Shown here one piece after another: positions 1 through 16,911 of a DNA stretch of 16,911 bases. Positions within the stretch are counted from its first letter, which is position 1. The number at the start of each line of letters is the position of its first letter. Under the pieces are notes generated by a model that made no database searches, was not told the origin of the DNA, and saw nothing but the letters and a program-made list of their open reading frames with translations. A program made the translations under genes and the position numbers. Where the stretch lies: IMG/VR virus record IMGVR_UViG_2872164251_000008, one strand, 5' to 3'. Source of the DNA: a virus (Duplodnaviria; Heunggongvirae; Uroviricota; Caudoviricetes).

Positions 1-8512: not shown

Positions 8513-9670
8513 TTAATCGTCGTCTTCCGGCAGTTCCAGAATCTTGATCGCGTTCGAATCCACCACGCCACCGCCTAAATATTTTTGCGTGAAAATTTTG
8601 ATGAATCCTGGTTCTGTCAGGTTGTCCGGTCTGGTGCGAACACCTGTTTCGTGATCAACAATGTAGTAACCGCGTTTGAAGTCACCCAGGGCAATAACGT
8701 TATCAGGCATAAACTCCAGATATTCGACCGGAAGGCCCAGCAACGTATCAGGATCACCCGCCTGTAAACGGTCGCGCCAGATATAATCACCGTTCGCGTT
8801 CTTCACCTTCTGAAGTTTTGCCGCCGTCGTGGAGTTAACCACCCAGACCGCGTTTTTGCGGTATTTTTTACGTAATGCAAATTTCAGGTCGATCAGCGGG
8901 TCCGCAGATGTCCACGCCAGAGATTCGGAAGGTTTAATTACCTGCAACGTACCAAAATCACGCTCTTTGTCGTTCTTCTCTGCACGGGGTACGGATAAAA
9001 AACCTTTTGCTTTTTTGTCACCGTCGCCCACAACCAGATCGCTTTCTTCGGTTTCCGTGAAGGTGTCGCCAATCTCACCCGTCAGCCATGAAAGGATGTC
9101 CACATCGGAAAAATCCACGATTTCCTGTGTGGTGCGCGGGTACGCATAGACCGGATACAGCTTAATGCTCACCTCGTTAATCTGCGGGGTGCTGGTCTGT
9201 TCGCGTGCCTTACCCTCTTCACCGTGGTTAACGGTCGCACCGCCAGCGGAAACAAGCTGCTTAAACTCGTTGCTGCTGATTTTCTTCACGGTACAGATGC
9301 GGCGCATAGTGGATTCATCCGCCAGCATTCGCATGATTTCGGTGTTCAGTTCAGGGATAACGGTATAACCACCATCAGCGGGAACGCCTGTACTTAATGC
9401 GCGGGTTTCACCGGTCAGAATGTAGTTGCGTAGTTCTGCGGGGTCAGTGGTCTGGCTGCTTTTACCTGGCTTGCTGCGCTCTTCGTCTGCAATGGCTTCA
9501 AGGCGGGAAATGTCTTTATCGAGGGATTCAGCTTTAGCGCGTAATTCGTCAAATTTTGCGCCCTCAGCATCGTTAAGACTGCGGTTTTCTTTTTCAGCGT
9601 TCTCCAGCATGTCGCGCATCTGATTTTTAATGGCGGTTTTCTGCTGGCGTAATTCGATTATTCTCTGCAT
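8513..9670 (-). CDS. major capsid protein, HK97 fold, with N-terminal coiled-coil (delta/scaffold-like) region
   Basis: ORF track 8513..9670 (385 aa). Charged coiled-coil N-terminus followed by a capsid-like body. AGGA Shine-Dalgarno 7 nt upstream of ATG. Confidence 0.9.
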   Translation of the reverse strand: MQRIIELRQQKTAIKNQMRDMLENAEKENRSLNDAEGAKFDELRAKAESLDKDISRLEAIADEERSKPGKSSQTTDPAELRNYILTGETRALSTGVPADGGYTVIPELNTEIMRMLADESTMRRICTVKKISSNEFKQLVSAGGATVNHGEEGKAREQTSTPQINEVSIKLYPVYAYPRTTQEIVDFSDVDILSWLTGEIGDTFTETEESDLVVGDGDKKAKGFLSVPRAEKNDKERDFGTLQVIKPSESLAWTSADPLIDLKFALRKKYRKNAVWVVNSTTAAKLQKVKNANGDYIWRDRLQAGDPDTLLGLPVEYLEFMPDNVIALGDFKRGYYIVDHETGVRTRPDNLTEPGFIKIFTQKYLGGGVVDSNAIKILELPEDDD

Positions 9671-9825
9671 AAAAAAGTCCTGGGGTTAAGTAAGGAACTC
9701 CAGGACGCGGCAAACACTCAACCGTTTTTCATAAGGAAATCAGTAATCGCACCGATCGTTTTCCCGCCTGGTAATGAATATTGGCGAGCACATTAACAGG
9801 CGGGAAAGTGGCCCCAGCGTCCTGG
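9671..9825 (-). promoter_or_regulatory. capsid operon 5' leader with terminator/antiterminator-like alternative pairing and a 17-bp-arm inverted repeat
   Basis: On the mRNA, GCGUCCUGG (9708-9700) can pair either with an upstream CCAGGACGC (9825-9817, 9 bp) or with the downstream CCAGGAC (9683-9677, 7 bp). The downstream arm contains the capsid Shine-Dalgarno and is followed by U6 directly before the AUG. A separate inverted repeat TTTCCCGCCTGGTAATG / CATTAACAGGCGGGAAA spans 9760-9807. Confidence 0.4.
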
Positions 9826-9861
9826 CACCACGGGCGAGAATAATCATGATTCAGTTCGGGT

Positions 9862-9930
9862 AAAATATGCCGATCCGCTCAGTGAACAACGTGGAACAAC
9901 CACGAACAAATAATTTACAAAAAATAACAA
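9862..9930 (-). promoter_or_regulatory. candidate capsid-operon promoter (-35 TTGTTC, 16-bp spacer, -10 TATTTT on minus strand) overlapping five phased TTGTTC-type repeats (9884, 9894, 9904, plus degenerate 9915, 9925)
   Basis: Direct reading. The promoter hexamers are weak matches and are not verified. Confidence 0.35.
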
Positions 9931-9950
9931 AAAGCCGGATTGCTCCGGCT
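9920..9950 (-). terminator. rho-independent terminator (AGCCGGA-GCAA-UCCGGCU then UUUUUGUUAUUUUUU)
   Basis: Perfect 7-bp GC-rich stem, 4-nt loop, U-rich tail on the minus strand. Confidence 0.65.
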
Positions 9951-9969
9951 GTATGTGCTGTATGGGTGC

Positions 9970-10194
9970 TCAGTCTCTGATCCCTTTCAGAAATTCTATC
10001 AATGCATCTGTCTGTTCAGGATTTACTGCCAGCATTTCACCGGATAGCGCGCAACGAACAAAACCATGATGATCCTTTTCAATCAGCGCCCCCGTTTCCA
10101 GAAATGCGCGGTAATCAGTGATATTCATCGTCTCCATGTTGTCAGCATGGTATTTATCACGCTGTTTAAGTATCTCATCAAATTTCATCGGCAT
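9970..10194 (-). CDS. hypothetical protein (74 aa from MPMKFDEILK…), bracketed by two identical terminators
   Basis: ORF track 9970..10272. The internal ATG at 10194 has a GAGGA Shine-Dalgarno at 7 nt, whereas the first ATG abuts the terminator U-tract. Confidence 0.5.
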   Translation of the reverse strand: MPMKFDEILKQRDKYHADNMETMNITDYRAFLETGALIEKDHHGFVRCALSGEMLAVNPEQTDALIEFLKGIRD

Positions 10195-10285
10195 TGCGTT
10201 TTCCTCTGTTGTGTCTGTTTGTTTCAGATAGTAACTATGCCGGACCGTGACGAAAAGCCAGTAGTGCTCCATACCGTTTCAAATG

Positions 10286-10313
10286 ACGCAAAAAAAGCCG
10301 GATTGCTCCGGCT
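10286..10313 (-). terminator. rho-independent terminator, hairpin identical to the one at 9933-9950, followed by UUUUUUU
   Basis: Same 18-nt hairpin AGCCGGAGCAATCCGGCT followed by a T7 run on the minus strand. Confidence 0.65.
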
Positions 10314-10326
10314 TCGTGGTGTGGTT

Positions 10327-10497
10327 CTGATATTCCTACTCTGCTAATTTGCTCAGCCCCATGTCTGCGTAAGTGCGATTTACTGCATTTCTCAGGTCTG
10401 CGTAGTTCTCCGTTGGCGGCTCCGGTGTGCCCTTGCTGCTCTGTTTTACCAGCGGGTCGCCCACCAGCCGCCCGTAAGCTGCAATTTGTGCTGTCAT
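10327..10497 (-). CDS. hypothetical small protein (56 aa), not in the supplied ORF track
   Basis: Open frame found by hand: MTAQIAAYGRLVGDPLVKQSSKGTPEPPTENYADLRNAVNRTYADMGLSKLAE. ATG at 10495-10497 preceded by GAGGTGG. Fills the gap between the 101-aa ORF and the terminator. Confidence 0.35.
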
Positions 10498-10506
10498 ATT
10501 GCCACC

Positions 10507-10812
10507 TCAGTGAAGCGATCCGGCATTGTTCTTTTTCATCTCTTCCATCATTTTTTCAGTGAGCATTACGCACTGAAACCCCATGTTTTTGATGTCTACG
10601 GGTTTCATGCCTTTGTCAGTGGATATCACAGGCAGAATATCCTGATACACATCGCGGTCAGGGTAACTAAGCACACAAAGCGCCCATGATGCCACGGGTG
10701 AGGATCCTTCGTCTGTTTCAACCCACCAGCCTGGTGTAGCTGCGCTTATTTGCAGAATCGTGATCCGTCCGTTGTGCTTGTAAAATTTTTCACCAAATTT
10801 TGGTTCGCTCAT
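10507..10812 (-). CDS. hypothetical protein (101 aa)
   Basis: ORF track. ATGA start/stop overlap with the upstream ORF. GGAGAGG Shine-Dalgarno. Confidence 0.5.
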   Translation of the reverse strand: MSEPKFGEKFYKHNGRITILQISAATPGWWVETDEGSSPVASWALCVLSYPDRDVYQDILPVISTDKGMKPVDIKNMGFQCVMLTEKMMEEMKKNNAGSLH

Positions 10813-11087
10813 GATTCCACCTCTCCGGTTTTAACGTTGATTGTTGTTACCTGTTCCGCTTCGGCAATCTCCCGCTCTGTCAGCGTGGCAAAATTTGCCG
10901 CCGTCGTGGTCATGAATGCGCTTATCAGTTCGGGATGTGCTTTCGCGTATCCTTCCCCCGCGTGGCGGTCTATCGTTCTGATTGCCACCTTTAAAGCGTG
11001 CTCTGTCATGTCTAACGCGCGATATTTCGGTTCTGTTCTGTCTCTGCGTTTTTTGAGTGATTTATTAAATTTCCCTGAAGTGTGCAT
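10809..11087 (-). CDS. hypothetical protein (92 aa)
   Basis: ORF track. GAGGGGG Shine-Dalgarno upstream of ATG at 11087. Confidence 0.5.
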   Translation of the reverse strand: MHTSGKFNKSLKKRRDRTEPKYRALDMTEHALKVAIRTIDRHAGEGYAKAHPELISAFMTTTAANFATLTEREIAEAEQVTTINVKTGEVES

Positions 11088-11129
11088 ATTTATTTTTACC
11101 CCCTCGTTTAAAAAGTTTTGAGTTGTGCC

Positions 11130-11360
11130 TCCCCTTGTCTACCTTAGTGGCCCTCATGCCAGTAATGGCGCTGCTTTCAGCGGGGTAGAGTGCTTTTATC
11201 CACTATCTACCCCGTGTCTACCTCCCTGTCTGATTCAGGTAAAATCAGGTAGAGAGGGTAGATAGTGGGTAGACAGTAAAAAAAGGCTACCTACCTAACT
11301 TAATGCACTGAATTAAATGTATTTTTCTTTACTCAGGTAGATAGGGTAGACAGCAATTAC
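11130..11360. repeat. candidate replication origin: cluster of GGTAGA iterons in both orientations with interspersed AT-rich stretches, immediately 3' of the primase-helicase gene
   Basis: GGTAGA at about 11184, 11248, 11257, 11268, 11336, 11345. Inverted TCTACC at about 11138, 11206, 11217, 11287-11296. AT-rich runs at 11274-11285 and 11300-11330. Confidence 0.55.
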
Positions 11361-11366
11361 AAAAAA

Positions 11367-13115
11367 TTATAAAAACGCGTCGCACTCGTCTGTTGTTATT
11401 GCGTTAGTCTGCGTTACTCCCTTAACTTTCCGCGTAATATATTCATGTCCGTAAACTTTCGCGGCTGGCTTCATAGCCTTGCCAAAGTCATTTACGTTTA
11501 GCGGTTTGCTCCTGCCTGCGTACGCCATAAACGCCAGATAGACGCGGTAAAGGCTGTTTCTGGTCGTGTACTTCACTGAATCGCCACCGCCGCCCATCAT
11601 CAGGCCGCGTGCTTCCTCCAGAAAATTCAGGAACTGGCAAAACTCAATAACCGGATCCGTCTGTTGCTTTATTGCCAGAGCTTCATCACCGTCACGCTGT
11701 TCCAGTAGTAAAGCCCGTGCTTTCTCAGAGTCGGTAAAGTTCGCCAGCAATCGGCGGATAATGACAGGGATTTCAGCCGCAATCTTTTCCGGTAGCTCCC
11801 TGTCTTTTTCGGCCTCACTAACGATATTGTCGAAACGGAAAATCACGCGACGACGTGCCACACCTCCGGCCCGTTCGGTGAATATCATCGGGTTATTGTT
11901 GGTCGCCAGCACCACCGCCCTGATTACAGCCGTGAAACGCTTTTCGTATTTCGGGTTAATTTCCACGGGGTCACCGCCCGTGATTTTCTTGATGCCCGTT
12001 CCTTCGCCTGTATATTTCGGCTGGTCAGCCAGGACGATAAGACGACTCCCGACAACCTGCGGACGTCCACCAGCATCATCAAGCGATGTCATTTCAGCGC
12101 TTACCGTGTTCTGTTTCCCTGCCAGAAGGCTGGCTATGTGTGTGAATGTACTTTTACCGCTCCCGCCGTCTCCGGTGGCCTCAATAAACATCTGCCAGTC
12201 GTACCGGTTCGCCATAATCATGTACAGCGCGGCACATATACGCATCATCTTGCGCTGGTCTTTTCCGGCTGCGTGCTCAAGCCATTTATGAAAGTTTAGC
12301 GCGTTATCGCGGATGTTCTCCCCTGGTGCTGGTGGCGTGTACTCAATGCCGTTGTGCGTGGTGATCCAGTTCTCCGGCGTGTGCGGGGAAAATTCCCCCG
12401 TTTTCAGGTCAAGCGCACCATTGGCGAACGGCAGCAAATCGCCGGACGGCTCGCCCATTGGTTCGGCAATAACTTTTAACGCTTCCACGGCGTTATTGAT
12501 TACGCGCTTGCTGAAAGTGGCCCTGTGCTCTGAATAGATCGCCACCATTTCGCGGCTAAGTTCCATTGTGCTGACCGGACACCATACCCCGCCGCGCCAT
12601 ACGTGAACGATTTCACTTTCCTGATGCACACAAACGCCATCAAAGCGCTCGGCAAGCAGCTGCGCGCGCTCACTGTCTGCCATTTGTGCCAGTTGCGTAT
12701 TTTTCTGCTCCGGCATGGTAAGCCCTGCGGCAATATTTTCACGCTCAGCATTCAGATAGCGCCGCCAGTTTTCACACTTCTGGACGTGCATTCCTTCGGG
12801 GTAAAAATTTGCGTCCTGAATATCTGCCGCCGCCAGCTTCTGACCAATCTTTTTGGTCTCCACCAAATCCAGTTCTCCGGCCTGGTACAGCCTTACGCGT
12901 TTTTTTCCATCCGGAACAATTTTCAGTGCATCAAGTTCGGCAAGCTGATTTGGCCCAAGCCACACAGGCGGCACATTATCGCCGGATGCGGGGCCATCCT
13001 GCTCCTGCCATTGTTTCGCGTGCGACCAGGCATCACTACCCGCAAAGATAATTACCTCTGTGTCTTTGTGTTTTATTCCGCGTGGCTGTTTTTTTACGTT
13101 CGGTGCCAGTTTCAT
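11367..13115 (-). CDS. replication protein: primase/helicase-type P-loop NTPase (P4 alpha / D5-like C-terminal region)
   Basis: ORF track 11367..13115 (582 aa). Walker A motif GDGGSGKST. Overall layout typical of satellite/plasmid primase-helicase proteins. ATGA overlap with upstream ORF. Confidence 0.8.
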   Translation of the reverse strand: MKLAPNVKKQPRGIKHKDTEVIIFAGSDAWSHAKQWQEQDGPASGDNVPPVWLGPNQLAELDALKIVPDGKKRVRLYQAGELDLVETKKIGQKLAAADIQDANFYPEGMHVQKCENWRRYLNAERENIAAGLTMPEQKNTQLAQMADSERAQLLAERFDGVCVHQESEIVHVWRGGVWCPVSTMELSREMVAIYSEHRATFSKRVINNAVEALKVIAEPMGEPSGDLLPFANGALDLKTGEFSPHTPENWITTHNGIEYTPPAPGENIRDNALNFHKWLEHAAGKDQRKMMRICAALYMIMANRYDWQMFIEATGDGGSGKSTFTHIASLLAGKQNTVSAEMTSLDDAGGRPQVVGSRLIVLADQPKYTGEGTGIKKITGGDPVEINPKYEKRFTAVIRAVVLATNNNPMIFTERAGGVARRRVIFRFDNIVSEAEKDRELPEKIAAEIPVIIRRLLANFTDSEKARALLLEQRDGDEALAIKQQTDPVIEFCQFLNFLEEARGLMMGGGGDSVKYTTRNSLYRVYLAFMAYAGRSKPLNVNDFGKAMKPAAKVYGHEYITRKVKGVTQTNAITTDECDAFL

Positions 13116-13411
13116 TTTTTACCCCTGAATACGTTAAGCATCTTTTTTATTTCCTGAATATTGGCGCGTGCTTTCTCCCTGCTGGTTGGTTTACTGCGGG
13201 GCGCTGCCTGTACCAGCGTGAAATCACGCCGGAATTGATAAACAGGCATCACGCAATCATATTCGTAACCTTCACGGCGGTAGGTGATGCGCCGTTCTGC
13301 CACGCCTTTAATCGTTACCATGCCGCCGTACTGGTCGCGGTAAATATCACCGCGCGTAAATTTAGGGTGAGTGTTGCCACTGGCAGTTAAGCCAGAATAT
13401 TTAAGTTTCAT
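13112..13411 (-). CDS. hypothetical protein (99 aa), translationally coupled to the replication gene
   Basis: ORF track. GGAGA Shine-Dalgarno. Stop overlaps the replication gene start. Confidence 0.55.
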   Translation of the reverse strand: MKLKYSGLTASGNTHPKFTRGDIYRDQYGGMVTIKGVAERRITYRREGYEYDCVMPVYQFRRDFTLVQAAPRSKPTSREKARANIQEIKKMLNVFRGKK

Positions 13412-13416
13412 TATTT

Positions 13417-13650
13417 TTATTCTCCGGTGTGCTGTTCTTTATATCTGTCGTGCAATAGATCTATTTCTTGCAGTTCCATTATTACAGGCTCAAGAAGCGT
13501 TATTAATGCCGTGGCAATTCTTGATTTTTGTTTGTCGCGTTCATTGTCGCCAAGTGTTTCAAGCCATATGCGCAATATTTCCAGCATGTTTTCACTGTGA
13601 GAAAGTGCAAGAAATGCGCGGTCTATTGTTTCGTGGTAAATATCACGCAT
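13417..13650 (-). CDS. hypothetical protein (77 aa)
   Basis: ORF track. GGGGA Shine-Dalgarno at 6 nt. Confidence 0.5.
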   Translation of the reverse strand: MRDIYHETIDRAFLALSHSENMLEILRIWLETLGDNERDKQKSRIATALITLLEPVIMELQEIDLLHDRYKEQHTGE

Positions 13651-13719
13651 ATTAATCCCCGTCCGTCGTTTTTCTTAAAATAACCTCTGTCACGAAATCA
13701 GCATAATCGGCGGCGATAT

Positions 13720-13872
13720 TCAGTACATCAAGCCCGTTGATTTATATTCTCTCGTGGAAAGTAAGAAAAAAGCCGCTCTAATAAGTTCTGGCATTGACGA
13801 AAGCGCATCAGCCGCATCATCAGGAACGCCGGAAAATTCCTGTTTCAGGGAATTAAAACGATCATCACGCAT
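13720..13872 (-). CDS. hypothetical protein (about 50 aa from MRDDRFNSLK…)
   Basis: ORF track 13720..13920. The ATG at 13870-13872 overlaps the upstream stop (ATGCGTGA), suggesting that start. Confidence 0.4.
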   Translation of the reverse strand: MRDDRFNSLKQEFSGVPDDAADALSSMPELIRAAFFLLSTREYKSTGLMY

Positions 13873-14086
13873 AACCCCCCCCATTTTCACAATCGGCAAC
13901 AAGAATATTTTTAGCGTCATTCAGTGACCGCGTTGCGATGTATCGGATACATTCCAGGGCGAACTGTGTCCGGTCTTTCTGTTCTTCTCCCTGCGCAAGC
14001 TCTGCCGTGCATTCAATATCAATAAGCGCGTGCATCAGCGTAGTGAGTGCGGCGGCTGCTGCGTTCGGTGTGGTTTTATTGTGCAT
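13865..14086 (-). CDS. hypothetical protein (73 aa from MHNKTTPNAAAA…), first gene of the replication-side operon
   Basis: ORF track 13865..14128. Internal ATG at 14084-14086 has an AGGGGGAAA Shine-Dalgarno. Confidence 0.45.
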   Translation of the reverse strand: MHNKTTPNAAAAALTTLMHALIDIECTAELAQGEEQKDRTQFALECIRYIATRSLNDAKNILVADCENGGGYA

Positions 14087-14357
14087 AGGTTTCCCCCTGA
14101 CGAATACGGGCGGCGAATACAGCAACACAACCGGACGGGCAACGGCTACGCGCTTCGCGTTCCGTCCAAGCGGTTACGTGGATGATTTGGGATTCTCCGG
14201 TACTCAGTGCCAGAAAACGCCACACAAAGGCCGTTTGTGTGTGTACAAGGTGTGGTATATGATTTACGGCAACCATAACGGCTCCTAGTTTACGTTGTTG
14301 GTTAGAAGCCCCGTTACTGCTCCTACAGTGCGGGGCTTTGCTTTTTGTGTTGATTGT

Positions 14358-14403
14358 GTGTAATGTGTCATTACACATAAATACATTACATGAGGTGTAA
14401 TTA
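14358..14403. promoter_or_regulatory. operator-like array of TGTAAT/ATTACA half-sites (GTGTAATG-TGT-CATTACAC, then CATTACA…TGTAATT) overlapping the RHH gene promoter/RBS region
   Basis: Direct reading. Perfect 8-bp inverted repeat at 14358-14376 plus two further half-sites to 14403. Confidence 0.4.
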
Positions 14404-14405
14404 AC

Positions 14406-14585
14406 GTGTCAACACACAAAAACGAAAGGCGTGGTAATCCTCCGTTCCAGTTCCGTTTAGATCCTGACTTACGGGAAAAGATGGAAAAGGCACAACAACA
14501 GGACGGCGATGATTCTCTTGCTGCCTGGATAAAGCGAATAATCCGCAAAGAATTACAGCAACGCGGCATAGAACCCAAAGGATAA
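14406..14585 (+). CDS. Arc/MetJ-type ribbon-helix-helix DNA-binding protein (59 aa, GTG start), candidate island repressor
   Basis: Found by hand, not in the ORF track. GAGGTG Shine-Dalgarno at 14391-14396. Translation …PPFQFRLDPDLREKMEKAQQQDGDDSLAAWIKRIIRKELQQRG has the Arc-like beta-strand/helix/helix layout. Followed by a + strand terminator. Confidence 0.6.
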   Translation: MSTHKNERRGNPPFQFRLDPDLREKMEKAQQQDGDDSLAAWIKRIIRKELQQRGIEPKG

Positions 14586-14642
14586 AAACTATCAGCGCCG
14601 TGGTGTGAGGTACTACGGCGCATTGCTTTACAGGCGCACACA

Positions 14643-14819
14643 ATGACCAACGAAGAATCAACCGAAAAAACATCACCTGCACGAAAAAGACGACGCAGAA
14701 AGAAAGAGCATGAATCAGAACGATTCGCGCCGTGTTCTTTTGCCCTTGAGAAGTACCTTAAAGAATACTCATCAAAGGAGAGAACTTCGCAGTTATGGCA
14801 ACGCACTGAACCAGACTGA
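14643..14819 (+). CDS. possible small basic protein (58 aa) downstream of the RHH gene
   Basis: Open frame MTNEESTEKTSPARKRRRRKKEH… in the same transcription unit. No clear Shine-Dalgarno. Coding status uncertain. Confidence 0.2.
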   Translation: MTNEESTEKTSPARKRRRRKKEHESERFAPCSFALEKYLKEYSSKERTSQLWQRTEPD

Positions 14820-14914
14820 TTGCATTGCCCACCAGCCTGATAGCGGCTATCATCCCCGTGCTTATGTTTGGGATCACACACACAAACGGCGCAGCGGGTT
14901 ATCTGTTCAGAAAG

Positions 14915-14942
14915 GCGGCTCCATTTCGGGGCCGCTTTTTTT
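14915..14942 (+). terminator. rho-independent terminator for the + strand RHH unit (8-bp stem GCGGCUCC/GGGGCCGC with one G-U pair, 5-nt loop, T7 tail)
   Basis: Direct reading. Confidence 0.6.
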
Positions 14943-15088
14943 ATGCCTGAAAAACCCCAATTTTGTGGTTTTCCAGTTTCACCAGGGCGAACGAATCCCC
15001 GCCCACGTTCTGGCGTATATTCAATCTTCATGGTTATAGCTCTGTGTTCAGATGATTGATGTGTGGCGGCTGCGTGCCGCCAGCGTGA

Positions 15089-15277
15089 TTAATGAACTGC
15101 CTTGCAGCTATCCTTCCAGGCCAGAACCTCGGATAAAGACCAGCCAACGGAACGACCGCCAAGTTTACGACGTGATGGGAATTGTCCGGCCTTTTCCAGG
15201 CGGTAGCGGCATGAGCGGCTAAGGCCTGTTAGCTTTTCGCATTCTTTTTCACGTATAAACCGATCAGTGCTTAACAC
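15089..15277 (-). CDS. alpA: AlpA/Vis-family phage transcriptional regulator (excisionase-like HTH), GTG start
   Basis: ORF track 15089..15277. Pattern …IREKECEKLTGLSRSCRYRLEKAGQFPSRRKLGGRSVGWSLSEVLAW… is characteristic of AlpA/Vis proteins. AGGGGG Shine-Dalgarno. Confidence 0.85.
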   Translation of the reverse strand: MLSTDRFIREKECEKLTGLSRSCRYRLEKAGQFPSRRKLGGRSVGWSLSEVLAWKDSCKAVH

Positions 15278-15328
15278 TATTGCCCCCTTTCGTTTCTTAA
15301 AGAGTTATTTCGTGTTCTATTGCGTTGG

Positions 15329-15357
15329 GATGTGTCTGATTGTGTCAGGATGATTCA
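15329..15357 (-). promoter_or_regulatory. candidate alpA promoter (-35 TTGCCA, 17-bp spacer, -10 CACAAT) with two GACACA direct repeats phased 10 bp apart over the -10 and start region
   Basis: Direct reading of the minus strand. Not verified. Confidence 0.35.
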
Positions 15358-15437
15358 GAGTTGGCAAATGTTGAGGCCGTATGGTTTACAGAAAGAGGAA
15401 TAATCAGGATAAAATCATTTAAATTCATGTTAATACA

Positions 15438-15468
15438 AAGGCATAAAATATTGTTTCATGCCTTTTTT
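15438..15468. terminator. terminator-like hairpin (AAGGCAT / ATGCCTT stem, 13-nt loop) with a T-run on the + strand; possible int terminator or end of an unannotated small transcript
   Basis: Direct reading. No ORF upstream on the + strand. Confidence 0.3.
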
Positions 15469-15560
15469 CTCGCTATTTAAAGAGTGATTCGCTAGTGTAT
15501 AAAAAACCAGTAAGACGTTAAAAATCAGCTACTTATAAATCTGTACACTTTTTCACCTCT

Positions 15561-15640
15561 TGTTCGTAGTTGTTCCGCATTGTTGCTCATTGTTGCTCAT
15601 TGTTGCTCATTGTTGCTCATTGTTGCACGTTGTATCTGTT
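15561..15640. repeat. eight tandem 10-bp units starting TGTT(C/G), including four perfect TGTTGCTCAT copies (15581-15620), between the int stop and alpA
   Basis: Direct reading. Exact 10-bp phasing. Confidence 0.85.
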
Positions 15641-15681
15641 CGCATATCCAGTATGCGCATACTGAAAAAACACGAAAAAAA

Positions 15682-16911
15682 TTATTTTCTTCTGGCTACT
15701 GGTAGCGTGGTTACGTTTTCATGTGTTCCCGCCAGTATCCCTAACCGCTCCGTCCACATATCCAGCGCATTGCGTTTAGCATCCAGATAACGGGAATGAT
15801 TATAAACTCGCTGCATTCCTGGCATCTGGTGGCCTGTAAGCTGCTCCACGACGTGAGGATCCACGCCTAAATCGTTCAGCATCGTTGTAAAGGTGCGCCG
15901 GATGTCATGTAGTGACCAGTGAGGGTGATTTAGCCTCCTGTGCGCTAATCTGCCGTACTGCGACACGCTTGTTTCCTGTTTCACTTCCCCCAGCAATAAG
16001 CCCGTGTGCCTGTTCTGCTCCACCAGCTGCGTGACGAACGGCAGTATTGCTTCCGGTATGGGCCGGAATATTGCCACCTTCGTTTTGCTGTGTTCTTTCG
16101 GCACGGTCCAGAGCATTTCGGTAAAATCCCACTCGCTGATCTCCGATAACCTCAGTTCTACCGTCCGGCATCCGAACACAATCAGGAGGCGGATTAACGC
16201 GATGTAGTAGGGGGAGAATATTTTTTTGTCCAGTGCCTGCAATAATTCGCCCAGTTCTTTGGTGCTTAAGACACGCTCGCTTATATCCGGTTTTTTCCCA
16301 ACGTCCGCCACACTCATATCATCAAGAACGTTGCTGATTGCATAGCGCCGCCTCCGGCAGAACTTAAGCGCCTGTTTGCACGTCTGTAGCAAGAATCCGG
16401 CAGTAACAGGCGTTCGCTTTGCCACCTGGTCAAAACAGGCCAGCCAGTGCCGTAGCTCGCATTTATCCAGCGGCATAGCACCAATGTGCTGTATTACGTG
16501 ATTATTAAGGCGCTTTTTCAGGGCGGCATAATCCACGCGGTTTTCCTTTGCGTACGACTCAAGCCAGTAGGTGAGCGCATCGCCAACCGTTACCGGCTTT
16601 AACGCTTCCTGTACGGTGTAATTAAGCTCATGACGTGGATTTTTCCCCTCTGCCAGCCATGCGCGACACTGGGCGGCTTTTTCCCTGGCTGATTTCAGGC
16701 TCAGATCAGGATAATTTCCCAGCTTAATGCGTTCCGGTGGTGCCCCCCTTCCCGTTCCGGCCCTGTAAGTGAAATACCAGGTTAAAAGGCCACTGGTTGA
16801 ATGCCTGACGCTCAGGTTTCCACCGTCATTAAGAAAGGCTGTTTTTTGGGCGGGTGTGCCGTTGATTTTCCTCAGCTGTGTATCGCTCAGTTTGTTAAGT
16901 GCTCTGCTCAT
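15682..16911 (-). CDS. int: tyrosine site-specific integrase, P4-type (N-terminal arm-binding domain plus catalytic domain); ATG is the last three bases of the window
   Basis: ORF track 15682..16911 (409 aa). Catalytic pattern …HDIRRTF… and …GHQMPGMQRVYNHSRY. N-terminal region resembles P4-family integrases. Confidence 0.92.
   Translation of the reverse strand: MSRALNKLSDTQLRKINGTPAQKTAFLNDGGNLSVRHSTSGLLTWYFTYRAGTGRGAPPERIKLGNYPDLSLKSAREKAAQCRAWLAEGKNPRHELNYTVQEALKPVTVGDALTYWLESYAKENRVDYAALKKRLNNHVIQHIGAMPLDKCELRHWLACFDQVAKRTPVTAGFLLQTCKQALKFCRRRRYAISNVLDDMSVADVGKKPDISERVLSTKELGELLQALDKKIFSPYYIALIRLLIVFGCRTVELRLSEISEWDFTEMLWTVPKEHSKTKVAIFRPIPEAILPFVTQLVEQNRHTGLLLGEVKQETSVSQYGRLAHRRLNHPHWSLHDIRRTFTTMLNDLGVDPHVVEQLTGHQMPGMQRVYNHSRYLDAKRNALDMWTERLGILAGTHENVTTLPVARRK

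Follow-up and report, generated by a model that had tools for sequence, protein, structure and literature searches.

How does a phage satellite that builds its own capsids, and borrows only tails from its helper phages, switch on its packaging operon? We found no discussion of this in the papers on capsid-forming PICIs (cf-PICIs) that were consulted, and we approached it here through the leader of one capsid operon. The DNA analysed (the window, 16,911 nt) is an EcCIEDL933-like cf-PICI, an E. coli phage satellite. Its Pfam matches comprise int, alpA, primase, capsid, protease, portal, connectors, HNH, TerS and TerL, with none for tail or lysis genes in the island, which is the gene content that defines cf-PICIs (10.1101/2022.09.08.507074). 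A copy in O157:H7, located between roxA and phoQ, carries the same annotation and is about 94% identical over an 801-nt query covering the leader region and its flanks. The major capsid protein gene (8513–9670, minus strand; 385 aa, HK97-type, Pfam Phage_capsid) starts with an AUG at 9670–9668, and all of the leader elements lie on the same minus (coding) strand. An initial annotation had read this leader as a set of competing pairings controlling capsid expression. We found no publication describing it, and a known cis-regulatory RNA family (riboswitch, T-box or others in Rfam 15) was rejected as an explanation, with no curated covariance model giving a gathering-score match anywhere in the window and nothing relevant at E-values up to 10 between 8300 and 10500.

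The leader was found in more than 200 loci of the public viral contigs sampled. Leaders were compared as types A (that of this window), B, B', E, C and D, of which A, B, B' and E carry a 5' hairpin termed H1. Type A was sampled as 18 distinct leaders, or 66 loci for counts of its U-tract, and includes the divergent leader L060, whose associated capsid is 69% identical. A scan of species-representative genomes returned only five close relatives, and most of the leader diversity comes from viral contigs; two further scans of these revealed no new H1 types, only extra B, C, D and E leaders. The gene just upstream of the leader, orf74 (phrog_1957), was rejected as an obligatory partner: it is found upstream in only 99 of 226 loci, without any link to leader type.

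The position of the leader within the transcript was estimated from its upstream region. A conserved motif, TTTGTAAAT (9913–9921, minus strand; one exact match in the window), is present in 151/151 distinct upstream regions examined and is followed here on its 3' side by phased TTGTTC repeats at 9909–9904, 9899–9894 and 9889–9884, as read from the sequence. Together, these presumably serve the capsid-operon promoter as an upstream element or a site for an activator. The distance from TTTGTAAAT to the beginning of H1 is always 87–89 nt in types A, B, B' and E, and this fixed spacing points to a likely promoter and a start near 9830. A sigma-70 core promoter is predicted at 9837–9864 (minus strand), with TTTACC (9864–9859) as the -35 element, a 16-nt spacer and TATTCT (9842–9837) as the -10 element. 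Relatives have TTTACA or TTTACT, 16 nt, and then TATGTT or TATCTT at the same place; a consensus promoter scan of the window did not call this core promoter. The capsid transcript is thus predicted to begin near 9830 with a leader of about 160 nt. A separate 10-nt complementarity between GAUUAUUCUC (9845–9836) and GAGAAUAAUC (9665–9656) was discarded as part of this leader, since the GAUUAUUCUC arm overlaps the predicted -10 element and is probably not in the mRNA; it is also weakened, without compensation, in L001-type leaders and in L060.

Given a start near 9830, the upstream copy of the 9-mer that drew attention to this locus lies within the 5'-terminal hairpin H1 (9808–9831, minus strand; GUGGU-G-CCAG[GACG]CUGG-G-GCCAC), which appears in the minimum-energy folds. 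This copy, CCAGGACGC (9825–9817), is 100% complementary to a 9-mer further downstream, GCGUCCUGG (9700–9708, minus strand), hereafter DS, with 108 nt between them. DS can instead pair, via GUCCUGG, with CCAGGAC (9683–9677) in the 3' arm of a second hairpin, H4 (9677–9706, minus strand; GUCCUGGAGUU, loop CCUUACUU, AACCCCAGGAC; -14.1 kcal/mol). The initial annotation had described this downstream partner as a 7-nt complement, and the match in fact extends to 11-nt arms (9706–9696 and 9687–9677, 91% complementary) around an 8-nt loop, giving 10 pairs and one A.C mismatch, with a G-C pair closing the stem beside a U-tract. The 3' arm of H4 contains the AGGA Shine-Dalgarno sequence (9681–9678), and the U-tract (U6; 9671–9676, minus strand) abuts the capsid AUG at 9670, both as annotated. 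Three pairings are therefore mutually exclusive (the H1 inner stem, H1 apex:DS and DS:H4 3' arm), and the proposed competition of a 5' copy and a 3' copy for the complement in the middle is real.

Between the two partners lies H2 (9760–9807, minus strand; -23.5 kcal/mol), the long inverted repeat of the initial annotation, whose 17-nt arms (9807–9791 and 9776–9760) are 94% complementary with one U.C mismatch. Processing of H2 by RNase III was considered and is thought unlikely, the stems being 10–17 bp and branched in relatives. H3 (9738–9757, minus strand; GAUCGGUG and UACUGAUU around a CGAU loop; -5.7 kcal/mol) is a weak, type A-specific hairpin in which variation is limited to one-sided, wobble-compatible changes. 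In the minimum-energy fold, the U-tract and AUG are paired with an A-rich element, UAUGAAAAA (9725–9733, minus strand), which is missing from L060. Conservation in that divergent leader falls in islands that coincide exactly with the H1 apex, the arms of H2, DS, and the H4 3' arm with its U-run.

Folding of the whole leader gives -62.8 kcal/mol, as compared to -44.5 +/- 3.7 kcal/mol for shuffled sequences (z = -5.0; 0/200 shuffles as good). The predicted minimum-energy fold of the full leader, by 8–13 kcal/mol, is one containing H1 and H4 (the OFF fold), and the alternative with the 9-bp pairing between the H1 apex and the H4 5' arm (the ON fold) is energetically a minor state of the complete leader. 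The situation changes during simulated synthesis: at nascent lengths of 134–146 nt, and only there, the minimum-energy fold for this window has all nine long-range pairs, and it returns to OFF once the H4 3' arm exists. In L060, no other fold is lower in energy than the long-range state, while in some type B and E leaders the transient flip is marginal or absent. Might the complementarity simply arise by chance in a GC-rich, hairpin-rich leader? If bulges are permitted, H1 can form duplexes of -17 to -19 kcal/mol with random 70-nt partners, and the duplex energy of H1 with the 3' region has z-scores of only -0.04 to -3.6 relative to shuffles (type E is not significant). However, just 0.3% of shuffles contain nine consecutive Watson-Crick pairs linking the leader's first 30 nt to its last 60 nt (P ~0.003), and the pairing recurs at the same position in sequence-divergent leader types. 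Coincidence was already disfavoured on this basis and is hardly credible.

We then considered what H4 might do. In this window, the Shine-Dalgarno region has a mean unpaired probability of 0.15 and the AUG one of 0.03, and the equivalent values for the Shine-Dalgarno region in seven other folded leaders are 0.00–0.26, except for L195 (0.43) and L060 (0.61). This region is therefore predicted to be paired in H4 in most folded leaders, with those of L195 and L060 largely open. Variants of H4 within type A keep the stem (a CC to UU change gives a G.U and an A-U pair, and the inner stem is re-paired in L060), and H4 with its U-run is kept throughout the type, L060 included. Among the 66 type A loci, the U-tract is U7 in 51 and U8 in 14, with U6 seen in this window alone. 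H4 and the U-tract look like an intrinsic terminator as judged by stem and U-run, although a simple terminator scan of the window did not list H4, an omission that the A.C mismatch within the stem probably explains. Leaders of types B, B', E, C and D lack the U-tract and have endings such as GGAAACCACUCC-AUG, and in many of the B and B' leaders no terminator separates the promoter from the AUG. The Shine-Dalgarno hairpin is nevertheless present in types B, B' and E, where the consensus fold places H4 around GGAAACC. This distribution suggests that translation control is the conserved output and termination an add-on. Thus, of the transcriptional or translational control of capsid expression that the initial annotation had proposed, sequestration of the Shine-Dalgarno sequence holds generally across types, whereas the terminator reading is confined to this lineage.

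A similar hairpin with a U-tract had also been noted just before the protease gene. Such a hairpin does exist in the capsid-protease intergenic region (GAAGGGGCUAAAAAGCCCCUUU with a U-rich tail; 8482–8503, minus strand), but its likeness to H4 does not extend to function: it has no Shine-Dalgarno sequence and appears to be a separate, family-wide, terminator-like element following the capsid gene, kept at the same place with a changed sequence in all leader types and genera examined. Terminator-like hairpins are thus found inside the operon in all types, which invites the idea that H4 with its U-tract and the post-capsid hairpin are ordinary terminators, bypassed by processive antitermination. 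This might involve an island or helper factor, or the nascent H1-H2 RNA acting in cis on RNA polymerase in the manner of EAR, canT or HK022 put, the last of which makes the polymerase terminator-resistant through the beta' zinc-binding domain. Mobile elements often use RNA-based antitermination (PMC11658703), and the put element comprises two stem-loops in approximately 70 nt just after PL (PMC9378689). As in put, EAR, conAn2 and canT, H1 and H2 are two adjacent stem-loops at the 5' end of a mobile-element operon with internal (here predicted) intrinsic terminators (PMC9378689, PMC11658703), and they span 74 nt from the predicted +1 (9831–9758), resembling put in both topology and size. Furthermore, the sequence of H1 is nearly invariant across 151 type B loci, suggesting recognition by a macromolecule. 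The resemblance does not go further than layout. Our H1-H2-H4 covariance model (R1) has no match at E-values up to 10 in the HK022 genome, where Rfam likewise offers no family match for comparison, and we therefore rejected sequence or structure similarity to putL or putR. H1 and H2 are 24 and 49 nt, in contrast to about 35 nt for each put stem, and H2 is free to vary in sequence with the stem alone being kept. Types C and D lack H1, yet have the same downstream terminator-like hairpin, and those B and B' leaders with no terminator ahead of the AUG offer nothing to bypass there. The complementarity between H1 and DS would also be left unexplained, and we consider antitermination improbable as an account of this leader. 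A specific version, in which the PICI AlpA serves as a Q-like antiterminator, was rejected: the antiterminator of that name in P. aeruginosa folds like 21Q, with eight helices, whereas the island protein is a 62-aa PF05930 member, and so the P. aeruginosa precedent does not transfer.

The competing-pairing model makes a stronger demand on sequence evolution, namely that the partners change together. Within type A, no such signal was found for this exact pairing because the 9-mers never vary (DS is invariant in 18/18 distinct leaders). Compensatory changes appear when the four H1-bearing types are compared, albeit from only three to four independent lineages for both H1 and the long-range helix. 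The CGUC core of DS is invariant across A, B, B' and E, while its flanks covary with H1. The long-range helix has 82.3% of cells paired, as opposed to 25–50% when the partner is slid, with 5/12 pairs changed on both sides; pair 15-46, seen as U-A, C-G or G-C, stays intact throughout, and 0/500 shuffles reach either the observed paired fraction or the covariation score. The single compensatory change within the B/E group has an alternative explanation in H4 itself, and in B' the partner needs a 1-nt bulge in order to pair. H1 itself has 98.6% of cells paired across the four types and 6/9 pairs changed on both sides, and a covariance model built without type A sequences aligns the type A H1 in register. 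An H2-homologous stem in types B, B' and E shows covariation in all 10 pairs. Type C leaders have no H1 homologue, but a different 9-nt 5' element at +10 pairs 19 nt before the AUG, forming a 9-bp 5'-to-RBS pairing at the same position as H1:DS in an unrelated leader type. Type D leaders have no such structure, though they drive the same operon. In homologous and analogous leaders of cf-PICI relatives, then, a 5'-proximal element is complementary to the region adjacent to the RBS, with compensatory changes.

Symmetric changes in a palindrome can mimic covariation, and we considered that the repeats might act as DNA, the CCAGGAC(GC) copies and the H1 and H2 palindromes being operators of a regulator that overlaps the start. 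There are indeed three copies of the motif, two direct and one inverted, and H1 is a near-palindrome at about +1 to +24. However, one-sided changes in the leader helices are G.U-compatible on the sense strand (9 G.U cells against 1 C.A in H1, and 14 against 3 in H2), and this excess of G.U over C.A variants points to folding of the sense-strand RNA. Moreover, the bulge in the B' partner would be tolerated by RNA and not by operators, and the H2 stem persists across subtypes whose H2 sequences are unrelated. We regard an operator function as very unlikely.

Taken together, these observations lead us to favour, tentatively and with slightly less than even confidence, a model in which the approximately 160-nt capsid-operon leader is a two-state OFF/ON RNA, the choice between states being kinetic. 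In the OFF state, H1 would remain closed and DS would pair downstream such that H4 forms, burying the AGGA Shine-Dalgarno sequence, while the upstream A-run would also pair with the U-tract and AUG. With U6–8 on its 3' side, H4 should in addition act as an intrinsic terminator right at the AUG. In the ON state, the H1 apex CCAGGACGC would open and capture DS, blocking H4, so that RNA polymerase would pass the U-tract and the Shine-Dalgarno sequence would be free. H2 and H3 may compact the intervening 100 nt and so bring H1 and DS close together. The ON state would be favoured only in the brief interval when DS has been made and the H4 3' arm has not, and the outcome could be set by anything that opens or holds H1 or that changes the speed of the polymerase. 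A factor produced once the island has been induced is the probable trigger. We infer that both termination and switching may actually take place, and the retention of this layout in related satellites suggests that the leader probably gates capsid production. We also looked for a copy of the 9-mer that could act in trans from another part of the island, in the style of P4 seqA/B/C, and rejected the idea, as only the two leader copies match exactly.

Many of the same features could belong to a fixed structured leader without any switching, in which H1 offers protection against 5'-end-dependent mRNA decay while H2 and H3 do nothing, H4 permanently holds both translation and transcription down at a constant level, and the H1:DS complementarity is a folding aid or a by-product of the motif being present three times. 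OFF is, after all, a clear minimum-energy fold, H1 is predicted at the very 5' end, and no trigger, ligand pocket or leader peptide was found for this leader; the duplex-energy z-scores are modest and the invariance of the 9-mers within a type is uninformative. Such a leader would nevertheless leave unexplained why each of three or four H1 apex sequences has a matching DS, why the unrelated type C has its own 9-bp pairing from the 5' element to the RBS, and why the alternative becomes the minimum-energy fold just before the terminator 3' arm appears. A strong terminator that is never relieved would also be odd at the AUG of the most abundantly needed protein. We judge a fixed leader to be unlikely overall, though well short of negligible.

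If the switch is real, capsid production would be gated after transcription initiation and could be tied to induction or to whether a tail donor is present, and a widespread cis-regulatory RNA would be added to the catalogue. The conserved OFF/ON leader would in any case offer a concrete and mutable handle on how the packaging operon is switched on and, should there be no switch, it would remain useful as a marker for the start of the operon. We can also imagine, with little confidence, an undescribed family of self-contained RNA switches with which cf-PICIs hold back capsid until a specific helper or island factor recognises the ultra-conserved H1 and frees its apex to pair with the segment near the RBS, with the E. 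coli lineage additionally yielding a U-tailed leader RNA of about 160 nt as a possible small RNA.

Comparison with known systems helps to place the two-state model. The immunity system of P4 involves a CI RNA in which seqB pairs with both seqA and seqC (PMC10111431). That satellite also has int and alpA, and shares with ours one sequence complementary to two others and a link to premature termination; in P4, the arrangement belongs to the immunity region rather than a capsid-operon leader, and termination is Rho-dependent and coupled to translation (PMC10111431). A processed small RNA, as in P4, is not known for our leader, and the window has no Rfam match.

The ompA 5' UTR carries a 5'-terminal stem-loop that stabilises the mRNA. 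H1 is similar in that it starts within a nucleotide or two of the (here predicted) 5' end, but its apex is complementary to the RBS-proximal region and a pure stabiliser would need no such complement. In the lambda cIII mRNA, and in the Mu mom mRNA which is opened by Com, alternative folds hide or expose the RBS. Here too, the hairpin enclosing the Shine-Dalgarno sequence has a 5' arm that can pair elsewhere, and the gene is a timing-sensitive one of a phage or satellite. No protein partner such as RNase III or Com was identified for this leader and, in contrast to cIII and mom, the Shine-Dalgarno hairpin of this lineage also looks like a terminator.

A further parallel is in the trp, his and pyrBI attenuators, where anti-antiterminator (1:2), antiterminator (2:3) and terminator (3:4) pairings exclude one another. 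Our leader likewise has three exclusive pairings and a hairpin with a U-tract upstream of the first gene. It has no usable leader peptide, and attenuation of that kind was rejected: the sole ORF (AUG at 9847–9845, 35 codons) has no Shine-Dalgarno sequence, begins ahead of the predicted transcription start and is not conserved, its AUG being GUG in L060 and missing in several type B leaders. The leader also differs from trp-type attenuators in that 108 nt, including two hairpins, separate its competing segments, and in that the 3' arm of the putative terminator carries the Shine-Dalgarno sequence itself, with the U-tract touching the AUG.

The leader RNA that precedes the major capsid protein gene on the minus strand contains the mutually exclusive pairings reported in the initial annotation. 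Near its 5′ end, CCAGGACGC (9825–9817) is fully complementary to GCGUCCUGG (9708–9700; the shared 9-mer, DS), with 108 nt between them. In the competing arrangement, GUCCUGG pairs with CCAGGAC (9683–9677) within a downstream hairpin, H4 (9706–9677), whose 11-nt arms contain one mismatch and flank an 8-nt loop. The AGGA Shine-Dalgarno (9681–9678) is located in the 3′ arm of H4, six U residues (9676–9671) run directly into the AUG at 9670, and the inverted repeat described between the 9-mer partners is present as a hairpin with 17-nt arms (H2, 9807–9760). The leader is more stably folded than its shuffles (−62.8 versus −44.5 ± 3.7 kcal/mol; z = −5.0), and a contiguous 9-bp match linking the first 30 nt to the last 60 nt arises in 0.3% of shuffles.

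For the full leader, the lowest-energy prediction is an OFF fold in which H4 coexists with H1 (9831–9808; GUGGU-G-CCAG[GACG]CUGG-G-GCCAC), H2 (−23.5 kcal/mol), the weak hairpin H3 (9757–9738), an extra small hairpin, and a helix of UAUGAAAAA (9733–9725) with the U-tract and AUG (9676–9668). The unpaired probability in this fold is 0.15 for the Shine-Dalgarno region and 0.03 for the AUG region. The UAUGAAAAA helix forms a second layer of start-codon sequestration; its 5′ strand is invariant in type A leaders (the class found in the window) and absent only from one of them, L060. Forcing the 9-bp long-range pairing (the ON fold) upon the complete leader costs 8–13 kcal/mol. When the RNA was folded at growing lengths, all nine long-range pairs appeared in the minimum-energy fold at lengths 134–146, where the shared 9-mer is already made and the 3′ arm of H4 is still unmade, and the fold with H1 and H4 was regained from length 149. 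This predicted length-dependent energy profile is as expected for a kinetic choice between terminator and antiterminator.

On this model, a two-state leader switch governed by kinetic choice between H1:DS pairing and H4 is our tentative preference, held at a little under an even chance. H1 would form first, H2 and H3 would make the spacer compact, and the emerging shared 9-mer could invade H1 from the loop outward (GACGC:GCGUC). Invasion would block H4, letting RNA polymerase read past the U-tract and leaving the Shine-Dalgarno exposed. Without it, H4 would form and transcription would end at 9676–9671, while any full-length RNA would be poorly translated. An equivalent length-dependent flip is seen in the related leader L001 and, weakly, in L003, L195 and L219; folding at growing lengths gave no flip in L004 and L230, and L060 has the long-range state as its lowest-energy fold whatever the length. 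We consider it rather unlikely, though worth keeping in view, that the leader is instead a fixed, non-switching structure which makes the mRNA more stable and damps its expression.

We compared the leaders of 242 loci sharing a homologous capsid start, gathered in one scan of species-representative genomes and five of viral contigs, with some contigs retrieved repeatedly, and distinguished six types (A, B, B′, C, D and E). Type A displays CCAG[GACG]CUGG as the inner stem and loop of H1, and H4 followed by U6–8. The equivalent H1 element is CUCA[GACG]UGAG in types B and B′ and CUCC[GGCG]GGAG in type E, all of which are without the U-tract. Type C has no H1 homologue and its own 5′-to-RBS pairing, while type D has no H1 and a short leader without structure. 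Covariation in support of the long-range helix is found across types and not within type A: among 18 distinct type A sequences, one of them L060 with a capsid of only 69% identity, no pair is changed on both sides and, because the nine long-range pairs never vary, this type is uninformative for the exact 9-mer pairing. The variation that does occur in type A is compatible with a sense-strand RNA, comprising G-C to G.U changes and a CC to UU variant in the 3′ arm of H4 which converts G-C and A.C into G.U and A-U. In L060 the inner H4 stem is re-paired, and conservation is concentrated in islands at the H1 apex, both arms of H2, the shared 9-mer and, together with its U-run, the 3′ arm of H4. 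That G.U variants outnumber C.A, and that the partner in type B′ is bulged, both argue against the elements being DNA operators, a reading we regard as very unlikely.

Across types, H1 is paired in 98.6% of cells with both sides changed in 6/9 pairs, and the H2 stem of types B, B′ and E is changed on both sides in 10/10 pairs. The long-range helix, aligned on the invariant CGUC core that partners the H1 loop, has standard pairs in 82.3% of 384 cells, compared with 25–50% when the partner is slid by 1–3 columns. Five of its pairs are changed on both sides, and alignment pair 15–46 occurs as U-A, C-G or G-C and is never broken. This cross-type evidence comes from few lineages, with about 3–4 independent events. 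The sole compensatory change within the B/E group is also explicable by H4, and duplex energies relative to shuffles are modest when bulges are allowed (z = −0.04 to −3.6); none of 500 shuffles matches the observed paired fraction or covariation score, and chance complementarity is extremely improbable. A covariance model built from types B, B′ and E only has its top match at 9832–9730 in the window (20.9 bits, E ~6e-5) with H1 and H2 aligned in register, and the 5′ half of the leader is probably homologous between these types and type A. Type C leaders are unrelated in sequence; their CAUGUAGGU (+10 to +18) has its complement, ACCUACAUG, 19 nt upstream of the AUG, and this pairing belongs to the minimum-energy fold. 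One position is thus filled by three different sequence solutions (CCAGGACGC, AGACGUGA and CAUGUAGGU). In L076 and L175 the type C central hairpin opens with GGCGGUAG, and in L358 with GCGGUGG; GGCGGUAG corresponds to the first eight bases of the RfaH-recognised ops element GGCGGTAGnnTG, with the last two consensus positions mismatched.

H4 has the sequence characteristics expected for intrinsic termination (folding energy −14.1 kcal/mol, a basal G-C pair, then U6–8). The U-run is confined to type A, with U7 in 51 of 66 loci, U8 in 14 and U6 only in the window, and types B, B′ and E retain the hairpin around GGAAACC without any U-run. For this reason, Shine-Dalgarno sequestration together with a second possible partner for the 5′ arm of the hairpin is, from the comparison, the apparent family-wide feature, and termination at the AUG is apparently an addition in this E. 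coli lineage. The terminator component of the control of capsid expression proposed initially would apply to type A only.

The motif TTGTAAAT is present with ≤1 mismatch in 151/151 distinct upstream regions from relatives, 87–89 nt upstream of H1 in every H1-bearing leader whatever sequence intervenes, and is matched in the window at 9921–9913 (minus). TTGTTC repeats follow at a spacing of 10–11 nt: across 9921–9884 (minus), upstream of the predicted −35, TTGTAA (inside the TTTGTAAAT motif) and three TTGTTC are spaced by 11, 10 and 10 nt. Because the motif is universal in relatives and at a fixed distance from H1, this series suggests an array of activator sites. Conservation also predicts a −35 (TTTACC, 9864–9859, minus) and a −10 (TATTCT, 9842–9837, minus) with a 16-nt spacer, relatives having TTTACA or TTTACT, 16 nt, and TATGTT or TATCTT in the same place; a consensus promoter scan of the window did not call this promoter. 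The transcript is predicted to start near 9830, giving a leader of ~160 nt of which H1 would be the 5′-terminal hairpin. H1 and H2 together span 74 nt from +1 as two stem-loops, a topology described for put RNA (PMC9378689), and could as nascent RNA act in a put-like manner, such that ordinary terminators are bypassed by processive antitermination. This is improbable, given that the leader covariance model finds nothing in HK022, that H2 is free to vary and that type C and D leaders are without H1.

Two nearly identical terminator hairpins (GAAGCCGGAGCAAUCCGGCUUUUU; 10294–10315 and 9933–9950, minus) lie either side of a small gene (10194–9970) encoding a 74-aa protein of the phrog_1957 group, a homologue of which is found upstream of the capsid leader in 99/226 related loci spanning all leader types. 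L003, L074, L219 and many other relatives have a hairpin and T-run (e.g. CCCCUGUCUCUGACGGGGGUUUUCUUU) between TTGTAAAT and the predicted −10, inside the fixed interval, where it may either terminate the upstream gene or serve as an early attenuator; the window's equivalent terminator is upstream of the motif. The predicted −10 region GAUUAUUCUC (9845–9836) shows perfect 10-nt complementarity to capsid codons 2–5, GAGAAUAAUC (9665–9656). This pairing, which is weaker in relatives and without compensation, would enclose the whole leader and AUG in read-through transcripts from upstream.

The similar hairpin noted before the protease gene is present (8503–8482), past the capsid stop codon and ahead of the protease start, but is without a Shine-Dalgarno and does not duplicate the leader device. 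All leader types and genera sampled have a hairpin with a U-rich stretch after it in this place, with changed stem sequences, and its plainest reading is a leaky terminator that would make capsid protein more abundant than protease and portal. At the annotated protease start (AUG 8473, minus), which directly follows the terminator-like tail, there is no Shine-Dalgarno; another AUG in the same frame, at 8458 and preceded by GGGUGA, may be the true start.

All island genes of the window are on the minus strand, namely those for integrase (16911–15682), AlpA (15277–15089, PF05930), D5-type primase (13115–11367), major capsid protein (9670–8513), prohead protease (8473–7901), portal (7899–6688), and small (5331–4975) and large (4991–3390) terminase, with phoQ on the plus strand (1–1461). 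The capsid-forming PICI EcCIEDL933 has the same gene layout (10.1101/2022.09.08.507074). An O157:H7 copy between roxA and phoQ is ~94% identical over an 801-nt query (leader region and flanks) and carries the same annotation. The name AlpA misleads: the P. aeruginosa antiterminator so called folds into eight helices in a 21Q-like manner, whereas the island protein is a 62-aa member of PF05930. An IS1 transposase gene (2642–3145, minus) between the large terminase gene and phoQ marks an insertion sequence in the distal accessory region of this copy. Iteron-like direct repeats (GGGTAGA/TCTACC units in families of 13–21 nt) are clustered at 11131–11359, immediately past the end of the primase gene, in what looks like the island replication origin. 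A 53-aa ORF (10336–10497, minus) resembles at its start the single-stranded-DNA-binding protein (SSB) of the O157 copy and is PerC-like at its C-terminus (PF06069 positions 50–77 of 90); it seems to be an SSB-PerC fusion through deletion, because the O157:H7 copy has two separate genes there.

The leader has no family match in Rfam and no description in the literature searched, including PICI literature on packaging-operon termination, and the cf-PICI literature examined makes no mention of a packaging-operon promoter or terminator. It occurs widely in cf-PICIs, with a putative function. Known attenuators and Shine-Dalgarno-sequestering switches have a defining input (leader peptide, ligand domain or known protein partner) which the capsid leader does not, although the working principle would be the same.

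Follow-up and report, generated by a model that had tools for sequence, protein, structure and literature searches.

Among phage satellites, the capsid-forming PICIs (cf-PICIs) form a class that was described only recently and is under active study; they assemble capsids of their own, and tails are all that they borrow. In the E. coli island EcCIEDL933, alpA is needed for induction and transfer, and the mutant study of that island covered the packaging genes from 1786 onward (10.1101/2022.09.08.507074). cf-PICIs have been reported to make capsids even without a helper, and a variable region before the packaging operon has been noted by their authors, who expect it to hold immune systems (10.1101/2025.02.11.637232). 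The AlpA protein of P. aeruginosa acts as a processive antiterminator and lets transcription pass heterologous intrinsic terminators (PMC7969949). Dissection of cf-PICIs has so far dealt with the packaging genes and has left aside those that lie between replication module and capsid operon. Here we consider one of the latter, called geneX below, which EcCIEDL933 carries but which was not among its mutants, together with the two hairpins, T1 and T2, that flank it. Neither the gene nor the hairpins are mentioned in the cf-PICI, Rpp, EcCIMP1 and HE-PICI papers.

The window, that is, the whole 16,911-nucleotide stretch analysed (IMG/VR record IMGVR_UViG_2872164251_000008), is an E. coli/Shigella cf-PICI read on the minus strand. 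Pfam matches identify int, alpA (PF05930), DUF4222 and a D5-type primase, and a late set of HK97 capsid, protease, portal, connectors, HNH, terS and terL. The same set of genes characterises cf-PICIs such as EcCIEDL933 (10.1101/2022.09.08.507074), and the window has what defines the class: int, alpA, pri/rep and capsid and packaging genes of its own, without tail genes. The island alpA falls in the Phage_AlpA family (E 5e-18), and all genes from alpA through terL run in the same direction. On the minus strand the early order is integrase, alpA, small genes, DUF4222, D5-type primase and ori iterons; then come two hypothetical genes, a 53-aa ORF, T1, geneX, T2 and a 260-nt leader; and the late order is HK97-type capsid, protease, portal, head completion protein, connector, HNH, terS and terL. 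By megablast, a chromosomal island of E. coli STEC1587 matches the cassette region at 99.8% identity. The RefSeq annotation of L001, a syntenic island with a near-identical cassette region, agrees with the cf-PICI gene set, and in a Shigella flexneri island geneX and its flanking genes are 98.5–100% identical at the protein level. An Rfam search over the whole window matched no family. The features on which the argument turns are these:

About 11131–11356: ori iterons.
10336..10497, minus strand: ssb'-'perC in-frame deletion fusion of 53 aa, the last early-operon ORF here.
10290..10315, minus strand: T1, predicted intrinsic terminator; stem GAAGCCGGA/TCCGGCTTT, GCAA loop, seven-T run.
9929..10313, minus strand: presence/absence unit of 363 bp, comprising one hairpin copy, leader and geneX, bounded by 22-nt direct repeats.
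10195..10289, minus strand: geneX leader; 5′ half variable, near-invariant from about 10256 to the Shine-Dalgarno among E. coli alleles.
10228..10256, minus strand: P_X, putative weak sigma-70 promoter; −35 TTTTCG (10256-10251), 17-nt spacer, −10 TACTAT (10233-10228).
9970..10194, minus strand: geneX, 74-aa acidic protein, PHROG 1957; Shine-Dalgarno GAGG at 10206-10203.
9919..9950, minus strand: T2, predicted intrinsic terminator and second copy of the junction hairpin, 3′ of geneX.
9671..9932, minus strand: capsid-operon (late) leader; box TTTGTAAATTATT (9921-9909) and three TTGTTC repeats.
9864-9837, minus strand: putative P_late, within the capsid-operon leader.
9831-9808, minus strand: late-leader 5′ hairpin, immediately downstream of putative P_late.

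The 53-aa ORF begins with the N-terminal 25 residues of SSB and continues with the C-terminal 28 of PerC, about 500 bp having been deleted relative to islands such as L008. PerC was considered as a late activator that might explain the layout and was rejected, as perC is truncated here and absent from many islands with the same junction.

A sequence-only reading of this DNA had described an 18-nt hairpin with a U-tract, present twice on the minus strand around a small gene, and this description is accurate. The 18-mer AGCCGGAGCAATCCGGCT has two exact copies in the window, both on the minus strand (10313-10296 and 9950-9933), and no further copy was found with up to 3 mismatches tolerated. Shuffled controls contained a mean of 0.01 matches, and two matches were reached in 0 of 200 shuffles. 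The identical stretch is in fact 22 nt, AGCCGGAGCAATCCGGCTTTTT, with the first U's included, and the copies are spaced 363 nt apart. T1 has a 9-bp stem (5 G-C) when flanking A-U pairs are counted; T2 has a 7-bp stem (5 G-C) and the tail TTTTTGTTATTTTTT, and its U-tract continues into the conserved late-leader box. Both loops are 4-nt GNRA loops, both hairpins scored as intrinsic-terminator-like on stem, loop and U-rich tract, and their folding energy of −14 to −15 kcal/mol lies at z of about −4 against shuffles. The hairpins start 19–20 nt past a stop codon, T1 after that of the perC fusion (10336) and T2 after that of geneX (9970), and in islands L014 and L015 the hairpin is similarly sited just after the ssb stop and co-oriented with it. 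In form, then, T1 and T2 are the canonical intrinsic terminators that they were taken for, and we infer that they terminate transcription. A third terminator-like hairpin stands on the same strand past the capsid gene, at 8503-8482.

Between the hairpins, the predicted 74-aa gene with its own Shine-Dalgarno is also confirmed: the ORF runs from 10194 to 9970, and GAGG lies 8 nt ahead of the ATG. Comparison of E. coli alleles and of a 74%-identical homologue gives dN/dS of 0.09–0.28 for this frame, with changes in excess at third codon positions. Since the frame is constrained in this way and homologues are kept in the same slot, geneX is, by its pattern of substitution and synteny, a genuine conserved gene. 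Two competing frames were discarded. A 100-aa ORF starting at 10272 is interrupted in E. coli EC4115 (L003), where a 1-nt indel puts a stop in the extension, and for the antisense 93-aa ORF (10066-10347, plus strand) the third-position pattern fits the 74-aa frame instead. PGAP calls at the cassette are inconsistent and include a tiny 'trigger factor' ORF across T1. The annotation should be corrected accordingly, with 74 aa for geneX in place of 100 aa; the 'trigger factor' call over T1 is a spurious micro-ORF.

The protein matches phrog_1957 (unknown function) with E 2e-40, and HMMER and profile searches collected about 70 homologue clusters, all 'hypothetical' and without a Pfam domain, from Escherichia, Klebsiella, Citrobacter, Enterobacter, Salmonella, Xenorhabdus, Arsenophonus and others. 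The structure prediction and remote-homology search recommended at the outset succeeded in the first part only. An AlphaFold (AF2) model made from a 19-sequence alignment reached pLDDT 86 and pTM 0.74 and predicts four helices and a beta-hairpin, but a fold search found no match, the protein had no significant match in Pfam, NCBIfam or PDB sequences, PADLOC models gave nothing at E up to 1, and per-member Pfam scans of the homologues returned scattered noise alone. A profile comparison with the PDB gave a marginal match to Nt.BspD6I, residues 83-121 (sequence E 0.003 but domain E 0.62), a stretch that we take to be part of that enzyme's DNA-recognition domain. The geneX protein has a pI of 5.0 and a net charge of −5. 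As a tblastn search of 50,697 phage records with the protein found no match, geneX is, on the records searched, satellite-specific. The cassette has a GC content of 0.43 and a GC3 of 0.43, against 0.50–0.56 and 0.51–0.65 for its neighbours, in a sample of 75 codons.

Variation of the cassette among related islands, which the sequence-only reading had proposed to check, proved to be a precise presence/absence polymorphism at the hairpins. Most E. coli megablast matches end exactly at 10313 and 9929. The empty sites in islands L006–L008 have a single hairpin with the 5′ flank of T1 and the 3′ flank of T2, a hybrid junction, and L006 and L008 share the 3′ end of perC and the late leader of the window at about 98–100% identity. 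The capsid accession WP_001137341.1 is identical in L001, which has geneX, and in L006, which does not. Among E. coli genomes, the HK97-type late leader was found in 420, the cassette in 539 and geneX, T2 and leader as one contiguous stretch in 216, so that geneX is joined to the leader in 216 of roughly 360–420 leader-bearing genomes. About half of the E. coli HK97-type islands are therefore without geneX, with breakpoints at the hairpin. In the remaining cassette-bearing genomes the cassette precedes other late modules, for example in O157:H7 EC4115. In an IMG/VR sample, geneX was present in 15/46 islands whose early part ends in perC, against 0/46 of those ending in ssb, hyp92, hyp101 or primase. 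The 22-nt direct repeat suggests that the 363-bp unit is gained or lost at the hairpin, through recombination or slippage. Such events would explain why geneX is missing from about half of the islands and why the unit is found before unrelated late modules.

The hairpin itself extends well beyond this locus. It was found in 1,227 of 5,426 complete E. coli genomes (23%), at 1–7 places per genome, and is more widespread than the cassette. A REP/BIME-like host repeat would be expected at tens to hundreds of places per genome, and the contexts checked are PICI junctions; we therefore rejected that identification, and the concern that the hairpin might be a common intergenic repeat of the host falls away. 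A lone hairpin stands after perC and before the same HK97 capsid leader in L006–L008, after ssb and before a lambda E/D-type late module in Nissle, and elsewhere after ssb and before a ClpP-capsid-fusion late module. In IMG/VR, 96 of 120 hairpin loci are early/late PICI junctions, at which the early part ends in ssb, perC, hyp92, hyp101 or primase and is joined to many late starts. The other 24 loci fall in about nine unrelated AT-rich contexts, where the GNRA-loop hairpin evidently arose independently as a terminator. Because the hairpin is common to three unrelated late modules and single in islands without geneX, its distribution marks it as the ordinary, predicted terminator of the early/late junction in this PICI group and not as a property of the geneX cassette, and here we depart from the sequence-only reading, which had made the hairpins part of an autonomous cassette. 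In our model, E. coli/Shigella PICIs join their early and late modules through one conserved predicted terminator, AGCCGGAG(N)AATCCGGCU plus U's, which in this island stands on both sides of geneX.

The perfect identity of T1 and T2 is not the usual state. At 15 IMG/VR loci with two hairpins, the loops are GAAA upstream and GCAA downstream in 12, GCAA in both, as here, in 2, and GAAA in both in 1. The common arrangement in related islands is thus an upstream copy with a GAAA loop and a downstream copy with a GCAA loop, and on these counts the identical pair is a lineage-specific minority state. That the two copies are homologous is suggested by their shared flanks and by the hybrid empty sites, and their perfect identity probably came about by recombination or conversion between them; it could partly reflect convergence, since the same hairpin arises independently in about nine unrelated viral contig families. 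T1 is conserved in L001–L004, mostly with a GAAA loop. In L005, which carries the 74%-identical homologue, T1 is degraded and T2 is retained with a TCAT loop, a 6-bp stem and a T-run. An unrelated hairpin with a T-run follows straight after the geneX homologue in L019, L021 and L023, and no terminator was found 3′ of the homologue in L148 and Gilliamella.

Homologues 32–47% identical to geneX hold the same slot, after rep/ori and before the capsid leader, in cf-PICIs of at least 10 genera, represented by Gilliamella, Kosakonia, two Serratia species, Pectobacterium, Enterobacter, Phytobacter, Kluyvera, Leclercia and Xenorhabdus; a multi-species Enterobacteriaceae island carries one there too, and another two homologues have the same late-leader hairpin downstream of them. 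In these islands of other genera the ori iterons reach to within 25–40 nt of the ATG of the homologue, and in Xenorhabdus a hyp92 homologue lies directly upstream of it. The late leader directly follows geneX in 14 of 16 independent contexts, and in L148 the invariant box of the late leader begins 3 nt past the stop codon of the homologue. The variable part lies downstream of the homologues, where 0–1.8 kb, mostly of opposite-strand ORFs, may be present; in Kosakonia, the PADLOC candidate system PDC-M32A/B is found directly downstream. This shared slot in at least 10 genera argues that geneX is no sporadic cargo, and its distribution identifies it as an old, syntenic satellite gene and not a recent acquisition. 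The ancestral order was probably rep, ori, hyp92, geneX and late leader, with geneX the last gene before the late operon.

How geneX is expressed is suggested by its leader. Among E. coli alleles there are 8 differences in the first ~55 nt of the leader against 1 between the −35 hexamer and the Shine-Dalgarno, and the 45 nt upstream of the −35 vary about as much as synonymous sites (dS ~0.3). In L005, TTTACG, a 17-nt spacing and TACTGT are kept although the spacer sequence has diverged. P_X matches 7/12 consensus positions and falls below the threshold of the consensus scan, which found no strong sigma-70 promoter in either the geneX leader or the late leader; the conserved hexamers and spacing are nevertheless the pattern expected of a promoter, and we infer one on that basis. 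Given T1 upstream and the selective constraint on the ORF, geneX would need either a promoter of its own or read-through, and the likeliest source of its transcript is a weak promoter within the conserved leader segment. The late leader contains a pair, TTTACn, 16 nt, TATnnT, that is conserved in most of the aligned genera, and the hairpin that follows is backed by four compensatory pairs among three sequence variants; this leader, too, appears to carry its own promoter. T1 would thus end the early (replication/ssb-perC) operon, and T2 would end the geneX transcript and keep upstream transcription out of the late leader. We favour this arrangement, in which the early genes, geneX and the late genes are transcribed separately and T1 and T2 serve as predicted insulators. 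The insulation originally proposed for the gene is plausible in this island, where both hairpins are terminator-like, but its downstream half is lineage-specific, as the close spacing of stop codon and late-leader box in L148 illustrates.

As to the protein, the islands that lack geneX are informative. About half of the islands are without it and keep the same leader and capsid protein, so geneX appears dispensable for the capsid module and for capsid formation, and this in turn disfavours an essential late activator or assembly factor. The leaders of these empty islands show no compensating promoter changes. We propose that geneX is neither an enzyme nor a classical DNA-binding regulator; it would act near the switch from early to late expression, by binding a protein that the helper phage, the host or the island itself encodes. 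Such a protein-binding modulator would fit a product that is satellite-specific, acidic and small. Taken as a whole, the account of a satellite gene with a duplicated junction terminator, a weak promoter of its own and a hairpin-driven polymorphism is in our judgement probably correct.

Several other readings of the locus deserve consideration. GeneX could be an autonomous accessory gene, expressed by the resident island and serving either to interfere with the helper or to protect the host through defence or superinfection exclusion. The presence/absence polymorphism, the GC content below that of the neighbours, the possible own promoter, the location in or beside a variable region, with PDC-M32A/B downstream in Kosakonia, and the absence of the family from phage records are all consistent with such a role, which we regard as possible though doubtful: no PADLOC model matched the protein, and a fixed position at ~40% identity over at least 10 genera is unlike rapidly swapped defence cargo. 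A quite different reading makes T1, T2 and the 8503-8482 hairpin stops within one long rightward unit. These stops would silence the late genes before induction, an AlpA- or helper-modified polymerase would read through them afterwards, and geneX would merely lie between two checkpoints, without a promoter of its own. The family assignment of the island alpA, the P. aeruginosa precedent (PMC7969949) and the alpA requirement in EcCIEDL933 (10.1101/2022.09.08.507074) lend themselves to this scheme, as do the co-directional genes from alpA to terL with three terminator-like hairpins in series on their strand, and the finding of a strong sigma-70 promoter in neither leader. Yet the late leader has its promoter-like pair with conserved spacing in most aligned genera, the geneX leader conserves hexamers and spacing as promoters do, and helper-free capsid production has been reported for cf-PICIs (10.1101/2025.02.11.637232); and membership in the Phage_AlpA family does not by itself make AlpA of enterobacterial PICIs an antiterminator. 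We consider read-through control of this kind unlikely.

It is also conceivable, and in our estimate quite unlikely, that geneX is a satellite-specific early-to-late factor without a phage counterpart and that the hairpin doubles as a recombination joint; the conserved place of the gene beside the late leader in at least 10 genera, its absence from the 50,697 phage records and the presence of the hairpin at every early/late combination examined are compatible with it. If true, geneX might adjust how many tail-less capsids are made without a helper, or counteract a protein of helper or host, and PICIs would swap late modules and gain or lose geneX via the junction hairpin. A regulator of the late switch, binding the TTTGTAAATTATT/TTGTTC region or the 5′ hairpin of the late-leader RNA, would sit where lambda Q sits, just upstream of pR'. 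The adjacency to the late leader in 14/16 independent contexts, with the box 3 nt past the stop in L148, the compensatory changes in the late-leader hairpin and the weak similarity to the Nt.BspD6I profile (again with a domain E of only 0.62) point the same way. We nonetheless think this very unlikely, as about half of the HK97-type islands do without geneX and yet keep their late leader essentially unchanged and their capsid protein identical, the geneX product is acidic, and several genera have up to 1.8 kb of unrelated cargo between geneX and the leader. Finally, one might suspect that the ORF arose by chance between two copies of some generic intergenic repeat of the host, given the occurrence of the same hairpin in unrelated viral contigs and the inconsistent PGAP calls at this spot. 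Purifying selection on the 74-aa frame, the 71 homologue clusters of the profile search, the confident AF2 model and the low copy number of the hairpin, in less than a quarter of E. coli genomes, make an artefact extremely improbable, and on this evidence it is effectively refuted.

As architecture, a gene with terminators on both sides is nothing unusual, and the value of this one lies mainly in marking a well-defined knock-out target. The natural presence or absence of geneX in near-identical islands offers ready-made isogenic comparisons. More generally, one short predicted terminator hairpin appears to serve as the common joint at which E. coli PICIs combine their early and late modules.

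Among described systems, one comparison is with the variable region of cf-PICIs (10.1101/2025.02.11.637232): geneX occupies the same location in the same family of elements, and a candidate defence system follows its Kosakonia homologue in that region, but geneX is a conserved gene at the edge of the region and no variable insert. With lambda Q/tR' and P. aeruginosa AlpA (PMC7969949, PMC9371919) the island has in common terminators ahead of late or lysis genes and an encoded AlpA-family protein. It differs in that no AlpA-binding element or loading promoter has been identified in it and in that both of its leaders look self-promoted. Integron cassettes, each an ORF with an attC site, offer a formal likeness, hairpin-ORF-hairpin when filled and one hairpin when empty; attC sites, however, are 57–141 nt long with R and L boxes, in contrast to the 18-nt GNRA-loop stem and U-tract of the island. 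The integron-cassette reading was rejected because the hairpin does not resemble attC and the island lacks an IntI-type integrase.

The sequence-only reading had called the locus moron-like. In the concept of Hendrix and Juhala, a phage moron is an extra gene with its own promoter and terminator, lying between two genes of a phage operon. The comparison is apt in part. GeneX is a small ORF followed by a predicted factor-independent terminator, T2, it is present or absent between conserved modules, its GC content is below that of the neighbours, and its leader contains a candidate promoter, this last being putative: its geometry is conserved, with 7/12 positions matched and no call by the scan. 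Unlike a moron, geneX belongs to a satellite, its upstream terminator is that of the early operon of the island, and it is not sporadic but holds the same slot in cf-PICIs of many genera.

Lambdoid phages provide a parallel for the hairpin. At the module boundaries of these phages, short conserved joints allow modules to be exchanged by homologous recombination. The PICI hairpin is likewise a conserved joint of ~22–24 nt between unrelated modules in many combinations. The PICI joint differs in being itself a predicted terminator hairpin, and its duplication makes a small indel unit of the gene enclosed.

Within the IMG/VR loci L028-L147, geneX, the 74-aa ORF lying between the terminator hairpins T1 and T2, was present in 15 of 46 islands with perC as the last gene of the early operon and in 0 of 46 islands in which that operon ends in ssb, primase or one of the hypothetical genes hyp92 and hyp101. 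This restriction to perC-ending islands in the IMG/VR sample could come either from linkage or from the two genes working as a pair. Outside this sample, geneX is found without perC in other genera. The window island itself carries the following ORF upstream of T1:

10336-10497, minus strand: ssb'-'perC ORF, in which SSB residues 1-25 are joined in frame to the C-terminal 28 residues of PerC

The fusion, labelled elsewhere as a 'PerC family regulator', was produced by a deletion of approximately 500 bp relative to islands of the L008 (E. coli, without geneX) or L002 (E. coli, with T1) type, and as a result neither ssb nor perC is intact here. A further ORF has been called across the T1 hairpin in L001, the island of E. 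coli STEC1587, where RefSeq/PGAP annotates a 37-aa 'trigger factor' at 9253-9366 (approximately window 10235-10348). This ORF, named 'hypothetical protein' in other annotations and frameshifted in other strains, is almost certainly a spurious call.

Between geneX and the capsid operon lies a leader that is conserved across genera (compared with L017-L025 and L148), with these features:

9671-9932, minus strand: capsid-operon (late) leader
9921-9909, minus strand: box TTTGTAAATTATT, invariant in the cross-genus comparison
9909-9884, minus strand: three TTGTTC repeats with 10-bp spacing
9864-9837, minus strand: promoter-like pair TTTACC, 16 nt, TATTCT
9831-9808, minus strand: hairpin with compensatory changes in 4 of 9 pairs (three variants)
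9807-9760, minus strand: inverted repeat of 17 bp
9706-9677, minus strand: hairpin with a six-T run, containing the likely SD (AGGA) of the capsid gene

Judged from these motifs, the stretch looks like a regulated, structured leader; 9671-9932 matched no Rfam family. Cargo can occupy the interval that separates the geneX homologue from the capsid leader. In a Kosakonia cowanii cf-PICI (L017) this interval contains, at 4373-5861, PDC-M32A/B, a candidate defence system of two genes recognised by PADLOC models (E values of 3e-139 and 4e-49), and in other genera it is occupied by opposite-strand ORFs without annotation.

Two further elements of the window island lie on either side of this region:

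11131-11356: direct and inverted copies of the iteron GGGTAGAyAG and of its complement, within the 280-nt gap that follows the primase gene
8482-8503, minus strand: third terminator-like hairpin, GAAGGGGCTAAAAAGCCCCTTT, between the capsid and protease genes

The iteron region is likely to be the replication origin of the island, and the hairpin could act in either of two ways, attenuating the expression of what lies downstream of the capsid gene or making the capsid mRNA more stable. At the far end of the island (window 1-1461, plus strand, and 2642-3339, minus strand), IS1 (insA/insB) directly follows terL and phoQ is the chromosomal gene next to the island, whereas the STEC1587 island, 99.8% identical to the window over the cassette region, is inserted in tqsA. 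Closely related islands therefore appear to use two chromosomal sites.

The 22-nt hairpin with U-tract that forms T1 and T2 is also found 3′ of unrelated genes in about nine unrelated families of AT-rich viral contigs (24 IMG/VR loci, L033-L143); so simple a GNRA-loop terminator has evidently arisen repeatedly. In lambda E/D-type PICIs (L014, from Nissle, 4023-4090; L005, approximately 715-770), the junction hairpin, the conserved terminator joining early and late modules, has on its 3′ side a G+C-rich stretch (…ACGGGGCGGGAGGCGCGGAAAAAAGCGC…), beyond which comes another strong terminator (AAAAAGCCCGATAAGG…CTTATCGGGCTTTT). This G+C-rich sequence, which is deleted in the O157:H7 strain EC4115, is a putative lambda-like cos site, to judge by its resemblance to lambda cosN.

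Follow-up and report, generated by a model that had tools for sequence, protein, structure and literature searches.

A GGTAGA iteron cluster directly 3' of rep, the probable origin of replication in a capsid-forming PICI at the roxA/phoQ site

Does the cluster of short repeats located directly 3' of the replication gene in virus record IMGVR_UViG_2872164251_000008 serve as a replication origin? A sequence-only reading of this DNA had named the cluster a candidate island origin, and we analyzed it within the complete stretch of 16,911 nucleotides, referred to as the window. The window is a capsid-forming PICI (cf-PICI) satellite integrated between roxA and phoQ. All island genes are located on the minus strand in the order int, alpA, Icd-like gene, DUF4222 gene, rep, iteron interval, and capsid-to-terminase module (Table 1). 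After the interval, genes for small proteins are followed by those for an HK97-type capsid, prohead protease, portal, head-completion and connector proteins, HNH, TerS, and TerL; tail or lysis genes were not found in the island. This gene organisation fits the cf-PICIs as described in bioRxiv 10.1101/2022.09.08.507074, and a description of the origin was not found in the cf-PICI papers.

Past the terL gene of the island follow an IS1 copy and then phoQ. The IS1 transposase ORF (2642-3145, in a region of about 2128-3145) lies between phoQ and the 3' end of terL; this copy is consistent with a Shigella-like host and may have disrupted the right end or the attachment site of the island. Between alpA and the Icd-like gene lies a 248-aa ORF (14285-15031, minus strand), for which Pfam, NCBIfam, PHROGs, and PADLOC gave no match. 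It may be spurious or represent an accessory gene. PADLOC also gave no matches for the other unannotated proteins of 101, 100, and 92 aa. Most of the relatives examined carry an SSB gene after the small post-origin gene; the window has the phrog_27268 protein at this place and no SSB.

Table 1. Features of the island and of the proposed origin region (window coordinates; residue numbers for the domains of Rep).
Feature	Position	Strand	Remarks
Tyrosine integrase	15682-16911	-	Pfam
AlpA regulator	15089-15277	-	Pfam Phage_AlpA, E=5e-18
Icd-like protein	14076-14378	-	
DUF4222 protein	13112-13411	-	
Rep ('Pri-Rep') initiator-helicase	11367-13115	-	582 aa
Rep, D5_N	residues 151-280		Pfam
Rep, DUF5906 (SF3 helicase P-loop)	residues 314-415		Pfam
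Rep, Pox_D5 C-terminal / winged-helix origin-binding domain	residues 485-577		Pfam
Non-coding interval from rep stop to next gene, proposed origin region	11088-11366	.	279 bp
Rep-proximal iteron pair	11336, 11345 (pair spans 11336-11350)	+	GGTAGA, 9 bp apart; exact search
AT-rich spacer, presumed melting site	11274-11335	.	62 bp, 71% AT
Direct iteron triple	11248, 11257, 11268 (11248-11273)	+	spacing 9 and 11 bp
Inverted iteron pair	11206, 11217 (11206-11222)	-	11 bp apart
Single iteron	11184-11189	+	invariant in 10 loci
Conserved non-iteron block CTCATGCCAGTAATGGCGCTGCTTTCAG	11155-11181	.	invariant parts CAGTAATG and TTTCA (10 loci)
Distal iteron, remaining copy of a tandem pair	11138-11143	-	partner unit TTATCTACC of relatives deleted here
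Leader and ribosome-binding site GAGGGGG of downstream gene	11088-11120	-	invariant run GTTTAAAAAGTTTT; read from sequence
92-aa protein phrog_1231, next gene after interval	10809-11087	-	
101-aa protein phrog_27268	10507-10812	-	

An exact search for GGTAGA revealed 11 matches in the window, nine of which are located inside 11138-11350. The remaining two, at 488 (in phoQ) and 16157 (in int), are both single; a second GGTAGA cluster was not found by exact search of the 16.9-kb window. Base composition predicts about 0.11 copies per 230 bp as compared to nine seen in 213 bp. Furthermore, in 300 first-order Markov simulations of the window, the maximum for any hexamer in any 230-bp stretch was six copies. 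These statistics, together with the conservation of the cluster across genera, exclude that it originated by chance. The sequence-only reading had counted at least ten GGTAGA/TCTACC hexamers, a number reached only if one-mismatch copies (GGTAGG at 11290-11295 and GGTAGC at 11286-11291, both on the minus strand) are included; there are nine exact copies because the window copy has lost two of 11 canonical iterons. Its observation of hexamers in both orientations was correct, with six exact copies on the plus strand and three on the minus strand. Likewise, the array begins within 30 bp of the stop of the replication gene as it had described: rep is encoded on the minus strand, its stop codon (tta on the plus strand) occupies 11367-11369, and the nearest iteron ends at 11350, leaving a gap of 16 nt. 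An ORF of at least 50 aa was not found within 11122-11366.

Written in one orientation, the copies follow the extended consensus R-GGTAGA-N-A-G. Tandem iterons are located 9 or 11 bp apart from start to start, corresponding to about one helical turn, and are separated by spacers of mixed composition. Hence, the AT-rich spacers mentioned in the sequence-only reading are confined to the single stretch of 62 bp between the rep-proximal pair and the direct triple. A duplex-stability profile showed that only 0.4% of the 60-mers of the window are less stable than this stretch, which also contains the degenerate reverse iteron at 11290-11295. The inverted pair and the direct triple form an imperfect palindrome with its centre near 11234 (inverted repeat, 16 nt, 94% complementary). 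As single-stranded DNA, the region 11190-11280 reached a folding energy of -17.9 kcal/mol (z = -4.9 as compared to shuffles), and the extended arms of the palindrome are not conserved past the iteron cores. An RNA element was also considered and rejected: an Rfam scan of 10600-11800 (E ≤1) yielded only sub-threshold microRNA-hairpin matches, which scored about 24 bits or less versus gathering scores of 59-150 and reflect the inverted iterons. A DnaA-box-like sequence, TTATCCACT, at 11194-11202 agrees with the consensus in eight of nine positions. It was rejected as a defining element; being kept only in close relatives and not in divergent ones, it is probably not functionally required.

Of 5426 complete E. 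coli genomes, 558 carry the interval; all copies are chromosomal and adjoin a gene annotated 'DNA primase family protein'. Conservation was determined for the columns of 11130-11360 in a set of 10 loci with intervals 61-98% identical to the window. The hexamer columns were 87% invariant as compared to 24% for the other columns, and both positions and orientations of the hexamers were kept, suggesting purifying selection on the hexamer cores. The two cores next to rep, at 11336 and 11345, were invariant in all 10 loci.

Close relatives carry a canonical array of 11 exact copies. Given from the rep stop in gene direction, the offsets are 17>, 26>, 72<, 94>, 105>, 114>, 145<, 156<, 178>, 224<, and 233<. 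Two of these copies are absent in the window, as judged against the locus of S. flexneri SFBU1023 (L019, 99.5% identical) and CFT073. The copy 72<, an exact GGTAGA in relatives, was changed to GGTAGG by an A-to-G change at 11290, and the copy 233< was lost by deletion of the 9-bp tandem unit TTATCTACC at 11143/11144. Furthermore, the best 20 E. coli matches extended over 509-510 bp as compared to the 501-bp query, which corresponds to an insertion of about 9 bp relative to the window. The efficiency of the origin could be reduced, as only nine of 11 canonical iterons are present in the window copy.

The product of the adjoining gene, Rep, shows the domains of an initiator with helicase and origin-binding parts. 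Residues 486-577 match the C-terminal origin-binding domain of P4 alpha (PDB 1ka8, E=7e-7), residues 186-430 match the SaPI5 PriRep (7ola), and Rep is 39% identical to P4 alpha over alpha residues 326-762, which comprise the helicase and origin-binding parts. The first 140-150 residues gave no family match in Pfam or NCBIfam; a low-confidence structure model of the N-terminal 150 residues or so produced generic alpha/beta fold matches only. A P4-type primase domain was not detectable in Rep, the alignment to alpha starting only at residue 326, and Rep scored 107.5 bits with the NCBIfam model TIGR01613 'primase_Cterm', just below the cutoff of 108.7 bits. Hence, the designation of the gene as a primase-helicase holds for the helicase and origin-binding parts and not for the primase. 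The annotation 'primase' of this Rep family is a weak label which rests on the helicase part. Shigella flexneri SFBU1023 has a 100% identical Rep protein, and over 6.7 kb its locus and the window share 99.5% identity. A genome-wide scan for Rep relatives returned three loci only, in Shigella flexneri (100%), Serratia (53%), and Morganella (52%); they were used for comparison of the layout and are too few for a taxonomic survey.

The closest characterized homologue is located in EcCICFT073 of E. coli CFT073, the prototype Gram-negative PICI, which occupies the same roxA/phoQ site as the window island. DNA of 11088-11366 is 95% identical to the 288-bp interval following pri-rep of EcCICFT073 (L013:12997-13284). 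Rep and the EcCICFT073 Pri-Rep are 90% identical overall and 99% identical in the C-terminal 100 aa, and nearly all differences fall into the first 140 residues. The window island shows the gene context expected of a PICI of the EcCICFT073 type, with int, alpA, and unidirectional genes and without a lysis/tail module. In both islands the GGTAGA iterons keep the same distances from the rep stop, with two iteron sets placed around an AT-rich region (in the window, the rep-proximal pair, the spacer, and the direct triple with further copies). They differ in that the window copy has nine exact iterons instead of 11, owing to one deleted 9-bp unit and one point mutation; furthermore, EcCICFT073 has capsid/decoration genes, whereas the window island has a full capsid-to-terminase module.

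Fillol-Salom et al. (2018, ISME J, PMC6092414) placed the origin of EcCICFT073 directly 3' of the initiator gene. Using a temperature-sensitive plasmid, they compared the derivatives pri-ori, pri-Δori, and Δpri-ori. At 44°C the pri-ori derivative was maintained and the Δpri-ori derivative was not, showing that rep is needed; pri-Δori gave 'significantly reduced' colony numbers, which were not abolished. According to our mapping of the published primers, 4 nt past the pri-rep stop are retained in the Δori insert, and the ori+ insert extends about 23 nt into the next gene; therefore, the 'ori' tested was the whole interval, equivalent to 11064-11362 of the window. The knock-out primer used for Δpri deliberately retains the rep-proximal GGTAGA pair. 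In later papers, 'an ori downstream of pri' is cited as a standard feature of such islands. The proposal of an island origin at this site thus agrees with experiments on a 95%-identical interval tested together with its cognate, 90%-identical Rep, and for both Gram-positive and Gram-negative PICIs the literature gives an iteron origin directly behind rep as the rule.

More distant rep alleles showed the same layout with other iterons. Iterons of the type TGTTCACC were found in E. coli RM10042, FDAARGOS_1267, and 19KM1776, and origins of this type in E. coli PICIs are located at L014 2208-2493, L015 2207-2493, and L017 1791-2180. E. coli 58-3 carries GTAGGGAT iterons, Serratia aquatilis TGTTCAC, and Morganella morganii TGTTCAT. 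An equivalent of the pair adjoining the rep stop was present in all other iteron types examined. In phage P4, the octamer TGTTCACC is annotated as the type-1 iteron, and the C-terminal domain of Rep shows about 50% identity to P4 alpha in the TGTTCACC-type and about 32% in the GGTAGA-type. Given this shared iteron and the similarity of the Rep C-termini to alpha, P4-like satellites and TGTTCACC-type PICIs might cross-talk in replication. A DNA comparison of P4 crr with the TGTTCACC-type PICI origins for extended homology gave iteron-sized matches only. The co-variation of Rep and iterons indicates cognate pairing of Rep and origin and does not pin recognition on the winged helix, since the helicase core tracks the iteron type equally well. 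The same GGTAGA-type rep-ori module, with 11 iterons, also occurs in the probiotic E. coli Nissle 1917 (L001 9089-9375), in a PICI at a tRNA-Pro / yejM site with a different morphogenesis module. The presence of the module in a differently built PICI shows modular exchange of the replication cassette.

Apart from the iterons, one block of the interval (11155-11181) is conserved, and a version of it, ctcaggccacgaatggcaaggctttcag, can be recognised in E. coli 58-3 (L016, about 2897-2925), whose origin has GTAGGGAT iterons. The single-strand fold of 11150-11190 was no better than that of shuffles (z about -1). The block is common to GGTAGA and GTAGGGAT origins and may be a second cis element on which Rep specificity has no bearing. 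It could be bound by a host factor, or priming could take place there and offset the missing primase domain of Rep. The origins may share a scaffold which, in the direction of rep transcription, consists of the stop-adjoining pair, an AT-rich stretch with one reverse iteron, and a direct triple, and which may continue into outer elements, namely two or three inverted iterons, one single copy, and a final inverted pair. On this scaffold, the specificity of the iterons (GGTAGA, TGTTCACC, GTAGGGAT, TGTTCAT) appears to have been swapped several times together with Rep. The joint reading of the PICI origin as a fixed scaffold, with several exchanges of iteron specificity together with Rep and with 11155-11181 as second cis element, is a tentative one and rather unlikely to be right.

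Origins of SaPIs are likewise located directly 3' of rep. Their 6-12 iterons of 5-6 nt lie on the two sides of an AT-rich centre, and their initiator, an SF3 helicase, ends in a winged helix (PMC9371898). Rep of the window resembles this initiator in carrying D5_N and DUF5906 (SF3) and in its matches to 7ola and 1ka8, and its role in reading the iterons is predicted. The two systems share no DNA homology, and the window has an additional conserved block that is not an iteron. Furthermore, the iterons on the two sides of SaPI origins are described as opposed, whereas the flanking sets in the window share one orientation, with at least two copies per side; opposed copies are found here as the degenerate iteron inside the spacer and, further out, as the pair 11206/11217. 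In P4 the crr is also located directly 3' of the initiator gene. P4 differs in its type-1 iteron (TGTTCACC instead of GGTAGA), in requiring two cis sites, ori and crr, where the window has one cluster, and in the primase domain of alpha (residues 1-325), which has no counterpart in Rep. Iteron plasmids such as pSC101, R6K, P1, and F carry repeated initiator sites beside an AT-rich unwinding element, an arrangement shared by the origin described here. Plasmid iterons are direct repeats of about 17-22 bp, and Reps of the WH1-WH2 (RepA/pi) type recruit DnaA and DnaB; in contrast, the repeats of the window comprise 6-9 bp and occur in both orientations, and an SF3 helicase serves as the initiator. 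Where iteron plasmids have conserved DnaA boxes, the interval has a lone DnaA-like box which is not conserved.

The comparison with P4 suggests an alternative in which the cluster is an auxiliary replication enhancer and the true origin lies elsewhere in the island, since in P4 the cluster of iterons that directly follows the homologous alpha gene is crr (4291-4590) and the annotated P4 origin (9086-9809) is found about 4.5 kb from crr. We consider this very unlikely: a second GGTAGA cluster is missing in the window, the fragment comprising EcCICFT073 pri-rep and the interval alone sufficed for plasmid maintenance (PMC6092414), and two iteron sets around an AT-rich stretch represent the layout of an origin and not the duplicated 120-bp unit of P4 crr. 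The location of the cluster upstream of the 92-aa gene and the packaging genes would also suit an operator array for the downstream morphogenesis genes, bound by Rep or by the 92-aa protein and without a role in initiation; iterons of many replicons double as regulatory sites. A scan for sigma-70-like promoters and intrinsic terminators revealed none on either strand in 10700-11700, which argues against an operator and makes read-through from rep more likely. Moreover, the iteron type tracks Rep and not the downstream protein. A homologue of the 92-aa protein (85% identical) adjoins a TGTTCACC-type origin, another TGTTCACC origin adjoins a protein unrelated to it, and in E. coli 19KM1776, where a HEPN gene in opposed orientation stands in place of the downstream genes, the iterons still adjoin rep. 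Judging from these loci, the 92-aa protein would not be the reader of the iterons. Deletion of the homologous interval impaired replication of a plasmid although this plasmid carried no downstream genes, and an operator without any function in initiation is thus highly improbable.

Satellites carry cos or pac sites, and in some phages repeats bind the small subunits of terminase; a packaging (cos/pac) site, a recombination site, or a chance or decaying repeat therefore had to be considered as well. The cos function of EcCICFT073 was attributed to two sites, cos1 and cos2, which were separately cloned and deleted, and in the window HNH, TerS, and TerL are encoded about 5 kb from the cluster. 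Both points speak against a packaging site, and the cluster statistics and the conservation across genera against a chance repeat. The probability of these explanations is negligible.

The interval 11088-11366 is very probably the vegetative replication origin of the cf-PICI, as indicated by the cluster statistics, the PICI gene order, the homology to EcCICFT073, the conservation of the iteron cores, the co-variation with Rep, and the domains of Rep. The SaPI Reps were described to bind iterons via the C-terminal winged-helix domain without ATP, to open the AT-rich centre, and to self-load as hexamers (PMC9371898). By homology, binding, melting, and self-loading of the SaPI type are the best reading for the Rep studied here; published data on binding or melting of iterons by Rep were not found in the literature for a Gram-negative PICI. 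We propose the following mechanism. A helper phage would induce the island via AlpA, leading to synthesis of Rep, which is encoded just upstream of the interval. The C-terminal winged helix of Rep would recognise the extended iterons on both sides of the AT-rich stretch, and bound Rep would assemble into SF3-type hexameric helicases which melt this stretch and load themselves. Replication would then yield concatemers for packaging. Four points are inferred: that the winged helix contacts the iterons, that 11274-11335 is where melting takes place, that a double hexamer forms, and where the primers come from. They may be supplied by host DnaG or by the N-terminal domain of Rep, as a primase domain was not detectable in this protein.

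For Gram-negative PICIs, the arrangement of rep and ori has been known since 2018, and a near-identical copy was functionally tested; hence, the origin carries little weight as a discovery. Beyond what was known are the two iterons lost here, the conserved non-iteron block 11155-11181 shared with an origin of different iteron specificity, and a Rep family without a detectable primase domain, whose annotation as 'primase' is now flagged as resting on the helicase part. The practical value lies in an annotation of a cf-PICI origin at base resolution, which lists the iterons, the presumed AT-rich melting stretch, and the two lost iterons. It describes one replication module that is common to cf-PICIs and classical PICIs.

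Follow-up and report, generated by a model that had tools for sequence, protein, structure and literature searches.

The window, meaning the whole stretch of DNA analysed (16,911 nt), adjoins phoQ and carries int and alpA, together with Pfam matches to TerL, TerS, HNH, portal, S78 protease, HK97-type capsid and D5-type primase. Possession of int, alpA and a primase alongside its own capsid, protease, portal, HNH, TerS and TerL genes, without tail genes, agrees with the family description in 10.1101/2022.09.08.507074, and on this gene content the window is a capsid-forming phage-inducible chromosomal island (cf-PICI). The alpA gene is the known activator gene of such islands (PMC6092414). The gene order int, alpA, a ribbon-helix-helix (RHH) gene on the opposite strand, and then icd-like through to primase is found in the window and in most related loci. 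The features between the icd-like gene and alpA are as follows.

14076–14276, minus strand: icd-like gene, 66 aa (ATG 14276, stop 14076); NF033153, E 1e-17; phrog_29966/1743
14235–14263, plus strand: predicted promoter P_as of the antisense RNA; −35 TTGTGT (14235–14240), 17 nt spacer, −10 TATGAT (14258–14263)
14271–14347, plus strand: predicted cis-antisense RNA of about 76 nt; stem-loop SL1 14271–14303, terminator hairpin SL2 14305–14339, U-tract to 14347
14338–14366, plus strand: predicted promoter P_R of the RHH gene; −35 TTGCTT (14338–14343), 17 nt spacer, −10 TAATGT (14361–14366)
14357–14377: candidate operator O1, TGTGTAATG-N3-CATTACACA, overlapping ATGTGT-N4-ACACAT (14363–14378)
14383–14412, minus strand: predicted promoter P_L toward icd-like and primase; TTGACA (14412–14407), 18 nt spacer, TAATGT (14388–14383)
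14386–14402: candidate operator O2, ATTACA-N5-TGTAAT
14406–14585, plus strand: gene for a 59-aa RHH (Arc-like) protein; GTG start, Shine-Dalgarno GAGG (14392–14395)
14595–14621, plus strand: conserved hairpin of 11–12 bp directly 3' of the RHH stop; −19.3 kcal/mol, z −3.77
14643–14819, plus strand: second gene, 58 aa; phrog_21027, E 2.9e-12; basic N-terminus and invariant ESERFAPCxFxLE core
14909–14943, plus strand: intrinsic terminator of the rightward unit, convergent with alpA; stem 14909–14941
14285–15031, minus strand: bridge ORF, 248 codons from its ATG; frame open from the alpA stop at 15089
15089–15277, minus strand: alpA, 62 aa, upstream of the bridge ORF on the same strand; PF05930, E 5e-18; phrog_2790

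A 59-aa plus-strand ORF with a GTG start had been proposed in the earlier note and is confirmed at 14406–14585. Its reading frame is conserved in relatives, as the note's proposal demanded, being kept in 117 protein clusters from Enterobacterales, Orbales, Pasteurellales and Aeromonadales. Third-position changes were synonymous in the plus frame only 1604 times, against 24 that were synonymous only in the antisense frame. On this pattern of substitution the ORF is a real gene under purifying selection.

The RHH fold, on which the same note had staked its proposal, was recovered by profile search and fold comparison. PHROG 228 ("Arc-like repressor") matches the 59-aa protein with E 2.1e-6, as it does 34 of 36 family members, and the fold resembles solved RHH structures, with Arc among the structural matches. 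The protein is laid out as strand-helix-turn-helix over about 45 residues, helix B being capped by a G-x-S/T/N turn; in the aligned family this takes the form of an FQFRLDP strand, a helix, a D-G-D-x-S turn and a second helix. The AF2 monomer has a mean pLDDT of 78, rising above 90 in helices 20–33 and 38–52, and a disordered N-terminus. Pfam searches of the protein and its family members returned nothing significant (RHH_7 at 0.033 in one member, HicB at 0.054), a PDB sequence search with the protein had no match, and its NCBIfam matches were all below the cut-offs, so that the clear assignment came only from PHROGs and fold comparison. The 59-aa product is a ribbon-helix-helix, Arc-like DNA-binding protein. 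The C-terminal helix is constant, while at least five classes of the N-terminal, DNA-reading strand can be told apart across 80 related loci. Strand sequence and palindromes change together, which lends indirect support to a dimer whose antiparallel two-stranded sheet would read the major groove of a palindromic or repeated operator. The conserved C-terminal helix and its RGIEPKG tail could, as speculation, be a contact surface.

P_R and P_L would be opposed σ70 promoters, of which P_L is near-consensus. The −35 of P_R lies inside the T-tract of the antisense RNA terminator and its start is predicted at about 14373; 62 of 68 unique loci, drawn from every class, have the pattern TTGnnn-17/18-TAnnnT in the same place. 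P_L, with a predicted start at about 14376, has a −35 that overlaps codons 1–3 of the RHH gene. This box is present as TGTCAA at +1 to +6 of the RHH start in 74 of 82 loci, irrespective of class, and TAnnnT stands at a spacer of 16–18 in 65 of 68 unique loci. The TAATGT −10 of each promoter matches only 3 of 6 consensus positions, and neither hexamer was reported by a simple promoter scan.

The inverted repeat GTGTAATG-N3-CATTACAC that had been noted upstream of the gene is present at 14358–14376 and extends to 9-bp arms (O1). Two further half-sites had also been noted; these are ATTACA (14386–14391) and TGTAAT (14397–14402), which together make a second palindrome (O2). O1 covers the −10 and predicted start of P_R, plus the predicted start region of P_L, and O2 takes in the −10 and spacer of P_L as well as the RHH gene's Shine-Dalgarno. 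A lone 8-bp palindrome is weak evidence by itself. These repeats rise above chance because they recur at the same two positions in 80 loci and change with the N-terminal strand. In all classes the palindromes lie about 45 and about 15 nt before the RHH start, with class-specific palindromes at the O1 position throughout the 80 loci. They are of the GTGTAAT type in class A, AAGTGT..ACACTT and GTGTCAGACAC in class B and ATGGTAATTACCAT in class C; the loci with a DQYQIRL-type strand have TGTAATTACA, and the individual loci L082 and L085 have GGTATATACC and GTACCTATT..AATAGGTAC. The O2 palindrome persists in most class A loci, and classes B and C have different palindromes in its place.

The E. 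coli SHP24 locus (L001) has flanks close to those of the window, yet carries a class C N-terminal half with class C operators. To judge from this exchange, the operators and the N-terminal half of the protein move together as one cassette, and class-matched palindromes at the same two positions are, on sequence comparison, the signature of a repressor with its operators. Which of the overlapping palindromes is bound is uncertain, because the Shigella locus L003 has an identical RHH protein and one mismatch in the long palindrome.

Since the candidate operators overlap the −10 sequences and starts of both promoters, the bound RHH protein would repress P_L, holding the island quiescent, and would limit its own synthesis. 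Repression of the replication operon by this protein thus appears well placed. The "master repressor" role put forward in the earlier note draws on predicted operators that overlap a conserved leftward promoter, and is best taken as a suggestion. In EcCICFT073, deletion of alpA abolishes induction and over-expression of AlpA alone induces the island (PMC6092414). AlpA is therefore necessary and, when over-expressed, sufficient, which would make the RHH protein one layer of control and not the sole master switch.

The same arrangement would serve a copy-number controller of the CopG/CopB type, which would damp the replication genes mainly after induction or entry into a fresh cell and would not silence the integrated island. 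Operator and promoter geometry would be identical, the target operon encodes a primase, and the known trigger is AlpA, not loss of a repressor (PMC6092414). The pairing with an antisense RNA also recalls pMV158 CopG/RNAII and R1 CopB/CopA (PMC4485353, PMC5717011). Against this, the RHH gene is divergent with its own promoter, whereas copG and copB are co-transcribed with the replication genes (PMC5717011), and swappable specificity cassettes are more typical of immunity regions. A copy-number role in place of quiescence is considered unlikely; the two roles are compatible with each other and are not mutually exclusive.

The icd-like gene, with a ribosome-binding site (AGGAG) 5 nt before its ATG, is the first gene of the leftward operon, of which the primase is the last (11367–13115; domains D5_N, DUF5906 and Pox_D5). 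It is the predicted target of both the RHH protein and the antisense RNA. The RNA is complementary to the icd-like ATG (14276–14274), Shine-Dalgarno (14286–14282) and leader, and SL1 carries an anti-Shine-Dalgarno. Its fold has a free energy of −30.4 kcal/mol (z −4.25). An alignment of 64 sequences has pairing in 94.8% of cells and, over its two helices, compensatory change in 13 of 19 pairs, a level reached by 0 of 500 shuffles. The hairpins are more stable when folded as the plus strand in 60 of 67 cases, with a mean difference of −4.15 kcal/mol, and G-U pairs make sense on the plus strand alone. A covariance model, with hits on the plus strand only, matches loci outside its training set, including EcCICFT073 (E 5e-11), and also finds Pasteurella Pmp8 and others (E 1e-10 to 1e-18). 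In Rfam, neither C4, CI, IsrK nor any other family was found in the whole window at gathering thresholds or in 13800–15700 at E<=10, the best matches being terminator look-alikes. As a second layer of control, the antisense RNA would block icd-like translation through its anti-Shine-Dalgarno stem-loop.

The −10 of P_as lies within icd-like codons 5–7. The −35 is weak and not conserved, which, together with a terminator that abuts the −35 of P_R and the want of an Rfam family match, would suit a different function, in which the hairpin and T-tract are an insulating terminator for the RHH promoter or an attenuator within a longer RHH leader from P_as. In 60 of 63 unique loci, however, a TAnnnT hexamer precedes the complement of the first leftward gene's ATG by exactly 10 nt; 16 of 19 N-terminal protein clusters, which include several unrelated proteins, retain this offset. 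A covarying SL1 that presents an anti-Shine-Dalgarno is also hard to account for by insulation alone, and the attenuator version would yield the same short RNA anyway. Insulation or attenuation is accordingly held to be improbable, and a cis-antisense RNA is the preferred interpretation.

The RHH gene had been described as the only convincing plus-strand gene, which does not hold. The ORF at 14643–14819 is also convincing, on its phrog_21027 match and conserved core; its indels are multiples of three. Its 24 protein clusters all come from Escherichia/Shigella and it is absent from many related loci, such as those in Xenorhabdus. It is probably co-transcribed with the RHH gene. Hairpins like that at 14595–14621 follow the small regulator gene in L001, L002 (twice) and EcCICFT073, and this hairpin is possibly a partial terminator or a transcript-stabilising element. 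The plus-strand terminator convergent with alpA that was noted earlier stands up well: seven T come after a stem of −21.7 kcal/mol (z −3.96), and the minus-strand reading is weaker, at −12.3 kcal/mol; a simple terminator scan did not list it. A further plus-strand ORF at 14710–15039 (109 aa) is not credible, as it crosses the terminator and has no family match.

Two small genes in tandem, the first encoding a DNA-binding protein, recall a type II toxin-antitoxin pair in which the RHH protein would be the antitoxin, the 58-aa ORF the toxin and the palindromes autoregulatory only. A weak VapB match (E 0.012), a HicB match in 4 of 36 members and the JGI label "HicB family" on some RHH family members point the same way. 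This reading is rejected as very unlikely because the partner ORF is restricted to Escherichia/Shigella and matches no toxin family; the RHH gene is far more widespread and often partnerless. In Xenorhabdus, moreover, alpA follows the RHH gene within 100 nt, and the conserved TTGACA promoter faces the replication operon.

The bridge ORF runs antisense through both plus-strand genes, both candidate operators and the hairpin, and its stop codon (TAG, 14287–14285) overlaps the icd-like Shine-Dalgarno. Of 76 unique loci, 60 keep this frame free of stops across the RHH gene and 56 across the 117-nt control region, whereas the other five frames are open in 0–16 of 76. Among synonymous codons, those that would place a stop in the bridge frame were observed 18 times where 61 were expected. 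The ORF is interrupted in about one fifth of loci and its amino-acid sequence is not conserved; no family match to the product was found in Pfam, NCBIfam or PHROGs. It was therefore rejected as a conserved protein gene and kept as an open frame under selection, since a frame that stays open without sequence constraint suggests that translation as such is favoured, not a functional protein. Continuation of the alpA frame into the bridge ORF is seen only in the window, L002 and L003 and not in other loci. The EcCICFT073 equivalent has 428 codons and is in frame with Icd-like. That the long minus-strand ORF is the real gene and the 59-aa ORF merely its shadow is scarcely credible, for although it is open in most loci and PGAP calls the E. 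coli SHP24 equivalent a partial Icd-like pseudogene and omits the plus-strand gene, amino-acid conservation follows the plus frame (1604 against 24), the plus-strand product is backed by a match to an RHH profile, by a helical model of high confidence and by conservation of its start, and the minus-strand product has no family match and is wholly changed upon cassette swap.

A third and more tentative layer of control may involve this frame. On induction, transcription reading through from the alpA promoter would pass over the region on the minus strand along the open ORF, which ends at the icd-like ribosome site or, in other islands, runs in frame into icd-like. Such transcription would get past both blocks and would also interfere with the repressor gene, which is convergent. 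Selection for openness only would mean that ribosomes could ride through, silence the repressor gene and reach the icd-like start, which they would do despite the antisense RNA. The read-through is possibly antiterminated. The AlpA of P. aeruginosa is a processive antiterminator (PMC7969949, PMC9371919), and the alpA of the window belongs to the same Pfam family, PF05930. Antitermination would explain how alpA transcription crosses the hairpins and the convergent unit to icd-like. For the AlpA of EcCICFT073 the only described action is activation of its own promoter and of ORF3 (PMC6092414), and antitermination by a PICI AlpA is, unlike that in P. aeruginosa, hypothetical.

The RHH protein would thus be the specificity component of a control switch between alpA and the icd-like/primase operon. 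The switch model as a whole, with an RHH repressor on P_L, an antisense RNA and tentative alpA read-through, is given a probability of about 0.6. The wider proposal, that a three-layer immunity switch of exchangeable RHH cassette, cis-antisense RNA and AlpA-driven bridge read-through operates in Gram-negative PICIs and has been overlooked because its parts are small, is put forward tentatively and is the less probable of the two.

Among the closest parallels to this arrangement is the immI region of phage P22, where the RHH repressors Mnt and Arc act with the promoters Pant and Pmnt and the sar antisense RNA. The immI genes are named in PMC2629481. The likeness lies in small RHH repressors at closely apposed, opposed promoters and in a short cis-antisense RNA aimed at the repressed unit's first gene, at its ribosome site. 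At the present locus, however, there is one RHH gene and not two, with sequence similarity at the profile level only; there is no antirepressor gene, the repressed operon running from icd-like to primase; and the element that hosts it is a satellite and not a phage, with only 4 hits in 50,697 phage records, at least one of which is a satellite-like 15-kb element. The c4 and CI RNAs share a coding strand with their targets and work by means of short complementary loops. The regions that encode them, P1/P7 immI (c4, icd, ant) and the CI region of P4, resemble this locus in that an icd-type leader gene heads an operon and is under the control of a small RNA of about 77 nt, but the RNA predicted here is encoded opposite its target and has no Rfam C4 match.

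Stl of the SaPI islands is inactivated by binding a helper-phage protein, and is not known to be an RHH protein. Stl and the Rpr of Gram-positive PICIs are alike in position, as the regulator lies between int and the replication module and is transcribed away from it (PMC6092414). The RHH protein would likewise keep the island quiescent; the Gram-negative islands, unlike these, additionally need AlpA. Pairing of a repressor with an antisense RNA over rep genes is established in plasmids pMV158 and R1 (PMC4485353, PMC5717011). The present repressor gene differs from those in being divergent, with its own promoter, and not co-transcribed with rep. The element is also integrated and helper-induced, and the proposed AlpA read-through layer is absent from the plasmids.

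The prototype island, EcCICFT073, shares this layout and carries another cassette. There, and in E. coli RM10466, the slot of the RHH gene is occupied by a member of the YlcI/YnfO family (NF041551; Pfam DUF3950), flanked by the same terminator hairpin and by the same downstream hairpin and 58-aa ORF. The leftward promoter at the place equivalent to P_L is TTGACG-18-TATAGT, on which YlcI/YnfO has its own repeats, two copies of GTGGGCCACACC in EcCICFT073. These loci differ in having a longer intergenic region without the TGTCAA box at the start codon. YlcI/YnfO shows weak profile similarity to the 59-aa protein (E 5.1e-4), and DUF3950 matches 8 of 36 members. The 59-aa protein is not itself assigned to YlcI/YnfO, scoring 20 bits against a cut-off of 30 and giving no BLASTP alignment with the EcCICFT073 protein.

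In the founding paper on Gram-negative PICIs it is unclear if any global repressor exists and the contrast with Gram-positive islands is called a "mystery" (PMC6092414). A literature search of limited coverage found no account of either a repressor or an antisense RNA for the PICIs or cf-PICIs of Gram-negative bacteria. What would be new is the repressor role on replication genes for a small RHH gene in Gram-negative satellites; the control logic is already known. The window island and, in variant form, EcCICFT073 both have a conserved divergent small regulator, with candidate operators on a near-consensus promoter toward the replication operon and a conserved predicted antisense RNA beside it. 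If its function were confirmed, the arrangement would supply the missing quiescence control and would show by what mechanism AlpA leads to expression of the replication genes. It would also account for how related islands that share a cell could avoid cross-talk, because the specificity cassettes are exchangeable. For annotation, the lesson is that the small gene is often left out or replaced by a spurious antisense pseudogene.

A further palindrome, CACACAAA-N5-TTTGTGTG at 14221–14241, had been placed in the divergent region by the earlier note. The repeat exists at that position, but it is within the icd-like coding sequence and not in divergent intergenic DNA. Among the loci examined it is seen only in L001, L002 and L003, which share the icd-like allele of the window, and as an allele-specific repeat within a coding sequence it was rejected as an operator.

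The window is a capsid-forming phage-inducible chromosomal island of the type described in 10.1101/2022.09.08.507074. It shares its phoQ-side site with the prototype island EcCICFT073, and phoQ is at the left end of the window. The minus strand left of alpA carries the HK97-type capsid, S78 protease, portal, HNH, TerS and TerL genes, together with the primase, small ORFs and a DUF4222 protein. Among the public records retrieved, the closest is Shigella flexneri CP182556.1, in which ten of the twelve proteins compared are 100% identical and two are 98–99% identical. An IS1 transposase gene (2642-3145, minus strand) is located between TerL and phoQ at the left island end.

Features of the island referred to in the text
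11367-13115, minus strand, D5-type primase
14076-14276, minus strand, icd-like gene (NF033153, E 1e-17)
14258-14263, plus strand, TATGAT, -10 of the predicted antisense-RNA promoter P_as, start near 14271
14285-15031, minus strand, bridge ORF of 248 codons
TTGCTT 14338-14343 and TAATGT 14361-14366, plus strand, predicted promoter P_R of the RHH gene, start near 14373
TTGACA 14412-14407, 18 nt, TAATGT 14388-14383, minus strand, predicted leftward promoter P_L, start near 14376
14406-14585, plus strand, gene for a 59-aa Arc-like ribbon-helix-helix (RHH) protein, GTG start
14643-14819, plus strand, second small gene, 58 aa (phrog_21027, E 3e-12)
15089-15277, minus strand, alpA, AlpA family (PF05930, E 5e-18)
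15682-16911, minus strand, tyrosine integrase at the window end

The 59-aa ORF put forward in the earlier note is present. Homologues of its product form 117 clusters of 50–98% identity, from Escherichia, Shigella, Klebsiella, Serratia, Pantoea, Yersinia, Proteus, Xenorhabdus, Gilliamella, Frischella, Pasteurella, Mannheimia and Oceanisphaera. In most E. coli genomes PGAP labels the product hypothetical; in one relative PGAP calls the antisense stretch an Icd-like pseudogene and leaves the small gene out. Because a 248-codon ORF occupies the opposite strand, the coding strand needed testing. The plus and minus frames have third codon positions in common, and among 32 class A sequences (the class of the window) 1604 third-position differences are synonymous in the plus frame only, versus 24 in the minus frame only. 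The plus frame is therefore the one under selection for its protein, and it is kept across the 117 clusters; by this comparison the gene is real.

Searches of Pfam and of PDB sequences returned nothing significant for the 59-aa protein, and the NCBIfam matches, to YlcI/YnfO and VapB, are both sub-threshold. The PHROGs profile phrog_228, "Arc-like repressor", is matched at E 2.1e-6, and by 34 of the 36 family members. Membership of YlcI/YnfO was rejected by score, and a toxin-antitoxin pair reading was also rejected.

The inverted repeat noted earlier upstream of the gene is found at 14358-14376, with arms that extend to 9 bp over 14357-14377 (putative operator O1). The two further half-sites, also present, together make a second palindrome, ATTACA-N5-TGTAAT, at 14386-14402 (putative operator O2). 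In the 80 related loci retrieved for comparison, the C-terminal helix WIKRIIRKEL..RGIEPKG is almost invariant and the N-terminal strand falls into classes, with class-specific palindromes at two shared positions, approximately 45 and 15 nt 5' of the start codon. Class A (PPFQFRL) has GTGTAAT-type palindromes, class B (KQIALRV) has AAGTGT..ACACTT and GTGTCAGACAC, and class C (PQYQMRL or PPFQMRL) has two copies of ATGGTAATTACCAT. The DQYQIRL type has two copies of TGTAATTACA and the PQFPMRL type has GGTATATACC; a PAFQIRI type is also found (L085). E. coli SHP24 matches the window closely on either flank, but from ~14348 to ~14535 its operators and the N-terminal half of its protein are of class C. 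The operators and recognition strand therefore move as a single cassette, as would be predicted for a repressor with its own operators. In the Shigella locus the protein is identical, yet CACTAC replaces CATTAC, and the true core of O1 may therefore be an overlapping, more widely conserved palindrome, ATGTGT-N4-ACACAT (14363-14378).

Some islands have two switch modules or tandem RHH genes (L002 3170-4240, L025 3769-4168, L033 upstream of 3995). In E. coli RM10466 a class A module comes after a YlcI/YnfO module, and the Citrobacter locus L025 has a class B gene 58 nt 5' of its class A gene. Such pairs may represent double immunity or recombination intermediates.

Three sigma-70-type promoters, P_L, P_R and P_as, were predicted solely from conservation. 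In 74 of 82 loci, across all classes, the first base of the start codon is directly followed by TGTCAA (minus strand TTGACA), and TAnnnT is present at a spacer of 16–18 from this P_L motif in 65 of 68 unique loci. For P_R, TTGnnn within the T-tract of the upstream terminator is followed after 17–18 nt by TAnnnT (62/68 unique loci). Putative O1 spans the P_R -10 and start, plus the P_L start region; putative O2 spans the P_L -10 and spacer, plus the RHH ribosome site. The polymerase footprints at these predicted promoters overlap, therefore P_L and P_R should exclude each other. In EcCICFT073 a YlcI/YnfO-family gene occupies the RHH slot, TTGACG-18-TATAGT faces icd-like, and GTGGGCCACACC occurs twice, in the promoter spacer and over the -10 and start. 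That this layout recurs with another cassette suggests that it serves to repress the leftward promoter. At the predicted P_L start, an ATG (14376-14378, minus strand) in the icd-like frame would extend icd-like to 100 codons, and a leaderless long form from this codon is possible.

Between the icd-like start and P_R is a hairpin, 14305-14339, followed by TTTGCTTTTT; the hairpin recurs in nearly all loci, and in each class. A second, smaller stem-loop has an anti-Shine-Dalgarno CCUC in its loop. Over 64 aligned sequences the two stem-loops are 94.8% paired, with compensatory changes at 13 of 19 pairs; none of 500 shuffles equalled the real pairing and shifted registers reached at most 54%. Many of the plus strand pairs are G-U, the counterpart of C-A on the minus strand, and 60 of 67 unique hairpins fold more stably as plus strand RNA, with a mean gain of 4.15 kcal/mol. 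This places the predicted RNA on the rightward strand, ending at an intrinsic terminator. There is no rightward gene upstream of the hairpin. In 60 of 63 unique loci a TAnnnT precedes the ATG complement of the first leftward gene by exactly 10 nt, and in the remaining 3 by 4 nt. The offset is kept in 16 of 19 N-terminal sequence clusters, several unrelated proteins among them, and is therefore no by-product of the codons of one protein. The RNA predicted from P_as, of ~76 nt (-30.4 kcal/mol, z -4.25), would be fully complementary to the icd-like ATG, Shine-Dalgarno and leader.

A covariance model made from this alignment finds a single copy in the window. Its matches beyond the training set, in EcCICFT073 (E 5e-11), E. 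coli SHP24, Pasteurella Pmp8, the first RM10466 module and two further loci, are all on the predicted strand. No Rfam family matches the antisense RNA, and on this basis a C4-type identity was rejected. In a 106-kb record labelled phage (Klebsiella phage P12620-1, PQ569648.1) the element (86 bits) is found with an RHH homologue at 2811-3141; every gene annotated there is on the other strand, and the small gene is thus missed once more.

The amino-acid sequence of the bridge ORF, between alpA and icd-like, is not conserved, but its frame is unusually open. Of 76 unique loci, 60 keep it open across the RHH gene and 56 across the 117-nt control region, against 0–16 for the remaining five frames. 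RHH synonymous codons that would make bridge-frame stops number 18, versus 61 expected; in twelve control contexts the ratio to expectation was 0.66 to 1.64. In the window it is open from the alpA stop codon to a TAG overlapping the icd-like Shine-Dalgarno, and in ~30 loci it is continuous with the frame of the first leftward gene. The EcCICFT073 equivalent, a 428-codon ORF (9767-11053, plus strand of that record) starting 53 nt 3' of alpA, is antisense to both small genes and then runs in frame into Icd-like. It is probably "ORF3" of PMC6092414, for which a lacZ fusion was AlpA-dependent. Gene callers and PGAP sometimes annotate the bridge ORF, displacing the small genes. AlpA of P. aeruginosa is a processive antiterminator (PMC7969949, PMC9371919), which makes read-through from the island alpA promoter plausible. 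Such transcripts would traverse the region under translation, shielded from polarity, bring ribosomes to the icd-like start despite masking by the antisense RNA, and disturb the convergent repressor unit.

In the quiescent island, RHH protein on O1 and O2 would most likely shut P_L and restrain its own synthesis, and the antisense RNA would stop any icd-like message that leaks through from being translated. A naive cell that the island enters would have neither, and P_L could fire briefly; PMC5717011 describes comparable transient firing for the R1 and pMV158 rep genes on entering a new host. On helper induction AlpA would go up, and read-through from its promoter would circumvent both blocks. 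Comparison supports the reality of the gene, its fold, the covariation of operators with the recognition strand, the structure and strand of the RNA, and the conservation of the promoter motifs; we infer binding, repression, RNA function and read-through. Similar logic is seen in P22 immI (Arc and Mnt with sar RNA), in copy control of pMV158 (CopG and RNAII) and R1 (CopB and CopA) (PMC4485353, PMC5717011), and in P1 immI (c4 RNA and icd); SaPI Stl is alike by position.

The components are of familiar kinds, unlike their combination and setting. In the literature searched, neither the RHH switch nor the antisense RNA nor the bridge ORF is described. The paper 10.1101/2022.09.08.507074 makes no mention of a repressor, and a 2026 survey counts satellite YlcI/YnfO and "HicB" solely among accessory genes. 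Of 5,426 complete E. coli genomes, 174 carry the class A cassette and 727 carry parts of the module. Among 50,697 phage records the 59-aa protein has 4 matches, at least one of them a 15-kb satellite-like element.

The RHH gene had been considered the only convincing plus strand gene of the island; the 58-aa ORF is a second credible one. Its ESERFAPCxFxLE core is invariant in 24 clusters, from Escherichia and Shigella only. It has a basic N-terminus (RKRRRRK) and is also found 3' of the YlcI/YnfO gene in EcCICFT073. The plus strand terminator recognised earlier is confirmed (-21.7 kcal/mol, z -3.96, then seven T). Just upstream of it are a perfect palindrome, TGATAGC-G-GCTATCA (14838-14852), and a promoter-like TTGCCC-17-TATCAT at 14825-14853. 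The stretch 14820-15090 is near-identical in the window, SHP24 and L002, with flanks that differ by ~10%, and EcCICFT073 diverges across it; a separate plus strand RNA of ~80 nt from this stretch is possible.

Directly 3' of the RHH stop is a strong hairpin (14595-14621); several islands, EcCICFT073 among them, keep it 3' of their small regulator gene. On the minus strand UGAUAGUUUUUAUCC comes next, so the hairpin could attenuate transcription in either direction. The palindrome at 14221-14241, earlier placed in the divergent region, is instead within the icd-like coding sequence, codons 12-19. A terminator scan finds it terminator-like on the minus strand, and the predicted P_as -35 coincides with its right arm. 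It could be a translation-dependent attenuator. Among the loci examined, it is present only in those with the icd-like allele of the window.

What the first reader, a model, noticed from the sequence alone, without database searches (positions are those of the whole stretch)
15561..15640. Phased TTGTT(C/G) decamer repeats recur at three island loci, suggesting one regulator controls them
Eight tandem 10-bp units (four perfect TGTTGCTCAT) lie between int and alpA. The same hexamer at 10-bp phasing occurs upstream of the capsid operon (9884-9930, opposite strand, overlapping a candidate -35) and at the phoQ-proximal end (1579-1604). The latter two share a 15-bp identical core, AACAACGTGGAACAA. 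A weaker phased pair sits just upstream of the 74-aa gene (10209-10224). Xis/AlpA-type winged-helix proteins and integrase arm domains typically bind head-to-tail repeats one helical turn apart. AlpA acting as island activator at these sites is a testable hypothesis.
Basis: partly seen in the sequence, partly recalled or inferred. Interest (0 to 1): 0.65.

Follow-up and report, generated by a model that had tools for sequence, protein, structure and literature searches.

The report
Probable AlpA-binding decamer repeats in a PICI
A short DNA word (AACAA), repeated once per helical turn at several places in this E. coli phage satellite island, is real, conserved and most likely the docking site of the island's small AlpA protein; this is a familiar design for excision and regulator proteins of phages and satellites.

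Summary
Eight 10-bp units lie at 15560-15639. Phased copies of the same decamer (consensus YRWGR-AACAA) lie at 1575-1604, 9880-9909 and 10209-10228, and nowhere else in the window (0.02-0.05 expected by chance).

The window is an EcCIEDL933-type capsid-forming PICI between phoQ and roxA. In more than 70 related islands the int-alpA array has 5 or 6 units. The ACAA core is nearly invariant and the spacers vary across 20 variants. The window's eight units are a rare 30-bp slippage expansion of one unit.

The phoQ-proximal site lies in an att arm. A matching cluster sits in the int-proximal arm, beyond the window. Both are next to tandem 12-mers (ATTRACTACACC) that occur only in the arms and track the integrase N-domain clade, as the annotated arm repeats do in P4. 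The 12-mers are therefore the likely Int arm sites, and the decamers belong to a second protein.

That protein is most likely AlpA (PF05930; excisionase-like winged helix), acting as both excision factor and activator, as P4 Vis, 186 Apl and P2 Cox do. The replication-iteron and hypervariable-repeat readings are rejected. No binding data exist.

Verdict: new member of a known kind, moderate interest.

The parts
15560..15639 (-). Eight-unit phased decamer array. Read on the gene strand it is ACAGATACAA CGTGCAACAA (TGAGCAACAA)x4 TGCGGAACAA CTACGAACAA. It lies between the int stop and alpA.
   Evidence: The homologous 5-6-unit arrays in relatives keep an invariant ACAA core.
15580..15619 (-). Four identical copies of one unit (TTGTTGCTCA on the + strand). 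Three of them are a 30-bp tandem expansion specific to this window.
   Evidence: The alignment gap is exactly 30 columns against 5 relatives. The best E. coli genome hits span 131 bp for a 161-bp query. Only one IMG/VR contig has even two copies.
1575..1604 (+). Three phased decamers (TATGAAACAA CGTGGAACAA ATAGACACAA) in the phoQ-proximal att arm.
   Evidence: Identical in all related islands, including those at tqsA and cspD.
1538..1561 (+). Tandem 12-mer pair ATTGACTACACC ATTAACTACACC, the probable integrase arm-type sites.
   Evidence: TRF period 12. Exact ACTACACC occurs only here in the window. Every island has one pair per arm and none elsewhere. P4 has annotated tandem 12-bp attP arm repeats in the same layout. 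The 12-mer type follows the Int N-domain clade.
1455..1469 (.). Left island junction (att core, ...AAATATGTCC).
   Evidence: Genomes without the island match the phoQ flank only up to window 1469. The same AAATATGTCC lies at the roxA-side junction in EDL933.
9880..9909 (+). Three phased decamers upstream of the capsid operon. They read TTGTTCGTGG TTGTTCCACG TTGTTCACTG on the gene strand, and the last unit forms the candidate -35.
   Evidence: Conserved in cf-PICIs.
9862..9889 (-). Candidate capsid-operon promoter: -35 TTGTTC (9889-9884), 16-nt spacer, -10 TATTTT (9867-9862).
   Evidence: Read from the sequence. The hexamers are invariant in 5 cf-PICIs, but the whole region is 96% identical, so this is weak support. 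The consensus scanner did not call it.
10209..10228 (-). Two phased decamers (TCTGAAACAA ACAGACACAA) immediately upstream of the ribosome-binding site of the 74-aa gene (9970-10194).
   Evidence: Not in the training set of the matrix. Conserved wherever the gene is present (L001, L004, L006, L007, L010).
15310..15349 (-). Degenerate phased units CCTGACACAA TCAGACACAT CCCAACGCAA TAGAACACGA, overlapping the -10 and the early transcribed region of the predicted alpA promoter.
   Evidence: The homologous CFT073 stretch passes the matrix threshold (L013 16243-16272).
15339..15367 (-). Predicted alpA promoter: -35 TTGCCA, 17-nt spacer, -10 CACAAT preceded by TG.
   Evidence: Scanner hit. TTGCCA-17-MACAAT is kept in six diverse islands.
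15089..15277 (-). alpA (62 aa), the proposed binding protein.
   Evidence: PF05930 Phage_AlpA, E = 5e-18. The model (pLDDT 87) best matches the GIsul2 excisionase 8C3T, then RdfS and TorI.
15682..16911 (-). int, a P4-type tyrosine integrase with an Arm-DNA-bind_3 N-domain.
   Evidence: Identical to the EDL933 island integrase.
15437..15468 (.). Conserved hairpin flanked by an A-run and a T-run (bidirectional-terminator-like), between the array and the alpA promoter.
   Evidence: Fold energy is -13.8 kcal/mol (z -3.4) on the gene strand and -10.3 (z -2.4) on the + strand.

Best explanation
The decamers (5'-YRWGR-AACAA-3', one per helical turn, all in one orientation within a cluster) are most likely the operator sites of the island's own AlpA protein. 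AlpA is a 62-residue excisionase-type winged-helix protein.

By analogy with lambda Xis, P2 Cox, 186 Apl, P4 Vis and RdfS, I infer that AlpA protomers bind cooperatively head to tail along one face of the DNA and bend it. The proposed roles at each site are:

- att arms: 3 units in the phoQ-side arm and 4 units in the int-side arm, each next to the integrase's tandem 12-mer arm sites. Here the AlpA filament would build the excisive intasome (the recombination-directionality function).
- int-alpA spacer: 5-6 units in most islands, 8 here. The array would be the high-affinity platform for the known positive autoregulation of alpA. It probably acts at a distance of about 220 bp, possibly helped by an IHF-like site and the degenerate promoter-proximal units.
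- Capsid operon: three units abut or form the -35, in a class-II-like activator position. This would switch on the packaging module once AlpA accumulates.

Shown: the sites exist, are non-random, are conserved with variable spacers, are island-specific, and are independent of the Rep type. AlpA has an excisionase fold. The published AlpA-responsive fragment contains the array.

Inferred: that AlpA is the binder, and what binding does at each site.
For: Non-randomness.

Selective conservation: in a motif-independent alignment of six diverse spacers, the AACAA columns are invariant while the 5-nt spacers vary. Twenty distinct arrays from more than 70 loci keep ACAA (information 1.8-2.0 bits, against 0.25-0.5 in the spacer positions).

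Specificity: across 12 E. coli loci, each with 10-17 kb of chromosomal flank, clusters fall almost only inside islands, at the same homologous places.

Two-motif att arms:
- The 12-mers occur only as one pair per arm and match the layout of P4's annotated arm repeats.
- They change on both arms together with the Int N-domain in the tqsA-type islands, while the decamers and AlpA stay identical.
- P4 and EcCIMP1 share an Int N-domain clade and a C5/G5 12-mer, but have different AlpA/Vis proteins and different second motifs.

AlpA identity: PF05930; fold closest to an excisionase (8C3T), RdfS and TorI.

Published biology:
- AlpA activates a PalpA-lacZ fusion and, when overexpressed alone, triggers Int-dependent excision and replication (PMC6092414).
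- I mapped that fusion to L013 16132-16587, which is the entire spacer including the array.
- alpA overexpression alone is used to produce EcCIEDL933 capsids.
- RdfS binds attP and its own promoter.
- The PICMI AlpA is proposed to be part of the excision complex.
Against: - There are no binding data for any protein.
- RDF sites on both att arms are unusual, and the phoQ-side cluster lies distal to the 12-mers rather than between them and the core.
- The big array is about 220 bp upstream of the conserved alpA promoter, with a terminator-like hairpin in between. Its orientation relative to the downstream gene is opposite to that at the capsid promoter.
- Two clusters (10209-10228 and 15310-15349) overlap or follow the predicted -10, where binding would repress rather than activate.
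- The published Pint fusion, mapped approximately to L013 17245-18092, includes the int-side arm clusters, yet AlpA had no effect on it.
- Islands with related AlpA (57-66% identity: L014, L015, L087) keep the arm decamers but have no array upstream of alpA.
- Covariation between AlpA and the decamer could not be tested sharply. Every array-bearing island fetched has the same recognition helix apart from two conservative substitutions in L008 (S22T, L27M).
Confidence: 0.6

Rival explanations
1. The decamers are arm-type sites of the integrase N-terminal domain. Int would also use them as internal operators, for example for autoregulation or to couple recombination with gene expression.
For: The clusters lie in both att arms, as integrase arm sites do. 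Lambda P'1-P'3 are also adjacent direct repeats (my own knowledge). Int has an Arm-DNA-bind_3 domain. P4 Int represses its own promoter.
Against: A separate motif already fits the arm-site role. The tandem 12-mers occur only in the arms, lie at P4-like positions and follow the Int N-domain clade. The decamers are unchanged in the tqsA-type islands, whose Int N-domain is only 80% identical. Most decamer copies lie at internal sites far from att.
Confidence: 0.1
2. The int-alpA array is the cis-element through which a helper-phage protein (a Cox- or Xis-like winged-helix protein) or a host factor switches on alpA. This would parallel P2 Cox binding three tandem 10-bp boxes upstream of the P4 late-left operon, whose first gene is vis.
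For: P4 has three tandem 10-bp TTAAAG repeats upstream of vis; that these are Cox boxes is from my own knowledge, with the citation seen. The helper-encoded inducer of alpA was still unknown in 2018. Excisionase crosstalk between a helper and a PICI has been reported. Lambda X1 (TATGTTGTGT) shares TGTTG with the array units.
Against: The same motif sits in both att arms and at internal promoters of the island, which points to an island-encoded protein. AlpA alone activates PalpA and drives excision without any phage. Helpers are diverse, yet the motif is constant. The resemblance to lambda Xis sites is only 5 bases.
Confidence: 0.1
3. Another island-encoded DNA-binding protein recognises the decamers, such as one of the small uncharacterised proteins, DUF4222 or PerC.
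For: Several small conserved ORFs have no assigned function. The link to AlpA is by elimination and analogy only.
Against: Among the islands fetched, only Int, AlpA and DUF4222 appear in the gene tables of all array-bearing islands; I did not run a systematic gene-sharing comparison. perC and ssb are destroyed by a deletion in this window. DUF4222 is also present in EcCIMP1, which lacks the motif. None of these has a known role in excision, which the att-arm sites imply.
Confidence: 0.1
4. The decamers are replication iterons for the island's primase/helicase, like the GGTGAACAG type-1 repeats of P4 ori and crr. In P4 those elements lie upstream of vis and next to attP.
For: The P4 type-1 iterons resemble the decamer (GTGAACA). 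P4 ori and crr occupy analogous positions.
Against: The islands carry three unrelated Rep types. Each has its own iterons just downstream of rep: TGTCTACC for the primase type, TAACCCGCA for DUF927, and AAAGTGGG or AAAGTGAG for RepA. The AACAA clusters are the same in all of them.
Confidence: 0.02
5. The array is only a hypervariable simple-sequence tract or a chance feature with no function.
For: The window has three extra perfect copies of one unit, and one other contig has one extra copy. Slippage therefore does occur.
Against: The copy number is 5 or 6 in 64 of 65 IMG/VR loci (the exception may be cut by a contig end) and 5-6 in all fetched E. coli genome loci. The core is conserved and the spacers diverge. 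The motif recurs at four or more other conserved loci.
Confidence: 0.03

Closest known systems
Phage P4 Vis (AlpA-family excisionase and late-promoter regulator) with the P4 attP arm repeats
   Same: Both are satellites with a P4-type integrase. Both have tandem 12-bp arm repeats on each side of the core. In both, the AlpA/Vis gene is the first gene of the leftward operon. Vis is 47% identical to this AlpA. From my own knowledge of Cali et al. 2004 and Polo et al. 1996, with citations seen, Vis binds between int and the core and also regulates promoters.
   Different: The motif differs. In P4 the stretch between int and the core shows phased GGA-type repeats, read by eye. Vis represses Pint, whereas EcCICFT073 AlpA did not affect Pint. 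P4 has no 5-8-unit array of the same word downstream of int. This island also makes its own capsid, and the capsid promoter carries the motif.
Coliphage 186 Apl and P2 Cox (dual-purpose RDF and transcriptional regulators)
   Same: Both use direct repeats 10-11 bp apart, with 5 sites at att and 7 at the pR-pL switch. Binding is cooperative and needs at least 3 adjacent sites. The same word is used at att and at distant promoters. The RDF is the first gene of the early operon.
   Different: Apl and Cox mainly repress face-to-face lytic and lysogenic promoters. Here the published effect of AlpA is activation, sites occur on both att arms, and the main array is far from the promoter.
RdfS of ICEMlSym(R7A), and BldC
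   Same: Both are small winged-helix proteins that oligomerise head to tail with one protomer per DNA turn. RdfS binds attP and its own promoter. RdfS is among the structural neighbours of the AlpA model.
   Different: RdfS shows no clear consensus motif and uses an extra N-terminal helix to form filaments. Here the motif is sharp (invariant ACAA).
P2 Cox boxes upstream of P4 PLL (helper-to-satellite signalling)
   Same: Three tandem 10-bp repeats lie upstream of the satellite's vis/alpA gene.
   Different: Those boxes are recognised by a helper protein and are not found in the P4 att arms. Here the word is shared with the island's own att arms.
Pseudomonas aeruginosa AlpA antiterminator and its ABE
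   Same: Only the name.
   Different: That protein has DNA-contact residues numbered up to 142 and a Q-like fold. It binds a single GGGACG element between -35 and -10 and enters the RNA exit channel. It is not the PF05930 family and is not relevant here.

Membership tests
RDF / excisionase operator arrays (Xis, Cox, Apl, Vis type) | Direct (head-to-tail) repeats spaced one helical turn (10-11 bp) apart | tested here: met
   Exact 10-bp phasing and a single orientation within each cluster.
RDF / excisionase operator arrays (Xis, Cox, Apl, Vis type) | Three or more adjacent sites, as cooperative binding requires | tested here: met
   There are 8 units (5-6 in relatives), 3, 3 and 4 units at the main loci. 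Only the site at the 74-aa gene has 2.
RDF / excisionase operator arrays (Xis, Cox, Apl, Vis type) | Sites inside the att region next to integrase arm-type sites | tested here: met
   Window 1575-1604 lies next to the 12-mers at 1538-1561. In L001, 17672-17711 lies between the 12-mers and the core.
RDF / excisionase operator arrays (Xis, Cox, Apl, Vis type) | For the dual-function subgroup: the same word also at promoters away from att, and the RDF gene first in its operon | tested here: met
   There is an array upstream of alpA, and sites at the capsid promoter and the 74-aa gene. alpA is the first gene after int.
RDF / excisionase operator arrays (Xis, Cox, Apl, Vis type) | Bound and bent by the cognate RDF protein | not testable with these tools
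   This needs EMSA, footprinting or ChIP.
AlpA / excisionase winged-helix protein family (the proposed binder) | Pfam PF05930 match above the gathering score | tested here: met
   65.2 bits against a cut-off of 21.
AlpA / excisionase winged-helix protein family (the proposed binder) | Winged-helix excisionase fold | tested here: met
   The model has pLDDT 87. TM-score is 0.79/0.86 to the GIsul2 excisionase 8C3T; RdfS and TorI are also hit. Foldseek E-values are weak because the protein is small.
Integrase arm-type sites | Confined to the att arms | tested here: not met
   Most decamer copies are internal. The 12-mers, by contrast, are arm-only.
Integrase arm-type sites | Sequence follows the integrase N-terminal domain | tested here: not met
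   The decamers are identical in islands whose Int N-domain is 80% identical, while the 12-mers change. The 12-mer type follows the Int clade across P4, EcCIMP1 and this group.
Replication iterons | Located at the origin and covarying with the initiator protein | tested here: not met
   Rep-specific iterons lie downstream of rep. The decamers are constant across three Rep types.
Hypervariable simple-sequence (contingency) tract | Copy number differs widely among close relatives | tested here: not met
   Relatives have 5 or 6 units in 64 of 65 IMG/VR loci and 5-6 in all fetched genome loci. Only the window (+3) and one contig (+1) are expanded.
Capsid-forming PICI (context) | int-alpA-rep module plus its own capsid, protease, portal, connector, HNH and terminase genes, at a PICI att site | tested here: met
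   Gene order is that of EcCIEDL933, and Int is 100% identical to the EDL933 island integrase. The capsid matches Pfam.

The most novel reading that the evidence does not exclude
The int-alpA array may not be a conventional upstream activating site. It could be a sensor or threshold device for satellite induction, in one of two ways.

(i) It could be the landing pad for a helper-phage winged-helix protein (Xis- or Cox-like). That protein would nucleate a filament on the AACAA word and hand over to AlpA autoactivation. This would answer the open question of how helper phages switch on alpA in Gram-negative PICIs.

(ii) It could be a decoy array that titrates basal AlpA. Unit number (5, 6 or 8) would then set the induction threshold.

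The adjacent LexA-box-like element (15636-15651), which is absent from EcCICFT073, could add an SOS input.
Probability: 0.12. Interest if true: 0.7.

Novelty: new member of a known kind. Interest (0 to 1): 0.4.

Why it matters
AlpA is the master switch of Gram-negative PICIs, but none of the papers I could search describes its DNA target.

A defined AlpA box (N5-AACAA at 10-bp phasing) would tie three known AlpA phenotypes to one protein-DNA code. Those phenotypes are excision, autoactivation, and capsid production in cf-PICIs. The box has a map of five to six sites: both att arms, the int-alpA spacer, the capsid promoter, the 74-aa gene and the alpA promoter.

The map gives precise mutagenesis targets for the still-open question of how helper phages induce alpA. 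It also separates the likely integrase arm sites (the 12-mers) from the likely RDF sites, which helps define attP for these widely distributed islands and for engineered PICI vectors.

Tried and rejected
- Rfam scan of the window: no RNA family, so there is no support for an RNA element.
- Replication iterons: rejected, because the real iterons covary with Rep and the decamers do not.
- P. aeruginosa AlpA/ABE antitermination model: rejected, because it is a different protein family.
- PhoP box (the island sits next to phoPQ): rejected. The PhoP repeat is a different word with 11-bp phasing (my own knowledge), and the islands also sit at tqsA and cspD.
- A + strand promoter fired by the array into antisense int: every candidate -10 lacks the final T, and the scanner found none. 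Dropped.
- Array-adjacent gene-strand promoter (-10 TATAAG, about 15531-15536, with GAACAA at about -40 to -35): possible but unsupported. It is weakly conserved and absent in CFT073. Left open.
- Search for AlpA relatives in GTDB genomes: only 3 loci.
- AlpA homologues at 57-66% identity (L014, L015, L087) keep the arm decamers but lack the array. They therefore gave no sharp test of covariation between AlpA and the motif. L089 (AlpA 64% identical) had no phased 5-mer chains in the de novo scan, and I did not inspect its att arms.
- The capsid-upstream alignment is 96% identical throughout, so it says nothing about selective conservation there.
- A search for PDB entry 8C3T found no paper.

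Full report
**Context.** The window runs from phoQ (1-1461, +) into an island whose genes are all on the - strand. In order from the far end these are int (15682-16911; the window ends at its start codon), alpA (15089-15277), small genes, a D5-type primase (11367-13115), an origin region, then capsid (8513-9670), protease, portal, connectors, HNH and terminase. The int-alpA region occurs in 733 of 5426 complete E. coli genomes. One of them is O157:H7 EDL933, where the island lies between phoQ and roxA with the same gene order. That island is EcCIEDL933, the prototype capsid-forming PICI. Its integrase is 100% identical to the window's. Genomes without the island match the phoQ flank only up to window 1469, which places the left junction (core ...AAATATGTCC) there.

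- 15560-15639 holds eight 10-bp units, four of them identical.
- TTGTTS-N4-TTGTTS occurs 8 times against 0.02 expected.
- I built a weight matrix from the decamers (read as N5-AACAA) and required at least two units exactly 10 bp apart. It finds only four places in the window: 1575-1604, 9880-9909, 10209-10228 and 15560-15639. Shuffles give 0.05.
- The 10209 pair was not used to build the matrix, so it is an independent hit.
- The 15-bp identity AACAACGTGGAACAA between 1580-1594 and 9885-9899 is correct.

**Conservation.**
- In eight other E. coli islands the int-alpA array has five units: TTGTTCGTRG TTGTTCCRCR TTGTTGCTCA TTGTTGCACG TTGTATCTGT. These islands include both cf-PICIs and classical PICIs, at phoQ/roxA or tqsA. 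EcCICFT073 has six units.
- A MAFFT alignment of six diverse spacers, made without reference to the motif, shows the AACAA columns invariant and the intervening bases variable. It also shows a gap of exactly 30 columns opposite the window's three extra units.
- Of 65 IMG/VR loci with AlpA at least 89% identical, 42 have five units and 22 have six. One has three, which may reflect a contig end.
- Pooled with the genome loci, there are 20 distinct arrays. Information content is 1.8-2.0 bits at the ACAA positions and 0.25-0.5 bits at spacer positions 1-3 and 5.
- Only one other contig has even a duplicated TGAGCAACAA unit. The best E. coli genome hits span 131 bp for a 161-bp query.
- The array is therefore a stable, selected element. 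The window's eight units are a rare slippage expansion of one unit.

Across 12 E. coli loci, each with 10-17 kb of chromosomal flank, matrix clusters fall almost only inside islands, at homologous positions. The positions are the phoQ-side end, the int-alpA spacer, the capsid upstream region (cf-PICIs only), the 74-aa gene where it is present, and a four-unit cluster upstream of the int start, in the int-proximal att arm beyond the window's end. A degenerate phased set (CCTGACACAA TCAGACACAT ...) overlaps the predicted alpA promoter at 15310-15349. The CFT073 homologue of that set passes the threshold.

**Two motifs in the att arms.**
- Each arm carries a tandem 12-mer pair, ATTRACTACACC x2 (window 1538-1561), followed by the decamers.
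- The 12-mers occur only as one pair per arm in every locus, and nowhere else in about 32 kb.
- The phage P4 record annotates tandem 12-bp 'attP arm sequence repeats' on both sides of its core, at similar distances.
- In the tqsA-type islands the Int N-domain is only 80% identical and both arms' 12-mers change together (ATTA to AGTG). The decamers and AlpA are unchanged.
- P4 and EcCIMP1 have related Int N-domains (61% identical) and related C5/G5 12-mers next to the int start. Their AlpA/Vis proteins and their second arm motifs differ.
- These observations assign the 12-mers to Int and the decamers to a second protein.

**Which second protein?**
- AlpA matches PF05930.
- Its model (pLDDT 87) is closest to the GIsul2 excisionase 8C3T (TM-score 0.79/0.86, 39% identity). 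RdfS, TorI and MerR-type winged helices follow.
- AlpA activates a PalpA-lacZ fusion and, expressed alone, causes Int-dependent excision and replication of EcCICFT073. It did not affect Pint (PMC6092414).
- I mapped the published primers. The AlpA-responsive fragment is L013 16132-16587, which is the whole int-alpA spacer including the six-unit array. The Pint fragment (about 17245-18092, from fuzzy primer matches) includes the int-side arm clusters.
- alpA overexpression alone is used to produce EcCIEDL933 capsids, so the capsid operon is downstream of AlpA, directly or indirectly.
- The wider literature states that RDFs bind tandem repeats one turn apart, cooperatively, with at least 3 sites needed. 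[quoted passage not shown]
- RdfS binds attP and its own promoter. The PICMI AlpA is proposed to be part of the excision complex.
- The decamer map coincides with every place where AlpA is known or expected to act.

**Anatomy of the int-alpA spacer, read on the gene strand**:

| Feature | Window coordinates |
|---|---|
| int stop | 15682 |
| 16-bp palindrome | 15649-15664 |
| LexA-box-like CTGT-N8-CCAG | 15636-15651 |
| Decamer array | 15639-15560 |
| IHF-like YAANNNNTTGATW (one mismatch; perfect in CFT073) | 15523-15535 |
| Conserved hairpin with flanking A- and T-runs | 15437-15468 |
| Predicted alpA promoter (TTGCCA-17-CACAAT, conserved in six islands) | 15367-15339 |
| alpA start | 15277 |

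- The array is about 220 bp upstream of the predicted promoter.
- Any activation from it must work at a distance, by bending or looping, or through an unmapped promoter.

**Capsid operon.** The three units read TTGTT toward the gene, and the last unit forms a candidate -35 (TTGTTC, 16-nt spacer, TATTTT). This is a class-II-like position. The region is too conserved overall to confirm the promoter.

**Rivals.**
- Integrase arm sites: disfavoured for the reasons given above.
- Replication iterons: the decamer resembles the P4 type-1 iteron GGTGAACAG, and P4 ori and crr sit in analogous places. However, the islands carry three unrelated Rep types, each with its own iterons downstream of rep (TGTCTACC; TAACCCGCA; AAAGTGGG or AAAGTGAG). 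The decamers do not change.
- Hypervariable tract: refuted for the array as a whole.
- A helper-phage or host factor acting at the array, following the precedent of P2 Cox at P4 PLL: this cannot be excluded. It is less likely because the word is shared with the island's own att arms and because AlpA alone suffices.
- The P. aeruginosa 'AlpA' antiterminator is an unrelated, larger protein.

**Limits.**
- There are no binding data.
- Every array-bearing island I fetched has the same AlpA recognition helix apart from two conservative substitutions in L008 (S22T, L27M), so covariation between AlpA and the decamer is untested.
- Islands with AlpA at 57-66% identity keep AACAA-like arm units but lack the array.
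- Some sites overlap transcription starts, where binding would repress.
- Decamers occur on both arms, which is unusual for an RDF.

**Verdict.**
- The AlpA hypothesis is the best-supported mechanism (about 0.6), with the amendments above.
- This is a new member of the well-known class of dual RDF/regulator operator arrays.
- It is useful mainly because it gives PICI biology a concrete, testable AlpA box and a separated map of Int and RDF sites.

Noticed in passing
window 15636-15651 and 15649-15664: A LexA-box-like element, ATCTGTTCGCATATCCAGTA, resembles the uvrB SOS box as I recall it (not checked against a sequence here). It abuts the last array unit and overlaps a perfect 16-bp palindrome, CAGTATGCGCATACTG. 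The CTGT-N8-CCAG pattern is kept in four island lineages while its middle varies, and it is absent from EcCICFT073. The pattern alone is not significant in the window (1 hit against 0.77 expected).
   Followed up: partly
window 15523-15535 (- strand): An IHF-consensus-like site (TAAGTAGCTGATT, one mismatch to YAANNNNTTGATW) lies just downstream of the array. The CFT073 homologue, TAACCATTTGATT, is a perfect match. It could bend the array toward the alpA promoter.
   Followed up: no
window 15437-15468: A conserved hairpin with an A-run on one side and a T-run on the other looks like a bidirectional terminator. It separates the array from the alpA promoter. CFT073 keeps the stem through a G-U change.
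   Followed up: partly
window 1972-2008: Four GTCAC words lie 10-11 bp apart (TTGTCACGGTG TGTCACTGG TTGTCACTCTCC GTCACG) in the non-coding stretch beyond the last packaging gene. They may be a cos or small-terminase recognition element.
   Followed up: no
window 11088-11366: This is the probable replication origin. Multiple TGTCTACC / GGTAGACA iterons lie just downstream of the primase gene. Related islands with DUF927 or RepA-type initiators carry different iterons at the same position (TAACCCGCA; AAAGTGGG or AAAGTGAG).
   Followed up: yes
window 10336-10497: A 53-aa ORF fuses the first 24-25 residues of the island SSB to the C-terminal part of PerC. A deletion has therefore removed most of ssb and perC relative to EcCIEDL933, and this copy of the island may be partly defective.
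   Followed up: yes
window 9671-9706: A stable hairpin (GTCCTGG...CCAGGAC, -14.7 kcal/mol, z -2.75) followed by T6 lies immediately before the capsid ATG. It sequesters the AGGA ribosome-binding site. It looks like an attenuator or translational control element at the end of a roughly 185-nt leader.
   Followed up: partly
window 9933-9950 and 10294-10315: The same terminator hairpin (GCCGGAGCAATCCGGC plus a T-run) occurs twice on the gene strand. The two copies flank the 74-aa gene, which makes it an insulated single-gene unit.
   Followed up: no
L016 (E. coli MP1, EcCIMP1) 27250, 28573, 28636; 28532-28555: EcCIMP1 has a distant AlpA (34% identity to this one by BLASTP) and a P4-like Int. It has tandem 12-mers (ATGGGGGTAYTT) next to the int start. 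A different second word, TACTAAAGT, occurs twice in that arm and once just after the int stop. This hints that reuse of an att-arm word in the int-alpA spacer is general.
   Followed up: partly
L002/L003 (islands in tqsA) versus L001: Islands with identical AlpA and 97% identical Int C-terminal halves integrate at a different site (tqsA, core TGCTGTTAT). They differ mainly in the first ~110 Int residues (80% identity) and in the first four bases of every arm 12-mer.
   Followed up: partly
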